This document shows, one piece after another, positions 1 through 29,443 of a DNA stretch of 29,443 bases; positions within the stretch are counted from its first letter, which is position 1, and every line of letters starts with the position of its first letter. Under the pieces are notes generated by a model. That model did not search any database, was not told the origin of the DNA, and saw only the letters and a list, made by a program, of their open reading frames with translations. Made by a program: the position numbers and the translations under genes. This stretch comes from a virus (Duplodnaviria; Heunggongvirae; Uroviricota; Caudoviricetes). The stretch lies in the IMG/VR virus record IMGVR_UViG_2609459795_000003. One strand, given 5' to 3'.

Positions 1-303
1 TTCTCCCAAACCAAGGTTTTGAAGAGCCGTTTTCACCGTGCCGTCCGATTTGATATCGCCAAACGGATTTTTGCGACTTAACAGCAGCGCACGAAGCGCG
101 GTAAGCAGCTGGTCATGCCGCCCCTTCTCCAGGCTGGCACCGGATGCCTCCACCACGCTGCAGAGCTCTTCCTGCAACATGTCAAAGTAGTCATCATCCA
201 GATCGGTGGCAGGCGTGCCGGTCTGGGGGTTACCACGGGTAAAACCGTTCTTACCCGCGCCGAACTTATCCTTCTGCGCGGTTTTCGTGTCTATACGATG
301 CAT
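1..303 (-). CDS. Putative tail fibre protein, N-terminal part (gene continues beyond window start)
   Basis: Minus-strand frame opens with ATG at 303-301, 4 nt after the upstream gp48-like stop, and stays open to position 1 (101 codons, [21 protein letters not shown]...). It occupies the slot after baseplate genes where Mu-like tails encode the fibre. Not in the ORF track because no stop lies in the window. Confidence 0.45.
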
Positions 304-306
304 GGA

Positions 307-891
307 TTACTCCGGATATTTAAAAATTACGTAGGTATGCGACGGGCAGAGTTTGTTAAGCACACATTCGACAACTGTGTCGCCCCAGATACGCAGTGCG
401 GAATCACAGGGATCGCCACATGTCATCCAGGTGGTGTTGGTGGCGGCTGGCATGTTGACCTGCCAGTAATACCGCCATTCAGGCGCGTTCACAGCGTCAG
501 TACAGGCCGATGAGCAGGTGAACGTGCTTTTGTCGTATCGCGTGATGGCGGCATCTGGTCTGCCCAGGGCAGCAAGCTGTGCAAGATAAAAATCCTCGTT
601 GATGCCACCCGCCAGGTTAACCTTCGCATCCAGCCGTTGCTGACGCTGGCGAAGGGTCTGTGTCCCTGCGGGATTACATTCATCCGGCAGGCCGCACAGA
701 CGCTCCCAGCGATTTATCAGTTCGGTGGTGGTGCGCGGATCCAGCTCCCGCATCAGGGCATCCGCACGCTGATGAACACGAGTTAATGACGGTGCCGCAC
801 CGGCAATCGCCGGATCGCTGGCTGACCACGCCGGACCGGGCGGCAGCAGCGCCGACAACAGACGGATGTAATCATCGTTTGTCACGTCCAT
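307..891 (-). CDS. Mu gp48-like tail/baseplate protein (DUF2313/YmfQ-like)
   Basis: 194-aa ORF directly downstream of the baseplate J-like gene; sequence and position match the small protein that follows gp47 in Mu-like tail modules (family recalled from memory). Confidence 0.55.
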
Positions 892-1940
892 GAAATCGTC
901 CCCAGAACTACCAGCTCATTTTTTGCAATGGAGATATTGTCCGCTGGTGCAAGCAACTGATGGCTGTATTCCCCGTTCGCACCGGAAATCGCTTCACTGA
1001 TACGCGACACCTTCAGTTCTCCCTGCGGATAACCATCACGCAGCAGGAACGAACGCAACTCGGCGGTGATGGCAGCCCGTATTTCGGGTGTGTCCGGCGT
1101 CACGCGGATATGAAAATCCACAGTATGCGCCACCGGCCTGAACACATACAAATCAGAGCCTGCCACCGGGGCCAGTGGCCCGATATGTTGTCTTGCCGCC
1201 GTTTCCGTTGATTCTTCCGGAATGGGATTAATCAGGTCACTGCCGGCAATCATCACACCGACAGTCCCCGTTCCCATCCAGTGACGGTATGTCCATGCGC
1301 GGGTAATGCCGGGCACTTCTTTAGCCCAGACGACATAGTCCCCGTCAGCCCCGCCCTGCGGCGTCCAGTAATACCGCTCAATGACGCGGGCGCGCCACGT
1401 TTCGAGATCTTCAGTATCGAATCCGCCAGTCAGGGTATCTGCCACACCGGAAGACGGCAGACCATTCACCGGCGTGACCAGGATTAATGCCGTACCGTCG
1501 TCAGCGTTACCGACCGCGCCTGCAGTTGAGCAGGCGATCGGCACGCGCAGGACTCCACCTGAGCTGGTTGCATCAGAAGTTGCCGTGTACTGAACCAGGT
1601 CATCGCGCTGAATAACACTCCCGGCGGTCACCTTCAGGCCATCGCTGACACCTTCCCAGCGCATATACCCGCTGGCAGACGTGGCCCCCTTGCGCGGACA
1701 CCGTTTCATCGCAGCATGTCGCGCCAGCCAGGACTCATCGCACAGGTCAGGCAGCATGTTCATTGCCAGATAATCGATGTAACCGTAAACCGTATGCAGC
1801 GCCGCCGCATACACCTTTGCCCGCACGTCTTCATCCATGCGCCGGAGCGTGTCGCTGACGTCCAGCCTGGCGAATAAATCGTTACGGAGCATACTGATAT
1901 TTTCTGCCAGCGTCGGGCGCTGAAATTCACTGTTCGCCAT
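882..1940 (-). CDS. Baseplate J-like protein (Mu gp47-like)
   Basis: 352-aa ORF, overlapping stop/start with neighbours, in the conserved Mu-like order V - gp46 - J - gp48. Confidence 0.7.
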
Positions 1941-2355
1941 GCGTTATCGCACTCCACAGATCATCAAAAGAAATCATTACCGGTCCGTCACGACGCCAGA
2001 GAGTGATACTGTTACCCAGTTCATTAATCCCGGTGCGGCGGATATCCAGATCAATACGGGACACCACGCCGTCATCAGTCATCCATTGCAGGCATTCGCG
2101 GATATATCCCCTTACCGTCTGCACCAGCTGATTGGTCAGTTTGCTGCGCTGAAGCAGCCACAGTCGGGAGCCGTAACGGTCATTCTGTACCGCAGGCCAG
2201 GTATCCCCCCACCATCCCATCGGGACGTCGGCATTGTCATCAGGCTCCGCCCGCCGCCAGGTGAACAGGGAAATCACCACGGCGCGGGTCAGCGGATCCA
2301 GCGGTGCGCTGGCGCAGGTGCGTTTACCGTTCACCGTCAGCCACAGTTCCATCAT
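1927..2355 (-). CDS. Mu gp46-like baseplate protein
   Basis: 142-aa ORF between the V-like and J-like genes; size and synteny as in Mu gp46. Confidence 0.6.
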   Translation of the reverse strand: MMELWLTVNGKRTCASAPLDPLTRAVVISLFTWRRAEPDDNADVPMGWWGDTWPAVQNDRYGSRLWLLQRSKLTNQLVQTVRGYIRECLQWMTDDGVVSRIDLDIRRTGINELGNSITLWRRDGPVMISFDDLWSAITHGEQ

Positions 2356-2900
2356 GCCTCCATCGCTTTATCAGGTTTGTCGGTGTTACTACCCTGACCG
2401 TTCTCTCTGTGACGATGCCCGTTATAGGCAAGCCGCATCGCTGACATGGTGGTGCCGCCGGAGTCGCACAGGTCTTTCACCTGTCCGGTCACTTCCAGAT
2501 CCATTTCAAAACGTGCTTCAGGTGCATTGCGAAACGTGATCGTTTTCCCTGCACCGTCCACCACGATCCCCTCCCGGGTCAGCGTCACGGACTGCCCCTG
2601 ATCGTCATAGACAGCCACCTCACCCGTCTGCAGCCCTTTCAGGCGGTAGCGCCGGTCCGACACCGTAACAACCACCGCATGAGAACGGTCGCCATCCGGA
2701 AACAACACCACCGCTTCCGCACCGCTGTTTGCCCTTGCGGTAAAACCGTAGGGTTCAAGATGTTCAACCCCGGCTTTGGGTTCACCGGCAATCAGGGACA
2801 CATCCACGGTCTGACATTTCGTGGCGGCACTGATGCTTTTCACCACTGCCCGCCCAATCAGGCCGAGAAGTTGTCGCTGCATGGCTTCAATCGTCCTCAT
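2352..2900 (-). CDS. Baseplate assembly protein V / spike (Mu gp45-like)
   Basis: 182-aa ORF; start overlaps the stop of the upstream gene (2900); position after the P-like gene. Confidence 0.6.
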   Translation of the reverse strand: MRTIEAMQRQLLGLIGRAVVKSISAATKCQTVDVSLIAGEPKAGVEHLEPYGFTARANSGAEAVVLFPDGDRSHAVVVTVSDRRYRLKGLQTGEVAVYDDQGQSVTLTREGIVVDGAGKTITFRNAPEARFEMDLEVTGQVKDLCDSGGTTMSAMRLAYNGHRHRENGQGSNTDKPDKAMEA

Positions 2901-3979
2901 CAGAACGGGTCCTCCTGTACTCTGGCTTTTTTCTTTTTCCGCGCGCCGGGGGCTTCGGGTTCAGGCAGATAAGCATCAGGTGGGCCGACACGGATTTCCG
3001 TCAGGGTGCCATTCTGGTCCTGAGTAAACGTGACTTCCGAGACAAGCAGTTCGGTATTGTCGAAACCACAGACCGGATCGAAGACAATCACCCGCTGGTT
3101 GGGCTGCCACAGCGTACCGTTACCCTGTCGCCAGCCCTGCACCACATAGGTGGTTTCATCCGTCCGCGCCGCCCGTTGTCGGGCTTCAAAGTCAGCACGC
3201 GCAATACAGCCTGCCCCCGTAGCCTGCCCTGTCTGCCTGATATACATCGGACGGTAACGGGCAATAAATGCATCCTCTGTGCGGGCCCGCAGCGCGGTGG
3301 TGGTGGCCTCACCGAAATCATCGTCGTTTCCGGCACGCTGCCCCGCCACCTGGTAAACTGAAAACCGCTCCCGGATACTCTTCTCCGTATCACAGGAAAG
3401 GATGTTTTCCCCAAGTACCAGCGCGGTATGTGCCCGCGTTGAGCCAATACCACCAATCACCAGCCTGCCGTGCGGGTCGTCATAAGCCAGCGCCTGCTGC
3501 TGACCGAGTATTTTGTTGATCACCTCGATCACCGTTTCACCGTGATCAGGCTGGACATCCGGAATAACACCCGACGGCGCATCGCTGTTCACCACCTCAA
3601 TGCCGAAAGGCGCAGCAAGCGCCTGCGCAATCTGTACCAGCGATCGTCCGTTAAACTGTGTCGGTTCGGCTGCACAGTCAATCAGGTCAGCAGTCAGACT
3701 ACGTCCGGCAATACCGGTGCTGACCGAACGGGCATCGTAACGAACGGGGGTCGCCTCCACCCAGCCGGTGATCACCAGCTCATCACCAATCAGCACTTCC
3801 ACTTTTGAACCATTTTTAATGCGCGGCTGAAGCGTGGTGATACCCTCATCTCCCGGCCACTGGCGGGTGATCCCCACGCTAAAACCCCGCCCCAGCCGTT
3901 CAATACCGGCACCGATGCGCACCGATGTCCAGCCATTCCACTCTCGGCCATTTACCCGTAGCGTGACGTTATCGTTCAT
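2900..3979 (-). CDS. Mu gp44 (P)-like baseplate hub / tail protein
   Basis: 359-aa ORF following the DNA-circulation-protein gene with a 4-nt overlap (3976-3979); Mu-like synteny. Confidence 0.6.
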   Translation of the reverse strand: MNDNVTLRVNGREWNGWTSVRIGAGIERLGRGFSVGITRQWPGDEGITTLQPRIKNGSKVEVLIGDELVITGWVEATPVRYDARSVSTGIAGRSLTADLIDCAAEPTQFNGRSLVQIAQALAAPFGIEVVNSDAPSGVIPDVQPDHGETVIEVINKILGQQQALAYDDPHGRLVIGGIGSTRAHTALVLGENILSCDTEKSIRERFSVYQVAGQRAGNDDDFGEATTTALRARTEDAFIARYRPMYIRQTGQATGAGCIARADFEARQRAARTDETTYVVQGWRQGNGTLWQPNQRVIVFDPVCGFDNTELLVSEVTFTQDQNGTLTEIRVGPPDAYLPEPEAPGARKKKKARVQEDPF

Positions 3980-5304
3980 TGCACTGGCACCTTCAGAGGG
4001 ATCACCGGCACAAAGCCGGGATGCGTAATGGCATTACGCCGGATAATGTCCGCGTCACGCGCCGCGTTATCAAACCAGGTCGCCGCCAGCACCAGCGCGG
4101 GTAAAACCTCATCCGGCGTGCGCTGAATGATCCGTGCAGACTGTTCAAGGCGCGTGTTGATATCCGCATTCAGATCTGCTTTCACCCGGCGCAGCGCCAG
4201 AAACAGCGCATCACTGGTTGTACGGGACAACTCCTTATCAGTTGCCGTATTCAGTGTGTCGCGAATGTCGGTCAGTTCTTCCCACGTTGGCAGGTCAACC
4301 GTGTTTTTTACCGCCGGTGCATTGTTCAGCACCGGATGCGTGACGGCAGGCCAGCCGGAGCTCTGCGCGGGTGTTGTTGACTGCCCCACTGCGGCATTCT
4401 GCATCACCGCAGAAGTTGTTGGCGCAGGCAATCGGGTAACGGCATACGCCGCTTCGCTGATTGCAGTCGTACGAAGGGTGCTGGCAACCATGTTACGCTG
4501 CTGCGTCGCTGTGGCGGTGGTTTTACTGTCCGTTTTCCAGACGCCGCGCGGTTGCAAATCGCTGCCGAGGCTGACACCAGAAAGCGTTTTGATCATGGTG
4601 ACCAGGTCGCTGGCGTTACCATAAAGGCGTTTCCCGGTACGCCACATTTTCTGCACCTGCTCAACGAAATTTTTGCCTGACGATGGCGGCGGCAGAAGTA
4701 CCGAGATATCCCCCTGCAACAGCCTGGCGGCATCCGATACGGCAGAATCCACCACTTTCATCGCATCAGAAACATACCCCAGCATTATGCTGGCATTACC
4801 GATAACGTCGTTCTGCACGAAATCCGCCACACCATCGATACTGAAACCGCTGAAGCTGTCACTGATGCAGTCATCCAGTGCAGAACAGGATGACATCAGC
4901 GTCTGCGCCGTCGCCGCACCTGATGTGGGGTAAGAGAGTTCTCCTGCTTCGACAAACTTCAGGTCAAAGCGGACAATACGCCCTTCACTTTTCGATGTGC
5001 TGACCCGAACTTCCCCGTCAACACAGACTTTCAGCTCACCATATGTCGGGTGGACAAGCGTGCCGGGACCTGGTTTATTCAGCGCTTCAATCAGGCGATC
5101 GCGCTGGTCAAAGCAGTCATCTCCCACCACATAAGCCGTGATGGACGGGCGAAAAGTGATTTTCCCCAGGTCTTCGGTATAGGGTTTGTCGCGGTTCGGG
5201 TATTCATGTGTTTCCACACGGCGACCGGTTCCCGCACTTTCTTCTTCAACCTTAAACGGCACGCCGCGAAATGACGCGTCCTGAAGCCTGTCTTTCCACG
5301 TCAT
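3976..5304 (-). CDS. DNA circulation protein N-like tail protein (Mu gp43-like)
   Basis: 442-aa ORF downstream of tape measure; N-terminal region MTWKDRLQDASFRGVPFKVEE...THEYPNRDKPYTEDLG matches the conserved N-terminal domain of this family as I recall it; SD GGAG 5 nt before the ATG. Confidence 0.65.
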   Translation of the reverse strand: MTWKDRLQDASFRGVPFKVEEESAGTGRRVETHEYPNRDKPYTEDLGKITFRPSITAYVVGDDCFDQRDRLIEALNKPGPGTLVHPTYGELKVCVDGEVRVSTSKSEGRIVRFDLKFVEAGELSYPTSGAATAQTLMSSCSALDDCISDSFSGFSIDGVADFVQNDVIGNASIMLGYVSDAMKVVDSAVSDAARLLQGDISVLLPPPSSGKNFVEQVQKMWRTGKRLYGNASDLVTMIKTLSGVSLGSDLQPRGVWKTDSKTTATATQQRNMVASTLRTTAISEAAYAVTRLPAPTTSAVMQNAAVGQSTTPAQSSGWPAVTHPVLNNAPAVKNTVDLPTWEELTDIRDTLNTATDKELSRTTSDALFLALRRVKADLNADINTRLEQSARIIQRTPDEVLPALVLAATWFDNAARDADIIRRNAITHPGFVPVIPLKVPVQ

Positions 5305-5309
5305 ATATA

Positions 5310-5345
5310 CTCCGAAAATTAAAAAGCCACCTATTAGAAGGTGGC
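5310..5345 (-). terminator. Rho-independent terminator after the tail-operon moron
   Basis: Minus strand reads GCCACC-TTCTAATA-GGTGGC followed by TTTTTAATTTT; lies 21 nt after the moron stop and abuts the SD of gene N. Confidence 0.6.
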
Positions 5346-5365
5346 CTTGTAATGAATTTTATTAA

Positions 5366-5896
5366 TTAGCGAGTCAGAAACAACGAATCTTTATACTTTT
5401 GCTGTTGTTCATTTAAATACTTAGCTGTTTCATCGCTGGCAAATGGAAATATTACCGTATTTTTAGGCATGGTAATTTCTTTTTTGTCCAGCGTCAGAGT
5501 AAACATAGGAACATACTGAGCAGAGTAACGCACCGCAGAAACGAGCTCTAGTTTAGACTCTTCAATAACACTTAAATTATCCAGGCTAACTTTCTCTTCA
5601 TCTTTTTTCTTTGACGCATTTAAAGTTTTTATTACTTTATTTAATTTCTCCTGAAAATCCTCCTTAAAGTTTTCAGGATTGCCGTCGACAACAAGAATCT
5701 GTTCACCCTGATTATCTGGAAAAATAATCTTTGCACTTATCAATTTATTTTCTTTATAAACATCACCAAGTTTTATGGCTCCTCCAGATAACTGAATAAT
5801 ATGTTCATCTTTAAAGGAGATGTTGCCAGAGATTATGAGAGATGAAAAAATAGCCGCTGCTCCAAGAATTACACTTGCTGTGATATAGCCTTTCAT
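5366..5896 (-). CDS. AT-rich moron: exported or membrane-anchored protein of unknown function
   Basis: 176-aa ORF, visibly AT-rich versus flanking tail genes; N-terminal hydrophobic signal/anchor (MKGYITASVILGAAAIFSSLIISG), lysine-rich body; flanked by its own promoter-like element and terminator; inserted between tape measure and N. Confidence 0.6.
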   Translation of the reverse strand: MKGYITASVILGAAAIFSSLIISGNISFKDEHIIQLSGGAIKLGDVYKENKLISAKIIFPDNQGEQILVVDGNPENFKEDFQEKLNKVIKTLNASKKKDEEKVSLDNLSVIEESKLELVSAVRYSAQYVPMFTLTLDKKEITMPKNTVIFPFASDETAKYLNEQQQKYKDSLFLTR

Positions 5897-5931
5897 TTTT
5901 CGCCTATTAACATTTTTCTAAATGTGCATTA

Positions 5932-5959
5932 ATTCTATCACTCTATTTATGACTTACAA
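5932..5959 (-). promoter_or_regulatory. Candidate sigma70 promoter for the tail-operon moron
   Basis: Minus strand: -35 TTGTAA (5954-5959), 16-nt spacer, extended -10 TGaTAGAAT (-10 hexamer 5932-5937), roughly 35 nt upstream of the moron ATG. Confidence 0.45.
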
Positions 5960-5987
5960 CCAGCAATACCTGTGAGGGGAATCCTGG

Positions 5988-7820
5988 CTACCAAAATCGG
6001 GTATAGCCAACATCGTGATTTATATCAATGCCACTGGAGCGTGTTTCCGTAACCCGCATACCTGGTGGCATATTTATAAATGATACCTTGATCTCACCAT
6101 CAACTTTTGGCGCGGTAGCTTTATTAATCATGAAGGGATTCGGACCTGTGGCACCGGAGGCGTTGTTTGCCTGAGCCGGATCCACCTCCGGATAAGGAGT
6201 GTATCCCCGTGGCGGTATTCCCGTCCCATAAGCATCATAAGCACCCGCGCCCCACTGCGCCGAGTTAATGGCATCGACCGTGTCACCGGAACTGTCGGTA
6301 AACCATTCAATAATCGGCTTCAGCTTATCCCACATATCCTGAAACCACTTAACAACCGGTCCCCAGTTATTGATCACCATCCCCAGCGGCGACCAGGCAA
6401 AAACCTTCTTCAGAAGTTCCCAGCCAGCCTCAAAATAAGGACTAATGGTTTCCCAGAGCTTCTTAAAATAAGGTCCGACAACATCCCAGTTAGTGATAAT
6501 TAATCCCGCAGCTAGGGCAATCGCCGTCGCAATCATGCCAATCGGCGTCATCGACATGATCCTGCTGACGATACTGATGGCACTGCCCACGCCCATCAAT
6601 CCCAGTTTCAGAATCGCAAGACCGGCAGCAAGCCCGACGACGCCGCGAATAACCCGGGGATTTTCATCCGCAAACTTCGTGAATTTTTCCCCTAACTCCC
6701 CCAGCCATTGCGTGATATTTTTGACGTCACCAGAAAATGCGCCGCCAATAGCCGCAAGGCCGTTAGTTGCGGTCCCCGTCATTGCCTCCCACAGGTTGGA
6801 CAGCGTACCAAGCTGGGCCTGAACACGTTTATTCAGGCTGGCCTGTTTATTCATCTTCTGCTGGATCTGATCGTAATCATCCTTTCCTTTATCGATCAGA
6901 GCATTGACCACCTGAAGGGTTTCGGCATCATCACCAAATATTGCCTTAAGTACACCGGTTCGCTTAACGTCGGTCAGTTTTCGCAGCTTTGCCAGTTGCC
7001 TGAACATGTTATCAAGACCGCCAAAACTCCCTTTGCCGTCAGTAAAATCGAGCTGTACCCCGAGTTTCTGGCGGGCCATAACTTTATTAACGTCCCTGAT
7101 TTTCTTAACGCTTAATCCGGACTGGATAACTTTTCGCAGGGCATTACCTGCCGACTCCCCGTTCATCCCCATCTGATCCATCATGACGCTGATGGGGGCA
7201 AGGCTCTGTGCAGCCTGAAGACCGTCCTTGTTCACCATCTTCAGAACAGAACTGGTTTTAGTGAAGAAGGACAACATGTTGGTATCGTCAACGCCCAGAT
7301 AAAACGCCTTCTGGATAGTGTCGAACAGCCCCATCATGTCTTCTGACGCCGTTCCGGTAGCATCCTGCATCTTTGCAGCAAACTCAGCAGCCGCTTCCGG
7401 TGTTTTTTTCAGTTGTACCGCAAGATAAGCTGTCGCTTTACCCACACCGCCAAGAATATTTTCTGCCGGGATCCCCTGACGCACCAGCATCTGCATCATG
7501 TTCTGGAAATCAGCCGTTGTACCGGGTAGCTGGTTACCCAGGCCAATAGCCAGTTTATTGATGTCCTGAAAGCTCTTTCCGACCTCGCCGTTCGCATCCA
7601 TCATGGCGACTTTCAGCCCGGTGGCGGCGTTTTCCTGATCGGCATAAGATTTCAGGGAAAGCGTCAGACCCGCTGCCAGTCCGCCACCAAGCGCCAGCCC
7701 ACCCTGTGATGCTTCTTCCGCCTGGCGTTTAAATCCCCGGATTTTCTTTTGCATTTTCGACAGCGCGGGAGAAAGTCTGTCGACACCGGTGATCAACGCC
7801 TTAAGCTCAAATTCAGCCAT
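5988..7820 (-). CDS. Tail tape measure protein
   Basis: 610-aa ORF, Ala/Gly-rich with predicted coiled-coil and hydrophobic segments, directly downstream of the frameshifted chaperone pair and upstream of N/P/V baseplate genes. Confidence 0.8.
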   Translation of the reverse strand: MAEFELKALITGVDRLSPALSKMQKKIRGFKRQAEEASQGGLALGGGLAAGLTLSLKSYADQENAATGLKVAMMDANGEVGKSFQDINKLAIGLGNQLPGTTADFQNMMQMLVRQGIPAENILGGVGKATAYLAVQLKKTPEAAAEFAAKMQDATGTASEDMMGLFDTIQKAFYLGVDDTNMLSFFTKTSSVLKMVNKDGLQAAQSLAPISVMMDQMGMNGESAGNALRKVIQSGLSVKKIRDVNKVMARQKLGVQLDFTDGKGSFGGLDNMFRQLAKLRKLTDVKRTGVLKAIFGDDAETLQVVNALIDKGKDDYDQIQQKMNKQASLNKRVQAQLGTLSNLWEAMTGTATNGLAAIGGAFSGDVKNITQWLGELGEKFTKFADENPRVIRGVVGLAAGLAILKLGLMGVGSAISIVSRIMSMTPIGMIATAIALAAGLIITNWDVVGPYFKKLWETISPYFEAGWELLKKVFAWSPLGMVINNWGPVVKWFQDMWDKLKPIIEWFTDSSGDTVDAINSAQWGAGAYDAYGTGIPPRGYTPYPEVDPAQANNASGATGPNPFMINKATAPKVDGEIKVSFINMPPGMRVTETRSSGIDINHDVGYTRFW

Positions 7821-7995
7821 GTGTGCGTTTCTCCTGCTCTATCCTGTTTGCCTGACTGACCAGCAAGGGAATTTCACTGATCGGCATATTCAGCAATTCG
7901 AAAGGATTAATGCGCCAGTAACTGGCGCAGTCAAAGAAGCGATCAGTGAGGTATTCAGCCGTCAGGCCTGGAGGAAAAAACCGGCCACAAGCCAC
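7813..7995 (-). CDS. Tail assembly chaperone, -1 frameshift extension (fusion product spans 7813-8231)
   Basis: ORF in the -1 frame relative to 7962-8231, overlapping it by 34 nt; reads ...FFPPGLT... across the slip site; stop overlaps the tape-measure start. Confidence 0.5.
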   Translation of the reverse strand: MACGRFFPPGLTAEYLTDRFFDCASYWRINPFELLNMPISEIPLLVSQANRIEQEKRTHG

Positions 7996-8231
7996 GCCGC
8001 TGCATTCAGGTCTGCCGGAGACATCTGGTCGACAGAGTTTTGCGGCACTTTCGCCAGCCGCACAATGTATTTCGATACCACATGCGCCAGAAGTCTGACT
8101 GACTCATCCTGATTCATCTGGTAGGGATACCCCAGCTCGCGGACATCTTTCCCGGTGGGCTCATCAAACTCAAGTACGGAGAGTGTCTCGCCATGAGCAG
8201 TAATCGGTTTCTTTAACTCAAGCTCTTTCAT
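7962..8231 (-). CDS. Tail assembly chaperone (upstream frame)
   Basis: 89-aa ORF between tail tube and tape measure; ends ...AGFFLQA* with a slippery heptamer in its last codons. Confidence 0.6.
   Translation of the reverse strand: MKELELKKPITAHGETLSVLEFDEPTGKDVRELGYPYQMNQDESVRLLAHVVSKYIVRLAKVPQNSVDQMSPADLNAAAWLVAGFFLQA
7974..7980 (-). other. Slippery heptamer T TTT TTC (programmed -1 ribosomal frameshift site)
   Basis: Minus-strand codons GGT TTT TTC CTC CAG GCC TGA; the heptamer is in X XXY YYZ register with the zero frame and the -1 frame is open downstream. Confidence 0.55.
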
Positions 8232-8587
8232 TACTGGTAATCCCCTTCTTCACCGTGGAACTCAAGATCAACCGTGCCTTCTTCGGCATTATGGTTCGCT
8301 TCGCCGTGCAGCCAGGCAGACGACAGTACATAGACCTGACCGTTCGCCAGCTCGGCAGTGATGGTCATCTCATCAGACGAGGTGATTTTGCTCACCGGAA
8401 AATTCTTCGGCACCTTGAAGGTCCCTTTGACATAGGGCGCACGGTGAGTTTCCTTGCGGTCCACTGAACCGTCCAGGCCGATGATGTCATCATTGACCGT
8501 CCTGTTCATGGGCACCTCAATGCCGCCGGTCAGCGATAGCTGCTGACCGTCAATTTTGAAATAACAGGTTCCCCCGATACGGGCCAT
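8231..8587 (-). CDS. Tail tube protein (Mu gp40-like)
   Basis: 118-aa ORF immediately after the sheath gene (stop/start overlap at 8587); size and position typical for contractile-tail tube. Confidence 0.7.
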   Translation of the reverse strand: MARIGGTCYFKIDGQQLSLTGGIEVPMNRTVNDDIIGLDGSVDRKETHRAPYVKGTFKVPKNFPVSKITSSDEMTITAELANGQVYVLSSAWLHGEANHNAEEGTVDLEFHGEEGDYQ

Positions 8588-10083
8588 TATGAAGACTCCT
8601 CTGAATACTGAAGACGGAACTGGTTAACCACGGCAAAGACACGCAACTGGTTAACATAGTCAGGCGGGAACAGCGTGTTCAGGCGGTTCGGATCGCTGGC
8701 ATCACGCTCCACAACCAGGTACTGCTTAAACAGTTCGTAGTTTTCCACGATCCCCGCACGCTCAAGCTGACGGTAGGTTGCCAGCAGTTCCCCTTTGATC
8801 ACCGCCGGGGTGACAATCGCCTGACCGGGACCAAAGCGGGTACCGTCACTGGCAAGCTTGTGACGCCCGTACTTACTGGTAATGACGGATTTCAGTTTGC
8901 GCAGTACATACGCGCTGGTATGCAGTGTCTCACTGTCGAGGTAGCTGTTATCCGCAACCCCGTAAGCGTTTTTCCTGTACGTGGTGACATCACGCTGAAT
9001 GCGCAGTACCCCGCTTTCGACATACGCCGTTGCCACGCCATGAGACAGCAGGGTCTGTTGTTCGGTCATCGTGAACCGTTTCCCCTTCGGCGCAGGCAGC
9101 ATACCCACCAGCTCACCGGTCTGCGTGGGACGTGCCGGATCGTTGCGAATAAACACCGCTGCGCGGGCGGTACGGCTTGCCGCCAGTTCGTCGGCAGGCG
9201 TCTGGGTCTCTTTTTCGTACCCCGCCAGGGTAATGTGCTGCTGGTTAAACTGGTCACCTGCGGTCACCAGTTCTGACAGCGTGCCGATCTTTGCCGTATA
9301 CACATGACCATACAGCTGACGCGCATAGCTCCAGCGACCGCTGGTATCGTTCATCTCGGTCACCAGCGTGTTAACGGAGGCCGTGTCGTTGAACGGCAGG
9401 CCGATATAATCAAACGGCTCATCCGCCATTGCAGCCACCGCGCCGGTGAGAACCGGAGCACCCGTTCCGGCGGTACCCGTCGCCACGGCAATCTGTACGC
9501 CCGCTGGCAGCACTTCGCCCCCACCAAAGCCGTAGTAATTGAGGCTGACAGGAATTTCATTCCCGCAAAGCCCCTTATGACGCGCGGTCAGTGTGACCAC
9601 ACCTGCCGAAGATGAAGCCGTAAACGGCAGGGCCGGAACGGCATTGATGGCATCTTTGATACTGCTGGCAATCGTCGTGACGTTATCGCCGTTGGTCACC
9701 GGAGCCTGCACGCGGGTACGTCCCACATAGACATTCACCGTGCCGCTTTCGGTTGCTTCCCCGGTCACCGTCAGCGTAACCGTTGCCGCCGCGCCTGTGG
9801 CTTCCGGAACGGCAATCACATACAGCTCACCAAACGGGTCGGTCTGGCGATAAGCCTCGACCATACGCGCCAGCTGACTTCCCGCACCACAAATCTGGCG
9901 TGCATAGTCTGCCGACGGCATCAGCACCAGACTGTTGGCAACAATCTCTGCACCGTTACTGGCATGACCAATCAGCAGCGATGCTCCGCTGTCCTGTGCA
10001 GTATTCGCCGCCTGGTTATCCATTTCCGCATAAAACAGCGGAACCAGCGTATTCGACGGAATGGTGTTAAAGCTTATCGTCAT
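8587..10083 (-). CDS. Tail sheath protein (Mu gp39-like)
   Basis: 498-aa ORF followed by the tube gene; canonical sheath-tube-chaperone-tape measure order. Confidence 0.8.
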   Translation of the reverse strand: MTISFNTIPSNTLVPLFYAEMDNQAANTAQDSGASLLIGHASNGAEIVANSLVLMPSADYARQICGAGSQLARMVEAYRQTDPFGELYVIAVPEATGAAATVTLTVTGEATESGTVNVYVGRTRVQAPVTNGDNVTTIASSIKDAINAVPALPFTASSSAGVVTLTARHKGLCGNEIPVSLNYYGFGGGEVLPAGVQIAVATGTAGTGAPVLTGAVAAMADEPFDYIGLPFNDTASVNTLVTEMNDTSGRWSYARQLYGHVYTAKIGTLSELVTAGDQFNQQHITLAGYEKETQTPADELAASRTARAAVFIRNDPARPTQTGELVGMLPAPKGKRFTMTEQQTLLSHGVATAYVESGVLRIQRDVTTYRKNAYGVADNSYLDSETLHTSAYVLRKLKSVITSKYGRHKLASDGTRFGPGQAIVTPAVIKGELLATYRQLERAGIVENYELFKQYLVVERDASDPNRLNTLFPPDYVNQLRVFAVVNQFRLQYSEESS

Positions 10084-10237
10084 CGGTGTTCACCTTTTTA
10101 TTCACGCGCCGGATATCACCAGCTGCTTCACGGCGCAGCCAGTAGTTGTTCTCGTCAACATTTCGCCCTTCGGCGGGCAAAAGGTCGCTGCGGGCAGGGT
10201 CAGGCACTGACCGCCCTTTAACAGGTTTCACAAACAT
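10067..10237 (-). CDS. Small hypothetical protein between gp37-like gene and sheath
   Basis: 56-codon ORF found by hand translation (MFVKPVKGRSVPDPARSDLL...NTDDDKL*), below the ORF-track size cutoff; fills the gap between neighbours and overlaps the sheath start. No RBS evidence. Confidence 0.25.
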   Translation of the reverse strand: MFVKPVKGRSVPDPARSDLLPAEGRNVDENNYWLRREAAGDIRRVNKKVNTDDDKL

Positions 10238-10245
10238 GAGGATCC

Positions 10246-10806
10246 TCAGGAAGGAATGGTTATTTCTGTGTGATGTTCGATATCGCCGTCAGGCCCGTTA
10301 CCGGGATCGAGATAATCAACATCAATCGCCAGCGTTTGCAGTTCATCCAGACTGTTCAGATCATCCTGCTGGCGGGTATCGTCTTCAGTCAGCTCGCTGA
10401 TGACCGAAAAATCGAACTGATAAATCAGCTCATGACGATTCAGATCCAGCAGCGTGCCGCCGTCATAGGTAATCGGGTTACCGCACGCCTCCGGGTTCCA
10501 GCCCAGCAGAGCCTTAAAGAGCATCTGCCGGACATCGTCCACCACATCATACGAGGCAAACTGACCGCGCTCATCACGCCCGTTACTCAGTATGACAATC
10601 ACGGAGAAACCCTCTTTCAGCGCCTGCCAGTAGTCGGTCTGGCTTTTGTTTTCTCCCGGAGAATCATCACCCGGTACAACATATGCCGCCGGGAGTTTCA
10701 GCTTTCCGACCTCCGGCAGATTTTTGAACTGGGCCGCACCTGCAACCCGGTTTTCAAAATACGGACAGCGGGCACGCAGTGCAGCAATAACAGGCGTCAG
10801 TTTCAT
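10246..10806 (-). CDS. Mu gp37-like protein (putative tail completion protein)
   Basis: 186-aa acidic ORF immediately upstream of the sheath region; 4-nt overlap with the upstream gene. Confidence 0.45.
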   Translation of the reverse strand: MKLTPVIAALRARCPYFENRVAGAAQFKNLPEVGKLKLPAAYVVPGDDSPGENKSQTDYWQALKEGFSVIVILSNGRDERGQFASYDVVDDVRQMLFKALLGWNPEACGNPITYDGGTLLDLNRHELIYQFDFSVISELTEDDTRQQDDLNSLDELQTLAIDVDYLDPGNGPDGDIEHHTEITIPS

Positions 10807-11309
10807 CTGTGTCGTCGCTCCGGCTTCAGTGATTTACGCAATTCCCGCGCCAGAAAATAGCGTGTCCAGCTGCGGTTCTTTTCAAGCGTTTCCATCATGA
10901 AGTTATTACGTGGAGCCAGTCGCCAGCCGCTGCCACCGGATGCACCACGATGATGGCTGCGACGACGCTTTGCCCCTCGCCTCACTCCATAGAACAAAAA
11001 AGCCGGATAAAAATCACCAGTGATACGGCGGTTTCCCTCTCCATTACGCTGGTTAGGGGCTATACGTGCCATAAAACCAGGGCGATGTTTACTGGCTCTG
11101 GGTACCATGTAACCAATCGAACGAGCCAGGCGTCCGGTCTGATAACCGGGGTTTTCACCCGGTGCCGACCGCGCACGGCGCATCACCAGCCGACGGGCAT
11201 CACGCATATGACGCTGACCAATCGTGACAAACGCCCGCCGGACACGGGCGCGGTTAAAGCGCATCTCCGTGGGCTGCTGAAAATCAACGTGCAAAAAGGA
11301 AGTCGCCAT
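10803..11309 (-). CDS. Putative neck / virion morphogenesis protein
   Basis: 168-aa arginine-rich ORF between head-tail adaptor and tail genes; true start probably an internal Met because the 5' end overlaps the upstream gene. Confidence 0.4.
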   Translation of the reverse strand: MATSFLHVDFQQPTEMRFNRARVRRAFVTIGQRHMRDARRLVMRRARSAPGENPGYQTGRLARSIGYMVPRASKHRPGFMARIAPNQRNGEGNRRITGDFYPAFLFYGVRRGAKRRRSHHRGASGGSGWRLAPRNNFMMETLEKNRSWTRYFLARELRKSLKPERRHR

Positions 11310-11694
11310 TGCTGCCTCCGTGACTCTGCCTACATTCGCCCAGCTCCGTACACTCCAGCAGCAGAAAGCGCCGCGCTCCGTTCAGATCGCGCTGACGTTT
11401 CACCCGGTACACACTGTCACCGCAGACCACCTCATAATCAGAGGTGATCCCCCGGCGGTAACGAATGGTGATGTAATGGGTGATGGCGTCTCCGGTCTGC
11501 GCGGTTTCCTGCCAGGTGGTGGCACTGGTCTGGATAACCTTCGCCCATGTACTGAACGCAACCGGGTATTGAGGCTCCACGCCAAAGTTATCTGCGGGCA
11601 TATCCACCCGCTGGCGGATCAGGACGCGTTTATTCAGTTCACCGGGGTCCGGCAGAATGTAGGTTGCGCTGGTCTGTGCCTGGCTAATTTTCAT
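11284..11694 (-). CDS. Head-tail adaptor / head closure protein
   Basis: 136-aa ORF after the connector gene; contains an IRYRR...Y.V pattern reminiscent of head-tail joining proteins (from memory). Confidence 0.5.
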   Translation of the reverse strand: MKISQAQTSATYILPDPGELNKRVLIRQRVDMPADNFGVEPQYPVAFSTWAKVIQTSATTWQETAQTGDAITHYITIRYRRGITSDYEVVCGDSVYRVKRQRDLNGARRFLLLECTELGECRQSHGGSNGDFLFAR

Positions 11695-12020
11695 TGCGGA
11701 AAGTACCTGTACGGGCTGACAAGCCAGCCAAAACTCTGCGGCATGTCGAGTTTCTCCACTTCCGTAACCGACGAGCGGTTTTCGTAAAAGTGGCTGATAA
11801 GCATCAGCATCCCAAGACGAATATCATCCGGCAGGTGCAGCCCGTCCGGATCGCTGTCCGGAATGGATTCATCCGGTGCATAGAGCTTCCGGTTCAGATA
11901 CGTTTCCGTCCGCTTTTGCGCCGCACAGGCCAGCAGTTGCAGATGGCGGTCATCGGCATCGAAATCCTCATCCAGCCGGAGTTGGGCTTTAATCTCTTCC
12001 AGTGTCAGAAGCATTCTCAT
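11691..12020 (-). CDS. Head-tail connector protein (gp6-like)
   Basis: 109-aa ORF downstream of the capsid gene; ATGA-type overlap with the next gene; typical position. Confidence 0.5.
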   Translation of the reverse strand: MRMLLTLEEIKAQLRLDEDFDADDRHLQLLACAAQKRTETYLNRKLYAPDESIPDSDPDGLHLPDDIRLGMLMLISHFYENRSSVTEVEKLDMPQSFGWLVSPYRYFPQ

Positions 12021-12216
12021 CCCTCTTTACTGGCCGTGGCTTTTTCTCTTTTGCCGCTTTACTGCTTTTTGCACTGGTTCCGCGCTCTGCTAACCCGGCC
12101 TGAAGTGCAATCTCCTGCACCCGGGCAGGAAGCGCCCCGTCGTCATACTCACCGGCCCTAATAACCTCAACACGCATACCGTCCGGTGACCATTTAAGAT
12201 CTTGTTTCAGGATCAT
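11989..12216 (-). CDS. Small hypothetical protein downstream of capsid gene
   Basis: 75-aa ORF with a lysine-rich C-terminus in the capsid-connector gap. Confidence 0.3.
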   Translation of the reverse strand: MILKQDLKWSPDGMRVEVIRAGEYDDGALPARVQEIALQAGLAERGTSAKSSKAAKEKKPRPVKRDENASDTGRD

Positions 12217-12265
12217 GATTCTTCACCCTTCAGAACAGGGGGCGCGGAACCGCGCCCATGAGCGA

Positions 12266-13471
12266 TTACTTCTCTGCAATCTTCAGCAGTTTGATGGCCT
12301 GCGAATCGACCAGCATTCCGCCGGTGCGCTTGGTGGTATAAAAACCGACAAACGGTTTATTGGTGTACGGGTCACGCAGAATGCGGGTGCCGATACGGTC
12401 AACGATGGTGTAACCCCGTTTGAAGTTACCAAATGCGATGGCTTTCGCATCCGCAGCAATATCCGGCATCTGTTCGTTTTCAGCAATACCGTACCCCAGC
12501 AGAGAAGAAGGCTGCCCCAGTTCCAGCCCCGGACGCCACAGATAGTTACCCTCGTTGTCTTTCAACAGACGAATGGCAAACAGGCTGTTGTTGTTCATCA
12601 TGAACTTCGCGCCAGTGCGGTGTGCCTTACGCAGCGTGTAAATCAGTTTGATAATGGCGTCTGCGGTCACCGCAGTCGCTTCGCCGGATACAATATGCTG
12701 AAGTTTGCCGAACGCCCGGACCTTATCGGTTTCATCAGTGGATTCATACGCCAGGAACCCTTTCGGCTTCTTGGTGCCATCGCCTGAGGTAAAGGCAATT
12801 TCTTCCTGTTCGGCAAATTCGGTTGCCAGCTCGCTGTTGATCCATGCTTCCACGTTGAAAAAGGCATCATCCAGCATTTTCTGGGTGGCCTGCGGGTTAC
12901 CGTAGATTTCCCCCATGAAAGGTTCAATCAGGCCCAGTTTTGAGGTGGCAGTCTGGGAGCGCGCGTCAGTCTCGCCAACCCATCCGGAAGCCGTGCCGCC
13001 CAGATTCACCAGTTTTTTGTAGTCGGAACCACCAATGGTGATCACCGTGGCTTCCTGACGCATCACCACTTCATCTTTCAGCAAGGTCAGAATGTTGCGA
13101 TCCAGCGCTTCCGGCACGGCATAGCCGCCGTCTTCATCGGTGCCCACCTGTAATGCCTTGCGCTCCAGATCGCGCAGACCATCTTCACGGCCTTTACGCA
13201 GGAAGCCCACAAACGCTTCTTTATGCTCGGTGGTCAGTTTATTTTGCGCACCACCTGCCGGACGTTTCAGCTCAAGCAGCTCTTTTTCAAGATCGCTTTT
13301 GAGGTTTTCCAGCTCGCTGAGTTTTCCGTTCAGGGTTTCCACCTGCCCGGCAAGCTTGCCTTTTTCCTGCTCAATCGCATCCACGCGCTTGTCGTTCTTT
13401 GCTTTGAAGTCGTCAAACTTCTGCTGCAGCTCCTGCGCGACCTGTTCGACATCTTTAATATCAACCGCCAT
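12266..13471 (-). CDS. Major capsid protein, HK97 fold, with N-terminal coiled-coil delta (scaffold) domain
   Basis: 401-aa ORF; first ~100 aa highly charged heptad-like (DIKDVEQVAQELQQKFDDFKAKNDKRVDAIEQEKGKLAG...), followed by a typical capsid body; directly after the prohead protease. Confidence 0.85.
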   Translation of the reverse strand: MAVDIKDVEQVAQELQQKFDDFKAKNDKRVDAIEQEKGKLAGQVETLNGKLSELENLKSDLEKELLELKRPAGGAQNKLTTEHKEAFVGFLRKGREDGLRDLERKALQVGTDEDGGYAVPEALDRNILTLLKDEVVMRQEATVITIGGSDYKKLVNLGGTASGWVGETDARSQTATSKLGLIEPFMGEIYGNPQATQKMLDDAFFNVEAWINSELATEFAEQEEIAFTSGDGTKKPKGFLAYESTDETDKVRAFGKLQHIVSGEATAVTADAIIKLIYTLRKAHRTGAKFMMNNNSLFAIRLLKDNEGNYLWRPGLELGQPSSLLGYGIAENEQMPDIAADAKAIAFGNFKRGYTIVDRIGTRILRDPYTNKPFVGFYTTKRTGGMLVDSQAIKLLKIAEK

Positions 13472-13485
13472 CGTATTTCTCCTGA

Positions 13486-14172
13486 TTAGAAGTTCAGATT
13501 TTTCAGTGCATTCAGTGCAGAGCCCACATCCTCAGCGTCGCGCAGGGACAGTGCGCCATAGCCCCCGGCCATGAATGCTTTGGCCTGGGTACGGGAGAGT
13601 CCGACATCACGCAGGACTCTTTCGATTTTTTTCTGTTCGGGGATTTCCCCGCGGGCCAGTGCGTTCTTGACGTCGCTGATCCGCGCCTCGTCGTTAGACG
13701 GGAACGTCACCAGGCTGACTTCCCAGAGGTCGATTTCTTTCAGCAGAAAGGCTTCTTTGCTCCGGTCATATTCCCAGTCTTTCAGGACGTACCCAATAGA
13801 AAGGCCGGTTAACGAACCGGCCTTCATGTGTGCATGTGCGCGTTTTGCGAGGGGATCATCATCAATAAGCAACCGTCCCCTGACGTAAAGCCCGACATCG
13901 TCTTCCTTCATTTCGGTGTAAACACCGATGGGTTCATCCATGCGGTGCTGCCAGAGCAGCGCAGGTAACGCTTTTCTGTCACTCCACGCCCGCAGGGAAG
14001 CAGCAAATGCCCCGGACATCACCACATCATCGTGGCTGTCCTTTACACCAAAGACGGAGCCATACCCTTCAAACTCACCGGAGTCACTGACAGATTTCAG
14101 ACTCAGCGGTACATCAAGACGTTGTTTCGTCTGCATTGGCGTTATCCTTCTGCTTACCGGCTTTACTGCCAT
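13486..14172 (-). CDS. Prohead protease (HK97 / S78 family)
   Basis: 228-aa ORF between portal and capsid; motif ...DSHDDVVMSGAF... resembles the catalytic region of this family. True start may be the internal Met (MQTKQ...) because the 5' end overlaps the portal gene. Confidence 0.75.
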   Translation of the reverse strand: MAVKPVSRRITPMQTKQRLDVPLSLKSVSDSGEFEGYGSVFGVKDSHDDVVMSGAFAASLRAWSDRKALPALLWQHRMDEPIGVYTEMKEDDVGLYVRGRLLIDDDPLAKRAHAHMKAGSLTGLSIGYVLKDWEYDRSKEAFLLKEIDLWEVSLVTFPSNDEARISDVKNALARGEIPEQKKIERVLRDVGLSRTQAKAFMAGGYGALSLRDAEDVGSALNALKNLNF

Positions 14173-15355
14173 CGGAGGGCTTCGTGGTCATGTTCATCGG
14201 TGTGAGATAGACATCACCACCGGGACGCGGATTCATATCTTCCAGGTCGCGGCAGTCATTGGGAGAGTAAATTCCCCAGTTGATCCCGGTGGCGTAGGCT
14301 TCAAAACGGGACTTCATATCCCCGCGCAGTAACGCCCCGGCGTTAAATTTGGCGTAATAAACGCCCTGCTTACTTTTTCGTACCAGTCCGGTGTTGATCC
14401 GCTGTTCGATGCGGGTCAGATACGGCACCAGTGAATAGTTGATAAATCCCAGCCCCAGCTCTTCGATATTGTTGAAGGTGGCGCGATCGGTGTTCTGCAC
14501 CATGTGCAACGGCACCCGGAACAGACGACAGATTTCTTCAAGCTGAAACTTGCGGGTTTCCAGGAACTGGCTGTCCTCGGCGTTCAGCGCCATCGACTTC
14601 CAGTCCAGCCCCATCTCAAGGATCATCGGGCGGTGAGCATTGCCAAGCCCGGTGTGACGCTCCTCAAAATCTTTCTTCAGGCGCTCATAAGCCTGATCTG
14701 ACAGCGTCTGCTCTGTACGCAACACACCCGACGTCACCGCGCCATTGCTGAACAGTCTGGCCCCGTGCTCTTCGGTCGCTGCCGCCAGCGATATTGCCTC
14801 GCGGGCATAGGCGATGGGATTCAGCCCCACCAGTCCGTCCAGCGTCAGCGTGCGCACATGCCAGATATCCTCCTGGCTCAGTACATCCGTGGAGCCATCC
14901 GGGAATGTGACCTGATAGACCGGCTCCCAGCTACTGTTAAGCTTCGGTACCACACAGCCGGGATCGACGGGCAGCAGTTCAGCCACTTCGCCAAATGCTT
15001 TCACTTTGTAGGCGTAAAAGTTTCCCCGCAGACACAGACAGGTGACCACCAGCTCCCAGAACTCCTGCGGCGTCATATAGCCATTGGGATGCGTGGAGAT
15101 CAGCTTATGCAGACGTTCGCCAGTGGCTCTCTGCTTCAGGCTGCCGTTCAGGTGATACAGGTTGCAGGGCAACATCCCGACCGACTCCGCCAGCACCCTG
15201 ACACAGGAAAAAACCGCCGTCAGTCGCATGGCCCGCTGGCTGCTGATCTGCTTTCCGGTATAGGTGTCGTAGGACAACCCGATAGCATCCGCCAGCTCTG
15301 CTGGCGTGGTCACCGGTGCGTCACTTTTTCGTTGAAATAATCCCGAAAAGAACAC
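14114..15355 (-). CDS. Portal protein (HK97 family)
   Basis: 413-aa ORF immediately downstream of terminase large subunit and upstream of protease and capsid. Confidence 0.85.
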   Translation of the reverse strand: MFFSGLFQRKSDAPVTTPAELADAIGLSYDTYTGKQISSQRAMRLTAVFSCVRVLAESVGMLPCNLYHLNGSLKQRATGERLHKLISTHPNGYMTPQEFWELVVTCLCLRGNFYAYKVKAFGEVAELLPVDPGCVVPKLNSSWEPVYQVTFPDGSTDVLSQEDIWHVRTLTLDGLVGLNPIAYAREAISLAAATEEHGARLFSNGAVTSGVLRTEQTLSDQAYERLKKDFEERHTGLGNAHRPMILEMGLDWKSMALNAEDSQFLETRKFQLEEICRLFRVPLHMVQNTDRATFNNIEELGLGFINYSLVPYLTRIEQRINTGLVRKSKQGVYYAKFNAGALLRGDMKSRFEAYATGINWGIYSPNDCRDLEDMNPRPGGDVYLTPMNMTTKPSDGSKAGKQKDNANADETTS

Positions 15356-15537
15356 TATTTACCTCCGCCGACAGACGACTGTGTACGGTCGAGATATCGC
15401 GCCACCAGCCACGACCAGAACAGGCACAACGCCCCGGCAACAACAAACCCCGCCGGGGGATAAATCAGCCAGGCACCATACGCCAGCAAAAGCGCCCCCA
15501 GCACGCCCACCAGAGGCGCGAGAATCAGCATGATCAT
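15355..15537 (-). CDS. Small putative membrane protein between terminase and portal
   Basis: 60-aa ORF with two hydrophobic stretches ([26 protein letters not shown]... and ...[16 protein letters not shown]); fills the terminase-portal gap exactly. Confidence 0.3.
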
Positions 15538-15548
15538 AATTACCTCAG

Positions 15549-17282
15549 TTAAAGCGAGCGGATCCCATAGGACTCAATGTGGTCAGACAGCGTGTCTTCT
15601 TTCTCGTACAGCATGGCTCTGCCAACCGCCATAATCAGCGCAACTGCACCATCGATTTTGTTTTCCGCCTGCTCTTTGACGGGCTTCACCACATCATCGT
15701 TACCCGGAATGGTTTTGCCGACCACGTTGCCGATACACCAGGTCATGATGGGATTGCCATCATGATGAAAGCGCCCCGATTCAATTGCCGCTTCCAGCTC
15801 TTTCATCGGGTCGGACATGTTGGTGTAGTTCTGAATGATAGTGATGGGGTTCAGGTCTTCATCAGCAAGGTCATGTGACAACCCGGTCGCCCCGAAGGGG
15901 TCGATGGGTGACTCACTGACCGGGCTGATTTTGTTCGCCGCTTTGGCCTCCTCGAGGATGTAGCGATAATCCACCTCCGCACCATCGGTAACGGTCAGAA
16001 CGCCCATTTCCACCCATTTCTGAAAGCGTTCGGCTGTCCGTCGATCTTCATTTTTCTCGACGCTGTACACCGTGTCATACGGTACCCAGAAACGCGGGGC
16101 CACACTGTAGTAATGCGTTTTACCGTCAATCTCGCGGGTATAAAGTCGCGCCATACTGTTCATATCCAGCTTACGCGCCAGGTCAAAGGCCAGAATGCAC
16201 GGCTGCCCCTCGAACTGCTCAAGGGTCAGTGATTTATCCTCGCAGCTCTGCCAGCTCACCAGATTGAAATACGCCGAACGCGCCGACACCCAGATATTGA
16301 GGTGTTTTGTTTTAAAGACGTTTGCCAGACGGGCGTTATTTTTCGCACGCTGCTGCTGACTTAACAAAAATTCGCGATAAACCGACACGCCAATATTTGG
16401 ATTGGCTTTTTCCAGCACCTGCGGGTCGGTCCAGTCATCGCCTTCGTCAACGGTATAGATGATCCCGAACAGTTCATCGTTGGGTACCGACCCGTTGAGC
16501 ATCTCGATAACTTCCCGCCGCTTGTCGTAGCACGGCCCCTCAATGTTGTACCCGGCAGTAGTAATGGCCCACATCAGTGGCTGACGTCGCGCCCCCATCC
16601 CGGTAAGCATCGTGGTGTAAAGCGCATCGGTGGCGTGCTCGTGATATTCATCCACCACCGCACAGTGGGGTGATGAACCATCACCGGGGTTACCGATCAG
16701 CGGTTCAAAACGCGCACCATCCTCCGGACGGTTCATGTTTGAGGCGTTAACCTCAATCCCGAACGCTTCCGTCAGCATGGGTGTGCGTTTACACATCAGT
16801 CTTGCCGGACGAAAGACTTCCCATGCCTGTTTCTCCGTCGTGGCACCGGAATACACTTCCGCGCCGAACTCGTTATCACAGGCAAAACAATACAGGGCGA
16901 CACCGGCAGAGATTGCCGATTTGCCGTTCTTACGGGGGATTTCGGTATACACCTCACGGAAGCGGCGCAGCCGGGAGCCTTTATTGACCCAGCCAAACGC
17001 GCAGCAGATCACAAAGAGCTGCCACAGCTCCAGCGTGATGGGCATCCTCTTAAATGCCCACTCACCCTTGGTGTGCGGCAACAGCTGAATAAATTTAGCG
17101 GCCCGTTCAGCCAGGTCCTTGTCGAAGCGGTAACGAAACGACTTACTTTTTTCCGCCATCAGGTCATCAAGATGCCGCTGGCAGGCCTGAATCACAAACT
17201 GGCAGGCCACAATCTTTCCGCGCACGACATCACGGGCATACTGATTGGCAGCATTTACGTTGGGGTAAGATTTCCGGCTCAT
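15549..17282 (-). CDS. Terminase large subunit
   Basis: 577-aa ORF; 4-nt overlap with the small subunit gene; followed by portal. Confidence 0.9.
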
Positions 17283-17782
17283 GATTCGATGATTTTCAGA
17301 AACGGGTTAGTGGCTTTCTTCTTCCCCGCCAGGCCAATCAGACGCTGGCGGCTGCTGGGGTCGAGTCCGAGCATTGCCCCCGTACTGCTCATCTCGGACT
17401 CCTGTTCTTTTTTGGCGGTCAGCTCCGGATTTTTGACCATACCGCCCATTGCACCGGTGATGGTGTTGCCCTGTCTGGCAATATTTTTCACGGCACGTCG
17501 CCAGAACTCATAGGCCACACACCACCGCTCAAGCACTGCGAGGTCAGTCACGCACAGCAGGCCCTGACCGCAGAGTTCTTTAGTTGTCAGTTGCCACATG
17601 ATCGTGGCGAGAGGGAGATCTTCTTCAGCGAACCACTCCGGTGGCTCAACACCTTTGATGGGCGTAAAAACAGGTTCATCTTTATTCAGGGCTCGCTTGC
17701 CGGGGTTTCCGGCCAGCGCCTTGCGCGCCGTTGGCTTGGGGCGACGCCCGGAACGCCCCGCCGTTCCAGCCATATGCGGCAC
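17279..17782 (-). CDS. Terminase small subunit
   Basis: 167-aa ORF immediately upstream of the large subunit. The track start is GTG; an ATG at 17773 with AGGAG 8 nt upstream is the more likely start. Confidence 0.7.
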
Positions 17783-17819
17783 TCCTGGTTAAATTTCATT
17801 TTTCGCGGGTATAAAAAAA

Positions 17820-17860
17820 CGATGGGGCGGGCAGTCCGGAAGGCGCGCGGTTGCAAAGAT
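17820..17860. other. Candidate cos (cohesive end) region
   Basis: GC-rich block GATGGGGCGGGCAGTCCGGAAGGCGCGCGG preceded by an A-run, in the HNH-to-terminase intergenic gap; GGGGCGG resembles the start of the lambda cohesive-end sequence as I recall it. Confidence 0.25.
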
Positions 17861-17899
17861 TCGACCTCCCCCTCCCCTGGCTGATGATGACATCAATTC

Positions 17900-18250
17900 T
17901 CACCTGAACCGCTCACGCGCGGTCTTCACTGCGTGACACGACCAGCACAGACTCTCAAGGTTGCTGTCTTCATCAGTGCCGCCGTGAGCCTTCGCCTTGA
18001 GGTGGTCCACGCAGGACGCTTGCTTCACAACTCCCTGCCGAAGATGGTTCTGACATAACCCTTTGTCGCGCTTTAGTATCCGCTCCCGGATGACTTCCCA
18101 CTTTGTTCCATATCCGCGCTGCTGCCGTGATTGACCTGGCTTGTAGGATTTCCAGCCCTCACCTTTATGATTTTCGCAGTAGCCTGACGGATCTGTAGTG
18201 GTAGAACGGCAGCCGCGAACACGGCAGGCTTTTGGGATTCGTGGCGGCAT
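17900..18250 (-). CDS. HNH endonuclease (terminase-associated)
   Basis: 116-aa ORF with Cys/His pairs (CRVRGC ... CENH ... CVDH ... CWSCH) adjacent to terminase, as in HK97-like cos phages. Confidence 0.75.
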   Translation of the reverse strand: MPPRIPKACRVRGCRSTTTDPSGYCENHKGEGWKSYKPGQSRQQRGYGTKWEVIRERILKRDKGLCQNHLRQGVVKQASCVDHLKAKAHGGTDEDSNLESLCWSCHAVKTARERFR

Positions 18251-18321
18251 ATGGAAAACTCCGGATAGAAATTATGATAGAAACCATGTTATTTAATAGC
18301 GTTTCAATCCGTTAAGTAACA

Positions 18322-18738
18322 ATGGTTATGCTCGTAAAGGACGCCCTGATGACAAATAACTACATGAATGATTTCCTCAAATACTCACAGCCATATGTTC
18401 CAAAGGACTACAATCTTGCAAATGAATTTCATAGACGCCTTATATGCTGGATAAATGATTTTCACCGTGAACTTGAAGAAGAGTATGAGGTAGGAGGACA
18501 ACTAGCTAGCTTTGGTAAAAACATTGAATTTCATTTCACAGACATAAGCTACTGGAATCCATCATTAATTTCTTTCATTGGTACTCTGGAGGATGGCAGT
18601 CCTGTAGAACTTGTTCAGCATGTATCTCAAATAAATGTCCTGCTAATCCGAAAAAAACGCTTATGCTTAGAGACCCCTAAAAGACCGATTGGGTTTGCTG
18701 ATTGGGGTGAATACGACTCCTTTAAAGGAGATAATTGA
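18322..18738 (+). CDS. AT-rich plus-strand moron: hypothetical soluble protein
   Basis: 138-aa ORF, opposite orientation to all flanking phage genes; visibly AT-rich. Likely start is the ATG at 18349 with AAGGA 7 nt upstream. No hydrophobic segments; family not recognised. Confidence 0.55.
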   Translation: MVMLVKDALMTNNYMNDFLKYSQPYVPKDYNLANEFHRRLICWINDFHRELEEEYEVGGQLASFGKNIEFHFTDISYWNPSLISFIGTLEDGSPVELVQHVSQINVLLIRKKRLCLETPKRPIGFADWGEYDSFKGDN

Positions 18739-18745
18739 TAACTTT

Positions 18746-18778
18746 ATTGCGGGCGATAATTGCCCGCAATCTCGTTTG
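18746..18778 (+). terminator. Terminator-like hairpin after the plus-strand moron
   Basis: ATTGCGGGC-GATAATT-GCCCGCAAT (9-bp stem) 8 nt after the stop, followed by CTCGTTTG (weak U-run). Confidence 0.4.
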
Positions 18779-18780
18779 CC

Positions 18781-18999
18781 TCATAACTGGCTAATACAGT
18801 TGCGCTGTACTGCTTTGTTATGTGCCAGAATATCCCGCTTCGTAAGCTTATCCAGCACTTCAATGTCCTGACCTGTGAGATAGATGATTCTTACCCAGTC
18901 ACAGGCCGTGTCCGTTACTTCAGGTTTTGCGGGTAAAGTTTTCGCGCAACTCACGGTCAACATCGTCATCAGGTAGATGATTAACAGTCTGCTGTACAT
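18781..18999 (-). CDS. Putative o-spanin (Rz1-like outer-membrane lipoprotein)
   Basis: 72-aa ORF with signal peptide and lipobox-like LTVSC; two later Cys; overlaps the 3' end of the upstream membrane protein gene in another frame, downstream of the endolysin. Confidence 0.45.
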   Translation of the reverse strand: MYSRLLIIYLMTMLTVSCAKTLPAKPEVTDTACDWVRIIYLTGQDIEVLDKLTKRDILAHNKAVQRNCISQL

Positions 19000-19252
19000 C
19001 CCAGGCTCCTTTTGTTGTCTCTACCCTACGTTCTGCAACGGCTTCAGTAGCAGCTGCACGTTCTTCAGTGCGTTGCTGGTCCGCTTTTGTTTCTGCGATA
19101 CTTGTACCGCGTGATTTACCCAGACCAAAAGCACCTGCAATTGCAGCCAGCACAGCAACAACCAGGCCGATAATCATTTCAAGTCCCATAGTGACCTCAT
19201 ACCAGTGCGGCTTTTGCTTTGGCGTAACGTTCACGGCGGTCTTTAATGCCAT
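18920..19252 (-). CDS. Putative i-spanin (Rz-like)
   Basis: 110-aa ORF (likely starting at an internal Met) with one N-terminal TM segment (MIIGLVVAVLAAIAGAFGL) and a charged, helical C-terminal part; directly after the endolysin. Confidence 0.4.
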   Translation of the reverse strand: MALKTAVNVTPKQKPHWYEVTMGLEMIIGLVVAVLAAIAGAFGLGKSRGTSIAETKADQQRTEERAAATEAVAERRVETTKGAWDVQQTVNHLPDDDVDRELRENFTRKT

Positions 19253-19811
19253 TCTGTCCGCCGTTAATAATCTGCGTTACACGTTCCACGTCACCCGAAT
19301 ACATCAAGCAACCGCGTAACGTGAAGTACCACGCCGCCGAACGGGCCGCATGTCGCTCCTGCGTTAGCAATTCTGGTGTATTGACAAGGTCAAGTTTCAG
19401 CGCCGCACCACATTTGGTGTAGTTCTCACGGCCAGTAATTTGAAGCAGGCCACGACCGCGATATTTCCAGCCGTCACCCTGGCTGTTATTCCCCATGCGG
19501 TCACCGTAAACCAGATTGGCTATTTGCGGCTGGTGAGCGACCTGTTTACCATCGACACGCCCCAGCATTTCGCACTGGTACGGCGTCAGACGCTTACCAA
19601 AGGTTTTCTTCAGCCCTTCAACCGAGTAGTTAAAACTCTCTGCCAGCGAAGTAAATCCTGCAGACTCATGCCCGACTTGTGCAATGAACATGGCCTGATC
19701 ATTAACTGCTGTAATACCAAACTCTTTCATTGCCGCATCAATGTGCGGAAACCAGCGTGCAGAAACATCGGCGCTGATACCAGCCGCCTGCTGAAATTGT
19801 GATTGGTTCAT
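19197..19811 (-). CDS. Endolysin (glycoside hydrolase family 19, chitinase-like)
   Basis: 204-aa ORF after two membrane-protein genes; sequence resembles GH19-type phage endolysins as I recall them (e.g. ...FIAQVGHESAGF..., ...GRGLLQITGRENY...). Confidence 0.7.
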   Translation of the reverse strand: MNQSQFQQAAGISADVSARWFPHIDAAMKEFGITAVNDQAMFIAQVGHESAGFTSLAESFNYSVEGLKKTFGKRLTPYQCEMLGRVDGKQVAHQPQIANLVYGDRMGNNSQGDGWKYRGRGLLQITGRENYTKCGAALKLDLVNTPELLTQERHAARSAAWYFTLRGCLMYSGDVERVTQIINGGQNGIKDRRERYAKAKAALV

Positions 19812-20092
19812 TAGTGCCTCAGATGGTCAACCAGACGTGCCACATTGCCTCTGACGGCGACCAGCACGGACAGGAAAATAATGTTGGCCACGATAGTGGC
19901 CCACGATGAATAAGGGTAGATACCGCACAGATACGCCAGCGGTACGGCGCTATAAATGACCGTAAGCAGCCACGCTAAGCGAGATATCCACGGTCGATGT
20001 CTGGAGTCGCCACGACGATAAAACATCAGAGTAATAACAACACAAGCACATAACAGCGCATTTATAGTTGCTGTCGGGTCATTTAGCTCCAC
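19811..20092 (-). CDS. Small multi-TM membrane protein (holin or antiholin candidate)
   Basis: 93-aa ORF with three hydrophobic segments, stop/start overlap with the endolysin gene. Confidence 0.45.
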   Translation of the reverse strand: MELNDPTATINALLCACVVITLMFYRRGDSRHRPWISRLAWLLTVIYSAVPLAYLCGIYPYSSWATIVANIIFLSVLVAVRGNVARLVDHLRH

Positions 20093-20531
20093 CTGAACCT
20101 CCCCGGCGCGTTATGAGCGCCACCAGCGAGCCGATATCCTGATTATTCAGGAACGTCAGGATTTTAACGGCTAAAGCAGAGACGATTACGGCACCAATAG
20201 CATCCAGAGGTTTATCACTGTATCCGGTCAAGTTCGCCAGCTTGGAGCCAACCAACCCAGAGCAAAGGATCCCGGCAATATATGACACGATAAAATATGC
20301 TAGTCGGCGCGATGCACTCAGATCTGCTGCTGTTGCTATGTAGAATACAGCCCCTGCAAATGCGCCAAATACAACGCCGTAATCAGTTCCGGTCAGCAGT
20401 CCATAAATACTAGCGCCCGTTAGGGCTCCACCAGCTAACCCTGTGCCGGAAATCGGATCGGACATTAGCCACCTCTTATTGCAGTGAGTCCTCTCAGAAA
20501 TAGAAATGAGAGGAATAAAAAAGGCCACCAT
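20079..20531 (-). CDS. Putative holin
   Basis: Gly/Ala-rich multi-TM protein upstream of the endolysin; probable start is the internal ATG at about 20465 (MSDPISGTG...) preceded by AAGAGGTGG. Confidence 0.55.
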   Translation of the reverse strand: MVAFFIPLISISERTHCNKRWLMSDPISGTGLAGGALTGASIYGLLTGTDYGVVFGAFAGAVFYIATAADLSASRRLAYFIVSYIAGILCSGLVGSKLANLTGYSDKPLDAIGAVIVSALAVKILTFLNNQDIGSLVALITRRGGSGGAK

Positions 20532-20540
20532 TTGGCAGCC
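20517..20540 (-). promoter_or_regulatory. Degenerate palindrome GGCTGCCAAATGGTGGCC plus T-run after the 268-aa cargo gene
   Basis: Shares the half-site GGCTGCCAA with the perfect palindrome at 21546-21563; followed on the minus strand by TTTTTT. Could be a weak terminator and/or a second operator. Confidence 0.35.
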
Positions 20541-20573
20541 ATAGAATTGATGTAATTATAACTAATTCATTAA

Positions 20574-21380
20574 CTATTTCTTAATGATGCTATTTAACAT
20601 TTCTAATGCAAAAAGCAACATGGAGCTAATAAAATACAATATAACCGCACTGGCAATCGCTCCAATTATAGCCTGGACACTCCAGTGAAAGTAATTTTTA
20701 CCATTAATAACAAACTTAACACTAGGAAACAAAAAGTCGATAAGCTTAATTATTAATGGAATAGCAAAGCTCCATAAGTTCGAAAACAAAATAAAGATAC
20801 AAATAAATGATAAAGCAAATGCACCATCGATTGATAGTTTTGGCGCCAGTTTTGAGGCTGTCCATAAGCTAAGCAAAAAGCCAACTGTCACACCTGAAAT
20901 CTGGATACTTAACATAGTCCAAGCTGTTCTAAAAAATCTAAATTTATTTTTGCACTTGTTAATTAAATCCTGAATCGTAATCCATAACGAGTCAACCCAC
21001 TCATTATCTTCCGATGCTACAATCATTGTGCTGCTATTTGAATTCCTCTCATCAATTCGTAGCTCCATCCAAGATCCATTCATCCTGTTAGACTGTCGAC
21101 TTTGATAAGTTTCAATAGTAAAAATTATTTGATCAATCCTAGTGGCCTGTCTAAAGTATTTCACAAGCTCACCGATAGAATCAACTTTATACCCCTTACC
21201 ATCGAACAAAATAAAAAAAACACATTGAGCACAAACTTCCCTACTTTCCTTTTGAGCTTGCTCATTCATTTTAACGCAGCGTTCGACAATTGCCGTGCTT
21301 AAGCTAATCAAGCTATCTTCATTTATAGAAACACCTGAAATATTCTTGCTTCTGTAAAAATATGACACTTTCGATTCCAC
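20574..21380 (-). CDS. AT-rich cargo protein: soluble N-terminal domain plus C-terminal 3-4 TM helices, unknown function
   Basis: 268-aa ORF, visibly AT-rich; hydrophobic segments in the last ~110 aa. Track start is GTG at 21380 with no convincing RBS, so the true start is uncertain. Confidence 0.55.
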   Translation of the reverse strand: MESKVSYFYRSKNISGVSINEDSLISLSTAIVERCVKMNEQAQKESREVCAQCVFFILFDGKGYKVDSIGELVKYFRQATRIDQIIFTIETYQSRQSNRMNGSWMELRIDERNSNSSTMIVASEDNEWVDSLWITIQDLINKCKNKFRFFRTAWTMLSIQISGVTVGFLLSLWTASKLAPKLSIDGAFALSFICIFILFSNLWSFAIPLIIKLIDFLFPSVKFVINGKNYFHWSVQAIIGAIASAVILYFISSMLLFALEMLNSIIKK

Positions 21381-21511
21381 TCCGCACCAGTCTCGATTTA
21401 GCGCAGGTTAACATAACCACTTCATTGGTAGAAGAAAAGAACTCTTCTTGTCAGAAAGCTACTGTGATATCCCTAAACCTGCAGATGATACAGAACAAAA
21501 TTTAAGCATCA

Positions 21512-21563
21512 ATTGTAGGCGATTTTAAATTCACTTTACAGTTTAGGCTGCCAATTGGCAGCC
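21512..21563 (-). promoter_or_regulatory. Perfect 18-bp palindrome GGCTGCCAATTGGCAGCC adjacent to a candidate promoter for the 268-aa gene
   Basis: Palindrome at 21546-21563; on the minus strand it is followed after 5 nt by TGTAAA (21535-21540), a 17-nt spacer and TACAAT (21512-21517). Confidence 0.4.
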
Positions 21564-21577
21564 GATTGAAGCAGAAA

Positions 21578-21847
21578 TCAATGAGTGCTCATCGATGAAT
21601 TTTTTTCAGCGCCAATCTCACTCAAAAAAGCAAAACCTTTTGACGTTATCTCATTAGCAATCAATCCACCTTCGGCAGATTTGCTTCGTATAACATCGAT
21701 AAAACCTATATCAGCAAGATCTGAAATAGCAAAGTTAACCTCTTTTGCTGAGAGATGAGGTAATGATGCAGCCTGAATTCTAGAATCCTTTGGCTGCAAT
21801 TCATTCACTCGACGTAGTATTTCAAGATGGATAGAGGTCAGTTTCAT
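21578..21847 (-). CDS. AT-rich cargo protein: small putative winged-helix/HTH protein
   Basis: 89-aa ORF with strong RBS (AGGAG, 6-nt spacing) and an upstream extended -10; alternating hydrophobic/charged pattern consistent with a small DNA-binding fold (inference). Confidence 0.5.
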   Translation of the reverse strand: MKLTSIHLEILRRVNELQPKDSRIQAASLPHLSAKEVNFAISDLADIGFIDVIRSKSAEGGLIANEITSKGFAFLSEIGAEKNSSMSTH

Positions 21848-21884
21848 AATGTTCTCCTGTTTTTAATGTTGTTTTACAGAAAAC

Positions 21885-21893
21885 ATTATAACA
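21885..21893 (-). promoter_or_regulatory. Extended -10 promoter element TGTTATAAT upstream of the 89-aa cargo gene
   Basis: Minus strand TGtTATAAT about 35 nt upstream of the 89-aa ATG; no good -35, as is common for extended -10 promoters. Confidence 0.45.
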
Positions 21894-21920
21894 CATTGAT
21901 TTTGATGTAGATTGAATAGA

Positions 21921-21953
21921 AAAAAACCATAAAAAAACCTCGCAATAGCGAGG
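21921..21953 (-). terminator. tR'-like Rho-independent terminator downstream of Q
   Basis: Minus strand: CCTCGC-TATT-GCGAGG hairpin followed by TTTTTTTATGGTTTTTTT, about 110 nt after the Q stop. Confidence 0.65.
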
Positions 21954-22061
21954 TCGTAAAAATTGTTCAACGATAGATACACAAGCCCCATCGTTGAGAA
22001 AATCTTATCCATATTTTTTGAGAAATACAAGTATTATGTCGTTATCTTCGGCGAAAATCGC

Positions 22062-22856
22062 TTATCTCGTCACCCTTCTCAATTGTGCTTCAGCGTAAGC
22101 TTCCTCCTGCCAGCACTTTGTAACCAGTTTATCAATGACATCTGCATATCCTTTGTACCACTGATAATCCGTCAGGTCTGGTACCAGCTTCTGGACATGA
22201 AGCCGCGCCAGTGTGGTTGGTAAACGGCTAAACCGGTTTCCACTGCAACGCCCACAAATCTTATAAACAGGCGTGCCATGAAGCCGGGTTCTTTTTTCAT
22301 CCAGGACAATACCTTTACCCTTACACCCTCTGCACGCGGTGCTGACTTCTCCCTTACCATGGCAATGCTGACATAGTTCCTTCACCCACTCTTCCTTGAT
22401 AACAGATTCCCCGCTTCTGGAGTGTTTCACCACTTCGCGCAATACATTATGAAATCCAGTACCAGCACAATGCTCACAGCGAGCCTTACTTGCCGCAGAC
22501 CTGGAATAATCAGCAAAGGCAAAATTCACAAGGTAAGGGATGATCTGTAACCGGGTTTCTTCACTCAATTTGTTCAATGTCGGGTTATCCAGTGCCATCG
22601 CGTAATTGAGCAGACCTTCAATCGCAAACTGAGGATCCTGAACACCAACTTTTGCCAGGAATAAGGCAAACCCAAGCGGTGCTTTCGACTGCACCATCCC
22701 CTGCGCAGCCATCACATCCGTAATCGTTAAACCACCTGAGCCTGTCGCCGGTGCGTCATCGCTCAATTTTGGAGATTTTGGGGAGTAATATTTTGGTAAG
22801 GCTTCAAGGTTCATGCTCGTTCTCCACTTACGCCAGCACGCCAATTGCCAGCGCAC
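22062..22856 (-). CDS. Late-gene antitermination protein Q
   Basis: 264-aa ORF (probable start at MNLEALPKYY, about 22814) with Cys/His zinc-binding motifs (CEHCAGTG ... CQHCHGKG ... CRGCKGKG ... CGRC), immediately upstream of a terminator and the lysis genes. Confidence 0.7.
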   Translation of the reverse strand: MRWQLACWRKWRTSMNLEALPKYYSPKSPKLSDDAPATGSGGLTITDVMAAQGMVQSKAPLGFALFLAKVGVQDPQFAIEGLLNYAMALDNPTLNKLSEETRLQIIPYLVNFAFADYSRSAASKARCEHCAGTGFHNVLREVVKHSRSGESVIKEEWVKELCQHCHGKGEVSTACRGCKGKGIVLDEKRTRLHGTPVYKICGRCSGNRFSRLPTTLARLHVQKLVPDLTDYQWYKGYADVIDKLVTKCWQEEAYAEAQLRRVTR

Positions 22857-23823
22857 GATCGATAAAACGAAATATCAGCTCCAACTGGGAGCCATACTTT
22901 TCTTCAAATGCCACGGTATCCGCATGCAGATCGTCGTGATGCTTTCTGCACAAAGGCAACACAAAGAGGTCATGCGCTTTTGTACCCATTCCCCCCTGAC
23001 CGTCGCCTATCAGGTGGTGGGGATCATCAGCAAGCTTTCCACAACATGCACACGGCTGTGTCTTAACCCAGCGCGTGTACTTTTCATTAGCCCAGCGGCG
23101 ACGTTTTGGGCGTAACATAAAAGACTCCGGCGACTCCGGATCCACTTTCAGCGCCAGCACCTTTTTCGCCTTATCCTGGATGATGCTGGTGGCAGGAACC
23201 GAAGGCACAAGGTCACTTTCCCGGGTGACAGACGGCACAACAGGCTTCGGTAATCTCAGTGCCTTACGGGCTGCACTTTCCGGTAAGGCATCCGCCAGGT
23301 CATTACGAACCAGCCACCAGCACAGTTCCGGCATTGTCACAACGTGACTATCATCAAAACCGAGATCCCGACGCACAACAGACAATACCCAGCGGGCACA
23401 GTTATCCGTTGCCATTGATTCCAGCCGTTCCGTGAACTGATCGCGCAACTGGTTATCGCAGTGCCAGCACAGACGGATTGCGCCCGGCGCGTGTCGCATT
23501 GTGGTCATGTTCTCGCTGTGCCAGTCGGAATGAGGCCACTGGCAGCCTTTTTCACGAAGTAACCAGCTTTCAAGACATTCCACCCCACCAGCACGACGAA
23601 TCACTGCCTCATTACGGAACACGGCCCGAACGACAGGATCATCCGCCAGCGGTTGTGATGCCGCGGGAACGGCACCACTGGCGAAAGATGAATAATGCTC
23701 CGGCTCAGGCTCCAGCAGGACACGCCCCTGCATAAACAGGGGCATCAGCTCTGAACCTGGTCTGAACAATACGATCCCCATACGCGGGGCAATTTCAGGG
23801 GTCAGTAGTGCTCTCACGGTCAC
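22828..23823 (-). CDS. DUF968-like protein with C-terminal HNH-like Cys/His motif
   Basis: 331-aa ORF; C-terminus CACCGKLADDPHHLIGDGQGG...CRKHHDDLH looks like an HNH-type zinc finger; located in the nin-like region upstream of Q. Confidence 0.45.
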   Translation of the reverse strand: MTVRALLTPEIAPRMGIVLFRPGSELMPLFMQGRVLLEPEPEHYSSFASGAVPAASQPLADDPVVRAVFRNEAVIRRAGGVECLESWLLREKGCQWPHSDWHSENMTTMRHAPGAIRLCWHCDNQLRDQFTERLESMATDNCARWVLSVVRRDLGFDDSHVVTMPELCWWLVRNDLADALPESAARKALRLPKPVVPSVTRESDLVPSVPATSIIQDKAKKVLALKVDPESPESFMLRPKRRRWANEKYTRWVKTQPCACCGKLADDPHHLIGDGQGGMGTKAHDLFVLPLCRKHHDDLHADTVAFEEKYGSQLELIFRFIDRALAIGVLA

Positions 23824-23824
23824 C

Positions 23825-24622
23825 TCAATGAACGGTATCGAGCAGCTTTAACAGCTCAGGGAATCGGGATTCGAAAAAGTGCGGCTGCGTCTCGCGCGGA
23901 TTTGCGGGACTGGTGATGTTCTTGCCGAACATGCAGCCTTTCGCTGTCAGCGACCAGAATTTTTTGATGTTGTTAATCGCGGTACGGCTGTATCGTTCGC
24001 GCTGTTCGACGATCCCCAGCTTCACCATCTGGTGATATGCCTGATTAGCCGTAAGGCGGATACCATACTGCTTCAGCAGTGCACTCAATGATAGCGTAGG
24101 GCGGCTTGAGCCATCGAGTGCATCAGCAGGAGCATCAATGGCATAGCGCGGTGCCAGATTCGGTAAGCCAACAGCCTCCTGAAGCTTCTGACAGGCACCA
24201 AGCACTGAAGAGTTAGACAGGTTTAACTCCCTGCGCATAAAGTCCAGCAGAATCACACCAGCCTGCATCTTGTCAGCAGCCTGCCCGGATAATTTTTCCG
24301 GTGCGCTGGTTACCATATCGAAAGTACGGATCACCTTCAGATGGAATGACGGGCTGATCCACATTGCATAGGCATACACCAGTTCTTTGCAGACATACGT
24401 CCCCTGGTTATTTCCGCCACGAATAACGTTAACTGGCTCTATATTGACCGAGTTGCAAATCTGCAACTCGCTTATTAAACGTTCAGTTTGCTCATTGCGG
24501 AGCCAGAATGCAGGCTTATGCTTATCCAGAGAACCGGCAGCCCTGTGCAGATCGTTCAGGCTGTAACGACCATAAGCATCACGACGAACTTCAATACCAT
24601 CAATGACCATCAGATTATTCAT
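23825..24622 (-). CDS. KilA-N domain protein (putative antirepressor-like)
   Basis: 265-aa ORF; N-terminal ~100 aa (MVIDGIEVRRDAYGRYSLNDLHRAAG...KPAFWLRNEQTERLISEL) has the KilA-N pattern as I recall it. Confidence 0.6.
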   Translation of the reverse strand: MNNLMVIDGIEVRRDAYGRYSLNDLHRAAGSLDKHKPAFWLRNEQTERLISELQICNSVNIEPVNVIRGGNNQGTYVCKELVYAYAMWISPSFHLKVIRTFDMVTSAPEKLSGQAADKMQAGVILLDFMRRELNLSNSSVLGACQKLQEAVGLPNLAPRYAIDAPADALDGSSRPTLSLSALLKQYGIRLTANQAYHQMVKLGIVEQRERYSRTAINNIKKFWSLTAKGCMFGKNITSPANPRETQPHFFESRFPELLKLLDTVH

Positions 24623-24641
24623 ACTTCGTTTCTCCTCTTAA

Positions 24642-25031
24642 TCAGGCGGCTGCACCCGCCGTTTTCTCGTACTTACTGATAGTGATCTCGACCTTCCCTT
24701 CCGGGATAACCGGTCCCCACTCCACCAGCATTCTTTTCACCTGACTGTCGTCTTCCCACACACCCGCGTGGGTCAGGGCGTCAAACAGCGCCTTGTTATA
24801 GTTGTCCAGATCGCGGATCCGGTTATCCGGTGGAAACAACACGATCTCCACTGCAGCAGGTGCCGACGTTGGTTTCGGCAGACGACGTAACTGCTCAACT
24901 ATTGCTGCGCACGCCGCGCTCTGGAATTTTCGCCCCGCCGTGCTTATCAGGCTCTTACCAGCAAACGCCCCTTTGTTGGGGTGTCGCCAGTACGTGTTCA
25001 CGCTGGGCGGAAAAGGCAGAATAAGCTTCAT
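24642..25031 (-). CDS. rusA: Holliday junction resolvase RusA
   Basis: 129-aa ORF beginning MKLILPFPPSVNTYW..., the characteristic RusA N-terminus; typical nin-region location. Confidence 0.8.
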   Translation of the reverse strand: MKLILPFPPSVNTYWRHPNKGAFAGKSLISTAGRKFQSAACAAIVEQLRRLPKPTSAPAAVEIVLFPPDNRIRDLDNYNKALFDALTHAGVWEDDSQVKRMLVEWGPVIPEGKVEITISKYEKTAGAAA

Positions 25032-25387
25032 ACTTTCAGGCCCCTCTCATGTAACCAGTGGGCTGCACGCAGCCTGGCGTTTTCCTCACCGGCAAGCAGT
25101 GAGCGGATAATCCCGACCGCCTCGCTGTCGTCGTCCTTCACCGCGGTATGAAGCGTTATCCCCCGGGCCACGCCACGCTTTATCGTGATGACGCCTTTTT
25201 TCTCCAGAGCACGAAGATGCTCCACCGCTGCATTCACCGAACGGTATCCCAGCATGGTTGCCACCTCCTGATTGGTTGGTGGGAAGCCACGTTCTTTCTG
25301 ATAAGAAATCAGCATATCCAGCACCTGCTGCTGGCATTGAGTTAACGTCGTCATTAAGCCCCCACGTAATTCCCTGACAGATACCAC
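25028..25387 (-). CDS. LexA-like N-terminal DNA-binding domain protein lacking the S24 peptidase domain
   Basis: 119-aa ORF (probable start MTTLTQ at about 25354). Residues MTTLTQCQQQVLDMLISYQKERGFPPTNQEVATMLGYRSVNAAVEHLRALEKKGVITIKRGVARGITL closely parallel the LexA DNA-binding domain; no Ser/Lys peptidase region follows. Confidence 0.55.
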   Translation of the reverse strand: MVSVRELRGGLMTTLTQCQQQVLDMLISYQKERGFPPTNQEVATMLGYRSVNAAVEHLRALEKKGVITIKRGVARGITLHTAVKDDDSEAVGIIRSLLAGEENARLRAAHWLHERGLKV

Positions 25388-25848
25388 TCTTCACCCGATG
25401 CAGCGCGCTTGCTGCTTTTCCGTAAGCACCGCTCACGACGCGCCAGAAAATTGTTTCGTTCTGGCTGGGAGTGGCTTTCACGGAATGCCGCCATCCACAC
25501 GGTTGCAGCACGACGGTATAAGCCCCTGGACTCCAGTTCTTCCGCCTGGCGGGTCAGGCACAAAATCACCCGGGGATCGTTAGTGCCGACATAGAAATTA
25601 CGCACAGGTCTGGTTTCACGAACTGGTTGTGGTTTCGGCTCCTGCGCTCTCTCAGTCAGGCGCGGGAAATGTCTGCGTGTATCTCCTTCACAACGGTGAG
25701 CCACACGTCCACTCTGACGTAACTTGCTTGCTGACTGCAGAACGCGCTGCCGTGAGTAACCAGCAAAAGCATCCGCAATGTCTCCGGAAGTACACCCCGG
25801 ATGGGCTTCAATGAATTTCTGAACGTCATTTAACAGACTCATGATCAC
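25354..25848 (-). CDS. PerC-like transcriptional regulator (putative)
   Basis: 164-aa ORF; C-terminal segment AEELESRGLYRRAATVWMAAF resembles the conserved PerC/Pch motif as I recall it; probable start is the ATG at about 25842. Confidence 0.4.
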   Translation of the reverse strand: MIMSLLNDVQKFIEAHPGCTSGDIADAFAGYSRQRVLQSASKLRQSGRVAHRCEGDTRRHFPRLTERAQEPKPQPVRETRPVRNFYVGTNDPRVILCLTRQAEELESRGLYRRAATVWMAAFRESHSQPERNNFLARRERCLRKSSKRAASGEEWYLSGNYVGA

Positions 25849-26786
25849 CCCCTGAATCCTGCCGGGATCTGGCTGTAGTCCACATTGTCGTAACTGGATT
25901 TGAAGTACGGGTCTTCGCGTTTTTCGGTGTACGTGCTTACGGACGGCGATAAGCGCAGGGAAAGCTCATCCCATTTTTCCCGCAGCTTCGACGGGCTGAG
26001 CACGTTACGGCACCAGAACGGATCGCGGCTGACGCGGCTGTACATCTCGCAGATTTGTTTGTGAGTACGACCATCCTGCACACACATCAGGCGAATTTCG
26101 TTTGCCCAGGCTGTCCAGTTCGGTTCTTTGGGACGAACCACCTCGCCGTCACATTCGGCAGCCTGCTCGTACAGGGCGATGATTTTTTTCCAGAGCCACT
26201 GTGCGCAGGTCAAATCATCCTGCGTCCCCCACTGGCGCTTTTTAGGGCTGAATACAACCGCATCAGGATGGCGAGTTAAAAAATCCTGTTCAGCCGTCTG
26301 CGTGTCCGGTTGCGAAGCGTCCGGACGAGAAGTTTTTTTATCTGACGGATCATGTTTTGATTTTACTGACGGATCCCCGCCAGATTCTGACGGGTGAAAA
26401 CCCGCTTTTTTGCCAGATTTCGACGCATCAAATTTTGACGGGTCAGATTTTGATGCGTCAGATTTTGACGGGTCAGAATCTGACAGTTGAGAAAAAGCCG
26501 CAGCCTGAAGCTTCGCAACGTTAAGCTGATAAACATTCGACGCATTGCGGTTACCCTGGCGACGCGCCTTACGCGTTAACCAGCCTTCTGCTTCCAGCCG
26601 TGCGATAGCCGTTCTGACGGTACTCATCCCCGCGCCAATCTGGCGGGCAATGGTTTCAATTGATGGCCAGCACACACCTTCGTCATTACTGAAATCAGCC
26701 AGGCGTGCCATAATTGCCACGCTGGATAATTTCATGCCTGACGCTGCGCAACCATCCCATACATAGCCGGTTAATTTAGTGCTCAT
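25845..26786 (-). CDS. Replication initiator (lambda O-like replisome organiser) with internal iterons
   Basis: 313-aa ORF; N-terminal wHTH-like domain, central repetitive linker (DPSKSDASKSDPSKFDASKS) encoded by 15-bp DNA repeats, distinct C-terminal domain; sits after the Cro/CII-like genes like lambda O. Confidence 0.6.
   Translation of the reverse strand: MSTKLTGYVWDGCAASGMKLSSVAIMARLADFSNDEGVCWPSIETIARQIGAGMSTVRTAIARLEAEGWLTRKARRQGNRNASNVYQLNVAKLQAAAFSQLSDSDPSKSDASKSDPSKFDASKSGKKAGFHPSESGGDPSVKSKHDPSDKKTSRPDASQPDTQTAEQDFLTRHPDAVVFSPKKRQWGTQDDLTCAQWLWKKIIALYEQAAECDGEVVRPKEPNWTAWANEIRLMCVQDGRTHKQICEMYSRVSRDPFWCRNVLSPSKLREKWDELSLRLSPSVSTYTEKREDPYFKSSYDNVDYSQIPAGFRG
26341..26490. repeat. 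Iteron array (candidate phage replication origin) inside the initiator gene
   Basis: About 8 copies of a ~15-bp unit (consensus near TCAGATTTTGACGGG); four consecutive copies at exact 15-bp spacing 26435-26490; an AT-richer stretch on the 3' side (26325-26370). Confidence 0.6.
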
Positions 26787-26795
26787 GACCGACCT

Positions 26796-27134
26796 CTATT
26801 TCCCTGAATTTACGACGAAACTTTTCGAGCGGACTGAAGCATTCATGCTCATAGCCTTCGCGGAGGTAGATAACCCGTTGTGTTTCCGGCTCCCAACGAA
26901 TGACTCTGACGGGTACTCCGTAGTGATCTTTGAACCAGCGGTTAACTTGTCGCAAAGGACTGTCTCCTTTTGCCGGTTAAAATCACCCACAGCCCACTCT
27001 GCAAAGCTGTGGGTTACAATTACCCTGCCACCTGGTACATTTACTGCATAGCAATACTCCACCTTCGCTTTTCCACCCGGTACAGGAAGCGCAATCAGTT
27101 GCGAGCGACGGTAGTGTGTTGTTAAACTATTCAT
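26796..27134 (-). CDS. Hypothetical protein with apparent frame discontinuity (possible frameshifted gene or two overlapping small genes)
   Basis: 112-aa ORF whose C-terminal third is low-complexity, while an alternative frame over 26776-26955 encodes a convincing 59-residue peptide (...[58 protein letters not shown]) with only a TTG start preceded by AAGGAG. Confidence 0.3.
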
Positions 27135-27682
27135 GCGTTAGTTTCTCCACAGTCACGACACGCCACGGCGCCCGGAGCTGCACACTCGCGGGCGTCATTA
27201 CTTTCTGAAATGCAAAAAATTTTGTAGACCAGTGCTGCATGCTCCTGCAGCTTCGAAATTGAGAGGTACAGCTCGTCGTTAATTGCTGTCTTCTCATGCG
27301 GTTCCACTACACCGTCTTCAATTGCTGAACGAATCTGTTTTGAATAACTGCCGATCTGTTCAATGACCTCCAGCAGGCGTTGGTTGATATCGGCGTTGTC
27401 CACATCCTCGACATCAGGAAGAGACACAAAGACGCCATTTGCAGACTGCGCCACAGCGTCAGCAATGAAGTGAGTTCCACCAGCACGTTGCAAAATCATT
27501 GCCCATCCCAGCGGGAAAATCTGATCGCCATCGGCACGAAGGCGGTTAAATAATGCGTTCTCTGTTACATCCAGCCAGTCAGCAGCTTCAGCGTAACCCC
27601 CCGGCAACGCTGCGATAGTTTTTCTGACAGCTTTCACGTACCACTCAGGCTGTTTTTCTACTTTCCAGTGATGCTTACCCAC
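27131..27682 (-). CDS. CII-like early regulatory protein (putative)
   Basis: 183-aa ORF immediately downstream of the Cro-like gene and upstream of the replication gene; family assignment by position and vague recollection only. Confidence 0.35.
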
Positions 27683-27935
27683 GGTTCACCTCCTGTTCCT
27701 GTGGTTTAAACCCATTCTGGTTTTGGCTAGATTGAAAACGTGCCGGATAAAGAATCTGCATTTCGCTGACTTCACCCTTAAAAAAATTGGCTAAACGTTC
27801 TGCAAGCTCGATAGATGGAATCTGCTCCAGCCTCTCAATACGACTCAACGTCGCTGGATTGACTTGAACACCCGCAGCAACATGCTGCAAAGTGAAACCA
27901 TGCGCCTTACGCACATTTCGTAATAGTGATTGCAT
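27675..27935 (-). CDS. Cro-like HTH repressor
   Basis: 86-aa ORF divergent from the CI-like gene; HTH-type segment (GFTLQHVAAGVQVNPATLSRIE); SD GGAGG 5 nt before the ATG. Confidence 0.6.
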   Translation of the reverse strand: MQSLLRNVRKAHGFTLQHVAAGVQVNPATLSRIERLEQIPSIELAERLANFFKGEVSEMQILYPARFQSSQNQNGFKPQEQEVNRG

Positions 27936-27945
27936 ATAACCTCCA

Positions 27946-28032
27946 AATATTGCGCGTTATGCATGTTATTTCACGCAATTATTTTGCGCAAGTTGATTTG
28001 CTTATCACGCAATAAAGAAATGTAATAAACGC
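27946..28032. promoter_or_regulatory. Immunity-region operator/promoter segment (OR-like) between cro-like and cI-like genes
   Basis: 97-bp divergent intergenic region with repeated CACGCAAT / TTGCGCAA-type motifs and a plus-strand -35 TTGCTT (27998-28003), 17-nt spacer, -10 TGTAAT (28021-28026) ending 6 nt before the cI ATG. Confidence 0.45.
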
Positions 28033-28725
28033 ATGAACATAGGAAACCGAGTCAGACAACTTCGCCAAGCGAAGAACATGAAAATCGCCGATCTCGCTGA
28101 AGCAATAGGAGTAGATGCGGCGAACATCTCGCGCTTAGAAACGGGTAAGCAAAAACAATTTACCGAACAAACACTGAGTAATATTGCCAAGAGCTTAGGT
28201 GTTGATATTGCTGATCTCTTTACCTCTGCCCACAAAAGTAATACTGTATATAAAAACAGTAATAATGAGGATGTTGCGCAGGTGAAGGATGTGTTCCGTA
28301 TTGAAATGCTGGATATCAGTGCCAGTGCGGGAAATGGCCTTATCCAAGGCGGTGATGTCATTGATGTGATTCATGCCATCGAATACAGAACTGATAATGC
28401 TGTATCAATGTTCGGCGGACGACCAGCCAATCACATCAAAGTTATCAACGTTCGTGGGGACAGTATGTGTCCAACCATTGAGCCAGGAGATCTCATCTTC
28501 GTTGATGTCAGCATCAATCAGTTTGATGGTGATGGTATATATGTCTTTGGTTTTGATGACAAAATATACGTTAAAAGACTTCAAATGATTCCTGACAAAC
28601 TGCTGGTGATTTCTGATAACCAGATTTACCGTGAATGGGGAATTACTAGCGAAAACGAACACCGATTCATGGTCTTTGGAAAGGTCTTAATCAGTCAGTC
28701 GCAAACCCTTAAGAGACATAATTAA
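28033..28725 (+). CDS. CI-type prophage repressor (HTH plus S24 LexA-like peptidase domain)
   Basis: 230-aa ORF; N-terminal HTH (RVRQLRQAKNMKIADLAEAIGVDAANISRLETGK), C-terminal autocleavage domain with GDSM (catalytic Ser) and VKRL (Lys); divergent from the cro-like gene. Confidence 0.85.
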   Translation: MNIGNRVRQLRQAKNMKIADLAEAIGVDAANISRLETGKQKQFTEQTLSNIAKSLGVDIADLFTSAHKSNTVYKNSNNEDVAQVKDVFRIEMLDISASAGNGLIQGGDVIDVIHAIEYRTDNAVSMFGGRPANHIKVINVRGDSMCPTIEPGDLIFVDVSINQFDGDGIYVFGFDDKIYVKRLQMIPDKLLVISDNQIYREWGITSENEHRFMVFGKVLISQSQTLKRHN

Positions 28726-28744
28726 CCTCAATATCCCATCCATC

Positions 28745-28769
28745 GGCCACCGAAAGGTGGCTTTTTATT
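28745..28769 (+). terminator. Rho-independent terminator after the cI-like gene
   Basis: GGCCACC-GAAA-GGTGGC hairpin followed by TTTTTATT, 20 nt after the cI stop. Confidence 0.65.
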
Positions 28770-28779
28770 ACCTATAAAT

Positions 28780-28830
28780 TTGCATACCTCGCAAATATTA
28801 CTTGCATATCTCGCAATTTAATTTTATCTT
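28780..28830 (+). promoter_or_regulatory. Tandem operator-like repeats with candidate rightward promoter (OL/pL-like)
   Basis: Two adjacent ~21-bp repeats TTGCATACCTCGCAAATATTA / CTTGCATATCTCGCAATTTAAT sharing the C-N-CGCAA core seen in the cI-cro intergenic region; -35 TTGCAT (28802-28807), 17-nt spacer, -10 TATCTT (28825-28830). Confidence 0.35.
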
Positions 28831-29028
28831 TTGTTCCAGACCAACTACCGGATTACAACAAAATCTGGTTGCAACACGGTGCATGTGTCGTAAGCAGTCA
28901 GTAAATGTCAAAAACGAACAGGCAGGACGCCCACGAAGTAGCCGCCTGGGGCATATGAAGTCCAGGATGATTCGTTGAGTCATGTTGTGCCACCAGGCAC
29001 TCATGTTAAAGCAGGTGTATGAAATGAA

Positions 29029-29443
29029 GTAAGCGTAAAGCCAATGCCGTCTGTAACACCTGCTCCTTGCAGACTAAATTAGAGCTCCTTCTAAATTAGA
29101 CGGAGTTCTATTGATGGATAAACCTACAGACTGGCGCTCCGGAACCCGCCGGATATTTTCTAATGAATTTAAACTTCATATGGTTGAACTGGCTTCGAAA
29201 CCAAATGCCAATGTTGCACAACTGGCCCGGGAACATGGCGTTGATAACAACCTGATTTTTAAATGGCTACGCCTCTGGCAAAGAGAAGGACGTATTTCTC
29301 GTAGAATGCCTCCAACTATTGTAGGCCCTACAGTATCACAATCTTTTCCGACCTCTCCGACTCTGGTTCCAGTGGAACTTATCGACACCCCGCGCTGTGC
29401 TACAGATGCTCCTGCTCCGGAGGCATTATCAGTTGCTTGTGCA
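29029..29443 (+). mobile_element. Left end of an insertion sequence (IS66-like terminus GTAAGCG; continues beyond window)
   Basis: Sequence GTAAGCGTAAAGCC begins at about 29029, 85 bp upstream of a transposase OrfA-type gene; IS66-family ends begin with GTAA as I recall. The other end is outside the window. Confidence 0.45.
29114..29443 (+). CDS. IS transposase OrfA-type HTH protein (partial, runs off window end)
   Basis: Open frame from ATG 29114 to the window end (110 codons: MDKPTDWRSGTRRIFSNEFKLHMVELASKPNANVAQLAREHGVDNNLIFKWLRLWQREG...); pattern typical of IS3/IS66-type OrfA/TnpA proteins. Not in the ORF track because no stop lies in the window. Confidence 0.6.
   Translation, partial: MDKPTDWRSGTRRIFSNEFKLHMVELASKPNANVAQLAREHGVDNNLIFKWLRLWQREGRISRRMPPTIVGPTVSQSFPTSPTLVPVELIDTPRCATDAPAPEALSVACA

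What the first reader, a model, noticed from the sequence alone, without database searches (positions are those of the whole stretch)
5305..5960. Classic moron (promoter - gene - terminator) inserted inside the tail operon between tape measure and DNA circulation protein
The 176-aa ORF is AT-rich, has an N-terminal signal/anchor (MKGYITASVILGAAAIFSSLIISG) and a lysine-rich exported body. It is preceded by a minus-strand promoter-like element (TTGTAA, 16 nt, TGaTAGAAT) and followed by a strong intrinsic terminator (GCCACC-TTCTAATA-GGTGGC-TTTTTAATTTT). That terminator sits only ~5 nt before the SD of essential tail gene N, so it must be leaky or overridden during late transcription. An envelope-located protein expressed from a prophage tail region is a typical superinfection-exclusion or surface-modification candidate.
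Basis: partly seen in the sequence, partly recalled or inferred. Interest (0 to 1): 0.6.

Follow-up and report, generated by a model that had tools for sequence, protein, structure and literature searches.

The report
Membrane-protein moron in prophage tail operon
A small AT-rich add-on gene with its own stop signal and a likely start signal sits in a swap-slot between two tail genes of an E. coli prophage; it encodes a membrane-anchored periplasmic protein of unknown fold that most plausibly shields the host cell from other phages, which is a familiar kind of element but an uncharacterised family.

Summary
ORF 5366-5896(-) is real (176 aa; dN/dS about 0.08 between orthologues) and has 31-35% GC against 52-59% in the flanks. 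It has a promoter-like site and a stable intrinsic-terminator hairpin whose U-tract abuts the RBS of the Mu-N-like gene.

The moron reading is supported mainly by comparison. Among IMG/VR prophages with 97-100% identical N genes, the gap between tape-measure (TMP) stop and N start has at least five states: empty (63 nt, as in the isolated phages SfII and SfV), this gene, and three unrelated cargos, one on the opposite strand. In Lelliottia the gene and its terminator survive alone beside icd, with no tail genes.

Two refinements:
- A terminator hairpin sits at this junction even when the slot is empty, so the late operon always crosses one. A Q antiterminator is present in the window.
- The family (77 clusters, PHROG 5485, no Pfam) recurs next to TMP genes in two different contractile-tail modules.

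Function is inferred, not shown: a superinfection-exclusion protein acting at DNA injection, analogous to HK97 gp15. This is a new member of a known kind.

The parts
5932..5959 (-). Promoter-like site: -35 TTGTAA (5959-5954), 16-nt spacer, extended -10 TGaTAGAAT (5940-5932)
   Evidence: The consensus scan found it as 9 of 12 matches with TG. This is not significant on its own (4 found against 5.5 expected in 6 kb). Orthologues L010 and L011 have 9-of-12 sites at the equivalent position, L092 has TGtTATAAT, L006 is weak and L093 has none.
5897..5987 (-). AT-rich 91-nt leader between the TMP stop and the ORF start; weak RBS AGG at 5905-5903
   Evidence: Read directly from the sequence. There is no similarity to the empty-site phages in this stretch.
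5366..5896 (-). 176-aa ORF (PHROG 5485; WP_000679479.1 'hypothetical protein'), a bitopic membrane protein
   Evidence: Orthologues of 30-58% identity exist. dN/dS is 0.08 for L006 against L011. AlphaFold gives pLDDT 91.6.
5828..5890 (-). Codons for the N-terminal transmembrane helix (residues 3-23)
   Evidence: AlphaFold models helix 3-23. The hydropathy and charge asymmetry are conserved in 63 family members; there is no lipobox.
5315..5348 (-). Intrinsic-terminator hairpin (stem 5348-5323) plus U-tract (5325-5315)
   Evidence: Scan; fold -17.3 kcal/mol, z -4.8. Every orthologous locus has an equivalent hairpin, and so does the empty slot of SfII and SfV.
5302..5313 (-). RBS (GGAG 5313-5310) and ATG (5304-5302) of the Mu-N-like gene, abutting the U-tract
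   Evidence: Read directly from the sequence. Similarity to SfI and SfII resumes at about 5331.
5988..7820 (-). Tail tape measure gene; its 3' end is the left border of the cargo slot
   Evidence: PF10145. The last 3-4 codons differ with each cargo state.
3976..5304 (-). DNA circulation (Mu N-like) gene; its RBS is the right border of the slot
   Evidence: PF07157. The allele is present in 1091 of 5426 complete E. coli genomes.
22062..22856 (-). Q-type antiterminator gene upstream of the lysis and structural genes
   Evidence: PF03589, E 5e-53; annotated as 'antitermination protein' in CP030939.

Best explanation
The segment is an autonomous accessory-gene cassette (a moron). It occupies a polymorphic cargo slot bounded by the stop codon of the tape-measure gene and the RBS of the Mu-N-like gene, in an SfV-like prophage (lambdoid regulation, Mu-type contractile tail) integrated at icd in E. 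coli.

Shown here:
- The cassette is dispensable for closely related isolated phages (SfII, SfV).
- It is exchangeable with unrelated cargos at the same slot.
- It is compositionally foreign.
- It is under strong purifying selection.
- It is followed by a stable intrinsic-terminator hairpin.
- It can persist on its own after the prophage has decayed.
- The predicted product has an N-terminal transmembrane helix (N-in by the charge rule) and a 150-residue alpha/beta domain that would then face the periplasm.

Inferred:
- In the lysogen the gene is transcribed from its own extended -10 promoter, and the transcript stops at the hairpin, so the tail genes stay silent.
- After induction, Q-modified RNA polymerase coming from the late promoter reads through the hairpin, as it must also do at the empty-slot hairpin of relatives.

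Most likely function (inferred, about 35%): a superinfection-exclusion protein that acts at the inner membrane or periplasm on the injection machinery of incoming phages (tape measure or tail tip) and blocks genome entry, as reported for the HK97 gp15 moron.

Confidence by layer: moron or cargo-slot nature about 0.9; envelope location about 0.8; exclusion function about 0.35.
For: Presence or absence:
- SfII, SfV and 689R6 have a 63-nt junction in place of the 683-nt one, with TMP and N 97% identical to the window's.
- Of 74 IMG/VR loci whose N gene starts with the same 12 bases at the expected position, 30 are empty, 22 carry this gene, 18 carry cargo B, 3 carry cargo D (opposite strand) and 1 carries cargo C. 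Cargo C is bPH_1 and cargo D is tRNA_anti-like.
- In complete E. coli genomes the N allele is in 1091 genomes, this gene in 179, cargo B in 85, cargo C in 28 and cargo D in 79.

Foreign composition: GC 0.31-0.35 against 0.52-0.59.

Autonomy:
- Lelliottia L010 keeps about 130 nt of the TMP 3' end, the gene and the terminator right after icd, with no other phage gene.
- A distant member (L095) lies on the opposite strand between the tail chaperone and TMP genes of an E217-like tail module.

Real gene: dN/dS 0.08.

Terminator: and 57-60 for the orthologues. Q antiterminator.

Product:
- AlphaFold pLDDT 91.6, transmembrane helix 3-23.
- Positive-inside charge pattern in 47 of 63 members.
- The only fold match in BFVD is a protein annotated as a Pseudomonas phage lipoprotein, E 1e-6.

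Precedent:
- The HK97 gp15 moron has the same gene-terminator-next-tail-gene layout.
- It is reported to be expressed from the prophage and to block genome injection in a way that depends on the phage tail (PMC3594210). Escape maps to the tail tube and TMP genes (PMC10883804).
Against: - No expression data exist. The promoter match is no better than chance as a motif and is not conserved across the family. L093 has only 34 nt between TMP and the gene, so some members may be transcribed only with the late operon.
- The gene sits at the same TMP|N position in relatives down to 30-41% identity. This could instead mean a long-standing functional tie to the tail module.
- The known TMP-targeting exclusion proteins act on non-contractile tails. 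No such case for a Mu-type contractile tail was encountered in the papers read here.
- Chromosomal members in non-phage contexts allow a general envelope function.
Confidence: 0.55

Rival explanations
1. The cassette is a lysogenic-conversion gene whose periplasmic product benefits the host in a way unrelated to phages, for example protection against colicins, T6SS effectors or envelope stress, or a role in colonisation.
For: - Family members occur in plain chromosomal contexts: L094 next to gluconate dehydrogenase genes, L098, and L097 next to a Rap1a T6SS-immunity gene.
- The Lelliottia copy is retained without any prophage.
- The review PMC3594210 lists morons with such roles, including Lom and Cor, which also protects against colicin M.
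Against: - In both phage tail-module types sampled the gene sits immediately beside the TMP gene. A generic host-fitness gene would not be expected to do this.
- There is no similarity to any immunity or stress family.
Confidence: 0.27
2. The gene is not expressed in lysogens. It is transcribed only as part of the Q-antiterminated late operon and serves the lytic cycle, for example by stopping superinfection or wasteful injection into already infected or lysing cells, or by some membrane step of infection. On this reading the promoter match is fortuitous.
For: - The gene has the same orientation as the late operon.
- The promoter motif is not significant and is not conserved; L093 has a 34-nt upstream gap.
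- Synteny is deep.
Against: - The Lelliottia copy has no late operon yet remains intact, and the icd terminator lies upstream of it.
- The L095 member is antisense to the tail operon.
- Every copy carries a terminator, which is unnecessary for an ordinary operon gene.
Confidence: 0.13
3. The gene encodes a tail structural or assembly component of the Mu-type tail.
For: Its position between TMP and N is kept in distant relatives.
Against: - It is absent from SfII and SfV, which were isolated as phages and have about 97% identical TMP and N, and from most N-bearing E. coli prophages.
- Unrelated genes replace it at the same slot, including one on the other strand.
- It has a transmembrane helix.
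- No match to tail proteins was found in Pfam, PHROGs or PDB.
- It survives without tail genes.
Confidence: 0.03

Closest known systems
HK97 gene 15 moron (gp15, YebO-like superinfection-exclusion protein; Juhala et al. 2000; Cumby et al. 2012, as summarised in PMC3594210)
   Same: - It is an AT-rich extra gene inside a Q-dependent tail operon, directly adjacent to the TMP gene.
- It has a putative promoter of its own and an intrinsic terminator that ends about 13 nt before the next essential tail gene.
- Its product is an inner-membrane protein.
   Different: - There is no sequence similarity (BLASTP E = 17).
- gp15 is 62 aa, whereas this protein is 176 aa with a folded 150-residue extracytoplasmic domain.
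- gp15 lies between the tail chaperone and TMP genes of a non-contractile tail. This gene lies between TMP and the Mu-N-like gene of a contractile tail.
- Function here is untested.
TP-J34 Ltp, Tuc2009 Sie2009 and P22 SieA (membrane-tethered proteins that block DNA injection; PMC10883804)
   Same: - They are prophage-encoded proteins tethered to the cytoplasmic membrane.
- For Ltp, and for HK97 gp15, escape from exclusion maps to the tape-measure region.
   Different: - Ltp is a lipoprotein of a Gram-positive host with helix-turn-helix repeat domains.
- This protein has no lipobox and no fold match in PDB.
- Those genes lie near the lysogeny module, not in the tail operon.
PHROG 5485 / WP_000679479.1 (uncharacterised)
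   Same: Full-length match, E 4e-108; identical protein in RefSeq E. coli.
   Different: Nothing is known about the family, and no paper mentions the accession.
Other moron slots of SfV-like and lambdoid phages (for example the Q-to-lysis region described for SfIV, PMC3851460)
   Same: A low-GC insert flanked by transcription signals in the same phage group. The window has such an island at 20400-22200.
   Different: The TMP|N slot and its alternative cargos were not mentioned in the papers found.

Membership tests
Moron (as defined for HK97/HK022, Juhala et al. 2000; PMC3594210) | Extra DNA that is present in one phage but absent from close relatives at the same junction | tested here: met
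   The junction is 683 nt here and 63 nt in SfII, SfV and 689R6, with 97% identical flanking genes. Among 74 IMG/VR loci, 30 were empty and 22 occupied by this gene.
Moron (as defined for HK97/HK022, Juhala et al. 2000; PMC3594210) | Base composition that differs from the surrounding genes | tested here: met
   GC 0.31-0.35 against 0.52-0.59.
Moron (as defined for HK97/HK022, Juhala et al. 2000; PMC3594210) | Own terminator | tested here: met
   The hairpin plus U-tract folds at -17.3 kcal/mol, z -4.8, and is present in all orthologous loci. Caveat: the empty slot has a hairpin too.
Moron (as defined for HK97/HK022, Juhala et al. 2000; PMC3594210) | Own promoter | tested here: inconclusive
   There is a 9-of-12 match with an extended -10 in the right place. 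Such motifs are as frequent as chance in this region, and conservation among orthologues is patchy.
Moron (as defined for HK97/HK022, Juhala et al. 2000; PMC3594210) | Expression from the repressed prophage | not testable with these tools
   This needs TSS mapping, RNA-seq or reporter fusions in a lysogen.
HK97 gp15 / YebO family | Sequence homology to gp15 or YebO | tested here: not met
   BLASTP E = 17; no Pfam hit.
Superinfection-exclusion proteins acting at DNA injection | Blocks genome entry of superinfecting phage without blocking adsorption | not testable with these tools
   This needs plating, adsorption and injection assays.
Superinfection-exclusion proteins acting at DNA injection | Location in the cytoplasmic membrane or periplasm | tested here: met
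   Prediction only: transmembrane helix 3-23, and a hydropathy and charge pattern conserved in the family.
Mu-type tail structural or assembly proteins | Homology to a known tail component, or presence in all phages with this tail | tested here: not met
   No tail family was found in Pfam, PHROGs or PDB. The gene is absent from SfII and SfV and from most N-bearing prophages.
Known anti-phage defence systems (PADLOC-DB) | Match to a defence-system protein model | tested here: not met
   No hit at E <= 1.
Bacterial lipoproteins (as Llp, Cor and Ltp are, from my own knowledge; Ltp also PMC10883804) | Lipobox with an invariant Cys after the signal sequence | tested here: not met
   The protein has no Cys. 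Only 1 of 63 family members has a lipobox-like motif. The single BFVD fold relative is annotated as a lipoprotein.

The most novel reading that the evidence does not exclude
PHROG 5485 is the first superinfection-exclusion family directed against Mu-type contractile tails. It would be a membrane-anchored periplasmic protein with a new fold that recognises the tape measure or tail tip of incoming phages. Because of that specificity it would travel genetically linked to TMP genes, in a dedicated cassette slot that also hosts at least three other uncharacterised envelope or PH-domain cargos.
Probability: 0.25. Interest if true: 0.6.

Novelty: new member of a known kind. Interest (0 to 1): 0.42.

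Why it matters
Morons are the main route by which prophages change host phenotype, yet few have an assigned function. This work gives three things.

- A cleanly bounded cassette slot (TMP stop to N RBS) with at least five natural alleles, in a prophage group present in about a fifth of complete E. coli genomes. This makes isogenic comparisons easy.
- A confident structure model for an uncharacterised family that repeatedly sits next to tape-measure genes. This yields a directly testable exclusion hypothesis for contractile-tail phages.
- Evidence that the late operon of these phages always traverses an intrinsic terminator at this junction. This is a natural test bed for Q-dependent read-through.

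None of this overturns current ideas; it extends the HK97 gp15 paradigm.

Tried and rejected
Searches that found nothing or could not run:
- tblastn of the protein against 50,697 GenBank phage records: no match.
- NCBIfam, PADLOC, Pfam and PDB sequence searches: nothing significant.
- The afdb50 fold library was not available.
- The search for related loci with the 63-sequence alignment failed because there was no conserved block.
- The genome-contig scan returned only one species, Edwardsiella anguillarum.
- The accession WP_000679479 appears in no paper, and no paper describes morons at TMP|N.
- The primary HK97 gp15 paper (PMC3430355) is not held. The review PMC11436027 added nothing.

Ideas considered and dropped:
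- Tai tail-assembly-interference systems: those lie upstream of the packaging module, and a text search of the paper found no mention of 'transmembrane'.
- Whether the moron's divergence tracks that of the TMP: TMP identity is mosaic (36% in L006 against 77% in L011, for the same 53-55% moron identity), so no co-evolution claim is made.

Full report
**1. The observation**

The window is an SfV-like prophage with lambdoid regulation and a Mu-type contractile tail. It is integrated at icd in E. coli; an identical stretch is found in strain AMSHJX01, where the ORF is annotated as hypothetical protein WP_000679479.1.

On the minus strand the gene order is:
- tape measure (TMP), 5988..7820, PF10145;
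- a 176-aa ORF, 5366..5896;
- a Mu-N-like 'DNA circulation' gene, 3976..5304, PF07157;
- a Mu-P-like gene.

- GC falls to 0.31-0.35 over the ORF, from 0.52-0.59 on both sides.
- The promoter-like site TTGTAA-16-TGaTAGAAT at 5959..5932 and the hairpin 5348..5323 with its U-tract are both returned by the scan.
- The hairpin is stable: -17.3 kcal/mol, z -4.8, 0 of 200 shuffles as stable.
- The promoter match is not significant as a motif (4 found against 5.5 expected in 6 kb). Only its position counts.
- The U-tract ends at 5315 and N's GGAG is at 5313-5310.

**2. It is an insert, and the site is a cargo slot**

The isolated phages SfII, SfV and 689R6 have a 63-nt TMP-to-N junction instead of 683 nt. 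Their TMP and N proteins are 97% identical to the window's. The gene is therefore not needed to build this tail.

I fetched 80 IMG/VR loci whose N protein is 97-100% identical and measured the gap. Of the 74 loci whose N gene starts with the same 12 bases at the expected position:
- 30 are empty;
- 22 carry this gene;
- 18 carry an unrelated gene of about 165 aa with a signal peptide (cargo B, 684 nt, GC 0.32);
- 1 carries a bPH_1 PH-domain gene (cargo C, 496 nt);
- 3 carry a tRNA_anti-like OB-fold membrane protein on the opposite strand (cargo D, 589 nt).

In 5426 complete E. coli genomes the N allele occurs in 1091. This gene occurs in 179 (all but one of the 181 matching records at 99% identity or more), cargo B in 85, cargo C in 28 and cargo D in 79. 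Similarity between the states breaks within the last 3-4 TMP codons on the left, and within or just after the terminator stem on the right.

**3. The terminator belongs to the junction as much as to the moron**

The empty slot of SfII and SfV carries its own hairpin, TCCCAC-TCCG-GTGGGA followed by T6, in the same place just before N's RBS. It folds at -18.7 kcal/mol and is annotated as a putative terminator in the SfII record.

That hairpin resembles the terminator of cargo C, and a hybrid variant exists in L073. The empty state may therefore be a deletion derivative.

Either way, late transcription in this phage group always has to cross an intrinsic terminator here. The window encodes a Q antiterminator (PF03589, 22062..22856) upstream of the lysis and structural genes. 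Q-mediated read-through of terminators is the accepted mechanism in this phage group (PMC3851460). HK97 shows the same arrangement: the gp15 moron terminator ends 13 nt before the TMP start.

**4. The gene is real, old and autonomous**

Homologues of 52-58% identity occur in Leclercia and Lelliottia. A homologue of 41% identity occurs in Edwardsiella anguillarum. A profile search finds 77 clusters at 50% identity, all about 170-200 aa.

- In Leclercia-type prophages, in Edwardsiella and in a metagenomic Mu-type module (30% identity), the gene lies at the same TMP|N position with its own hairpin.
- dN/dS between two Leclercia-type copies is 0.08.
- The gene diverges faster than sheath, tube, N or P.
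- In Lelliottia amnigena the gene stands alone 370 nt downstream of icd. It is preceded by about 130 nt of TMP 3' remnant and followed by its terminator, with no other phage gene.
- A distant member lies on the opposite strand between the tail chaperone and TMP genes of an E217-like tail module.
- Other members are in ordinary chromosomal neighbourhoods.

These facts fit an independently expressed accessory gene and not a tail component. They also show a recurrent association with TMP genes.

**5. The product**

No Pfam, NCBIfam, PADLOC or PDB-sequence match was found. The only family match is PHROG 5485, of unknown function.

With the 63-sequence alignment, AlphaFold gives pLDDT 91.6 and pTM 0.76. 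The model has a transmembrane helix at residues 3-23 and then a four-strand / helix / two-strand / helix domain.

The hydrophobic segment is conserved across the family. Net charge is positive before it and negative after it in 47 of 63 members, which predicts an N-in, C-out topology. There is no lipobox. Cleavage by signal peptidase after ISG cannot be excluded.

**6. Mechanism**

Shown:
- the cassette nature of the segment;
- a terminator-like hairpin;
- the presence of Q;
- a predicted envelope location.

Inferred:
- expression from the cassette's own promoter in lysogens;
- insulation of the tail genes by the terminator;
- Q-dependent read-through after induction.

The function I commit to, at about 35%, is superinfection exclusion at the DNA-injection step. 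The basis is analogy:
- HK97 gp15 is a tail-operon moron next to the TMP gene. It is an inner-membrane protein, and its block depends on the phage tail, with escape mapping to the tube and TMP genes (PMC3594210; PMC10883804).
- TP-J34 Ltp targets the tape measure.
- This family is repeatedly adjacent to TMP genes.

The main rivals are a phage-unrelated envelope benefit to the host (about 27%), a late-only role in the lytic cycle (about 13%) and a tail structural or assembly role (about 3%).

**7. Comparison and novelty**

The element works like the HK97 gp15 moron but is not a member of that family (E = 17). It meets the comparative, compositional and terminator criteria of a moron. The promoter criterion is inconclusive and expression is untested.

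I found no paper on this protein or on this slot. It is a new member of a known kind, of moderate interest. The value lies in the well-defined multi-allelic slot and in an uncharacterised, confidently modelled family with a testable role.

Noticed in passing
L019:3317-4000, L017:3505-4000, L080:3412-4000 (same slot as window 5305-5987): Three alternative cargos occupy the TMP|N slot. Cargo B is a signal-peptide protein of about 165 aa with no Pfam match. Cargo C is a bPH_1 PH-domain protein. Cargo D is a tRNA_anti-like OB-fold membrane protein on the opposite strand. They occur in 85, 28 and 79 complete E. coli genomes respectively.
   Followed up: partly
L001:2981-3019 (SfII); L073 and L017 just upstream of position 4001: The empty slot keeps a terminator hairpin that resembles the cargo-C terminator, and L073 is a hybrid of the two. 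The empty state may therefore be a deletion derivative rather than the ancestral state.
   Followed up: partly
L010:5860-6570 (Lelliottia amnigena): A TMP 3' remnant, the gene and its terminator stand alone directly downstream of icd with no other phage genes. This looks like a domesticated remnant of a decayed prophage.
   Followed up: partly
L095:4001-4594: A distant family member (matching PHROG 5485 at E 3e-10) lies antisense between the tail assembly chaperone and TMP genes of an E217-like myovirus tail module.
   Followed up: partly
window 20400-22200: A second low-GC island (36-37% GC) lies between the Q antiterminator and the holin. It holds two ORFs: 20574..21380 (268 aa, no Pfam) and 21578..21847 (89 aa, weak DUF2513). 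This is the classic Q-to-lysis moron site.
   Followed up: no
window 18000-19000: A third low-GC island (42-44% GC) holds a DUF6173 ORF (18322..18738) on the plus strand, antisense to the late operon, between the lysis genes and the HNH/terminase genes.
   Followed up: no
L006:8013-9808, L011:8012-9819: Leclercia-type relatives carry two extra genes (503-507 aa and 94 aa, no Pfam) inserted between the N-like and P-like genes. These are absent from the window.
   Followed up: no
L070:3317-4000: Cargo B is frameshifted by a T8-to-T7 change in a homopolymer within its signal-peptide codons. This could be a sequencing error, decay or slippage.
   Followed up: no
L097:89-418: A distant family member (P0059) lies beside a Rap1a (T6SS immunity) gene on a short contig. 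This hints that some members have a non-phage envelope role.
   Followed up: no

What the first reader, a model, noticed from the sequence alone, without database searches (positions are those of the whole stretch)
7813..8231. Programmed -1 ribosomal frameshift in the tail assembly chaperone pair
The upstream chaperone ORF ends ...GGT TTT TTC CTC CAG GCC TGA. The heptamer T TTT TTC (7974-7980, minus strand) is a canonical X XXY YYZ slippery site, and the -1 frame is open from there to 7813, giving a fusion ...AGFF-PPGLTAEYLTDRFF.... The position, between tail tube and tape measure, is the conserved G/GT-type frameshift location of long-tailed phages.
Basis: partly seen in the sequence, partly recalled or inferred. 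Interest (0 to 1): 0.5.

Follow-up and report, generated by a model that had tools for sequence, protein, structure and literature searches.

The report
Tail chaperone frameshift site, P2 type
This is a real but ordinary example of the well-known ribosome slip that lets long-tailed phages make a short and a long tail-assembly chaperone from one gene; here it sits unannotated in a very common E. coli/Shigella prophage.

Summary
On the minus strand an 89-aa chaperone gene (8231-7962, Pfam PF10109) ends ...GGT TTT TTC CTC CAG GCC TGA. The heptamer T_TTT_TTC (7980-7974) is in X_XXY_YYZ phase. The -1 frame stays open to 7813, overlapping the tape-measure ATG, and predicts a 139-aa fusion.

The window is an SfV/e14-type prophage found in about 1,100 of 5,426 complete E. 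coli genomes. In about 25 distinct relatives (38-99% chaperone identity) NNT TTT TTY is invariant and in phase, while neighbouring synonymous sites vary. The 141-nt "gap" is under purifying selection only in the -1 frame (pN/pS 0.20, against 1.2-1.6). It has no conserved start codon or Shine-Dalgarno site.

P2's proven E/E+E' site (GGT TTT TTG) lies at the same position of the same Pfam family. So this is a P2-type -1 programmed frameshift, a known kind. None of the SfV-type records I inspected annotates it.

I found no convincing classical stimulatory structure. A frozen 8-bp hairpin lies 44 nt downstream (7929-7911); its role is unknown. Transcriptional slippage would give the identical protein and cannot be excluded computationally.

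The parts
8231..8587 (-). Tail tube gene (118 aa). Its stop overlaps the chaperone ATG (TAATG).
   Evidence: Pfam PF10618 Tail_tube, E=2.4e-33; phrog_185.
7962..8231 (-). Chaperone ORF 'G' (89 aa), the zero-frame product ending ...AGFFLQA*.
7974..7980 (-). Slippery heptamer T_TTT_TTC, with zero-frame codons GGT TTT TTC.
   Evidence: Phase verified. NNT TTT TTY is invariant in 22 distinct sequence contexts while adjacent Ala, Val and Leu codons vary. U_UU.U_UU.C frameshifts in E. coli reporters at 0.12% alone and 7.6% with the IS3 pseudoknot (PMC4066793 supplement).
7813..7974 (-). The -1 frame extension 'T': 53 codons (PPGLTAEY...RTHG) plus TGA. The fusion CDS is complement(join(7813..7974,7974..8231)), 139 aa.
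   Evidence: phrog_32181, E=4e-40. pN/pS is 0.196 in the -1 frame, against 1.58 and 1.24 in the other frames. It is conserved as protein in EPP-1, AH07, F1055, SfIV, YeP1 and Derxia. No usable start codon or SD.
5988..7820 (-). Tape measure gene (610 aa). Its ATG 7820-7818 overlaps the T stop (ATGGCTGA), and it has its own AGGAG at 7835-7831.
   Evidence: Pfam PF10145; phrog_28 and phrog_17727; sequence read. The 8-nt overlap with the T ORF end is kept in most relatives.
7911..7929 (-). Conserved RNA hairpin inside the T ORF: UGCGCCAG-UUA-CUGGCGCA, 8 bp, starting 44 nt 3' of the heptamer. Its role is unknown and it may not belong to the frameshift signal.
   Evidence: dG -12.7 kcal/mol, z=-4.0. 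Invariant in 13 relatives apart from one loop base. Synonymous sites are frozen in 4 of 4 stem codons against 2 of 16 elsewhere. Kept in L030/L031, lost in more distant relatives.
7850..7967 (-). Candidate long-range closing helix GCCUG (7967-7963) / CAGGC (7854-7850), 6 nt after the heptamer and enclosing the T ORF. Weakly supported.
   Evidence: It is the RNAalifold consensus. The 130-nt fold has z -3 to -6 in the SfV-type clade. However, it is invariant so covariation cannot be tested, two lineages break it without compensation, and distant relatives and P2 lack it.

Best explanation
This is a P2 E/E+E'-type (lambda G/GT-class) programmed -1 ribosomal frameshift in the tail assembly chaperone gene of an SfV/e14-type prophage with a contractile tail. 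Most ribosomes read GGT TTT TTC CTC CAG GCC TGA and release the 89-aa chaperone. A minority slip back one base, with both tRNA-Phe re-pairing from UUU-UUC to UUU-UUU. They then read CCU CCA GGC... for 53 more codons and release a 139-aa fusion just inside the tape-measure gene. By analogy with lambda gpG/gpGT (inference, not tested here), the shared N-terminal domain coats the tape measure protein and the -1 C-terminal domain recruits the tube protein, so the slip rate fixes the ratio of the two products. What is shown here: the site, its phase, its conservation, the coding status of the -1 frame, and the absence of an independent start. What is inferred: that the slip is ribosomal, its efficiency, and the protein function.
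For: Site, phase and fusion product. Gene context sheath-tube-TAC-TMP. The heptamer is invariant and in phase in about 25 distinct loci (38-99% chaperone identity, Enterobacterales to Derxia), including where the preceding residue is Asn (AAT) or Arg (CGT), while flanking synonymous sites vary. Purifying selection acts only in the -1 frame of the 141-nt gap (0.196 against 1.58 and 1.24). Many relatives have no start codon before the conserved T motif, three have none in the whole -1 ORF, and candidate starts have SD dG near 0 against -5.5 to -12.5 kcal/mol for real starts. P2 has GGT TTT TTG in the same phase at the same DL.A.A..V.GF motif, with an annotated joined CDS and a marked frameshift site; both proteins hit PF10109. 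P2-type relatives keep NNT TTT TTG, including GAT in SEN5. U_UU.U_UU.C is a measured -1 shifter in E. coli that responds to ribosomal stimulators: PMC4066793. G/GT biology: PMC5009743.
Against: There is no experimental product for this phage family. I found no convincing classical stimulator: the first 45 nt downstream fold no better than shuffles (z about 0), upstream SD-like pairing is inconsistent (+0.6 to -14.7 kcal/mol), and the heptamer alone gives only about 0.12% in reporters. One contig (L084) carries GGG TTT TTT CTC, which breaks the canonical phase. No SfV-type record I inspected annotates slippage. A T6 run is also compatible with RNA polymerase slippage.
Confidence: 0.82

Rival explanations
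1. Transcriptional slippage. RNA polymerase adds one extra U on the T6 template run, producing a minority mRNA (U7) that encodes the same 139-aa fusion in a single frame.
For: The site is a homopolymer, T6 here and T7 in F1055, SfIV, YeP1 and L027. The fusion peptide would be identical. A small hairpin ends 2 nt before the run in this window, and stronger hairpins of -11 to -12 kcal/mol do so in L018, L023 and L024; this resembles stem-loop-stimulated slippage (from my own knowledge of Penno et al. 2015, not checked here). PMC4066793 notes that U7/A7 runs are avoided partly because of transcriptional slippage.
Against: From my own knowledge, six T is shorter than the runs usually needed for productive slippage by E. 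coli RNA polymerase. The upstream hairpins differ in shape and are no more stable than shuffled sequence (z -1.9 to +1.1). The heptamer belongs to the class shown to shift ribosomally in E. coli. The homologous P2 site is annotated as a translational frameshift. Phase conservation fits tandem tRNA slippage, though amino-acid constraint on G-F-F makes this only a weak discriminator.
Confidence: 0.09
2. The -1 ORF is a separate small gene (60 aa from GTG 7995), translated by independent initiation, as annotated in phage vB_EcoM-689R6.
For: A GTG lies in the -1 frame 15 nt upstream of the heptamer. One GenBank record calls it a hypothetical protein.
Against: There is no Shine-Dalgarno pairing (dG +0.4). 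The GTG is absent in most relatives, and L023, L031 and L032 have no ATG, GTG or TTG anywhere in the -1 ORF although the protein motif is conserved. The upstream -1 frame opens at variable positions (-15 to -273 nt).
Confidence: 0.03
3. Coincidence: the heptamer is simply how Gly-Phe-Phe happens to be encoded, and the -1 open frame is a non-functional intergenic remnant.
For: TTTTTTC is common in the window (14 copies). The G-F-F residues are conserved at the protein level.
Against: The third base of the preceding codon is T even when the residue is Asn, Arg or Asp. The first Phe is TTT in 52 of 52 unique sequences, whereas other two-fold codons vary. The -1 frame has pN/pS 0.196 and is conserved down to 31-39% protein identity. 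The rough joint chance estimate is about 10^-3.
Confidence: 0.01

Closest known systems
Phage P2 E / E+E' -1 frameshift (Christie et al. 2002; annotated in NC_001895)
   Same: The N-terminal domain belongs to the same Pfam family, PF10109. The T-run is in the same phase at the same ...DL.A.A..V.GF motif. Product sizes match: 91 and 142 aa in P2, 89 and 139 aa here. The position is the same, tube then chaperone then tape measure, with the -1 ORF ending in the tape-measure start. No compact downstream structure is reported for P2 (PMC3091744), and none was found here.
   Different: The last heptamer base is C (or T in some relatives) rather than G, so the A-site codon is Phe UUC rather than Leu UUG, and re-pairing is fully cognate. 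P2's -1 tail hits Pfam PF06528, whereas this tail does not; the only link is a weak profile match (hhalign probability 15%, E=0.0017). The rest of the tail module is Mu-like, not P2-like. P2-type genes carry a conserved AAGGUG(G/A) just upstream of the heptamer, which is absent here.
Phage lambda gpG / gpGT frameshift (Levin et al. 1993; Xu et al. 2004, 2013, 2014)
   Same: The logic and position are the same: two chaperones share an N-terminus, a low-level -1 slip occurs near the end of the upstream ORF, and the gene lies between the major tail gene and the tape measure gene. The ratio of products controls tail assembly (PMC5009743).
Phage Mu gp41 -2 frameshift (Xu et al. 2004, as cited in PMC5009743)
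   Same: The surrounding tail module is the same type: sheath gpL-like, tube gpM-like (PF10618), gpN-like DNA_circ_N. Mu gp41 scores just under threshold on PF10109 (24.7 against 25 bits).
   Different: Mu is reported to use a -2 shift, and its gp41 is 144 aa with its own family, PF23746. This locus uses -1 on a T-run, as P2 does.

Membership tests
G/GT-class tail assembly chaperone frameshift (Xu, Hendrix & Duda 2004) | The gene pair lies between the major tail (tube) gene and the tape measure gene. | tested here: met
   Order is tube 8587-8231, chaperone 8231-7962, -1 ORF to 7813, tape measure 7820-5988; Pfam and PHROG assignments.
G/GT-class tail assembly chaperone frameshift (Xu, Hendrix & Duda 2004) | The downstream ORF overlaps the end of the upstream ORF in the -1 frame and lacks its own translation start. 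| tested here: met
   there is no SD, start codons are absent in many relatives, and three relatives have none at all.
G/GT-class tail assembly chaperone frameshift (Xu, Hendrix & Duda 2004) | An in-phase X_XXY_YYZ slippery heptamer lies in the overlap and is conserved among relatives. | tested here: met
   T_TTT_TTC at 7980-7974. It is invariant in about 25 distinct loci, with one exception (L084).
G/GT-class tail assembly chaperone frameshift (Xu, Hendrix & Duda 2004) | The -1 extension encodes a conserved protein domain. | tested here: met
   pN/pS is 0.196 in the -1 frame only. The tail is conserved to 31-39% identity with invariant A..W...P...A.RI positions. It matches phrog_32181.
G/GT-class tail assembly chaperone frameshift (Xu, Hendrix & Duda 2004) | Two proteins are produced in a fixed ratio, both are needed for tail assembly, and neither is in the virion. 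| not testable with these tools
   This needs expression, mass spectrometry and genetics.
P2 GpE family (PF10109 Phage_TAC_7 plus PF06528 Phage_P2_GpE) | The N-terminal domain matches PF10109 above the gathering score. | tested here: met
   59.4 bits (58.0 for the fusion) against a cutoff of 25.
P2 GpE family (PF10109 Phage_TAC_7 plus PF06528 Phage_P2_GpE) | The -1 C-terminal domain matches PF06528 (P2 GpE). | tested here: not met
   None of 13 T-domain sequences hits it at E<=1, whereas P2 E+E' hits at 1.2e-21. The profile-profile link is only weak.
P2 GpE family (PF10109 Phage_TAC_7 plus PF06528 Phage_P2_GpE) | The slippery sequence TTTTTTG lies at the conserved G-F position. | tested here: inconclusive
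   Position and phase are the same, but the last base is C or T rather than G.
Canonical bacterial -1 PRF signal (dnaX / IS3 type) | A stimulatory stem-loop or pseudoknot lies 5-9 nt downstream, and/or an SD-like element 6-17 nt upstream. | tested here: not met
   z for the first 45 nt is about 0. The only candidate with the right spacing is an invariant 5-bp long-range helix that two lineages break without compensation. SD-like pairing is inconsistent. No Rfam family matches.

The most novel reading that the evidence does not exclude
The nucleotide-frozen hairpin (7929-7911) and the unusually structured 130-nt -1 ORF of the SfV-type clade may be a functional RNA element layered on the coding sequence. 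It could be a distal or long-range stimulator that raises the efficiency of an otherwise weak heptamer. Alternatively, it could be a device acting on the mostly untranslated stretch between the chaperone stop and the tape-measure start, for example blocking Rho loading, or acting as a decay barrier that sets sheath/tube against tape-measure stoichiometry.
Probability: 0.15. Interest if true: 0.45.

Novelty: new member of a known kind. Interest (0 to 1): 0.25.

Why it matters
The value is mostly practical. This prophage family is present in about a fifth of complete E. coli genomes and in the Shigella serotype-converting phages SfI, SfII and SfV. Yet the records I inspected either leave a 141-nt hole between the chaperone and tape-measure genes or call a spurious 60-aa ORF. 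Annotating the joined CDS would correct this. Biologically it adds nothing new in principle. It does show that a Mu-like tail module uses the P2-style -1 T-run site rather than Mu's reported -2 shift. It also offers a natural series (UUUUUUC, UUUUUUU, UUUUUUG) and a frozen downstream hairpin for asking what stimulates these apparently stimulator-less phage frameshifts.

Tried and rejected
- **Papers not held.** Xu 2004, Christie 2002 and Allison 2002 are not in the library. I could not verify whether SfV is already listed in Xu et al.'s survey. Full-text searches found no paper that reports this family's frameshift.
- **Apparent natural fusions.** Three single-frame database proteins (P0001-P0003) turned out to be error-laden low-coverage assemblies with several scattered frame errors. 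I rejected them as evidence.
- **Locus search with a broad alignment.** The 7-sequence alignment was too diverse for the search for related loci; a closer alignment worked.
- **Rfam.** No relevant family.
- **Long-range helices from this window's own fold.** They are only 73-85% paired in relatives and break in diverged ones. I do not accept them as a stimulator.
- **Upstream SD-like element.** Not conserved in the SfV type.
- **Upstream hairpin before the T-run.** Not conserved or significant.
- **Shared hairpin at the aromatic-Trp motif in P2 and SfV types.** P2 has one, but EtG, FSL SP-004 and YenM do not. Eighty P2-like viral contigs were too similar to test covariation.
- **PDB sequence search.** Only spurious hits.
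- **Proximity of the zero-frame stop as a stimulator.** Not conserved: the stop is 3 codons away here but about 20 in F1055 and SfIV.
Full report
**Observation**

On the minus strand, an 89-aa ORF (8231-7962) ends ...GCC GGT TTT TTC CTC CAG GCC TGA. TTTTTTC occupies 7980-7974. Its first T is the third base of the Gly codon, which is the X_XXY_YYZ phase needed for tandem -1 slippage. Read from the slip, the -1 frame gives FF-PPGLTAEYLTDRFFDCASYWRINPFELLNMPISEIPLLVSQANRIEQEKRTHG. It stops at TGA 7815-7813, inside the ATG-GCT-GA start of the next gene. The predicted fusion is 139 aa.

**Chance**

The window's 40 long ORFs contain 27 in-phase slippery heptamers in about 8,900 codons. Only one of them opens a -1 frame of 53 codons or more. 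The bare string TTTTTTC is common: 14 copies against 6.7 expected. What is improbable, roughly 10^-3 by my rough estimate, is the combination of phase, position three codons before the stop, and a -1 frame ending exactly at the next start.

**Context**

- The neighbouring genes are tail sheath (10083-8587), tail tube (8587-8231, PF10618), the chaperone (PF10109 Phage_TAC_7, 59.4 bits against a cutoff of 25), tape measure (7820-5988, PF10145) and a Mu gpN-like protein.
- The region is 98-99.9% identical to Shigella phages SfI, SfII and SfV and to E. coli prophages. Matches occur in 1,100 of 5,426 complete E. coli genomes.
- The whole window is 99.7% identical over 29 kb to an e14/SfV-type prophage of E. 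coli AMSHJX01.
- None of the SfV-type records I inspected annotates a slippage product. SfV U82619 and RefSeq leave a 141-nt gap, and one phage record calls a 60-aa GTG ORF "hypothetical". P2 and the P2-like phage EtG do carry joined CDS features.

**Conservation of the site**

I collected 5 diverged phages, 20 genomic loci (38-99% chaperone identity, Enterobacterales to the betaproteobacterium Derxia) and 80 near-identical viral contigs.

- Every locus has a T6 or T7 run in the same phase at the conserved x-F-F position. The -1 frame then runs to within a few bases of the tape-measure start, usually with an 8-nt overlap.
- In 22 distinct sequence contexts NNT TTT TTY is invariant. The adjacent Ala codon appears as GCT, GCC, GCG and GCA, Val as GTG, GTT, GTC and GTA, and the following Leu as CTC, CTT and CTG.
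- The third-position T persists where the preceding residue is Asn (AAT) or Arg (CGT).
- Among 52 unique SfV-type sequences the first Phe is TTT in all 52 and the Gly is GGT in 51, whereas nearly all other degenerate codons vary.
- The single exception, L084 (GGG TTT TTT CTC), comes from one contig.

**Coding status of the -1 segment**

- In the stretch between the chaperone stop and the tape-measure ATG, pooled pairwise pN/pS is 0.196 in the -1 frame, against 1.58 and 1.24 in the other two frames. The chaperone itself gives 0.171.
- The tail is conserved as protein down to 31-39% identity, with invariant A..W...P...A.RI positions. It matches phrog_32181.

**How the segment is reached**

- Independent initiation fails. 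Candidate starts have anti-SD duplex energies near 0, against -5.5 to -12.5 kcal/mol for real chaperone starts.
- Many relatives have no start codon before the conserved motif. L023, L031 and L032 have no ATG, GTG or TTG in the entire -1 ORF.
- The apparent single-frame fusions in the protein database are assembly artefacts.

**Comparison with known systems**

- P2's record marks a -1 translational frameshift in E/E+E'. Its sequence, GTC GGT TTT TTG TCG, has the same phase and lies at the same DL.A.A..V.GF motif. Both proteins hit PF10109, and the product sizes are 91/142 aa against 89/139 aa.
- Six P2-type relatives keep NNT TTT TTG.
- The -1 tails differ. P2 E' hits PF06528 and the SfV-type tail does not. 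Profile comparison gives only a weak link over the same core (probability 15%, E=0.0017).
- Although the tail module is Mu-like, Mu is reported to use a -2 shift (PMC5009743), and its gp41 belongs to PF23746.

**Mechanism**

- E. coli reporter data put U_UU.U_UU.C in the efficient H_HH.U_UU.Y class. It gives 0.12% frameshifting without a stimulator, 0.9% with the IS911 stimulator and 7.6% with the IS3 pseudoknot. P2's UUUUUUG gives 0.12%, 0.25% and 0.77% (PMC4066793).
- Lambda's product ratio is about 30:1, and P2-type efficiency is reported as 2-3 times higher (PMC5009743). Some stimulation is therefore likely.
- I did not find a classical stimulator. The first 45 nt downstream fold no better than shuffles in almost all relatives, upstream SD-like pairing is inconsistent, and Rfam has nothing.
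- In the SfV-type clade the 130 nt after the heptamer are significantly structured (z -3 to -6). The minimum-energy fold usually closes with GCCUG/CAGGC, 6 nt after the heptamer.
- That helix is invariant, so covariation cannot be tested. Two lineages break it without compensation, and distant relatives and P2 lack it. I treat it as a lead, not a finding.

**The frozen hairpin**

- UGCGCCAG-NUA-CUGGCGCA (7929-7911; -12.7 kcal/mol, z=-4.0) is invariant in 13 relatives apart from one loop base.
- Among 11 non-redundant sequences, all four degenerate stem codons are frozen (Cys TGC, Ala GCC, Tyr TAC, Arg CGC). Only 2 of 16 comparable codons elsewhere in the tail are frozen. The hypergeometric p is about 0.003; this is my own calculation and the sequences are related.
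- It starts 44 nt after the heptamer, too far for a conventional stimulator.
- It is kept in L030/L031 and partly in L025, and lost in F1055, SfIV, YeP1, L026-L029 and Derxia. P2-type phages show no consistent counterpart. Its function is open.

**Rivals**

- Transcriptional slippage on the T-run would give the identical protein, and computation cannot exclude it. Three points argue against it: the run is short, the upstream hairpin flagged by the terminator scan is neither conserved nor significant, and the heptamer is a demonstrated ribosomal shifter.
- Independent initiation and coincidence are effectively excluded.

**Verdict**

This is an ordinary member of a long-known class, specifically the P2 E/E+E' type, and it is unannotated in a very widespread prophage family. 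The only mildly unexpected items are the missing classical stimulator and the nucleotide-frozen hairpin within the -1 ORF.

Noticed in passing
window 7911-7929 (minus strand): An 8-bp GC-rich hairpin (UGCGCCAG-UUA-CUGGCGCA) lies inside the -1 ORF. Its synonymous sites are frozen across 13 relatives and only a loop base varies. It starts 44 nt 3' of the heptamer, and its function is unknown.
   Followed up: partly
window 7821-7961; records NZ_CP030939, U82619, OQ910326, MZ501270, ON470584: Public annotation leaves this 141-nt stretch empty or calls a 60-aa GTG 'hypothetical protein'. In the RefSeq record locus tags jump from RS11905 to RS11915. No SfV-type record I inspected has a joined (slippage) CDS.
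   Followed up: yes
L084:1740-1770 (IMGVR_UViG_2585427757_000001): This is the only relative with GGG TTT TTT CTC instead of GGT TTT TTC CTC, so the T6 run is shifted by one base out of the canonical phase. It could be a sequencing error or a natural variant that relies on a U_UUU tetramer.
   Followed up: partly
L082 (IMGVR_UViG_2541047860_000003), -1 ORF: The -1 tail matches the window up to ...RINPFELLN and then switches to unrelated sequence (LPFSKVGAKARIARV...). This suggests a mosaic recombination junction inside the T ORF.
   Followed up: no
L066, L069, L101, end of the -1 ORF: The T stop codon is replaced (...THGG), so the -1 product reads on into the tape-measure gene start region. 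This changes the ATGGCTGA overlap.
   Followed up: no
L011 (P2), L193, L194, L195: 5-12 nt upstream of the heptamer: P2-type genes carry a conserved SD-like AAGGUG(G/A)U just upstream of TTTTTTG (anti-SD duplex -8.6 kcal/mol in P2). It is a possible upstream stimulator for the P2 type and is absent from the SfV type.
   Followed up: partly
window ~220-240 (tail-fibre-like gene running off the window start): The only indel between the window and E. coli AMSHJX01 over 29 kb is a C5 (window) against C6 (record) homopolymer. RefSeq flags that gene as frameshifted in the record.
   Followed up: partly
window 29029-29443: The last 415 nt are unrelated to the otherwise 99.7%-identical AMSHJX01 prophage (316 of 415 positions mismatch). 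This is a mosaic boundary in the early/regulatory region.
   Followed up: no
window 10803-11309 (minus strand ORF, codon 104): Another in-phase TTTTTTG heptamer opens a 29-codon -1 frame in a head/tail-completion region ORF. TTTTTTC is also over-represented in the window overall, at 14 copies against 6.7 expected.
   Followed up: no
P0120 (Candidatus Williamhamiltonella defendens homologue): The annotated chaperone ends ...AGFFFPG (95 aa), as if the T-run were longer or the call ran through the slip site.
   Followed up: no

What the first reader, a model, noticed from the sequence alone, without database searches (positions are those of the whole stretch)
18251..18778. Plus-strand AT-rich moron antisense to the late operon, between HNH/terminase and the lysis genes
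The 18322-18738 gene (probable start 18349 with AAGGA RBS) is the only complete gene in the late region on the plus strand. It is visibly AT-rich and is followed by a 9-bp-stem hairpin (18746-18770). Convergent orientation means it cannot be part of the Q-dependent late transcript and is most plausibly expressed from its own promoter in the lysogen, as lysogenic-conversion or exclusion genes typically are. The encoded soluble 129-138-aa protein is not recognisable to me. I could not identify a convincing promoter by eye.
Basis: partly seen in the sequence, partly recalled or inferred. Interest (0 to 1): 0.6.

Follow-up and report, generated by a model that had tools for sequence, protein, structure and literature searches.

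The report
Antisense prophage cargo gene, DUF6173 family
A small AT-rich gene sits backwards between the lysis and DNA-packaging genes of an E. coli prophage; it is a swappable cargo gene ("moron") from the widespread, uncharacterised DUF6173 family, probably used while the phage is dormant, so it is an ordinary kind of feature whose protein function is still unknown.

Summary
A 129-aa ORF (18349-18738, +; AAGGA Shine-Dalgarno 7 nt upstream) has 37% GC against about 55% in the flanks. It is the only plus-strand gene in the late region. A stable hairpin (18746-18770) lies between its stop codon and the convergent spanin stop codon.

Related E. coli prophages share the backbone up to the HNH start codon (18250) and again from about 18794. 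In between, eight sampled relatives carry six other, unrelated cargos. The gene is in 33 of 5426 complete E. coli genomes.

The protein belongs to Pfam DUF6173, with about 1470 clusters at 50% identity across many phyla and no published function. The same gene sits antisense in the same lysis-to-terminase slot of unrelated Klebsiella and Citrobacter lambdoid prophages. It is antisense in Serratia, Clostridioides, Clostridia and Paenibacillus phages. It lies 2 nt after a CI-like repressor gene in a Mu-like phage and directly after an integrase in another. It also occurs on plasmids, in a Tn3 transposon and in defence islands.

The AlphaFold model is an acidic, soluble Sm/SH3-like small beta-barrel with no informative structural match.

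Verdict: a genuine moron, probably expressed in the lysogen. Its function is unknown; exclusion or defence is the best guess. No convincing promoter was found.

The parts
18251..18793 (+). Replaceable cargo cassette (moron) in the slot between the HNH endonuclease gene and the spanin genes
   Evidence: Homology with related prophages ends at 18202-18252 on the left. It resumes at 18794 in L003, 18851 in L006, and about 19240 in L004 and L005. The slot holds six other cargo types in eight sampled relatives. GC is about 0.39 against 0.55 in the flanks. No flanking direct or inverted repeats delimit the cassette.
18251..18348 (+). Upstream non-coding region, with a weak sigma-70 candidate (-35 ATGGAA 18251-18256, 16-nt spacer, -10 TATGAT 18273-18278) and a Shine-Dalgarno AAGGA at 18337-18341
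   Evidence: The candidate matches 8 of 12 consensus positions and lies 70 nt from the ATG. The standard scan calls no promoter here. Klebsiella-type cassettes have a much better TTGAAA-16-TATTAT at a similar distance of 76-77 nt. The SD spacing of 7 nt was read from the sequence.
18349..18738 (+). DUF6173-family gene: 129 aa, soluble, acidic (pI 5.1); RefSeq WP_000184049.1
   Evidence: Pfam PF19670 E = 3.8e-21, 75.8 bits against a cut-off of 27. phrog_3306, unknown function. PGAP annotation. 281 homologue clusters at 90% identity and 1472 at 50%. AF2 model pLDDT 84.8: disordered 1-21, helix 23-41, five strands 46-103, helix 119-127. No transmembrane segment.
18746..18770 (.). GC-rich hairpin between the two convergent stop codons; possible bidirectional terminator or RNA-stabilising stem without a U-tract
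   Evidence: Arms 18746-18757 and 18759-18770, 92% complementary. The fold is -18 kcal/mol with z about -4 on both strands. The terminator scan does not call it. Different but equally placed hairpins follow most of the homologous cassettes examined in other enterobacterial phages, 9 of 12.
17900..18250 (-). Left flank: HNH endonuclease gene of the HK97-type packaging module (conserved backbone)
   Evidence: Pfam HNH E = 8.3e-9 and phrog_144 E = 1e-38. It matches in 459 E. coli genomes.
18781..19252 (-). Right flank: overlapping Rz1-like and Rz-like spanin genes at the end of the lysis cassette
   Evidence: phrog_1275 (Rz-like spanin) E = 9.5e-29 and phrog_1026 E = 6.5e-32. RefSeq annotates them at window 18781-18963 and 18920-19189.

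Best explanation
The segment 18251-18793 is a moron: a self-contained cargo cassette dropped into the hypervariable slot between the lysis cassette and the HNH/terminase packaging module of an e14/SfII-like prophage integrated at icd. It is oriented against the Q-dependent late transcript.

It encodes one soluble, acidic 129-aa protein of the DUF6173 family. The model shows an N-terminal helix packed on a five-stranded Sm/SH3-like small beta-barrel, followed by a conserved PKRPIGF segment and a C-terminal helix.

**Shown**
- The cassette boundaries.
- The variability of the slot.
- Strong purifying selection on the protein.
- Recurrent capture of the same gene, antisense, in the same slot of unrelated lambdoid phages.
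- Co-orientation of the gene with repressor or integrase genes in other temperate phages.

**Inferred**
- The gene is transcribed on its own in the lysogen. When late transcription runs through it from the opposite side, its expression is probably damped by transcriptional interference.
- The hairpin ends or stabilises its transcript before that transcript becomes antisense to the spanin genes.

**Most likely function (inference; about 0.35 within this explanation)**
A non-enzymatic binding protein that benefits the dormant element in conflicts with other mobile elements, that is, superinfection exclusion or defence. It would act by binding a conserved protein target rather than nucleic acid, because the family is acidic.

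The moron and independent-unit part is about 0.85 likely. The lysogen-expression part is about 0.65.
For: **Cassette and slot**
- Homology breakpoints lie at 18250-18252 and 18794.
- There are seven cargo types in all among nine sampled backbones, and the slot is never empty.
- The other cargos have no Pfam family above its cut-off, and the one tested (L006) is unrelated to DUF6173.
- The gene is in 33 of 5426 E. coli genomes as a single allele.
- GC is 0.37 against 0.55 in the flanks.

**Own signals**
- A Shine-Dalgarno sequence and a 3' hairpin are present here and in most of the homologous cassettes examined.
- The Klebsiella-type cassettes have a good promoter, TTGAAA-16-TATTAT.

**Same slot, antisense, in unrelated phages**
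- Klebsiella L011-L014.
- One identical Citrobacter protein in three lambdoid backbones that differ in portal, lysis or antiterminator genes, L156-L158.

**Ties to lysogeny modules**
- L140 is Mu-like: the MuA transposase gene is divergent from a CI-like repressor gene (HTH_3 + Peptidase_S24), whose stop codon is 2 nt before the DUF6173 ATG.
- L136: integrase followed by DUF6173 on the same strand.
- Phage C5a: the gene is convergent with the integrase gene.
- phiCDKH02 and a Serratia prophage: an antisense island inside early operons, pointing the same way as the repressor or integrase genes.
- A Paenibacillus phage-plasmid and Clostridia phages: the gene is antisense to its neighbours.

**Orientation statistic**
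- The gene opposes both neighbours in 19 of 39 dereplicated viral loci, against 47 of 372 for other genes in the same loci.
- It is co-directional with both neighbours in 3 of 39, against 64% for other genes. Fisher p = 4e-7.

**Temperate bias**
- Only 2 distinct phages among 50,697 phage records carry it, and both are temperate.
- It was found on 59 IMG/VR contigs, many of them prophage-like.

**Real, constrained protein**
- dS is saturated with dN 0.19-0.38.
- Identity is 45-60% across phyla.
- pI is 5.1, with a family median of 5.3.

**Defence and mobile-element neighbourhoods**
- Pycsar.
- A type IIG restriction-modification gene overlapping by 20 nt.
- An OLD nuclease gene immediately upstream.
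- DUF4145 and a Cas2-like gene.
- Type I restriction-modification genes.
Against: - No convincing promoter exists in this window: the best candidate matches 8 of 12 positions and the scan calls nothing.
- The hairpin lacks a U-tract and is not called as an intrinsic terminator.
- No transcript data were available.
- The protein matches no PADLOC or NCBIfam model. It has no solved or annotated structural relative. It appears in no paper in the library. The exclusion or defence role therefore rests only on position, orientation and neighbourhood.
- In 73 species' chromosomes the gene is often co-directional with ordinary neighbours: both flanks on the same strand in 32 of 73.
- No recurrent partner gene was found.
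- The viral loci in the orientation statistic are not phylogenetically independent, and my ORF calling was crude.
Confidence: 0.6

Rival explanations
1. Counter-defence protein. DUF6173 would be a small sponge or inhibitor that mobile elements use to neutralise a host immune system. It would be expressed from its own promoter early after entry rather than in the lysogen.
For: - It is small, acidic, highly conserved across phyla and stand-alone, like known phage inhibitors and sponges (my own knowledge of Acb2 and Tad-type proteins).
- It is carried by phages, plasmids and a Tn3 transposon alike.
- It lies beside Pycsar, restriction-modification and OLD genes in several genomes.
Against: - It is nearly absent from sequenced phage isolates: 2 temperate phages among 50,697 records, and none virulent.
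- It is oriented against early and late lytic operons, and with repressor or integrase genes.
- No similarity to any known anti-defence fold appeared in the PDB or BFVD searches.
Confidence: 0.12
2. Orphan immunity protein. The prophage would give its host protection against an interbacterial toxin (T6SS, CDI or LXG type) by binding the toxin domain.
For: - On Acinetobacter plasmid pM164-3.2 the gene directly follows TPR and SMI1/KNR4 genes on the same strand. SMI1/KNR4 is a known immunity family (my own knowledge).
- The Klebsiella prophage that carries DUF6173 also carries a plus-strand Rap1a gene, a T6SS immunity family.
- Small acidic soluble proteins scattered as singletons are typical of orphan immunity genes (my own knowledge).
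Against: - In 142 immediate neighbours from 73 species, no toxin-type family (RHS, LXG, haemagglutinin) was recurrent.
- None of the tightly coupled upstream genes examined is a polymorphic toxin.
- Conservation of 45-60% identity across phyla is unusually high for immunity proteins, which normally diversify.
Confidence: 0.1
3. Accessory module of lysogeny control. DUF6173 would be an oligomerisation or sensor domain that works with XRE/CI-type repressors. As a stand-alone protein it would modulate repressor activity or prophage induction.
For: - Two natural fusions join an N-terminal HTH_3 domain, through a repeat linker, to a C-terminal DUF6173 domain (P0142, 387 aa; P0149, 464 aa).
- In a Mu-like phage the gene is in a tight operon with a CI-like repressor gene.
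- In phiCDKH02 it lies among HTH regulator genes.
- Sm-like barrels commonly form rings (my own knowledge; fold).
Against: - The fusions are a small clade among the top 150 representatives.
- HTH genes are not recurrent neighbours in 73 species.
- In the window, the gene lies about 9 kb from the immunity region, on the opposite side of the late genes.
- It is also carried by a transposon and small plasmids that have no phage repressor.
Confidence: 0.13
4. No current function in this phage: a hitch-hiking or decaying insert, silenced because it is AT-rich, and kept only because the slot tolerates extra DNA.
For: - No convincing promoter is present.
- The gene persists in degraded prophage remnants, such as the one in APEC O78, along with other leftover genes.
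- It is rare in E. coli, in 0.6% of genomes.
Against: - The ORF is intact and at least 99% identical in all 33 genomes, with only one truncated copy.
- The family is under strong purifying selection.
- The same gene has been captured repeatedly, always in the same orientation, by unrelated phages.
Confidence: 0.05

Closest known systems
Phage lambda bor (lysogen-expressed gene just downstream of Rz, transcribed against the late operon); recalled from my own knowledge, not tested here
   Same: - It occupies the same slot, after the spanin genes and before the packaging genes.
- It has the same antisense orientation.
- It is the same kind of unit: a single small gene that is not needed for lytic growth.
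   Different: Bor is a secreted lipoprotein with a signal peptide and lipobox. The DUF6173 protein has no hydrophobic segment: the maximum 19-residue Kyte-Doolittle mean is 0.74, and there is no N-terminal Cys. There is no sequence relationship, since the Pfam scan returns DUF6173 only.
Morons as defined for HK97/HK022 and P22-like phages (definition as quoted in PMC2629481)
   Same: - It is an insert in an operon that is otherwise syntenic among relatives.
- The slot is variable in content and has no role in morphogenesis or lysis.
- Its base composition differs from the backbone.
- It has its own translation signals and a 3' hairpin.
   Different: The classical picture includes a recognisable promoter and a factor-independent terminator. 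Here the promoter is only a weak candidate and the hairpin lacks a U-tract.
Lambda rexA/rexB: exclusion genes co-transcribed with the cI repressor gene
   Same: In the Mu-like contig L140 the DUF6173 gene lies 2 nt downstream of a CI-like repressor gene. This is the arrangement PMC2629481 uses to argue for prophage expression.
   Different: In the window the gene is not near the repressor gene. RexB is a membrane protein and Rex is a two-protein system, whereas DUF6173 is one soluble protein. No exclusion phenotype is known for it.
Sm / Hfq / SH3-like small beta-barrels (Pelota N-domain, BirA C-domain, Lsm, Hfq, EF-P domain I, WYL)
   Different: - There is no sequence-profile relationship: hhalign gives 0.4% probability against Hfq, and there is no LSM or Hfq Pfam hit.
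- The protein is acidic rather than basic.
- It has an extra conserved PKRPIGF segment and a C-terminal helix.
P2 Old / OLD-family nucleases (prophage-encoded exclusion)
   Same: In one marine gammaproteobacterial lineage, a 652-aa OLD-type protein (AAA_15 + TOPRIM) is encoded immediately upstream of DUF6173 on the same strand. The pair moves together.
   Different: This is a single lineage at 90% identity or more. In most copies the OLD gene is truncated next to a Tn3 transposase gene. The window has no OLD gene, and DUF6173 itself has no nuclease or ATPase motif.

Membership tests
Moron (independently expressed insert in a phage operon) | Present as an insert between genes that belong to one syntenic operon in related phages; content of the site varies | tested here: met
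   The breakpoints are at 18250-18252 and 18794. Seven cargo types occur in nine backbones. The definition is from PMC2629481.
Moron (independently expressed insert in a phage operon) | Own promoter | tested here: inconclusive
   Only an 8-of-12 candidate at 18251-18278 was found, and the scan calls none. Klebsiella-type cassettes have a 10-of-12 promoter.
Moron (independently expressed insert in a phage operon) | Own factor-independent terminator | tested here: inconclusive
   A stable hairpin lies at 18746-18770 (-18 kcal/mol, z = -4), but it has no U-tract and the scan does not call it. Analogous hairpins follow most homologous cassettes examined.
Moron (independently expressed insert in a phage operon) | Base composition different from the surrounding phage genome | tested here: met
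   GC is 0.37-0.40 against 0.54-0.59 in the flanks.
Moron (independently expressed insert in a phage operon) | Expressed from the prophage | not testable with these tools
   There is only indirect support: an operon with a CI-like repressor gene in L140, and the orientation bias.
Pfam PF19670 (DUF6173) | Score above the curated gathering threshold over most of the model | tested here: met
   The score is 75.8 bits against a cut-off of 27, covering model positions 16-101 of 102. RefSeq names the protein a DUF6173 family protein.
Sm / Hfq (LSM) family | N-terminal helix plus five-stranded bent beta-sheet | tested here: inconclusive
Sm / Hfq (LSM) family | Sequence-profile match (Sm1/Sm2 motifs) | tested here: not met
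   hhalign against an Hfq alignment gives 0.4% probability. There is no LSM or Hfq Pfam hit at E <= 0.1.
Known anti-phage defence systems (PADLOC-DB 2.0) | Match to a defence-protein HMM | tested here: not met
   No families matched at E <= 1.
Bor-type lysogenic-conversion lipoprotein | Signal peptide with lipobox cysteine | tested here: not met
   The N-terminus MTNNYMNDFLKYSQPYVPKD is hydrophilic. The maximum 19-residue hydropathy is 0.74, and the first Cys is at residue 33.
Toxin-antitoxin or toxin-immunity pair | Conserved adjacent partner gene | tested here: not met
   There is no recurrent neighbour across 73 species or 59 viral contigs. The only repeated pair, OLD + DUF6173, is one lineage.

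The most novel reading that the evidence does not exclude
DUF6173 is a previously unrecognised, phylum-spanning, single-protein determinant that temperate phages, plasmids and transposons express in the carrier state to exclude or disarm competing mobile elements. It would use an Sm-like barrel to bind a universally conserved target. The repressor-linked and HTH-fused forms, and the OLD-nuclease-linked form, would be variants of one mechanism.
Probability: 0.25. Interest if true: 0.65.

Novelty: new member of a known kind. Interest (0 to 1): 0.38.

Why it matters
For this window the result is mainly tidy annotation. It gives a well-delimited moron in a documented hot spot and shows that the lysis-to-packaging junction of e14/SfII-like prophages is a cargo exchange site.

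The wider lead is the family. DUF6173 has about 1470 sequence clusters, is 45-60% identical across phyla, and has no literature. In temperate phages it is almost always placed against the lytic operons or next to repressor or integrase genes.

That pattern makes it a cheap, well-motivated candidate for prophage-encoded exclusion or defence screens, or for lysogeny-control studies. The E. coli allele is easy to test.

Tried and rejected
**Function by homology**
- PADLOC and NCBIfam gave nothing.
- PDB sequence and profile searches gave nothing.
- Foldseek against PDB and against BFVD gave no hit at E <= 0.001.
- The afdb50 library was unavailable.

**Hfq membership.** I noticed that QHVSQI resembles the Hfq YKHAI motif, but the profile-profile comparison gave 0.4% probability, so I dropped the idea.

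**Partner gene**
- All-against-all clustering of neighbours found no conserved partner.
- Pfam, PADLOC and PHROG scans of 142 immediate neighbours found none either.
- The OLD + DUF6173 pair turned out to be one lineage at 90% identity or more.

**RNA element.** Rfam gave no match at E <= 1 in 17800-19300.

**Mobility signature.** No flanking direct or inverted repeats bound the cassette.

**Promoter**
- The only consensus match in 17800-19300 is CTGACA-18-TAGTAT at 18050-18079, inside the HNH gene. One site is at or below chance expectation (2.0 in shuffles).
- Upstream regions of homologous cassettes are not alignable with the window; DNA similarity is confined to the CDS.

**dN/dS.** A ratio could not be computed because dS is saturated.

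**Other slot cargos.** They are not cryptic DUF6173 relatives.

**Literature.** DUF6173, PF19670, WP_000184049 and phrog_3306 each returned no papers.
Full report
**1. What is in the sequence**

The ORF 18322-18738 on the plus strand is real. RefSeq annotates the identical DNA from the ATG at 18349, giving 129 aa (WP_000184049.1, "DUF6173 family protein"). The closest non-identical homologue (82% identity, 128 aa) begins at the equivalent position. AAGGA at 18337-18341 lies 7 nt upstream of this ATG (read).

The CDS is 37% GC. Sliding windows give 0.39-0.40 over 18200-18799, against 0.54-0.59 over the packaging genes to the left.

The 42 nt between this gene's stop codon (18738) and the convergent stop codon of the Rz1-like spanin gene (18781) contain an inverted repeat, 18746-18757 and 18759-18770. 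It folds at -18 kcal/mol with z about -4 on either strand. It has no U-tract, and the terminator scan does not call it.

No sigma-70 promoter is called upstream. My own scan finds only ATGGAA-16-TATGAT at 18251-18278, matching 8 of 12 positions.

- Left: HNH endonuclease (17900-18250, -), P27-type small terminase and large terminase.
- Right: Rz1/Rz-like spanins, GH19 endolysin and two holins.

In the RefSeq annotation of an identical prophage, integrated next to icd in E. coli AMSHJX01, every gene from the baseplate genes to the Q antiterminator is on the minus strand except this one.

**2. It is a replaceable cassette in a hypervariable slot**

BLAST of the window against related prophages shows that homology ends at the HNH start codon (18250-18252; 18202 in L003). 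It resumes at 18794 in the relative with the same spanins (L003), and further right in relatives with other spanins. It includes the hairpin.

Eight sampled relatives with the same portal, terminase, HNH, lysis and Q backbone carry six other cargos in this slot:
- a 187-aa plus a 76-aa ORF (minus strand);
- a 65-aa plus a 91-aa ORF (minus strand);
- a 93-aa ORF (plus strand);
- a 133-aa ORF (plus strand);
- a Gp49-family gene plus a KilA-N gene (minus strand);
- a Rha-family regulator gene (minus strand).

None of the unnamed cargos has a Pfam family above its cut-off, and the 133-aa one is not a hidden DUF6173 relative.

The DUF6173 gene occurs in 33 of 5426 complete E. coli genomes, as one allele at 99% identity or more. 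The neighbouring HNH gene matches in 459 genomes. At least 10 of the 33 genomes carry the gene within the intact 9-kb late region. Others, such as APEC O78, carry it in a remnant that has lost the structural genes.

This meets the working definition of a moron quoted in PMC2629481: an insert, usually independently expressed, seen when an operon is compared across related phages.

**3. What the protein is**

Pfam places it in PF19670 (DUF6173) at 75.8 bits against a cut-off of 27. PHROGs places it in phrog_3306, of unknown function. It matches nothing in PADLOC or NCBIfam. No paper in the library mentions the family, the accession or the phrog.

The family is sizeable and unusually conserved:
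- 281 clusters at 90% identity in the word-indexed search.
- 1472 clusters at 50% identity in the exhaustive profile search.
- 45-60% identity to the E. coli protein in Acidobacteriota, Bacillota, Cyanobacteria, Planctomycetota, Bacteroidota and others.
- 34 invariant positions among 34 diverse proteobacterial members, including the motifs NxAxEFxxRxxxWxNxFH, WNPSLIxF, QHxxQI and PIGF.
- Against enterobacterial homologues, synonymous sites are saturated while dN is 0.19-0.38.

The AlphaFold model (mean pLDDT 84.8) has these elements:
- a disordered residue 1-21 tail;
- a helix at 23-41;
- five strands between 46 and 103;
- a well-ordered non-regular segment carrying PKRPIGF;
- a helix at 119-127.

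Structural searches were uninformative:
- Foldseek finds nothing significant in the PDB or in BFVD.
- I tested the tempting Hfq resemblance with a profile-profile comparison, which gave 0.4% probability. The similarity is therefore at fold level only.

The protein is acidic (pI 5.1; family median 5.3; 84% of members below 6) and has no hydrophobic segment. This argues against a membrane or lipoprotein role. By inference it also argues against an Hfq-like nucleic-acid-binding role.

The domain is always C-terminal, and the N-terminal tails vary. Two representatives fuse it, through a repeat linker, to an N-terminal HTH_3 (XRE/Cro-type) domain.

**4. Where the family lives**

This was the most informative line of evidence.

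(a) The same slot in unrelated phages.
- A Klebsiella homologue (74% identity) lies antisense between the spanin gene and the small-terminase gene of a lambdoid prophage. That prophage's lysis and packaging genes belong to different Pfam families from those of the window.
- One identical Citrobacter protein lies antisense in that slot in three backbones that differ in endolysin, holin, antiterminator or portal genes.
- DNA similarity between these cassettes and the window is confined to the coding sequence.
- Each cassette has its own Shine-Dalgarno sequence, most of the twelve examined have a 3' hairpin, and the Klebsiella type has a good promoter, TTGAAA-16-TATTAT, 76-77 nt upstream.

(b) Other temperate phages.
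- Antisense island inside early or replication genes, pointing the same way as the integrase or repressor genes: a Serratia prophage and C. difficile phage phiCDKH02.
- Antisense beside tape-measure-size ORFs (934-1113 aa, no Pfam hit) in Clostridia phages.
- Antisense in a Paenibacillus phage-plasmid.
- Convergent with the integrase gene in the P2-like Pseudoalteromonas phage C5a.
- Directly after the integrase gene on the same strand in L136.
- In the Mu-like contig L140, 2 nt after the stop codon of a CI-like repressor gene (HTH_3 + Peptidase_S24) that is divergent from the MuA transposase gene. This is the rexAB-like arrangement normally taken to indicate prophage expression.

(c) Orientation statistic. 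In 39 dereplicated IMG/VR loci the gene opposes both neighbours in 19 (49%), against 47 of 372 (12.6%) for the other genes in the same loci. It is co-directional with both neighbours in only 3, against 64% for other genes. Fisher p = 4e-7. The loci are not fully independent and my ORF calls were crude.

(d) Temperate bias. Only two distinct phages among 50,697 phage records carry the gene, and both are temperate.

(e) Other mobile elements.
- Small Acinetobacter plasmids. In one the gene follows TPR and SMI1/KNR4 genes; in another it lies beside the BrnT/BrnA genes.
- A marine Tn3-family element in which an OLD-nuclease gene plus DUF6173 form one mobile module. This is a single lineage.
- An integrase-bounded island with Cas2-like and DUF4145 genes.
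- A position beside Pycsar in Pseudomonas oryzihabitans.
- A 20-nt overlap with a type IIG restriction-modification gene.
- Toxin-antitoxin-rich arrays.

(f) No partner. No gene recurs next to it across 73 species. In chromosomes it is often co-directional with ordinary neighbours.

**5. How it most likely works**

Shown:
- an autonomous, mobile, single-gene cassette;
- a constrained soluble protein;
- consistent placement against lytic operons and with lysogeny genes.

Inferred:
- It is transcribed in the lysogen from a weak or unrecognised promoter. AT-rich DNA may also be subject to H-NS silencing (my own knowledge).
- Its transcript ends or is stabilised at the hairpin before it becomes antisense to the spanin genes.
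- Q-antiterminated late transcription from the other side would oppose its expression during lytic growth.

For function I commit, at modest confidence, to a non-enzymatic binding protein serving the dormant element in conflicts between mobile elements (exclusion or defence). The reasons are its positions, its defence-island neighbours, its absence from virulent phages and its acidic small-barrel architecture.

The rivals each have specific support and specific counter-evidence, listed in the rival explanations:
- counter-defence sponge;
- orphan immunity protein;
- repressor-associated module;
- functionless passenger.

**6. Comparison with known things, and novelty**

The closest analogue in position and orientation is lambda bor (my own knowledge), but DUF6173 is not a lipoprotein. 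The cassette meets the comparative and compositional criteria for a moron, and is inconclusive on the promoter and terminator criteria. The protein is a clear member of DUF6173 and is not a member of the Hfq/LSM family or of any PADLOC family.

This is a new, well-documented member of a known kind of feature. The gene itself is already catalogued as a DUF. The interest lies in the family-level pattern, which makes DUF6173 a reasonable candidate for functional screens. I score overall interest at 0.38.

Noticed in passing
window 20574-21847 (-): There is a second AT-rich stretch (GC 0.34-0.38) between the Q antiterminator gene and the holin genes, on the late strand. It holds a 268-aa ORF (phrog_30208, unknown function, no Pfam hit, hydrophobic C-terminal half) and an 89-aa ORF with a weak DUF2513 match. 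Relatives carry different genes here (an 85-aa or a 213-aa ORF), so this looks like a second cargo slot.
   Followed up: partly
L023 5883-8330; L162 5257-6384; L163-L165: In marine Gammaproteobacteria (Methylophaga and metagenomes), a 652-aa OLD-family gene (AAA_15 + TOPRIM) is followed on the same strand by DUF6173. In most copies only the TOPRIM part of the OLD gene (from residue 436) remains, next to a Tn3 transposase gene. The downstream flanks differ, so the module is mobile.
   Followed up: partly
P0142 (= L061, Chlorobiaceae MAG), P0149, P0156: These are natural fusions of an N-terminal HTH_3 (XRE-type) DNA-binding domain, a long alanine/asparagine-rich repeat linker and a C-terminal DUF6173 domain.
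   Followed up: partly
L011-L014 1046-1390 (+): The Klebsiella prophage that carries the DUF6173 homologue has a second plus-strand gene among its minus-strand head genes. This 114-aa gene encodes a Rap1a (T6SS immunity family) protein.
   Followed up: no
L007-L010 (Pseudomonas oryzihabitans), L037 (Chloracidobacterium): In P. oryzihabitans, DUF6173 lies convergent with a Pycsar pair (PycC cyclase + PycTM) beside a resolvase gene. In L037 it overlaps the end of a 308-aa ORF that has a weak nucleotide-cyclase match. This gives two separate associations with cyclase genes.
   Followed up: partly
L170 254-1932 (Acinetobacter plasmid pM164-3.2): TPR, SMI1/KNR4 and DUF6173 genes lie in tandem on a 7.7-kb Rep_3 plasmid. 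This looks like an array of immunity-type genes.
   Followed up: no
L001 18360-20000 (E. coli APEC O78, NC_020163.1): In many of the 33 E. coli carriers the prophage is a remnant. The HNH gene is truncated and joined to tail-fibre fragments, and all head and tail genes are lost. DUF6173, the lysis genes and some early genes remain, and an IS2 lies nearby. Strain TW14425 has a truncated DUF6173 copy.
   Followed up: partly
window 18050-18079 (+): The only sigma-70-like site on the plus strand in 17800-19300 (CTGACA-18-TAGTAT, 9 of 12) lies inside the HNH gene, antisense to it and 270 nt upstream of the DUF6173 start. One site is no more than chance expectation.
   Followed up: no
L166-L169: In one marine lineage, DUF6173 sits in a co-directional array of short ORFs that includes several ParE/Phd-type toxin-antitoxin pairs. 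The layout resembles a chromosomal integron cassette array. I did not search for attC sites.
   Followed up: no

Follow-up and report, generated by a model that had tools for sequence, protein, structure and literature searches.

Results

The region between the Q antiterminator gene and the holin gene of a lambdoid E. coli prophage carries two AT-rich genes, which are best read as two independent morons stacked in one slot, and the larger gene may encode an inner-membrane phage-exclusion or abortive-infection factor. Taken as a whole, we give this reading an even chance of being correct. The host element is an e14/HK97-like E. coli lambdoid prophage, and "the window" hereafter means the whole 29,443-nt stretch of DNA that was analysed.

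The Q-to-holin slot

The features of the slot and its borders, with coordinates in the window, are the following:

22062..22814 (-), Q antiterminator gene, upstream border of the cargo slot (Pfam Antiterm, E=5e-53; phrog_127)
22002..22030 (-), candidate late promoter pR' (TTGTAT, 17-nt spacer, TAAGAT)
21926..21955 (-), tR'-like intrinsic terminator (8-bp stem and T7; -13.7 kcal/mol, z=-4.6)
21885..21893 (-), putative extended -10 TGTTATAAT for the 89-aa gene, read from the sequence
21578..21847 (-), gene for an 89-aa small winged-helix-like protein, moron 1 (weak sub-threshold Pfam matches DUF2513 and HTH_45)
21546..21563 (-), perfect 18-bp palindrome GGCTGCCAATTGGCAGCC (7-bp GC-rich hairpin, 15 nt past the stop codon of the 89-aa gene)
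21405..21413 (-), TGnTAAYCT block, candidate extended -10 promoter at the left end of the membrane-protein unit (from conservation)
20574..21368 (-), gene for a 264-aa inner-membrane protein, moron 2 (RefSeq WP_001459463)
20517..20540 (-), intrinsic terminator that separates the holin gene from moron 2 (7-bp stem and T6)
20079..20465 (-), holin gene (Phage_holin_8), downstream border of the slot (Pfam, E=1.5e-34)

The first-pass annotation had placed two AT-rich minus-strand genes between tR' and the holin gene. Both ORFs (21578-21847, 89 aa; 20574-21380, 268 aa) were recovered with their borders, and the dip in composition is equally clear, as the GC content is 0.335-0.383 across ~20400-22000 vs 0.50-0.57 on both sides. 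The Q ORF spans 22062-22856, with the identical locus in RefSeq given as an antitermination protein of 753 nt, and the RefSeq start of the holin is window position 20465. Downstream of the cargo the lysis cassette consists of holin, holin and a GH19 endolysin. The candidate pR' scores under the threshold of the promoter scan; its block is conserved between the window and the sister prophage L012, which has the end of Q and tR' in common with it. Homology to L012 stops just past tR', and the cargo starts directly after the T-run of the tR'-like terminator. The two sister prophages that have either the holin leader (L011) or Q and tR' (L012) in common with the window carry an unrelated 261-aa or 85-aa gene in the slot, where the window has cargo of foreign composition (GC ~0.35), as had been claimed for this position. 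These comparisons support the view that the Q-to-holin slot is variable and holds cargo of foreign composition. In Stx phages the stx genes ride in the Q-S slot, and cargo in this slot is amplified upon induction. Rfam and tRNA scans of the region gave no matches.

Occurrence of the two cargo genes

The two-gene block is present in 41 of 5426 E. coli genomes. Both ORFs are intact in nearly all of the 41, and one copy is part of what is left of a degraded prophage. As all copies are at least 99% identical, they count as one evolutionary event. Beyond this block, other lambdoid prophages have relatives of the membrane protein at 77%, 61% and 51% identity right in front of the holin. The Q and lysis genes of these prophages differ from those of the window, and the gene next upstream of the relative encodes an N6_N4 methyltransferase or is an unrelated 66-aa ORF. 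Relatives at 31-41% identity come from Methylobacter, Gallionella, Thiobacillus, Methyloversatilis, Nitrospira and Bacteroidota and have no neighbour in common. The 89-aa gene was sought beside the more distant membrane-protein relatives and was absent from every one examined, and in two Klebsiella phages relatives of the 89-aa gene are in turn the sole cargo between Q and holin. Since relatives of each gene occur without the other, there is no conserved pair. Judged by gene content, this comparison shows the window genes to be independent, with their pairing confined to a single clonal block, and it does not support the two-gene module of regulator and effector that had been proposed.

The 89-aa gene

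The 89-aa protein matches the Pfam profile DUF2513 with 21.8 bits (cut-off 29.6; E=2.4e-4; profile positions 9-81 of 100), has a weak match below threshold to HTH_45, and falls into phrog_32916, where a function is not assigned. It is alike to DUF2513 and to small MarR/PadR-like winged-helix proteins in this weak profile match, which spans the full length, and its sequence can be read as helix, helix, recognition helix, wing and C-terminal helix. Unlike DUF2513 proteins it scores under the Pfam cut-off, and DNA binding is putative. An AlphaFold prediction from the single sequence gave an unreliable model (pLDDT 54). One further candidate relative, the 117-aa MarR-like neighbour of the membrane-protein gene in locus L008, was ruled out; it is TumA-like and pairs with a TumE toxin.

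The extended -10 element and the strong RBS ascribed to the 89-aa gene are both in place, with TGTTATAAT at 21893-21885 and AGGAG 6 nt ahead of the ATG. A 37%-identical homologue in a Klebsiella phage has TGGTAAAAT at the equivalent spot, after its own tR'-like terminator, and a canonical terminator where the window has the palindrome hairpin; promoter, gene and terminator are arranged alike in the phage and in the window.

Palindromes, terminators and promoter candidates

The perfect 18-bp palindrome at 21546-21563 is present where it had been reported. It forms a hairpin without a T-run (-16.2 kcal/mol, z=-3.0) that is 84% identical to the hairpin of the downstream terminator. The half-site GGCTGCCAA occurs three times in the window vs 0.41 expected, a number that 0 of 100 shuffled sequences reached. 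The "degenerate copy" at 20523-20540, taken in the first-pass annotation for a second operator, proved to be part of a canonical intrinsic terminator with a 7-bp stem and T6, and the same hairpin also precedes the holin gene in the prophages L002 and L011, the latter with a different cargo gene. Because this terminator copy precedes the holin in prophages that lack both genes, the operator reading is disfavoured, and from their sequence and placement the palindromes are better read as transcript-end hairpins rather than operators. Because no T-run follows the hairpin downstream of the 89-aa gene, the two cargo genes may be co-transcribed in E. coli.

The promoter scan returned no more sites than in shuffled sequence, and all promoters named here are consensus matches. 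The -35/-10 pair beside the palindrome that had been assigned to the large gene (TGTAAA/TACAAT) is weak and shows no conservation. The window, L002/L030 and L005/L006 all have a TGnTAAYCT block 34-36 nt ahead of the start codon, with unrelated sequence further upstream, and this block appears to be the better promoter candidate for the large gene. The earlier proposal that each gene has signals of its own is consistent with these data, as promoter-like and hairpin or terminator elements can be assigned to both.

The 264-aa membrane protein

For the large gene the ORF at 20574-21380 stands as annotated, but not its 268-aa start. The true start is probably the GTG at 21368, giving 264 aa; this start is preferred because RefSeq calls it and the N-termini of distant homologues align there. 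The predicted architecture is an N-terminal cytoplasmic alpha/beta domain of ~145 aa followed by three C-terminal TM helices. In the AlphaFold model residues 11-140 reach pLDDT 83-90, long helices span 153-178, 187-217 and 230-267, and confidence in the membrane half is low (pLDDT ~50). Hydrophobic segments lie at ~150-173, 183-206 and 233-256, of which TM2 and TM3 are clear by hydropathy; TM1 stays below the threshold of 1.6 and is supported by the AlphaFold helix. The hydrophobic C-terminal helices noted in the first-pass annotation are therefore three by hydropathy and AlphaFold, TM1 on the latter. A K/R-rich juxtamembrane segment is consistent with this TM topology.

The family comprises ~229 representatives (clusters at 50% identity), and nearly all of the best 150 of these are 255-270 aa long. 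D56 is invariant in the family, and R54, E79, Q156, N197, W199 and P215 are nearly so. The dN/dS between the copies at 77% identity is 0.17, and the GC content of the gene is 0.34 in all three phage-borne copies. On these comparisons the membrane protein is a real, constrained protein.

Neither cargo protein had been recognised as a member of a known family, and Pfam, NCBIfam, PADLOC and PHROG searches bear this out. Pfam, NCBIfam and PADLOC gave no match for the 264-aa protein. Among 73 family members Pfam had no meaningful match and PADLOC a single weak one (2TM effector, E=0.006), and neither window protein had a match at E<=1 in PADLOC-DB 2.0. In PHROGs the two proteins match families of unassigned function only. 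A PDB sequence-profile search with the membrane protein returned nothing, and Foldseek of its AlphaFold model against PDB and BFVD had no match at E<=1e-3; a CYTH/triphosphate-tunnel fold recurred among the weak Foldseek matches, with probabilities too low to use. The profile, fold and PADLOC searches that had been suggested as checks thus gave no confident homology to a characterised family, and we found no literature on the cargo accessions, the PHROG ids or DUF2513. Homologues of the membrane protein were not found in isolated-phage genomes or on plasmids, and a search of IMG/VR yielded just the E. coli copy plus a single 77%-identical relative.

Relatives in integron cassettes and other neighbourhoods

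At the loci L014 and L017 the gene is a single ORF between attC-like sites. In both, GTTATGCATC lies 24-27 nt ahead of the start codon and GCATAAC overlaps the stop codon; an imperfect palindrome comes next and ends in GTTAGCC or GTTGAGG. The attC-like site of L014 reads GCATAAC-CTGTC-GTTCGAG...CTCATTC-GTTAGCC (59 nt), that of L017 GCATAAC-CCTGC-GGTCAAC...GTTGAGG. At L014 there are also several similar sites in a row, with a PF21648 integron-cassette protein encoded alongside, and L008 has an upstream site of 126 nt (dG -62.7). An imperfect palindrome with R'' (RYYYAAC) and R' (GTTRRRY) cores was used to define attC, and the sites were found by hand inspection and folding; a script with the strict attC pattern found no sites, because real attC sites are degenerate. 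No integrase was seen within the flanks of the cassette loci. The window copy has an intrinsic terminator instead of an attC site at its 3' end, and only the upstream GTTATG motif resembles a cassette left end. From their surroundings, the beta- and gamma-proteobacterial members are one-ORF integron cassettes or solitary islets, and one ORF is enough for the membrane-protein family.

Some relatives are located beside GmrSD_N+HEPN and TumE, others beside SocA_Panacea, AbiEii+Fic+integrase or a Gp49/HTH_37 TA pair, and the slot of L005 also carries the PADLOC candidate system PDC-M11A/B. At most environmental loci the neighbours are housekeeping genes, and PADLOC on 61 neighbour proteins gave only ATPase-type matches, seemingly generic ABC-ATPase cross-matches; an enrichment in defence islands is therefore anecdotal and is not claimed here. 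About one third of tested integron cassettes of unknown function give phage resistance, and about one third of those have TM helices (bioRxiv 10.1101/2024.07.02.601719). For the membrane protein, we put an anti-phage role at somewhat less than an even chance on sequence and context.

Discussion

We favour two stacked morons, each with its own signals. Unit 1 (~21925-21546) would comprise the extended -10 promoter, the strong RBS, the 89-aa gene and the terminal hairpin, and unit 2 (~21416-20541) the TGnTAAYCT promoter-like element and the 264-aa gene, with the terminator insulating the holin gene. In the lysogen each gene could be expressed from its own promoter, with transcripts ending before the lysis genes; once the prophage is induced, polymerase modified by Q would not stop at any of the three hairpins. 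The cytoplasmic domain may sense or bind something, the three-helix membrane domain would be the effector, and the likeliest role would be phage exclusion, either by a block of genome entry or by abortive permeabilisation of the membrane. More tentatively, and with the odds rather against it, the 264-aa family could be a new single-protein membrane anti-phage family, found both in the Q-holin slot of enterobacterial prophages and on integron cassettes from environmental proteobacteria, in which a TBP-like cytoplasmic sensor domain with a conserved R54/D56/E79 face would gate the three-helix effector. The phage copies would then be a captured cassette, a possibility raised because homology starts at the GTTATG motif that resembles a cassette left end.

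The alternative closest to the first-pass annotation is one defence or toxin-like module in which the 89-aa protein controls the membrane effector via the GGCTGCCAA palindromes. Both genes are equally AT-rich, lie side by side on one strand and occur together in every one of the 41 E. coli genomes, a perfect 18-bp palindrome lies between them, and with a hairpin that has no T-run both read-through and a clone-specific regulatory link are possible. Those 41 copies count as one event, however, other 264-aa lineages do not have this partner, the cassette copies are single-ORF and members of the 89-aa family stand by themselves; what had been taken for a second operator is a terminator, also found upstream of the holin in L011, which has neither gene. 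We regard such a module as improbable. Much the same low weight goes to the membrane protein as a lysis accessory (an antiholin, holin modulator or factor in lysis timing) expressed from the late operon. It is predicted to be a multi-pass membrane protein, its gene is the last one before the holin across the distinct prophage backbones examined, even where several cargo genes are present, and Q read-through would give late expression. Against this, most of the family diversity is found outside phages, in cassettes or chromosomal islets without nearby lysis genes, the searches gave no Pfam or PHROG lysis match and no holin/antiholin family, and the protein has a structured cytoplasmic domain of ~145 aa; in addition, a terminator separates its gene from the holin, and close relatives of this prophage lyse without the gene.

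A lysogenic-conversion or host-fitness factor, acting in envelope stress, ion or small-molecule handling or signalling with a ligand bound by the cytoplasmic domain, is unlikely too, though less so than a module or a lysis accessory. Profile searches with the membrane protein found no transporter or enzyme signature, and its patchy distribution across phyla, on integron cassettes, TA-rich islets and prophage moron slots, fits conflict genes better. That the block is neutral hitchhiking DNA, or consists of decaying genes without current function, seems very improbable. It would agree with the rarity of the block (41/5426 E. coli genomes) and with the copy in a degraded remnant, but not with the dN/dS of 0.17 between copies at 77% identity, with length and architecture conserved over 229 cluster representatives, or with ORFs intact in nearly all of the 41 genomes.

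Phage morons as Hendrix and Juhala described them for HK97/HK022 include lambda bor and lom, HK97 gp15 and stx. The cargo described here is like them in that it is present or absent at the same position among close phages, has a foreign composition and sits in the same slot as stx; promoter-like signals at each gene make expression in the lysogen conceivable. As for the terminator typical of morons, the 264-aa gene is followed by a hairpin and T6 (20540-20517), the 89-aa gene by a hairpin without a T-run. Unlike in known morons, both proteins are unrelated to characterised moron products, and the slot contains two morons in a row.

Membrane proteins of prophages that act alone in exclusion or abortive infection include HK97 gp15, P22 SieA, T4 Imm and lactococcal AbiZ. 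TM-containing defence cassettes have also been described from integrons, e.g. Deva and BrcWGS21 (bioRxiv 10.1101/2024.07.02.601719). Like these factors, the 264-aa protein is a small, self-sufficient inner-membrane protein on mobile elements, with relatives in integron cassettes, where defences of this type have recently come to light; in contrast to HK97 gp15, SieA, Imm, AbiZ, Deva and BrcWGS21, to which no sequence or fold similarity was found, it has a cytoplasmic domain of ~145 aa without a counterpart there. The predicted combination of a soluble domain with a few TM helices also resembles the membrane effectors of signalling defence systems, namely CBASS Cap15 and S-4TM, SLATT and Pycsar TM effectors, and such helices could disrupt the membrane. 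Unlike CBASS, SLATT and Pycsar effectors, the 264-aa gene comes without a cyclase or partner, as a one-ORF cassette, and its protein has no Pfam match to S_4TM, S_2TMBeta or SLATT.

For independent, self-contained morons in the Q-holin slot, adjacency in one clone does not make a system. From its sequence characteristics, we consider the 264-aa family a worthwhile candidate, short of a demonstrated new system: it needs one gene of ~0.9 kb with native signals, is distributed across phyla under purifying selection, and is invisible to present annotation and defence-finder libraries. It is found on two kinds of mobile elements known as reservoirs of anti-phage genes, and if it is a defence gene, the family would document cassette traffic between integrons and prophages.

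Organization and occurrence of the cargo region

The first-pass annotation had pointed to two AT-rich genes in the interval between Q and the holin, and its observation of this region was accurate. All genes from Q to the endolysin are carried on the minus strand:

22062-22814 (ORF to 22856), minus, Q antiterminator (Pfam Antiterm, E=5e-53; phrog_127)
21578-21847, minus, 89-aa ORF (ORF call)
20574-21380, minus, 268-aa ORF (ORF call)
20079-20465, minus, Phage_holin_8 holin (Pfam)
19811-20092, minus, Phage_holin_3_7 holin (Pfam)
19197-19811, minus, GH19 endolysin (Pfam)

The G+C content over about 20400-22000 is 0.335-0.383, compared with 0.50-0.57 on either side. An identical 1.7-kb stretch was found in 41 of 5426 complete E. 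coli genomes, always on the chromosome and within an e14/HK97-like lambdoid prophage (ymfL, ymfR, P27-family terminase); RefSeq labels both cargo genes at the identical locus as hypothetical. RefSeq starts the large gene at GTG 21368, and the N-termini of relatives with 39-51% identity align with this position, both of which make it appear the better placed start, giving 264 aa. The mechanically called holin ORF (20079-20531, 150 aa) extends upstream across a terminator; the true start is ATG 20465 (128 aa), and the leader before it (CTGAGAGGAYTCAC...GCAAT) is kept in E. coli and Klebsiella phages having the same holin type.

In E. coli XB2 (L026, NZ_CP162303) one copy of the block lies inside what remains of a heavily decayed prophage, rich in pseudogenes, yet the two cargo genes and the lysis genes there are intact. 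A second AT-rich patch (18349-18738, plus strand, G+C about 0.39-0.40) lies just downstream of the lysis genes. Coordinates transferred from the identical RefSeq locus identify it as a DUF6173-family gene, oriented oppositely, with the Rz region on one side and the HNH/terminase genes on the other; it looks like a further moron. The entire two-gene cargo is flanked by an imperfect 17-nt direct repeat (20555-20571 and 21885-21901, 14/17 matches; minus-strand sequences AATGAATTAGTTATAAT and AATCAATGTGTTATAAT). The extended -10 of the 89-aa gene falls within one copy, and the repeat may be either the scar of a recombination or a coincidence in AT-rich sequence.

Palindromes and promoters

The features on which a regulator-effector module with operators had been proposed are all present: TGTTATAAT at 21893-21885, an AGGAG 6 nt 5' of the ATG of the 89-aa gene (read from the sequence), a perfect palindrome at 21546-21563 and a related copy at 20523-20540; the half-site GGCTGCCAA occurs three times (0.41 expected). 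A consensus scan scored both 21955-21936 and 20540-20523 as intrinsic terminators, in which a GC-rich stem runs into T7 and T6, respectively. The former is tR'. The sister E. coli prophage L012 has the end of Q, a promoter-like TTGTAT-17-TAAGAT block and the tR' hairpin in common with the window, and the similarity stops directly after the T-run, which places the start of the cargo at about 21925. The hairpin at 20540-20523 lies 33 nt 3' of the large gene's stop and is found again (GGCTGCCAWATGGYGGCC plus T-run) 5' of the holin in two other prophages, L002 and L011. Since L011 carries a wholly different 261-aa cargo gene and no 89-aa gene, this hairpin cannot be the private operator of a two-gene module.

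The perfect palindrome is located 15 nt past the stop of the 89-aa gene and forms a 7-bp hairpin (-16.2 kcal/mol, z=-3.0) without T-run. It is 84% identical to the downstream terminator hairpin, and a Klebsiella phage homologue of the 89-aa gene has a canonical terminator at the same relative position. The simplest reading would be a terminator-type hairpin, whose T-run may have been displaced by insertion of the downstream unit. On the terminator scan, the L011 copy and the Klebsiella terminator, we take the palindromes as transcript ends more probably than operators; no observation speaks for the conceivable binding of the 89-aa protein to the perfect palindrome.

The -35/-10 pair suggested next to the palindrome (TGTAAA-17-TACAAT) was found in the window only. 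All three phage lineages have a TGnTAAYCT block 34-36 nt 5' of the start codon (window 21413-21405), with unrelated sequence further 5'; it could be left over from a cassette end, serve as an extended -10 element, or combine the two. In the Klebsiella module the TGTTATAAT of the 89-aa gene has TGGTAAAAT as its counterpart, likewise placed shortly past a tR'-like terminator and 5' of a strong RBS. The 85-aa cargo gene of L012, in contrast, begins directly after tR' without such an insert. The promoter arguments for both cargo genes are consensus matches, and a generic promoter scan gave no excess of sites over shuffled sequence.

Independence of the two genes

Both cargo genes occur in the same 41 E. 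coli genomes; as every copy is at least 99% identical, these co-occurrences count as one event. Elsewhere each gene is found without the other. A 77%-identity relative of the 264-aa protein (L002, and L030 from Hafnia/Citrobacter) is encoded directly 5' of a holin_8 gene, with an N6_N4 methyltransferase as upstream neighbor and a different Q type. A 51%-identity relative (prophages L005/L006) stands 5' of another lysis cassette (holin_2_1 and lysozyme); the Q there is again of another type, and what precedes the relative is an unrelated ORF of 66-73 aa, either alone or together with a methyltransferase. Among 13 non-phage loci in species genomes (hosts including Methylobacter, Gallionella, Thiobacillus, Methyloversatilis, Moraxellaceae, Thiomicrorhabdus, Nitrospira, Bacteroidota and Methylophilaceae) there was no shared neighbor, the flanks including sdh genes, ABC transporters, chorismate lyase and a biotin operon. 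In each of two Klebsiella phages a homologue of the 89-aa protein (37% identity, tblastn) alone occupies the space from a Q-like gene to the holin, which differs in type between the phages. From these contexts we conclude that each cargo gene moves on its own. For the 89-aa protein, the matches to DUF2513 and HTH_45 stayed below threshold, and a winged helix would fit its sequence pattern; a single-sequence structure model was unusable.

Other, uncharacterized cargo was noted in the same slot of the sister E. coli prophages L011 (3860-4645, a 261-aa soluble protein) and L012 (3846-4103, an 85-aa coiled-coil-like protein), neither with a Pfam or PADLOC match.

The 264-aa protein family

Word-indexed searches found few relatives of the 264-aa protein; an exhaustive profile search yielded 229 cluster representatives at E<=1e-3, 126 of them at <=1e-30, and the best 150 of the 229 are nearly all 255-270 aa long with full-length matches. 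AlphaFold (8 sequences) gave a confident N-terminal domain (pLDDT 83-90, residues 11-140 of the modelled 268-aa ORF) of the order beta-alpha-beta-beta-alpha-beta-beta-beta-alpha and three long helices (153-178, 187-217, 230-267; pLDDT about 50). TM2 and TM3 are backed by hydropathy; for TM1, which stays under the 1.6 threshold, the support is the AlphaFold helix. A cytoplasmic location of the N-domain is suggested by the K/R-rich segment NKCKNKFRFFR before TM1. Among 73 diverse members D56 never varies, and D7, R54, G59, A75, E79, Q156, F188, N197, W199, P215 and F219 reach a conservation of at least 90%. R54 and D56 alternate on one strand, which suggests that they form a functional face. Comparison of the window copy with L002 gave a dN/dS of 0.17.

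In the environmental homologues L013, L014, L016 and L017 the motif GTTATGCATC lies 24-27 nt 5' of the start codon, with GTTATAC as counterpart in L008. In L014 and L017 a GCATAAC overlaps the stop codon, and behind it comes an imperfect palindrome with GTTAGCC or GTTGAGG as its last bases (L014, GCATAAC-CTGTC-GTTCGAG...CTCATTC-GTTAGCC, 59 nt; L017, GCATAAC-CCTGC-GGTCAAC...GTTGAGG), the R''-L''...L'-R' layout of attC sites. Directly upstream in L008 is a 126-nt site, ACATAAC...GTTATAC (-62.7 kcal/mol). L014 (Gallionella sp. UBA4121, 7500-10836) carries a run of small same-strand ORFs. The one upstream of the 267-aa family member encodes a PF21648 "integron cassette protein"; others encode a tautomerase, a thioesterase-like protein and unknown proteins. 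Several of the ORFs are each followed by an attC-like site, RYYYAAC-CCTGC-xTTCGAG; no integrase was found within the flanks covered, and the locus may be an attC cluster without integrase. The attC-like sites were recognized by folding and inspection; a strict regular-expression pattern picked up none of them. A cassette with exactly one ORF argues against a need of the 264-aa protein for a dedicated partner. The stretch of homology shared by the window and L002 starts at a similar GTTATG motif (GTTATGTTAAC and GTTATGCTAAT), which fits, without proving, descent of the phage copies from a cassette.

Possible function

An anti-phage role of the 264-aa protein is our tentative preference, held at somewhat less than even chances; a conflict or defense role is favored by the vehicles of the family, its slot-mates and published cassette screens. 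The vehicles are integron cassettes, prophage moron slots and islets rich in TA/Abi genes (GmrSD_N+HEPN and TumE/TumA in L008, SocA_Panacea in L010, AbiEii, Fic and an integrase fragment in L027, a Gp49/HTH_37 pair in L018). In the lambdoid Q-holin slot of L005 (436-1849, minus) the PADLOC candidate pair PDC-M11A/B (E=1e-131 and 6e-49) adjoins the relative, and in L002 the slot-mate is a Type II-like methyltransferase; the slot behaves as a hotspot for defense and anti-defense cargo. About one third of function-unknown integron cassettes gave phage resistance, and about one third of these have TM helices, one acting at genome injection (bioRxiv 10.1101/2024.07.02.601719).

Against a defense role, most environmental neighbors are housekeeping genes, and defense-family models gave no match to the family. 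A membrane or ligand function unrelated to phages is rather unlikely. We consider a lysis accessory quite improbable. Similarly small is the chance of the coupled two-gene module, for which the pair in 41 genomes speaks and the separate occurrence of each gene speaks against.

The region is best read as a variable cargo slot in which two morons are stacked; the two-gene system with operators is not borne out. One moron belongs to a widespread, wholly uncharacterized single-gene family of membrane proteins. This family is a reasonable and testable candidate for a new phage-exclusion factor.

Follow-up and report, generated by a model that had tools for sequence, protein, structure and literature searches.

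A probable lambda-Q-type late-control cassette and the cargo slot behind it in a lambdoid Escherichia coli prophage

The closest described system is the Q/pR'/qut/tR' unit of phage lambda, which yields the 6S RNA. Lambda Q is a member of PF03589, which stands for the Q-lambda family (PMC9388147). In lambda the transcript begins with AACGAT, a -10-like sequence that is re-bound by sigma-70, and the GGG at +7-9 is a discriminator-like element (PMC5001585). The polymerase pauses at +16/+17, and this pause is the loading site of Q (PMC5001585, PMC9388147). The qut site, or Q-binding element (QBE), lies partly between the -35 and -10 hexamers (PMC6266700, PMC9388147). An analogous product is StxS, a by-product RNA of a constitutive pR' that is ended at tR' in the lysogen (PMC7547250).

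We analyzed a stretch of 29,443 nucleotides of viral DNA (IMG/VR record IMGVR_UViG_2609459795_000003), here called the window. It contains a PF03589 Q gene, and the order of Q, pR', pause element, terminator, and lysis genes is that of lambda. The features are listed in Table 1. The predicted short transcript of the window is about 67 nt, whereas that of lambda is 194 nt. The window also differs from lambda in that its holin gene is preceded by a second terminator and by cargo of about 1.4 kb.

The closest regions in other phages were those of SfV, mEp460, the Stx2c-converting phage, and the Stx1 phage Lys8385Vzw. Over the last part of Q, pR', and the pause element, their DNA is 92% identical to that of the window. 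Each has a terminator at the same position, and that of SfV is annotated as putative rho-independent. They differ from the window in the stem of the terminator and in the cargo, which consists of stx genes, a methylase, or small ORFs.

Lambdoid phages also carry morons, which are insertions of a promoter, a gene, and a terminator. The bor and lom genes of lambda and the morons of HK97 are examples. The cargo in the window resembles these in being a low-GC insert between conserved modules, in its presence/absence polymorphism, and in having its own predicted promoter block. It differs in that the hairpin downstream of its small gene has no T-run. The small gene also recurs in the slot between Q and holin more regularly than a random insert would. 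Taken together, we consider it very likely that the locus is a lambda-Q-type late-control cassette of a lambdoid E. coli prophage with a small moron behind it.

Table 1. Features of the Q-to-lysis region, in window coordinates and in order of transcription
Feature	Position	Strand	Details
Q antiterminator gene	22814-22062	minus	250 aa; PF03589, E = 4.8e-53
pR' -35-like hexamer, TTGTAT	22030-22025	minus	17 nt upstream of the -10, as in lambda
pR' spacer, TTCTCAAAAAATATGGA	22024-22008	minus	Inferred site of the Q-binding element
pR' -10 hexamer, TAAGAT	22007-22002	minus	6 nt before the pause element
Sigma-dependent pause element, AACGAT+GGGG	21995-21986	minus	Identical to AACGAT-GGG of lambda, at identical spacing
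Predicted pR'-tR' RNA, about 67 nt	21995-21929	minus	5' stem, AU-rich linker, terminator
tR' hairpin, GACCTCGC-TATT-GCGAGGTT	21955-21936	minus	8 pairs, 5 of them G-C; loop of 4
tR' U-tract, T7	21935-21929	minus	T-run invariant in alignments A1 and A2
Predicted promoter block, ATTCAATCTACATCAAAATCAATGTGTTATAAT	21917-21885	minus	33 nt; ends in the extended -10 TGTTATAAT (21893-21885)
Possible fold-back	21894-21879 with 21856-21841	minus	SD AGGAG at 21858-21854; AUG at 21847-21845
DUF2513-like small gene	21847-21578	minus	89 aa; first cargo unit; Pfam match below the cut-off; PHROG 32916
Hairpin without T-run, GGCTGCCAATTGGCAGCC	21563-21546	minus	Copy of the stem of the holin-leader terminator
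Membrane-protein gene	21380-20574	minus	Second cargo unit; PHROG 30208; start uncertain, 21380 to 21269
Second intrinsic terminator, GGCTGCCAAATGGTGGCC + T6	20540-20517	minus	In the holin leader
Lysis cassette	20465-19197	minus	Holin PF16931, 20465-20079; holin PF05449, 20092-19811; GH19 endolysin, 19811-19197

The Q gene and its late promoter

The true start of Q is the ATG at 22814, and its stop codon is at 22064-22062. A longer ORF of 264 aa from the GTG at 22856 is a mechanical extension. The PHROG 127 match begins at residue 15 of that longer ORF. The best match of the protein among solved structures is lambda Q (PDB 7ubm, E = 1.8e-37). It is 35% identical to lambda Q from end to end, N-terminal segment included (BLASTP E = 1e-41). 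Judged by its sequence, it is a member of the lambda-Q family. The genes that precede it on the minus strand are RusA, KilA-N, and DUF968.

Unlike lambda Q, the window protein has 48 additional residues inserted in its zinc-ribbon arm, and these bear extra CxxC motifs. In lambda this arm contacts the QBE, so the DNA site of the window Q need not resemble that of lambda. With the enlarged arm, the site may differ in length or sequence. In this part of Q (residues 116-233, window 22114-22469), a weak match to the DnaJ central domain, below the cut-off (E = 5.5e-07), falls within the arm.

The late promoter and pause element of the window read TTGTAT-17-TAAGAT-6-AACGAT-GGGG. The lambda elements read TTGACT-17-TAAATT-6-AACGAT-GGG. 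Both have a 17-nt promoter spacer, and AACGAT and GGG stand at the same distance from the -10. The 6 nt between the -10 and AACGAT (21995-21990) are TTTCTC in the window and TGACTC in lambda (L005, TTGACT-17 nt-TAAATT-TGACTC-AACGAT-GGG). The -35 of the window is weaker than that of lambda. The predicted transcription start is at about 21995. A consensus promoter scanner did not call pR', because its hexamers score only 7/12. The pR' assignment is made by homology with lambda and with the relatives of the window, not by motif strength. The spacer is nearly invariant in the alignment of the Q clade, and the Q-binding element may overlap it.

From GTDB genomes, IMG/VR, and phage records we surveyed about 100 loci with relatives of this Q, which are 36 to 100% identical to it. 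A segment of 300 nt was taken from behind the Q stop of each locus, and these segments gave 69 distinct variants. The geometry of -10, 6 nt, AAnGAT, and RGG was kept in 68 of the 69. The -35 was the clade consensus TTGCAT in 46/68 variants. The -10 was TAAGAT or TAGGAT in 52/68, always with 6 nt to the pause element. The sequence AACGAT itself was present in 56/68.

The terminator tR' and the short RNA

The first-pass annotation of this DNA had described a lambdoid unit in which Q is followed by a tR'-like terminator. It had placed a minus-strand terminator (CCTCGC-TATT-GCGAGG with two T-runs) about 110 nt past the Q stop and the late promoter within 21954-22061. These claims hold. The distance from the Q stop to the stem is 106 nt, Q is a PF03589 protein, and pR' and the pause element lie within that interval with the exact geometry of lambda. 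Behind the hairpin come two runs of T7, at 21935-21929 and 21924-21918, with ATGG between them. About 30 nt separate the GGGG of the pause element from the stem. The 3-kb region contained 9 terminator-like matches, compared with 2.8 expected, and tR' ranked first.

The position of the terminator is kept across the survey, and its stem is not. A hairpin with a T-run started at +29 to +47 in 64/68 variants, compared with 3.5% of dinucleotide shuffles. The terminator was tested by this shuffle control; in the MAFFT alignment the 3' arms were not in register, because the loops vary in length. There were 27 hairpin cores, among them CCTCGC/GCGAGG, CCTCGC/GCGGGG, CCCGC/GCGGG, ACTCGC/GCGAGT, and ACCGC/GCGGT. 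Pairing was kept and the sequence was changed. The sequences after the T-run fell into 26 unrelated clusters. One hairpin core precedes up to 3 unrelated clusters, and one cluster follows up to 4 hairpin variants. The T-run of tR' is therefore a module boundary.

An identical block of terminator and tRNA was found behind a Q of the PF06530/DUF1133 type (Sakai Sp10, L129 19566-19706) and behind a PF03589 Q (L020). Units of terminator plus downstream sequence are therefore exchanged between Q types.

The hairpin could instead be an upstream insulator of the cargo that came in with the small gene, the original tR' having been lost. The megablast similarity to other phages ends at 21967, which is 12 nt before the tR' stem, and the CCTCGC/GCGAGG stem was seen with this cargo only. 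Both observations fit such an origin. However, a terminator stands at the tR' position in nearly all variants irrespective of the sequence downstream. In addition, a second lineage that carries a homologue of the small gene (L130) has kept the 33-nt promoter block behind a different hairpin, with a linker that is only 42% identical, so that the gene unit starts at 21917. We regard the insulator as very unlikely and read the hairpin as tR'.

The RNA predicted to run from pR' to tR' (21995-21929) folds at -23.2 kcal/mol (z = -5.7), and 0/200 shuffles were as stable. It contains a 5' stem, AACGAUGGGGC.../...UCUAUCGUU. In this stem the pause element AACGAUGGG can pair with UCUAUCGUU about 20 nt downstream (window 21969-21995). 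Lambda has a shorter counterpart, AACGA/UCGUU (L005 787-812). The +5/+23 pair is A-U in the lineage of the window only. Across the clade, 88% of the cells of the stem AACGAUGGG/UCUAUCGUU were paired, no more than in shuffles, and double changes numbered only 2. The linker of the RNA is hypervariable among near-identical Q genes.

Two described RNAs were considered as identities of the short RNA and rejected. StxS goes with a 144-aa Q clade and is processed from a 258-nt precursor to 74 nt; no relation between its sequence and the RNA of the window could be detected. HnrS is a 66-nt prophage sRNA (PMC13502914), and the Q of Sakai Sp10 is a PF06530/DUF1133 protein, which sets that element apart from the one in the window.

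The short RNA might nonetheless be a constitutive Hfq-type regulatory sRNA like StxS, with antitermination as a secondary matter. Its architecture would fit this role, since it has a 5' stem, a single-stranded AU-rich linker, and a U7 terminator, and it is far more stable than its shuffles. Precedent exists for pR'-derived sRNAs in Stx phages (PMC7547250), and the hypervariable linker could be read in the same way. Such variability would, however, be expected just as much if the linker were a spacer without constraint at a joint of recombination. The 5' stem is almost without covariation, and the precedent StxS comes from a different Q clade. An Rfam scan of 21500-22300 gave sub-threshold chance matches only and no family at the gathering score. 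The antitermination features of the cassette are fully explained without an sRNA role, and we hold that role to be quite improbable. The short RNA is best read as the terminated product of a lambda-type pR'.

The cargo slot and the lysis genes

The cargo has a GC content of 34 to 38%, compared with 48 to 58% in its flanks, which indicates that the region was acquired. It was present in 41/5426 complete E. coli genomes, always as the same near-clonal block. This lineage alone cannot separate the terminator from the promoter. By DNA and by protein, no match to the cargo was found in the phage database (50,697 phage records). Neither cargo protein had a match in PADLOC, NCBIfam, or PDB.

Q is truncated at about window position 22388 in several carriers of the block, namely L001 5916-6239 (APEC O78), L124, and L127. 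In these strains tR' should be permanently closed, and downstream expression should come from the cargo promoter or promoters alone.

The first-pass annotation had also placed an extended -10 directly behind tR' and had proposed that it gives the cargo independent expression. The element is present at 21893-21885. The exact sequence TGNTATAAT occurs once in the 29.4-kb window, compared with 0.54 expected, and at least once in 47/100 shuffles, which is not significant window-wide. Within its own 81-nt spacer, an exact extended -10 appeared in 0.22% of shuffles (p = 0.0022). The block contains no recognizable -35.

The L130 lineage adds conservation to this consensus match. The 33-nt block (ATTCAATCTACRTCAAAATCAATGTGTTAYAAT) is 31/33 (94%) identical there to window 21917-21885, and the small gene that it precedes has a product 51% identical to that of the window. 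Elsewhere the two lineages are 59.5% identical in the coding sequence, 61% in the terminator, 42% in the linker, and 38% in the 5' UTR. The block ends in TGT-TATAAT in the window and in TGT-TACAAT in L130. In IMG/VR it was found only in front of this DUF2513-like gene family. In L130 the small gene follows a tR' of another sequence (GCCCGCC-ACCGA-GCGGG + T7), and its linker differs as well. Since the block is kept behind a different tR', the gene unit starts at 21917; the promoter block is part of the small-gene unit, and tR' is part of the Q module. The extended -10 thereby appears to be a conserved element that is more than a consensus match. It is the predicted promoter of the small gene.

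The block is conserved in two lineages only, so its conservation could also be that of an operator or of a joint left by recombination. As an operator it might bind a protein such as the winged-helix-like product itself, and the small gene would then be expressed under Q only. The lack of a -35 match is in keeping with this, as are short TCAAT/ATCAA repeats that can be read within the block and a conservation that extends about 27 nt upstream of the -10 hexamer, beyond the strict need of an extended -10. Against this stand the exact end of the block at TGT-TAYAAT and the leader of about 30 nt from there to AGGAG-AUG, which is a sensible distance. The only change in the hexamer is T to C at position 3, and the most critical positions, A2 and T6, are spared. 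The rarity of the extended -10 in local shuffles also argues for a promoter. The two roles are not mutually exclusive. We find a block without promoter function unlikely, and a promoter remains our preferred reading.

The first cargo gene encodes an 89-aa protein. It matches Pfam DUF2513 at E = 2.4e-4, which is below the cut-off. Among 5.8 billion proteins, its sequences all group in one tight cluster, and a sensitive search of 1.84 billion representatives returned only two true small relatives. Large matches in that search were artefacts of LRR and Cna_B repeats and were discarded. The 51%-identical relative (P0005, from L130) is again the first gene after a Q of the Q-lambda family, and a different holin family follows it. 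The other relative is 37% identical and lies directly upstream of a PF16931 holin. The small gene thus recurs in the slot between Q and holin in three phage backgrounds. An AlphaFold model of the protein, made without an alignment, had a pLDDT of 54 and was unusable.

The leader of the small gene may fold back on itself. The stretch between the extended -10 and the approximate start of the cargo transcript (21894-21879) is complementary to the SD/AUG region (21856-21841), so that this part of the promoter could double as an anti-Shine-Dalgarno arm. With the upstream arm included, as in a transcript that reads through from pR', the fold has -14 kcal/mol (z = -2.7) and buries both the SD and the AUG. 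A transcript that begins at 21878 has no upstream arm and is unstructured, at -5 kcal/mol. L130 has a GCCGC/GCGGC stem of the same topology that is no better than shuffles. Fold-back of this kind protects the IS10 transposase from outside transcription. The locus could accordingly be imagined as a lysogeny-only device, in which RNA from the small gene's own promoter is translated, read-through RNA is folded over SD and AUG, and the RNA of about 67 nt acts as an Hfq-type sRNA. We consider this device a doubtful, though conceivable, addition.

The small gene in the window has no T-run terminator of its own. The hairpin at 21563-21546 is a 19-nt direct repeat of the holin-leader terminator and is 84% identical to it. 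At the homologous position after the small gene, L130 has a hairpin with a T-rich tail. The functional stop of the small gene in the window is probably the predicted terminator at 20540-20517. The simplest reading of the origin is a unit of promoter, small gene, and terminator, with the membrane-protein unit inserted later at that terminator.

The membrane-protein gene is the second cargo unit. Its start is probably near 21380-21371 and not at 21269, because the sequence is conserved upstream of the PHROG-defined start. In APEC O78, RefSeq has only a 165-aa fragment of this protein. Homology between the window and L115 starts at 21417 and spans the membrane-protein gene (2853-3696 in L115) and the entire lysis cassette. 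L115 lacks the small gene; upstream it has a Q of the Q82 family (PF06323), a terminator of its own, and a methylase. This co-linearity without the small gene indicates that the membrane-protein gene travels with the lysis genes. The first-pass annotation had treated the cargo as one unit, and in this it must be corrected to two units.

Upstream of PF16931 holins, both the stem of the second terminator and the leader that follows it (ATTCC..CTGAGAGGA) are conserved. In Kosakonia L012 (3401-3424), which has no cargo, this terminator is 74 nt from the pR' start and abuts tR'. The distance is 1.3 to 1.45 kb in L013, L016, and the window. The slot for the cargo thus has a terminator on either side. 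The earlier proposal that tR' insulates the cargo from late transcription unless Q is active needs this second terminator before the holin, without which the insulation logic is incomplete.

A promoter-like site (TTAAGA-18-TATAAT, 10/12) lies at 20555-20584, at the 3' end of the membrane-protein gene and before the holin-leader terminator. Its -10 region resembles that of the cargo promoter in a 17-nt repeat that is 82% identical. The site is probably due to chance.

The lysis cassette would contain the first late genes under the predicted control of Q. It is followed by terminase, portal, and tail genes, and minus-strand ORFs continue through the rest of the window.

Proposed operation and meaning

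The analysis shows to which family Q belongs, how the elements read and are spaced, how far they are conserved, and where the modules end. By analogy with lambda, the cassette would operate as follows. The polymerase would start at pR' (about 21995) and pause after about 16 nt, where sigma-70 would re-bind AACGAT/GGGG. Without Q, transcription would terminate at the hairpin and U-tract (21955-21929), and an RNA of about 67 nt would be released. With Q bound in or near the promoter spacer, the polymerase would become resistant to termination. It would then pass tR', the cargo of about 1.4 kb, and the second terminator, and reach the holin, endolysin, and morphogenesis genes. The small gene may be expressed in the lysogen from its own extended -10 promoter (21917-21885). 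Transcripts that begin at the cargo promoter or come from the membrane-protein gene would end at the second terminator, short of the holin. We infer promoter activity, pausing, Q binding, read-through, and lysogenic expression from homology and conservation.

The cassette is a textbook lambda-type system. It adds nothing conceptually beyond the lambda paradigm, unless the fold-back or the sRNA idea is true. Because two terminators bracket the slot, a constitutively expressed insert may sit upstream of the holin without killing the lysogen. The joint right after the T-run of tR' is a preferred point of cargo exchange. The carriers with a truncated Q (APEC O78, L124, and L127) are natural Q-null controls. 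Members of this Q clade also drive the stx genes of Stx2c phages and of some Stx1 phages. For this prophage family, the switch that controls the lysis and virion genes can be annotated with single-base precision, with its promoter, pause site, terminator, and cargo slot.

Follow-up and report, generated by a model that had tools for sequence, protein, structure and literature searches.

A Protein with a LexA-Type DNA-Binding Domain and No Protease Domain, Encoded Upstream of rusA in Enterobacterial Phages and Prophages

Truncated LexA homologues encoded by phages have one characterized case that we found, gp6 of GIL01, a tectivirus of Bacillus thuringiensis. GIL01 gp6 is an early gene product that is not cleavable and activates the late promoter P3 from a site at about -43.5; it recognizes the palindrome GaCACAnnTGTGaC, which is not the LexA box of its host, with K38 as the key residue (PMC6182141). 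It is the closest studied analogue of the protein described here and, by analogy, a precedent for a DNA-specific truncated LexA regulator of phage origin (PMC6182141). Escherichia coli LexA, encoded at the host lexA locus, joins a winged helix-turn-helix (HTH) domain, whose DNA-contacting residues are S39, N41, A42, E44, and E45 (PMC3091678), to an S24 Ser/Lys protease and dimerization domain. In a pangenome of Stx phages, a "LexA family transcriptional regulator" pham with pfam01726 only ("pham 237") occurs in 15 phages, with no functional work (PMC8136144), and a literature search found no experimental study of the LexA-like protein of PHROG 362. Here, we report a computational analysis of this protein, an uncharacterized addition to the phage-encoded truncated LexA homologues.

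The window (the whole stretch of viral DNA that was analyzed; 29,443 nucleotides; IMG/VR record IMGVR_UViG_2609459795_000003) is a prophage at the icd site (e14 site) and encodes a contractile tail. The genes and junctions that frame the LexA-like gene are as follows.

28033-28725, plus strand: CI-like XRE+S24 repressor, divergent from the cro-like gene
27675-27935, minus strand: cro-like gene, divergent from the CI-like repressor
25354..25848, minus strand: PerC-family regulator (yfdN-like), upstream neighbor (Pfam PF06069, PHROG 1324, RefSeq)
25355..25387, minus strand: in-frame 11-codon extension to a GTG (119-aa form), within the 3'-terminal part of the PerC-like gene
25028..25354, minus strand: LexA-like gene, 108 aa from ATG (ORF list, RefSeq CDS, PHROG 362)
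25028..25031, minus strand: stop/start ATGA overlap of the LexA-like gene with RusA (sequence; translational coupling)
24642..25031, minus strand: RusA Holliday-junction resolvase, downstream neighbor (Pfam PF05866, PHROG 34, RefSeq)

An earlier note on this DNA had read a minus-strand open reading frame at 25028..25387 (119 aa, GTG start), which is present in the open reading frame list, and had given the size as 108 to 119 aa. The lower figure stands (108 aa; ATG at 25354; RefSeq) and translation from the GTG to give 119 aa is unlikely. We take 25028..25354 to be the most likely coding sequence; its product reads MTTLTQ...GLKV (beginning MTTLTQCQQQVLDML and ending HERGLKV). This start is preferred because its ATG (25354-25352) overlaps the TAA stop of the PerC-like gene (TAATG) and because RefSeq WP_000210164.1 ("LexA family transcriptional regulator"), found in a genome 100% identical over 24600-25900, is the 108-aa form at the same coordinates. 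The equivalent Met is the start in the aligned LexA-like family members, and the 11 additional codons are probably not translated as part of the protein.

The rightward (minus-strand) operon runs cro, ymfL, DUF4222, an O-like replication protein, PerC-like, LexA-like, RusA, KilA-N, DUF968/HNH, and Q (order taken from RefSeq annotation, Pfam, and PHROG). From cro, it is 2.3 kb downstream to the LexA-like gene, which overlaps both neighbors by stop/start codons; this gene is outside the immunity region, where the cI-like gene at 28033-28725 is found instead, and a scan around the gene found no convincing promoter or terminator of its own. From its place in the rightward operon and the lack of a credible promoter or terminator, we read it as a delayed-early lytic gene, not a maintenance repressor; with its place after the replication genes and before Q, it could influence induction only once derepression has occurred. 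The stop of the gene and the start of RusA overlap in 125 of the 146 related viral loci that carry it (L001 and L002 included), RusA is the next gene in nearly all of them, and O-like and PerC-like genes upstream and DUF968 downstream recur across the related loci. Operon position and synteny are established.

That overlap with RusA counts in favor of a DNA-binding accessory that would target or tether the coupled recombination and replication functions (RusA, DUF968/HNH) on DNA and would not be a transcription regulator, as does P0158 (240 aa), a single database protein in which a LexA-like DNA-binding domain (DBD) is fused to the C-terminal HNH part of DUF968. We consider such a role quite improbable: P0158 is one sequence that could be a deletion or assembly artifact, RusA and DUF968 are present without the LexA-like gene in ST64B and Klebsiella phage 1 LV-2017, and LexA-type winged-HTH domains are known as sequence-specific operator binders.

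Within the protein, three parts were delimited.

25145..25354, minus strand: LexA-type winged HTH, residues 1-70 (Pfam PF01726, AF2, Foldseek)
25199..25240, minus strand: recognition helix SVNAAVEHLRALEK, residues 39-52 (LexA, SPNAAEEHLKALAR; alignment to E. coli LexA)
25046..25132, minus strand: family-specific two-helix tail, residues 75-103 (helices 75-88 and 93-103), in place of the S24 domain (AF2)

The resemblance to the LexA N-terminal winged helix, which the earlier note had drawn by eye, is real when checked against LexA profiles, PDB sequences, and structures. The whole model of PF01726 (LexA_DNA_bind) was matched (positions 1-65/65; E value, 3.7e-19; 68.7 bits against a cutoff of 23.7 bits), spanning residues 12-76 in the 119-aa numbering. 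LexA proteins were the sole matches in a phmmer search of PDB sequences, with E. coli LexA (1lea, 1jhh, 3jso) at E values of 7e-16 to 2e-15, and identity to the E. coli LexA N-domain is ~50% over about residues 1-69. The AlphaFold model (19-sequence alignment; mean pLDDT, 85) has helices at residues 6-22, 28-35, and 40-52 and a two-strand wing at 56-68, and superimposes on operator-bound LexA (N-domain; 3jso) with an rmsd of 0.9 Å over 68 residues at 50% identity (Foldseek). The fold is established.

Where E. coli LexA continues into its S24 domain, the phage protein has a 34-residue two-helix tail. No peptidase family was matched in the Pfam search, and the protein stops at residue 108, without the domain that holds the Ser119/Lys156 dyad of LexA. 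The lexA equivalog model TIGR00498 scored 70.3 bits, below its cutoff of 110.95, with only its N-terminal part aligned (model positions 1-91 of 203; NCBIfam). These results uphold the claim that the autocleavage domain is missing, and the domain loss is established; as it has no Ser/Lys protease domain, the protein cannot autocleave in the manner of LexA.

The HMMER alignment reaches residue 90 and places A88-G89 on LexA A84-G85, with the segment LLAGEE aligned to the LexA cleavage site VAAGEP. On this placement, the protein could be a LexA stabilizer or pseudosubstrate, in which LLAGEE would dock in trans into the active site of LexA or UmuD, or would be cleaved there, and SOS would be modulated without DNA binding. 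We hold this to be highly improbable, with the Ala-Gly pair not conserved in relatives (AN, VG, SG, ER) and the segment confidently modeled as an alpha-helix rather than as an extended loop (AF2). A cleavage-site mimic was rejected for the same variability and predicted helix; rather than a conserved Ala-Gly autocleavage site, the protein has a variable pair within a helix and no catalytic domain.

The tail is modeled with a pLDDT of ~90 across residues 81-100 and is joined to the winged helix by a low-confidence linker (residues 71-75); its helices had no structural counterpart in LexA or in any PDB match (Foldseek). Its pattern across 104 family sequences is V/I at 80, I/L at 82 and 83, L/M at 86, L/V at 87, A93, R94, A97, W/F at 100, and L101, with R94, A97, W/F100, and L101 nearly invariant. 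The pTM of the model is modest (0.58) alongside the high pLDDT, which suggests that the tail is not docked onto the winged helix. Two amphipathic helices of such size form no stable core by themselves. From the pattern and these two points we infer that the tail would be a dimerization module replacing the LexA C-domain. Such an architecture would be like that of the BlaI/MecI/CopY repressors, with an N-terminal winged helix and a short helical C-terminal module, as an analogy of design; there is no sequence relationship, and the structural match is weak (2g9w; rmsd, 8.3 Å).

Both parts of the protein are under purifying selection, which is established (median dN/dS, 0.21 for N-domain residues 1-70 and 0.34 for tail residues 75-108). 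The protein does resemble LexA cut off just past the cleavage-site region, as would a functionless, decaying remnant of a captured lexA gene. That origin is hardly credible, and the data on selection and on conservation already contradict it: besides the dN/dS values, a length of ~106-111 aa is kept in more than 100 diverse sequences, the translational coupling is conserved, and the 1.3-kb segment carrying the gene (24600-25900) is found, in up to 4 copies each, in 2,703 of 5,426 complete E. coli genomes.

At the recognition helix, S39, N41, A42, and E45 are identical to LexA and V44 stands in for E44, so that 4 of the 5 LexA contact residues are kept. Relative to LexA, R28 is replaced by N and P40 by V. 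By its sequence, the protein of the window is itself near LexA at the contact residues. Among 104 family members, S39, N41, and A43 are invariant and A42 is at 97%, position 44 is A, T, V, or F and never E, position 45 is E (44%), D (35%), or A (20%), and LexA R28 is kept in none. Positions 44 to 47 read VEHL, AEHV, TDML, or FEHI by subfamily on invariant scaffold residues, and a 66%-identical Citrobacter relative has NTIAGH where the protein of the window has NAAVEH. A fixed scaffold with shifting specificity positions fits diversifying operator specificity better than one invariant host target; given variable specificity positions, an invariant host SOS box would not be the expected target.

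This pattern favors a phage-specific factor whose specificity has diverged from that of LexA, as in gp6, and which would bind an operator of its own at a phage promoter (timing Q, the late genes, or the RusA-KilA-N-DUF968 segment, for example) with no action on host SOS boxes. We regard such a factor as the main rival reading, possible if doubtful. The sole characterized truncated phage LexA homologue uses a site that is not a LexA box and activates a late promoter (PMC6182141), and in syntenic loci the LexA-like proteins of different subfamilies are 45-50% identical, having diverged faster than the adjacent RusA proteins, which are 70-78% identical. Against it stand the 4 of 5 LexA contact residues kept in the window and the outcome of the operator searches: inverted-repeat scans of 20300-22900 and 22000-28050 for a phage-borne operator gave nothing credible, and the exact 6-nucleotide-arm palindromes enriched per subfamily (136 loci) were coding sequence or GC-rich hairpins.

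The likeness to gp6 is that of two temperate-phage-encoded proteins with a LexA DBD and no protease. By the description of three helices and a wing (PMC6182141), gp6 has no helical tail, whereas the tail is conserved here, and host, phage type, and genomic position all differ, the LexA-like gene having a fixed place upstream of rusA. No Bacillus or tectivirus record was among the tblastn matches (50,697 phage records; E value, ≤1e-5), and small tectiviral LexA-DBD proteins showed fold-level similarity only (structure search; E value, 3e-3).

SOS boxes were searched with a position matrix made from 19 E. coli LexA operators, of which the umuDC entry was verified against K-12. One site was retained.

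28242..28261, no strand assigned: candidate operator TACTGTATATAAAAACAGTA, SOS box (PSSM, 26.9 bits), within the cI-like gene near codon 70

No other site in the window scores 12 bits or more, and there is no second match within 3 mismatches (0 expected). The 20-mer TACTGTATATAAAAACAGTA is identical to the K-12 umuDC operator. In the CI-like repressor, the box falls in the linker that joins the HTH domain to the S24 domain, and all 13 CI homologues with 70% identity or more have it at the same codon (22.9-27.2 bits); more distant CI proteins have no box at that codon. In an alignment of ten loci, it is a conserved island in a hypervariable linker, at the level of both DNA and protein. The box is not tied to the LexA-like gene, which is missing from two of its carriers, ST64B and Klebsiella phage 1 LV-2017; as the box occurs in such phages too, host LexA is the obvious ligand, and the phage protein is a possible second candidate. 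A consensus scan found no promoter for the box to control, and an internal promoter at this point was rejected; a CI product consisting of the C-terminal domain only was also rejected, as homologues do not conserve the in-frame Met downstream of the box.

SOS boxes of at least 17 bits within ~6 kb were found in 24 of the 150 loci searched (146 with the LexA-like gene) and in none of the shuffled controls, and matches to CTGT-N8-ACAG with at most one mismatch in the window were not above chance (13 found; 9.6 expected). A general link between the LexA-like gene and SOS boxes was rejected on these counts. The K-12 prophage e14 was rejected as a model: its LexA-like gene is deleted, and YmfK, the repressor of e14, is unrelated and lacks an SOS box. 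As e14 lacks both the box and the LexA-like region, K-12 LexA chromatin immunoprecipitation (ChIP) data are uninformative here.

The protein belongs to PHROG 362 ("transcriptional repressor"; matched over its full length, 1-106/106; E value, 2e-59), and members in SfV-like phages, SfII, mEp460, cdtI, and Stx2 phages share its place upstream of RusA; PHROG 362 annotations rest on homology only. Copies 95-99% identical were found with tblastn in SfV, SfII, SfIV, mEp460, cdtI, Ayreon, and many Stx2a, Stx2c, and Stx2k phages, all matches being to enterobacterial phages; in SfV, the gene is orf42, recorded there as "unknown." E. coli copies are labeled "LexA family transcriptional regulator," "LexA family protein," or "LexA repressor." Standard annotation has recorded the gene already, and correctly, and as a sequence observation it is ordinary. 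A profile-free exhaustive search returned 4,563 cluster representatives (E value, ≤1e-3), mostly true LexA, together with several proteins of ~105-135 aa that are 40-52% identical, tail included. With three distant LexA-like homologues as queries, 147 viral loci were obtained, all with ~50% GC and enterobacterial-type gene content. Among viral proteins with predicted structures, small ones of 65-152 aa made up of a stand-alone LexA DBD occur frequently; tectiviruses and mycobacteriophage Wildcat encode examples. Membership in a defense system was rejected, as the PADLOC models gave only a marginal match at the level of the winged HTH (CARF-associated model; E value, 3.6e-4; 18 bits).

We tentatively favor, with low confidence, a RecA-proof, LexA-derived, dimeric, sequence-specific DNA-binding regulator of lytic growth that would recognize LexA-box-like palindromes. 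The dimer, its binding to DNA, its target sequence, and its effect on physiology are all inferred. The protein would be made in lytic development only, transcribed with the delayed-early rightward operon, with its translation coupled to that of its neighbors. The N-terminal 70 residues would set helix 3 into the major groove, and the C-terminal hairpin would dimerize and place two winged-HTH domains on a palindrome, the likeliest sites being LexA-box-like (CTGT-N8-ACAG or a close variant). With no protease domain to act through, RecA* would be unable to remove the protein, and once host LexA has been destroyed on induction, it would reoccupy such operators; candidate targets are host SOS promoters, LexA-controlled genes of coresident elements, and the umuDC-type box in its own cI. 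For the function suggested in the earlier note (SOS boxes or a phage operator bound, and promoters uncoupled from RecA), the evidence is mixed. Binding to SOS boxes is favored by the retention of 4 of 5 contact residues and by the umuDC-identical box in the same prophage, and is disfavored by E44 and R28 never being kept in the family, the variation at position 45, the small share of loci with a box (24 of 150), and the occurrence of the cI box without the gene. A stronger version, in which the RecA-proof protein is a commitment or SOS shutoff device (after induction has destroyed host LexA and CI, the tail dimer reoccupying SOS operators, blocking CI resynthesis through the cI box, and silencing the SOS promoters of the host and of coresident prophages), seems unlikely.

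About half of the complete E. coli genomes carry this segment, and its carriers include Stx2-converting and Shigella serotype-converting phages. If the protein has an operator of its own, GIL01 gp6 would have its Gram-negative counterpart here. If the shutoff device were real, SOS-induced toxins, competing prophages, and SOS-controlled defenses would be silenced during the lytic cycle. Should the protein bind SOS boxes, a brake on the SOS response would be widespread among phages, and this would matter for the induction of Shiga-toxin phages, for competition between prophages, and for SOS-driven mutagenesis under antibiotics.

The window carries a 20-mer, TACTGTATATAAAAACAGTA, identical to the Escherichia coli umuDC LexA operator (28242-28261), inside the cI-like gene on the plus strand (28033-28725). 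The box lies at about codon 70 of this prophage CI repressor gene, in the linker between the HTH and S24 domains, and was kept in all 13 CI homologues with at least 70% identity (22.9 to 27.2 bits against a position matrix of 19 E. coli LexA operators), which belong to the SfII/mEp460/ST64B/Klebsiella phage lineage. Among these homologues, the surrounding linker was hypervariable, whereas the box itself was conserved. A promoter for the box to control was looked for and none was found, and no description of a cI-internal umuDC-type box was found in the literature searched.

A second type of conserved SOS box, C/TACTGTAAAAATATCCAGTA (22 to 25 bits), was seen in the related viral locus L007 (10259-10278) and was also present in L008 to L011, L030, L049, and L071. 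In these related contigs, it overlaps codons 3 to 9 of a gene for a 350-amino-acid (aa) DNA methyltransferase, located downstream of a Q-like gene; an equivalent was absent from the window. Many relatives (mEp460, SfV, and SfII) have a Dam-type methylase gene that separates the PerC-like gene from the LexA-like one; the window lacks it.

Two further window features were recorded, as follows:

26414-26477, inside the O-like gene (25845-26786, minus strand): tandem repeat, about four copies of the 15-bp unit CAGATTTTGACGGGT

21578-21847, minus strand: 89-aa open reading frame (ORF), MKLTSIHLEILRRVNELQ..., in the late-promoter region downstream of the Q gene

The 15-bp units encode a repeated SDPSKSDASKSD segment of the O-like replication protein and look like origin iterons within the initiator gene, as is likewise the case in lambda O. 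The 89-aa ORF looks like another small winged-helix protein; it is followed by a membrane-protein gene, and the pair appears to be a moron-like insertion in the interval between Q and the lysis genes.

In the database protein P0158 (240 aa), a LexA-like DNA-binding domain of this phage family is fused to the HNH portion at the C terminus of DUF968, whose gene in the window is two genes downstream of the LexA-like gene. This fusion, represented by a single sequence, could be genuine, hinting at a functional link, or could be a deletion or assembly artefact. In the database proteins P0001, P0021, P0092, P0098, and P0121, an O-like N terminus or a Dam methylase C terminus is joined to the LexA-like protein; these ORFs most probably reflect assembly-specific frameshifts, deletions, or read-through calls. 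The database proteins P0132, P0133, P0148, P0152, and P0153 each carry two tandem LexA DNA-binding domains per chain, without an S24 domain, an alternative route to placing two winged-helix domains on a palindrome in the absence of a dimerisation domain.

Follow-up and report, generated by a model that had tools for sequence, protein, structure and literature searches.

YfdN of a lambdoid prophage joins a winged helix to a PerC/ANR-type core at the ren position of the early operon

The gene that directly follows the replication initiator in the prophage examined here is yfdN, an early-operon gene of a lambdoid prophage of the SfV/CPS-53 type, and its product combines a winged helix-turn-helix domain with a three-helix core of the PerC/ANR type. 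The analysis covered a 29,443-nt stretch of viral DNA (IMG/VR record IMGVR_UViG_2609459795_000003), hereafter the window. Both the gene and its PerC label already stand in public annotation; our results confirm that annotation, refine the domain map and describe no new system. New here are the domain map itself (winged helix, linker, PerC/ANR core and conserved tail), the separation of YfdN from PerC/Pch proteins proper and the hypervariability of the ren position that the gene occupies. By analogy with characterised proteins, we tentatively propose that YfdN is a two-domain protein tethered to DNA, which, upon prophage induction, would remodel or neutralise a host regulator bound to DNA.

Identity, start codon and distribution of yfdN

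The original prediction placed an open reading frame at 25354-25848 and gave no strand; this frame is present on the minus strand and comprises 164 codons counted from a GTG in the ORF list of the window. The RefSeq (PGAP) annotation likewise starts yfdN at GTG 25848 and assigns it 164 aa. Translation more probably begins at the ATG at 25842 than at this GTG. The ATG is preferred because it is preceded by an AGGGGG Shine-Dalgarno sequence at 25848-25853 and by the upstream stop codon at 25845-25847 (the coding-strand context, read directly from the sequence, is AGGGGG-TGA-TC-ATG), and because the N-termini of homologues align on Met-Ser-Leu. In the alignment, Met-Ser-Leu/Ile at the position of this ATG opens nearly all homologues, very distant ones included. 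Residue numbers below refer to the 162-aa form of YfdN that begins at ATG 25842.

The genes on either side leave yfdN no intergenic region of its own. The TGA stop of the initiator lies only 2 nt upstream of the yfdN ATG, and the yfdN stop overlaps the ATG of the next gene (TAATG). Because the yfdN Shine-Dalgarno sequence sits inside the last codons of the initiator, next to that TGA, initiator and yfdN are translationally coupled, and together with the downstream gene for a LexA-domain protein they form a translationally coupled trio. The last yfdN codons also serve as the GGGGG ribosome-binding site of this downstream gene. Features and coordinates are collected in Table 1.

Table 1. Features of yfdN, its product and the adjoining genes, in window coordinates
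Feature	Position	Strand	Remarks
yfdN coding sequence	25354..25842	-	162 aa + stop; preferred ATG start
AGGGGG Shine-Dalgarno of yfdN	25848..25853	-	5 nt before ATG; within last initiator codons
Winged helix-turn-helix, residues 1-61	25660..25842	-	AlphaFold2 pLDDT 83-91; translation checked
Variable linker, residues 62-88	25579..25659	-	predicted disordered; pLDDT <50 at 63-84
Three-helix PerC/ANR-type core, residues 89-149	25396..25578	-	Pfam PerC; includes motif 25483-25545
Tail GEEWYLSGNYVGA, residues 150-162	25357..25395	-	predicted disordered/low confidence; conserved; translation checked
Replication initiator, lambda-O kind	25845..26786	-	N-terminal HTH_36 winged helix; upstream of yfdN
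Four to five 15-bp direct repeats CAGATTTTGACGGGT	26414..26477		inside initiator gene
Downstream gene, LexA DNA-binding domain only	25028..25354	-	ATG overlaps yfdN stop

The window protein is 98% identical over all 164 residues to YfdN of E. coli K-12 (b2357), which is encoded in the cryptic prophage CPS-53 and annotated as 'uncharacterized protein YfdN'. The two are the same gene and show no substantial difference; the window copy sits in an intact prophage. The upstream neighbour in K-12, yfdO, is what is left of this initiator gene. CPS-53 itself is decayed, and the operon upstream of yfdN is broken there.

In RefSeq the product is named 'PerC family transcriptional regulator' or yfdN, and PHROG 1324 ('transcriptional activator') matches residues 2-163 with E = 8.5e-79. 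Of 5,426 complete E. coli genomes searched with Megablast, 2,674 carry the gene, in most cases at 95-99% identity. It is also carried by phages SfV (orf40), SfII, SfIV and mEp460 and by several Stx2a/Stx2c-converting phages, and the copy in Salmonella phage ST64B is 69% identical. Thus yfdN ranks among the commonest prophage genes of E. coli, and Shigella serotype-converting phages and several Stx2 phages carry it as well.

A full-text literature search for yfdN found no experimental test of YfdN itself. The gene was deleted merely to clean up a ler::lacZ reporter strain (PMC5931665), and over-expression of K-12 yfdN is listed among the ASKA clones that alter glycogen accumulation (PMC2853380). 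It also appears in a five-gene fragment from a filamentation screen and in a predicted interaction network.

Domain architecture and family membership

We modelled YfdN with AlphaFold2 from 18 homologues (mean pLDDT 77). The N-terminal domain consists of helices at residues 3-13, 19-25 and 31-44 and a beta hairpin at 47-52/55-60, which is the H1-(b)-H2-H3-b-hairpin fold of winged helix-turn-helix domains of the MarR/ArsR kind. A Foldseek search of the PDB with this domain returned generic winged helices only (MarR, MepR, SmtB, ArsR, PerR and Z-alpha, with rmsd values of 2-3 Å over about 60 residues and E values of 0.04-0.2), and a profile search of PDB sequences yielded no solved structure at E <= 10. 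Some family members give weak Pfam matches to MarR_2, Penicillinase_R and HTH_24. The original prediction had set apart the N-terminal ~60 residues as an extension of unknown role; the extension is real, and its description can now be refined to a bona fide winged helix at residues 1-61 plus about 27 residues of disordered linker. Winged helices can bind proteins instead of DNA.

Both folded domains of the window protein are net basic (+4 for the winged helix and +7 for the core; family means +2.5 and +5.1), and the recognition helix and wing of the N-terminal domain are themselves basic. These charges are indirect evidence for sequence-specific DNA binding, and the winged helix would probably place YfdN on DNA.

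The C-terminal core is predicted to form helices at residues 90-105, 109-122 and 126-148, and residues 90-148 are modelled at pLDDT 88-94. The peptide AEELESRGLYRRAATVWMAAF, quoted in the original prediction as the conserved PerC/Pch motif, is indeed encoded in this region (25483-25545, minus strand; translation confirmed). Profile search bears out the PerC family label: Pfam PerC (PF06069) matches residues 100-151 with 36.1 bits against a cut-off of 22.6 (E = 7.8e-9), a match that covers only positions 5-56 of the 90 in the model, and the labels in RefSeq and PHROGs agree with it. By BLASTP, YfdN is 37% identical over 46 residues to EPEC PerC of pMAR2 (E = 1e-6).

We aligned YfdN with PerC (pMAR2, EPEC E2348/69), PchE (located via published deletion primers) and a PchABC-type fragment from an O157:H7-derived phage record. 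All share the core AxxLExxG[LF]YRRAAxxW...R....R..C, in which R, R, A and C are invariant and A, L, E, W and R nearly so, and YfdN carries the PerC core motif LExxG[LF][YF]RRAAxxW with the R and C that follow in helix 3. The alignment also separates two sub-types. PerC, PchE and the PchABC-type fragment continue into a C-terminal module, D[IL][KR]x[AG]V..Y..MG[LI]..[FW]R.Y, at about Pfam positions 57-90, whereas this module is absent from YfdN, which ends there in WYLSGNYVGA and groups with short relatives that end in [WC]YL[AS]Gx[FY]xG. Nor is YfdN a small single-domain protein of about 90-105 aa in the manner of PerC and Pch. The resemblance noted in the original prediction therefore holds for the three-helix PerC core and fails for the PerC/Pch C-terminal module. 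YfdN is a member of the PerC domain family in Pfam's sense and not a PerC/Pch-type protein, and because the C-terminal module is missing, PerC/Pch activity is not simply transferable to it.

The same core also resembles the ANR family. It has the three-helix fold and the signature residues of ANR proteins (compared by eye): the signature A, E, A, W, A, R, C (PMC4983702) falls in register, by inspection, on A100, E104, A112, W116, A119, R136 and C139. Structurally, it matches an Aeromonas phage 'ANR family transcriptional regulator', itself a predicted structure (Foldseek against BFVD; rmsd 0.6 Å over 56 columns, target-normalised TM 0.91). ANR proteins bind AraC-family regulators and H-NS (PMC4983702, PMC5570504). 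The three-helix domain might thus be an ANR-type anti-activator that inactivates a specific transcription factor, either of the AraC/XylS family or a phage regulator, and does not act on H-NS. The near-identical core fold and the signature residues fit such a role, as do the matches of 25 of the 45 two-domain relatives described below to the ANR model (E <= 0.01; best E = 4e-9), and a PerC-like protein of a phage-inducible chromosomal island (PICI) acts as a repressor, in that case of LEE1 (PMC11773190). YfdN itself, however, scores only 23.5 bits with NCBIfam ANR NF033650 (E = 3.7e-5), below the cut-off of 32. ANR proteins are stand-alone, single-domain proteins of <10 kDa that accompany AraC-family regulators (PMC4983702), whereas YfdN carries a winged helix, and no AraC/XylS-family gene was present among the scanned neighbours of yfdN or in 18.5 kb of annotated sequence surrounding an identical copy. 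On balance, we consider this role rather unlikely.

The two-domain architecture is not peculiar to the window. A profile search over all 1.84 billion cluster representatives (threshold E <= 0.001) gave 159 matches to the YfdN profile, many of them full-length two-domain proteins of 133-165 aa. Across both domains, 45 two-domain members could be aligned, whose identities to the window protein range between 73% and 23%; every one of them matches phrog_1324, and 44 match Pfam PerC (E <= 0.01). The combination of a winged helix with a PerC/ANR core is thus a real and conserved architecture, corresponding to PHROG 1324. Conservation is uneven along the protein, mean pairwise identity across the family being 24% for the winged helix, in which the recognition helix is strongly variable, 8% for the linker, 32% for the core and 31% for the tail.

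The tail reads WYLSGNYVG in YfdN and follows the conserved pattern hydrophobic-L-[AS]-G-x-[FY]-x-G. A regular-expression count found it in 32 of the 45 two-domain relatives, one of these being an off-register match in a read-through protein (P0111), and it recurs in single-domain relatives (P0190, P0209, P0210 and P0214). Overlap with the ribosome-binding site of the downstream gene may account for part of the conservation of the tail. The motif nevertheless persists at 25% identity and in front of different downstream genes.

Position in the early operon and timing of expression

In transcriptional order, the window shows a divergent cI-like repressor gene, then a cro-like gene, a CII-like gene (YmfL), small ORFs, the initiator and yfdN; downstream of yfdN come, in order, genes for the LexA DNA-binding-domain protein, RusA, a KilA-N protein, a DUF968 protein and a Q-type antiterminator, and then the lysis genes. 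An AT-rich segment lies at 20-22 kb, downstream of Q. The 15-bp repeats inside the initiator gene are candidate origin iterons, by analogy with lambda O. The original prediction assigned the gene to the nin region, which is right in the broad sense that it lies between the replication genes and Q; more exactly, yfdN is the first gene after the replication initiator, which is the position of ren in lambda.

We compared this arrangement with that at related loci, of which a narrower family alignment yielded nine. An initiator gene followed by the relative, with overlapping or abutting stop and start, is found in the window, in Citrobacter, Franconibacter and Kosakonia genomes (L007, L009 and L010), where the relatives are 26-47% identical, and, for still more distant relatives, on contigs from metagenomes and draft genomes (L012, L017 and L024). 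Elsewhere, a two-domain relative directly follows a gene with a Phage_lambda_P domain and so occupies the lambda ren position (L021), another follows RecT (L014), and in two integrase/AlpA islands similar to phage satellites the relative stands at or close to the start of an operon (L015 and L023). Within the otherwise conserved early module, yfdN is the most divergent position: between the window and L009, identity is 61% for CII, 83% for the N-terminal domain of the initiator, 77% for RusA, 73% for the KilA-N protein and 49% for the LexA-domain protein, and 27% for YfdN.

Such a position might point to a role in replication, with YfdN serving either as the counterpart of lambda P in helicase recruitment or as an origin regulator. 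Even relatives of only 26-27% identity keep the gene order and the overlap with the initiator, the early region examined showed no P-like or DnaC-like gene, and compared with the window, L009 and L010 have a different C-terminal initiator domain as well as a different yfdN allele, all of which speaks for this idea. Against it, the L021 relative stands beside a P-like gene rather than in its place, the relatives in L014, L015 and L023 have no initiator upstream, and neither family profiles nor PDB searches revealed sequence or fold similarity to helicase loaders. Furthermore, the window, L009 and L010 share the DNA-binding domain of the initiator (77-83% identity) and the repeat-encoded linker, yet their yfdN alleles are 26-27% identical, so the winged helix of YfdN does not co-vary with the origin. 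A replication role is therefore very unlikely indeed.

Two more specific candidates were rejected in the course of this comparison. One was a helicase loader that replaces lambda P, set aside on account of the L021 relative behind its lambda-P-like gene and of the others that have no initiator upstream. The other was binding of the origin or its iterons by the winged helix, set aside on account of the shared initiator DNA-binding domain and repeats beside yfdN alleles of 26-27% identity.

The ren position raises a different alternative, namely that YfdN is Ren-like and protects the phage from exclusion or other defences rather than regulating transcription. Lambda Ren lies at the same position after the replication genes and, according to the profile comparison, also begins with a small winged helix; the PHROG 'Ren-like exclusion protein' is matched by 6 of the 45 relatives (best E = 2.4e-5), and hhalign aligned the N-domain profile of the family with the Ren family profile from residue 1 of both at 82% probability (E = 1e-5). 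The divergence of yfdN, by far the highest in the module (26-27% identity, as against 61-83% for most neighbours in L009), is also a pattern frequent in host-conflict genes. The same N-domain profile, however, scored almost as well against an unrelated winged helix, that of the initiator (77% probability; 28.6 versus 29.1), which suggests that the Ren signal may reflect generic winged-helix similarity. Lambda Ren alone against the profile of close homologues reached a probability of 0.6%, and Ren has no PerC-like domain. A Ren-like function thus appears quite improbable. On the strength of this negative first comparison (0.6%) and of the control (82% versus 77%), we treat the likeness to lambda Ren as probably generic winged-helix similarity. 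We know of no biochemical mechanism for Ren, so the analogy would in any case predict little.

The gene layout also bears on when YfdN is made. Since yfdN is coupled to the initiator and, downstream of the cro-like gene, forms part of the early rightward operon, YfdN would be expected together with the early lytic proteins after induction, and it is most likely an early lytic protein and not a regulator expressed in the lysogen. A consensus scan detected no promoter-like or terminator-like site on the yfdN strand nearby; the scan is insensitive, as it showed no promoter-like site in the cI/cro intergenic region either.

This layout is hard to reconcile with the function put forward in the original prediction, that of a lysogenic-conversion regulator made in the lysogen and acting on host virulence regulons, as PerC and PchABC act on LEE1/ler. 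In its favour, YfdN has the PerC-family core, PchABC are themselves prophage-encoded and activate ler (PMC5931665, PMC4764244), and over-expression of yfdN changes glycogen accumulation in the ASKA listing mentioned above. The evidence nevertheless does not support it: yfdN has no intergenic region of its own and is coupled inside an early lytic operon, and its product lacks the C-terminal module common to PerC, PchE and the PchABC-type fragment. Nor is the gene tied to LEE. Since it occurs in about half of complete E. coli genomes, K-12 included, a LEE-specific role cannot be its general function. Effects within the PerC family vary as well, some members activating, some having no effect and one repressing (PMC5931665, PMC11773190); the divergent PchD and PchE barely affect ler (PMC5931665), and the PICI protein represses LEE1. 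Lysogenic conversion is, in our judgement, an unlikely role for YfdN. Virulence regulation is what the name 'PerC family transcriptional regulator' implies, but the evidence does not support carrying that function over to this protein.

Proposed mode of action and comparison with known systems

Our preferred reading remains the tentative one of a DNA-tethered protein that acts on a DNA-bound host regulator. Under this proposal, the winged helix-turn-helix would probably place YfdN on DNA, and the flexible linker would join it to the PerC/ANR core and the short conserved peptide at the C-terminus, both of which probably work by contacting other proteins. YfdN might then remodel or neutralise a host regulator bound to DNA, the prime candidates being silencers of the H-NS/StpA type and the alternative being a transcription factor, and transcription would be relieved or redirected once the prophage is induced. 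Co-transcription and translational coupling with the initiator would ensure that YfdN is made alongside the early lytic proteins and not in the lysogen. Against this reading stand the missing PerC/Pch module, the varied effects of PerC-family members, the strong variation of the recognition helix across the family and the ability of winged helices to bind proteins.

A regulator that works through protein contact fits YfdN because of the known actions of its relatives: Pch activates LEE1 by displacing H-NS/StpA/Hha/YdgT complexes (PMC4764244), and ANR proteins act by binding AraC-family regulators and H-NS (PMC4983702, PMC5570504). Its extra winged helix and two basic folded domains suggest, by analogy, that YfdN is a DNA-tethered modulator that would be made at prophage induction. 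Should YfdN prove to oppose H-NS-type silencing, or to capture a host regulator, at induction, this could be a general phage strategy.

More speculatively, YfdN-type proteins might form a distinct class of early proteins of phages and satellites, in which a winged helix tethers a PerC/ANR module and a hydrophobic-LAGxYxG docking peptide, and which would act as DNA-targeted anti-silencers or hijackers of nucleoid proteins and free the induced element from H-NS-type repression. We regard the existence of such a class as doubtful. If it were real, the extreme divergence at the yfdN position would reflect different DNA targets or an arms race.

Among known systems, lambda Ren shares the position of YfdN and lacks its PerC/ANR domain, and its likeness to YfdN is no stronger than that of an unrelated winged helix. 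The ANR proteins (Aar and relatives) share with the YfdN core the three-helix fold and the signature residues; unlike them, YfdN has two domains, and its gene sits in the early operon of a phage, where no AraC partner lies close by. PerC (89 aa) and PchE (90 aa) are single-domain proteins, whereas YfdN, at 162 aa, has an additional winged helix and linker. Genetic context differs too: perC belongs to the perABC operon, and pchE ends a primase/SSB operon, just before the capsid genes, of a satellite-like element, whereas yfdN follows a lambda-O-type initiator. PchE was considered as a possible YfdN-type protein and rejected, being a 90-aa single-domain protein in that satellite-like element. 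PerC and PchABC are the only ones for which LEE1 activation has been demonstrated. What PerC, Pch and YfdN have in common, beyond the core, is that all are carried on horizontally acquired elements.

PchE and the two-domain relatives of YfdN in other loci

In O157-type strains, the gene for the PerC protein PchE ends an operon of DUF4222, primase and SSB genes (L020). Genes for capsid, protease and portal proteins come next, a layout that looks more like that of a capsid-forming phage satellite than that of an ordinary prophage. Distant two-domain relatives of YfdN are located within integrase/AlpA/DUF3950/DUF1482 islands (loci L015 and L023), where repressor pairs (a WYL protein, or an ImmA-like peptidase plus HTH) adjoin them. 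This island setting with its repressor pairs suggests that phage satellites also employ the two-domain architecture.

Some database entries join YfdN to Dam, to the HTH_36 domain of the initiator or to RusA (P0019/P0020, P0023/P0024 and P0038/P0039). Each forms a singleton cluster, and these fusions most likely reflect a frameshift, deletion or mis-call rather than real architecture.

Features of the window and of the pchE locus (window positions unless L020 is indicated)
Feature	Position	Strand	Description
pchE	L020 4048-4320		90-aa single-domain PerC protein
AT-rich segment	about 20000-22000		between Q-type antiterminator and lysis genes; GC 0.37-0.41
268-codon ORF	20574-21380		within AT-rich segment
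LexA DNA-binding-domain gene	25028-25354	-	108 aa; Pfam LexA_DNA_bind, E = 3.7e-19
Initiator gene	25845-26786	-	directly upstream of yfdN
15-bp direct repeats	26414-26477		CAGATTTTGACGGGT, four to five copies; within initiator gene
DUF4222 ORF	26776-26955	-	59 codons
112-codon ORF	26796-27134	-	coupled to end of CII-like gene

Genes near yfdN and an AT-rich segment

The product of the gene downstream of yfdN is essentially a LexA DNA-binding domain only, without an S24 peptidase domain, and could be a non-cleavable LexA mimic produced during induction. RefSeq starts this gene at an ATG at 25354, and the ORF list at a GTG 33 nt further upstream that overlaps yfdN.

The 112-codon ORF is conserved in three loci carrying yfdN relatives (L007, L009 and L010) and overlaps the DUF4222 ORF in a different frame. 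Because RefSeq annotates the DUF4222 ORF alone in an identical copy of this region (L001), one of the two ORFs may have been missed or mis-called.

The AT-rich segment, which contrasts with a GC content of about 0.55 elsewhere in the window, lies at the cargo-gene position of Stx phages. AT-rich DNA is a likely target of H-NS.

Modular build and internal repeats of the initiator

Comparison of the window with L007, L009, L010 and the more distant L012, L017 and L024 indicates that the initiator is modular. Its C-terminal domain is common to the window and L007, the N-domains of which differ, and its N-domain is common to the window, L009 and L010, the latter two carrying a different C-terminal domain (named Phg_2220_C after the Pfam assignment in L012, L017 and L024). 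The early region examined showed no gene resembling those for lambda P, DnaC or DnaB.

The repetitive SDPSKSDASKSDPSKFDASKS linker of the initiator is encoded by the 15-bp direct repeats, and the related initiators of L009 and L010 have kept a similar, likewise repeat-encoded peptide. These repeats are probably origin iterons, placed within the initiator gene much as in lambda O.

Follow-up and report, generated by a model that had tools for sequence, protein, structure and literature searches.

Positions 25845-26786 of the window, by which we mean the whole stretch of 29,443 nucleotides that was analysed, hold on the minus strand a gene of the yfdO/SfIV gp41 type, taken from the ORF list, that encodes a protein of 313 amino acids. 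The first-pass annotation had called this gene an O-like initiator, and the assignment holds over its full length: the profile of PHROG 391 ('replication initiation O-like') spans residues 1-313 with profile positions 1-298 of 298, at an E-value of 8.6e-136. The initiator is 98-100% identical to genes of the phages SfII and SfIV and of E. coli prophages, and the gene order around it is of the lambdoid early-right type. From its N-terminus onward, the protein consists of a winged-helix domain, a linker encoded by DNA repeats, a lambda-O-like C-domain and a tail resembling that of DnaT.

The N-terminal winged helix-turn-helix domain (residues 1-98; 26493-26786, minus strand) matches Pfam HTH_36 at residues 23-70 with an E-value of 4.3e-11, and GntR, MarR and DnaD_N more weakly; it is conserved across 71 loci and is presumed to be the module that binds the repeats. 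Sequence searches of NCBIfam and PDB with the initiator returned only weak matches to winged-helix regulators (PaaX, MarR); neither a DnaT nor an O structure was among them. Lambda O matches Phage_rep_O (PF04492, E = 5.7e-36) where the window protein matches HTH_36 instead, and comparison of the two N-domains by hhalign, with a shallow profile of only 4 sequences, found no similarity (probability 0.1). The C-terminal domain (about residues 165-277; 25956-26294, minus strand) is by contrast homologous to the C-terminal half of lambda O: BLASTP aligns it with lambda O residues of about 180-270 at an E-value of 4e-26, the blocks WGTxxDLTxAxW and NVLSPxKLRxKW are conserved between the two, and two further 'O-like' families, PHROG 277 and 9773, match over residues 143-278.

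Between these two domains lie eight related repeats (26340-26484; nucleotides 301-447 of the 942 in the gene), placed past the HTH_36 match and ahead of the lambda-O-like domain. Five are tandem 15-bp units, each a TCA-N5-TGA dyad, that occupy 26413-26484 (gene nucleotides 301-375) and are candidate initiator-binding sites, or iterons. The dyads fall in exact 15-bp register at 26413-26423, 26428-26438, 26443-26453, 26458-26468 and 26473-26483; on the plus strand, for example, 26472-26484 reads GTCAGAATCTGAC and 26457-26469 reads GTCAGATTTTGAC. The distal repeats (gene nucleotides 391-447) comprise a sixth dyad at 26380-26390 and two direct copies of GATCCGTCAG(T/A) on the gene strand, found by repeat and motif searches within 26340-26375. 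The sixth dyad has the gene-strand sequence TCAGAATCTGG; no other unit is as widely conserved in the family, and in relatives it is often a perfect palindrome, CCAGAATCTGG. The two GATCCGTCAG copies, at 26340-26351 and 26364-26375, are 24 bp apart, and each includes one GATC (Dam) site (26348-26351 and 26372-26375).

The clustering of these repeats is well above chance. Tandem Repeats Finder reported periods of 15 (4.3 copies) and 30 (2.1 copies) at 26414-26477, and a second repeat search gave the same register. The 15-mer proposed in the first-pass annotation, TCAGATTTTGACGGG, has 7 matches with at most three mismatches in the 29 kb, 0.91 being expected, and 6 of them lie within 26376-26483; the core YTGAYGSRTC has 9 matches against an expected 1.41 (none of 100 shuffles scored as high), 7 of them within 26342-26474. 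The earlier estimate of eight or so repeats thus agrees with our count, and the perfect 15-bp register that it had described is real but extends over five units rather than four. It had also placed the repeats within coding sequence as the source of a repetitive linker, and they do lie inside the minus-strand ORF, where they encode the peptide SDSDPSKSDASKSDPSKFDASKS...HPSES..GDPSV..HDPSD.

The nearest-neighbour stability profile identified the least stable 40 bp of the gene at 26328-26367 (gene nucleotides 420-459), a candidate DNA-unwinding element with a GC content of 0.28 that is A-rich on the gene strand, falls among the least stable 2.5% of the window and partly coincides with the last two repeats. 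An AT-richer segment on the 3' side of the array had been proposed, and this is accurate for the 3' side of the gene, at the low coordinates; on the plus-strand 3' side, at 26490-26560, the profile is not AT-rich (GC 0.48-0.52). In all six initiator genes examined, lambda O included, the 40-bp stretch of lowest GC lies next to the repeats. Its placement relative to them is the same in phiNP, mEp460_4F5 and lambda, while in SfV and Z0117 the lowest-GC stretch is on the opposite side.

DnaA boxes (TTWTNCACA, at most one mismatch) have 55 matches where 49 are expected, none meaningfully placed in the array, and GATC occurs 115 times in the window against an expectation of 113, so that the two sites at the repeats stand out by conservation only and not by density. 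Rfam has zero matches in 24500-29443, and no sigma-70-like promoter was found in 25700-27200. Terminator-like hairpins in the latter region are on the antisense strand only; one of them, at 26391-26404, sits between repeats and is missing in at least one relative (L009).

Comparison with two phages shows how the gene is assembled. The sequence common to mEp460_4F5 starts at 26332, and that phage has the same C-domain with a different N-domain and different repeats, namely its own array of four 23-bp units. The sequence common to phiNP ends near 26313, and there the N-domain and repeats are the same and the C-domain is different. These limits define a mosaic junction zone at 26313-26332, just past the AT-rich stretch, in a conserved stretch coding for SRPDASQP that lies outside the repeats. 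The N-domain, the repeats and the AT-rich stretch thus move as one mosaic cassette.

To compare diverged copies, we used 64 relatives from about 25 genera across Enterobacterales; a scan of genome contigs gave 71 diverged loci. The TCA-N5-TGA dyad occurs 193 times in 17.3 kb of linker sequence and 135 times in 315 kb of flanking sequence, a 26-fold difference in density. Serine codons in the linker are TCA or TCT in 82% of cases; elsewhere in those genes the share is 25% (odds ratio 14). When the anchor is an in-frame TCA alone, the right half-site is TGA in 65-70% of cases compared with 25-45% in controls. Where amino acids are identical in 300 gene pairs, the same codon is used at 84-95% of positions in the distal segment and at 36-61% in the N-domain, the N-domains of the compared genera being only 60-90% identical. 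Conservation depends on the position: none of the 33 distinct relatives departs from the GAT, GTA and TCA codons, while the third positions of adjacent glycine codons vary, and the two GATC sites are present in 37 of 47 relatives.

The dyad is kept while the peptide that it encodes changes, with SKSD, SESD, SNSD, SKPD, SNID, STVD and PTVE all represented. An earlier covariation table, anchored on the inner A...T alone, was noisy because it had collected off-register 11-mers, and we used register-defined units instead. In a set of 140 such units taken from relatives, complementary cells make up 73.7%, compared with 22-40% when the partner column is slid. Changes on both sides of the dyad affect 100 cells against 59.6 in shuffles, a value that none of 500 shuffles reached; because the relatives share phylogeny, p-values of this kind overstate independence. 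The sequence of the unit tracks the recognition-helix lineage of the N-domain. Copy number ranges from 3 to 11 units and shifts by whole units between close relatives, as between A31 and Z0117 or between L063 and L064. Frequent mosaic exchange near the junction could make the distal segment look more conserved than it is, but the position-specific pattern argues against this. In short, the repeats are conserved as DNA and not as protein.

We consider it probable that 26328-26484 is the replication origin of a lambdoid prophage of the SfII/SfIV/CPS-53 type, situated within its own initiator gene. All of the computational tests that we ran point to an origin of the lambda type, and from them we infer both initiator binding and origin activity. 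The first-pass annotation had likened the locus to lambda, whose ori lies in gene O, and the layout does match: the array separates the coding regions of the N- and C-domains and is followed by the least stable DNA of the gene, as in the lambda annotation. An origin inside the initiator gene is the expected arrangement, not a surprise.

In the mechanism that we propose, the initiator gene would be transcribed from the early-right operon, which runs from cI/cro through a cII-like gene and two small ORFs to the initiator. Dimers of the N-terminal winged-helix domain would bind the eight sites, that is, the five contiguous 15-bp dyads, the further dyad and the two GATCCGTCAG sites, and the resulting nucleoprotein complex would destabilise the AT-rich stretch at 26328-26367. 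One conserved Dam site lies inside that stretch and the other flanks it; Dam methylation may play a role. The lambda-O-like C-domain and the DnaT-like tail would then bring in the DnaB-DnaC helicase system of the host, since the phage itself encodes neither P nor DnaC nor a helicase. A search of PLSDB for a small plasmid with this initiator as its sole replicon returned only megaplasmid prophages, mislabelled chromosomes and a 16-kb prophage fragment.

The evidence for selection on DNA is shared by a different reading, which is that the repeats are a cis-acting operator array, bound by protein but not an origin, through which the initiator, or some other protein of phage or host, would regulate early-right transcription or translation or control copy number or incompatibility. 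All that the DNA-level selection and the dyad symmetry establish is that the DNA is read by something; winged-helix domains of the HTH_36, GntR and MarR-like kinds are typical of transcription regulators, and the 15-bp spacing is unlike that of classical iterons. We nevertheless regard an operator array as unlikely. The region around the array has no sigma-70-like promoter, as noted above, and the position of the sites between the domains of an O homologue, the least stable DNA alongside them and their behaviour as a cassette reproduce the annotated ori of lambda. Moreover, the complete SfIV genome has no other annotated replication gene near which an origin would be expected. A purely protein-level account, in which the array is the by-product of a slippage-prone, low-complexity linker (DPSKS)n, at most a spacer, whose likeness in DNA reflects recent duplication, fares much worse. 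The unit is exactly five codons long, whole-unit copy changes separate close relatives, and the peptide is rich in Ser, Asp, Lys and Pro, like a disordered linker. However, it is the dyad and not the peptide that is conserved, the bias in serine codons sets the linker apart from the rest of the gene, the identity at synonymous sites sets its distal segment apart from the N-domain, compensatory changes in half-sites have no protein-level rationale, and GAT, GTA and TCA stay fixed beside drifting glycine third positions. This reading is strongly disfavoured, and we give it almost no weight.

Two further explanations accept that the sequence is conserved but assign it another purpose. The palindromes might act as RNA or single-stranded DNA structure, either as mRNA hairpins that tune translation or stability of the initiator or as primosome-assembly hairpins on unwound DNA, and the gene-strand transcript of 26325-26490 does fold at -53.2 kcal/mol compared with -31.3 for shuffles (z = -6.9). 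Each unit alone, however, forms a stem of only 3-5 bp, and no Rfam family matches. We rejected structure as the primary reading because tandem palindromic units fold strongly of themselves, which accounts for the z-score, and because with such variable copy number long-range pairings cannot be conserved; it is very improbable. We think it just as improbable that the conserved sequence serves chiefly as a recombination 'linker' for exchange of N- and C-domain cassettes with no role in replication. In its favour, the mosaic junctions adjoin the repeats, and in searches of phage and E. coli collections the partial matches end at positions 464, 497 and 531 of the query. Yet the junction itself falls in the SRPDASQP-coding stretch, the repeats always stay with the N-domain, and the N-domain types of mEp460, SfV and lambda each have their own unrelated array; with an unrelated array for each type, a shared recombination linker is no explanation. 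The preferred reading remains an origin of the lambda type.

How such an origin would obtain its helicase is a separate matter. The first-pass annotation had pointed out that no P/DnaC-like gene follows the initiator, and this is correct: the next gene is PerC-like, followed downstream by LexA-DBD-like, RusA, KilA-N, DUF968 and Q genes, with no P, DnaC or helicase gene anywhere in the operon. The complete genome of SfIV, a 98.8%-identical phage, likewise has no annotated helicase, loader or primase. The C-terminal tail of the initiator, SQIPAGFRG (25848-25874, minus strand), agrees at 8 of 9 positions with SQIPPGFRG, the residues with which E. coli DnaT ends, a motif of nine residues being too short to reach significance against billions of sequences. 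In the relative Z0117, 14 of the last 20 residues of DnaT are shared (E = 1e-7). The N-terminal domain of DnaT and its ssDNA-binding three-helix bundle show no similarity to the initiator, and there is no DnaT match in Pfam, NCBIfam or PDB; the GenBank label 'primosomal protein' that several records bear derives from the tail alone.

DnaT-like tails are found on initiators with at least three different C-domains, and among the 64 relatives the C-terminal end varies with the neighbouring gene. A lambda-like end is followed by a lambda P homologue in 9 of 9 cases, compared with 0 of the 55 other relatives, and an end of the form 'IPxGF plus acidic extension' is followed by a DnaC homologue in 3 of 3. 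The 29 initiators with a DnaT-like end have no P-like neighbour and two DnaC-like neighbours; in the loci with the latter, the order of tail-bearing initiator and DnaC homologue mirrors the dnaT-dnaC operon of the host. We suggest, tentatively and from these pairings, that (S/T)xIPxGFRG could be a portable docking motif for the helicase-loading or replication-restart machinery of the host (DnaC/DnaB, or PriA). If so, the tail would allow these phages to do without a P-type loader, and the last C-terminal residues of an O-like initiator would determine the loading route. How DnaT recruits DnaB/DnaC has been stated to be unknown (PMC13377028, PMC4132743), a full-text literature search for the tail motif found nothing relevant, and PMC5778457, PMC13220808, PMC13594977, PMC4132743 and PMC13377028 hold no statement on the function of the DnaT tail.

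The initiator type is widespread. Of 5,426 complete E. coli genomes, 3,329 contain matching DNA and 1,576 a nearly full-length copy, and the Shigella serotype-converting phages SfII and SfIV have the same type of initiator; yfdO of the cryptic K-12 prophage CPS-53 is a truncated copy of the gene. An origin annotation for the region is absent from the phage and genome records that we examined, and no origin is mentioned in the paper on the SfIV genome. Once defined, the origin would be something that annotators could look for, and it would account for the joint movement of the N-domain and the repeats as a mosaic cassette. It would also be a worked example of a DNA element that constrains the synonymous sites of a coding region, which is relevant to recoding and codon optimisation. 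The DnaT-like tail on initiators without a loader, together with the pairing of C-terminal end and loader type, would offer a handle on the handover from DnaT to DnaB-DnaC, and this may matter more than the origin itself.

The locus can be compared with several known systems. Plasmid iterons are typically 17-22 bp long, phased at about 22 bp (two helical turns), and located outside the rep ORF. As in the iteron plasmids pSC101, RK2 and P1, the locus has multiple direct repeats, a winged-helix initiator as their putative binder and an AT-rich stretch alongside; its units are instead contiguous 15-bp dyads inside an ORF, and they are not iterons of the plasmid type. Dam-dependent origins such as the 13-mers of E. 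coli oriC and P1 oriR carry GATC in their AT-rich region, and here too the least stable DNA contains or adjoins GATC sites that are fixed at synonymous positions, although there are only two of them and the window has neither an overall enrichment of GATC nor an excess of DnaA boxes. In many relatives an adenine-methyltransferase gene adjoins the initiator. The likeness to E. coli DnaT (primosomal protein I) is confined to the last 9-20 residues.

Among lambdoid phages, iterons lie inside gene O of lambda and gene 18 of both P22 and L, with four repeats in P22 and six of 11 bp in L (bioRxiv 10.1101/2020.10.05.325894), and Stx phages have six iterons (PMC7466680). The locus resembles P22, L and the Stx phages in having a lambdoid initiator with distinct repeats in its own coding region and a repeat number that differs among relatives. 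It differs in encoding no partner, where P22 and L have the gp12 helicase and the Stx phages have P, and its repeat sequences are unrelated to theirs. Compared with lambda, the locus has eight sites of 11-15 bp at 15-bp spacing instead of four 18-19-bp iterons spaced 20-24 bp apart, and because its units are contiguous and spaced by about 1.4 helical turns, the geometry of the initiator-DNA complex would have to differ. The AT-rich stretch, only about 40 bp long, is weaker than that of lambda (GC 0.20-0.22). In place of the O-P-DnaB pathway there is no adjacent P gene, the C-terminal end is DnaT-like, and two conserved GATC sites are present. Because the N-domain is HTH_36, with no detected likeness to the Phage_rep_O domain of lambda, the analogy rests on architecture and on the C-domain. 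In both, the initiator gene comes just after cII in the early-right operon and has a homologous C-domain, the initiator ORF itself contains the repeats, in the part that separates the DNA-binding N-domain from the C-domain, every one of them is internally dyad-symmetric, and the lowest-GC stretch of the gene comes after the repeats in the direction of the gene, as in the GenBank annotation of lambda, which places the iterons at gene nucleotides 349-433 and the AT-rich stretch at 434-475.

The region at 26325-26490, which the first-pass annotation read as an iteron array and candidate origin inside an O-like initiator gene, falls within the minus-strand ORF 25845-26786 (313 aa). From end to end, its product fits the profile of PHROG 391 ('replication initiation O-like'; E 8.6e-136), and residues 23-70 form a winged-helix domain of the Pfam family HTH_36. 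Its surroundings are those of a lambdoid early region: cI (28033-28725, plus strand), a cro-like gene, a cII-like gene (Phage_CP76) and two small ORFs precede the initiator, and PerC-like (yfdN), LexA-DBD-like, RusA, KilA-N, DUF968 and Q genes come after it. The Q-like antiterminator ORF (22062-22856, minus strand) has weak matches to DnaJ-type zinc fingers (CxxCxGxG repeats) in NCBIfam. An E. coli AMSHJX01 prophage carries the same DNA at 100% identity, and the Shigella phages SfII and SfIV, like several phages of E. coli, match it at 98-99%; yfdO in the CPS-53 prophage of K-12 is a truncated copy, and 3329 of 5426 complete E. coli genomes contain matching DNA. The SfIV genome paper speaks of a 'replication module' without describing an origin (PMC3851460), and we found no description of an initiator-embedded origin for this very common prophage group.

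Tandem Repeats Finder reported a period of 15 at 26414-26477 (4.3 copies, 81% matches), with an alternative period of 30 (2.1 copies, 88%), and a separate repeat search gave the same register. Within the 29-kb window, the 15-mer originally proposed has seven matches with at most three mismatches (0.91 expected), six of them in 26376-26483, and the core YTGAYGSRTC has nine (1.41 expected), seven of them in 26342-26474. The repeats do lie in the initiator coding sequence, an arrangement expected for a lambdoid initiator. The perfect 15-bp register described for four units also holds, but the count does not: there are five contiguous units, each with a TCA-N5-TGA dyad, at 26473-26483, 26458-26468, 26443-26453, 26428-26438 and 26413-26423 on the gene strand. 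Toward the gene's 3' side, on the same strand, are a sixth dyad, TCAGAATCTGG (26380-26390), and two copies of GATCCGTCAG(T/A), 24 bp apart (26364-26375 and 26340-26351). Together, all repeat sites encode the peptide SDSDPSKSDASKSDPSKFDASKS...HPSESGGDPSVKSKHDPSD. A terminator-like element, a GC hairpin with a T-run after it (CGGGTGAAAACCCG CTTTTTTGCC, 26391-26404, plus strand), lies in the gap that separates the tandem array from the sixth dyad; it is antisense to the initiator gene, and its hairpin is missing in at least one relative (L009, a Kosakonia quasisacchari prophage).

An AT-richer segment had been placed on the 3' side of the repeats. In a nearest-neighbour stability profile, the gene's least stable 20-, 30- and 40-bp windows all fall at 26328-26367, a stretch whose GC content is 0.25-0.28 and whose stability is in the lowest 2.5% for the 29-kb window. 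Lying on the gene's 3' side of the tandem array, inside 26325-26490, it overlaps both distal repeats, so the description is correct for the gene strand but not for the plus-strand 3' side (26490-26560), where composition is ordinary (GC 0.48-0.52). The lowest-GC stretch adjoins the repeats in all six initiator genes compared, coming after them in the window, phiNP, mEp460_4F5 and lambda, and immediately before them in SfV and Z0117.

A scan of one genome per species recovered 71 loci with this N-domain type (100% to 41% identity), ranging from Escherichia to Providencia, Edwardsiella, Gilliamella and Photobacterium. Every one of the 64 usable loci has a five-codon periodic array and then a conserved segment. 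Because the sequences are related, p-values for all of the following selection tests overstate independence, and the effect sizes are what counts. Linker DNA totalling 17.3 kb contains 193 matches to TCA-N5-TGA and 315 kb of flanking sequence contains 135, so that the motif is 26 times denser in the linker. TCA or TCT makes up 82% of linker serine codons, compared with 25% in the remainder of the same genes (odds ratio 14). With an in-frame TCA as the sole anchor, the right half is TGA in 65-70% of cases in the linker and 25-45% elsewhere. Over 300 gene pairs, an amino acid shared by both genes is also written with the same codon in 84-95% of cases in the distal segment (window 26343-26396; family consensus CCAGAATCTGGGGGGGATCCGTCAGTAAATTCAAAACAAGATCCATCA), against 36-61% in the N-domain. 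Among the 33 distinct versions of the distal segment, two Gly codons are free at the third base; GAT, GTA and one TCA are fixed in all 33, one Pro is CCG in 31 and the other CCA in 31. Uniform conservation by recent exchange would not give such a position-specific pattern.

The dyad is kept while the peptide varies (SKSD, SESD, SNSD, SKPD, SKSV, SNID, STVD, PTVE, LTVD). Among 140 distinct units, picked by their 15-bp register, 73.7% of cells are complementary, compared with 22-40% when the partner column is slid, and both sides changed in 100 cells against 59.6 in shuffles, with no shuffle out of 500 reaching that number. Unit selection placed no constraint on the inner pair, which is G·C in 42 and A·T in 35. 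The synonymous-site and dyad evidence excludes a repeat acting purely at the peptide level. A role in RNA or single-stranded DNA structure would agree with the strong predicted fold (z = -6.9), but tandem palindromes give such a fold automatically and no fold can be conserved while copy number varies; Rfam returned no family match, and we regard this role as unlikely. Genes carry from 3 to 11 dyads, with whole-unit changes between close relatives. Repeat number had been suggested as a check on function; its variation parallels the four iterons of lambda and six of Stx phages (PMC7466680), and we do not count it against function.

Mosaic relatives link the repeats to the N-domain. Citrobacter phage phiNP shares the N-domain and repeats of the window but has a different C-domain (Phg_2220_C), whereas mEp460_4F5 shares the C-domain and has an unrelated N-domain. 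The latter has its own repeats (L002:2991-3149, its initiator locus), four of 23 bp with a gene-strand consensus near CATYGGGTCAAAATG, and then three 12-bp AT-rich repeats (TATTCTCTGTAG, locus plus strand). SfV has a third HTH_36 N-domain and repeats of ~24 bp of the type TGCAC...GTGCA. The junctions, at 26332 with mEp460_4F5 and near 26313 with phiNP, are just beyond the AT-rich stretch; with the swaps, they indicate that N-domain, repeats and AT-rich stretch behave as one cassette. As a candidate origin the mEp460_4F5 cassette is the more classical one, and it too runs up to that junction with the shared C-domain. A recombination linker would fit the junction at 26313-26332 but leaves the repeats unaccounted for, and we consider it very improbable. 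Unit sequence also appears to track recognition-helix lineage: STVRTAI goes with TCA-RAW-TCTGA, TTVSAAI with YCAA-NNN-TTGA and STVYGAL with CCAGAATCTGG, a suggestive correspondence over about three lineages.

Several genomes carry two prophages of one N-domain lineage with near-identical units (Enterobacter sp. ENT03, L018/L022; Kluyvera sichuanensis, L020/L021; Providencia sp. PAZ2, L041/L043; Kosakonia quasisacchari, L009/L012), which raises the question of how two elements sharing origin specificity coexist. Enterobacterial-type initiator loci with N-domains 66-86% identical occur in assemblies that bear non-enterobacterial labels, Chryseobacterium sp. (L025), Pseudomonas lundensis (L053) and Martelella alba (L027, a 742-bp contig), probably through contamination or mislabelling.

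Each of the two distal repeats contains a GATC (26348-26351 and 26372-26375, 24 bp apart). Aspartate codons favor GAT over GAC by 86:26 in the distal segment and GAC over GAT by 140:64 in the tandem part, and two GATC sites are kept in 37 of 47 relatives; codon usage indicates that they are maintained across the family by synonymous choice of GAT over GAC. GATC is unenriched in the window as a whole. At 36 of 64 loci, the next gene or genes (ORFs within ~1.3 kb downstream of the initiator) fall in one single-linkage cluster. Thirteen of its 15 scanned representatives belong to the adenine methyltransferases (Dam PF05869 or MT-A70), and the other two have a ParB HTH domain. A D12-class methyltransferase makes up a second, small cluster. 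Loci with such ORFs include L010, L015, L018, L024, L026, L028, L029, L040, L044, L055 and L066. The methyltransferase is missing from the window, as from SfIV. Methylation could conceivably play a role at this candidate origin.

The statement that no P/DnaC-like gene follows proved correct for both the window and the entire 39.8-kb SfIV genome. The initiator ends in SQIPAGFRG (25848-25874, minus strand), matching the DnaT end SQIPPGFRG, confirmed from K-12 dnaT (L006:2979-3518), at eight of nine residues; the tail was also observed at L004:2410-3357. The Z0117 tail matches 14 of the last 20 DnaT residues (E 1e-7), and initiators with three different C-domains bear such tails. Pfam, NCBIfam and PDB sequence searches found no DnaT similarity beyond the tail, which explains, and is the sole basis of, the GenBank label 'primosomal protein'. 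A second sharp mosaic boundary is marked by the gene's last 76 bp (25845-25920), which encode the tail and overlap the yfdN-like start: many phages with otherwise unrelated initiators (SfV, mEp460, cdtI, Stx2a and Stx2c phages) share this segment at 95-96% identity.

Across 64 loci (within L007-L075, the scanned relatives), the type of gene that comes next can be predicted from the initiator's C-terminal end. Where that end is lambda-like, Trp-rich and acidic, a lambda P homologue follows in 9 of 9 cases (0 of 55 others), and after an 'IPxGF plus extension' end a DnaC homologue follows in 3 of 3. DnaT-like ends have a P-like neighbour in 0 of 29 and a DnaC-like one in 2 of 29 (L071 and L073, whose arrangement resembles the host dnaT-dnaC operon). 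Given this pairing, and since DnaT's way of recruiting DnaB-DnaC is described as unknown (PMC4132743, PMC13377028), we propose that the tail may be a motif on which a host loading or restart factor docks. The tail, and the strict pairing of the type of C-terminal end with the loader gene, are a more original lead than the origin.

No DnaA-box excess was found, and a search for a natural mini-replicon found none. One E. coli record deposited as a circular 16-kb plasmid (L080, NZ_CP148542.1, 15,977 bp) consists of the immunity-to-lysis part of a lambdoid prophage, in which a 47%-identical initiator homologue precedes an 'ATP-binding protein'; excision or misassembly of a prophage fragment may explain the record. 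The repeats as a regulatory operator array are improbable: promoter prediction gave nothing there, and lambda's origin has the same architecture. The O-like gene, the lambda-matching layout, DNA-level selection and N-domain linkage all support the lambda-type reading; the region is very probably the phage's own replication origin, built on the lambda plan.

The lambda O-P record annotates four ori iterons within gene O. The C-terminal halves of lambda O and the window protein are homologous (BLASTP E 4e-26; blocks WGTxxDLTxAxW and NVLSPxKLRxKW), but the N-domain is Phage_rep_O in lambda O and HTH_36 in the window protein and its relatives; a comparison of N-domain profiles, with a shallow profile, found no similarity. 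The layouts coincide: lambda has iterons at gene nt 349-433 and its lowest-GC 40 bp at nt 436-475, and the window gene has the array at nt 301-375, distal repeats at nt 391-447 and its lowest-GC 40 bp at nt 418-457. This candidate origin very probably differs from lambda's in using another DNA-binding module with cognate repeats and in host-dependent helicase loading.
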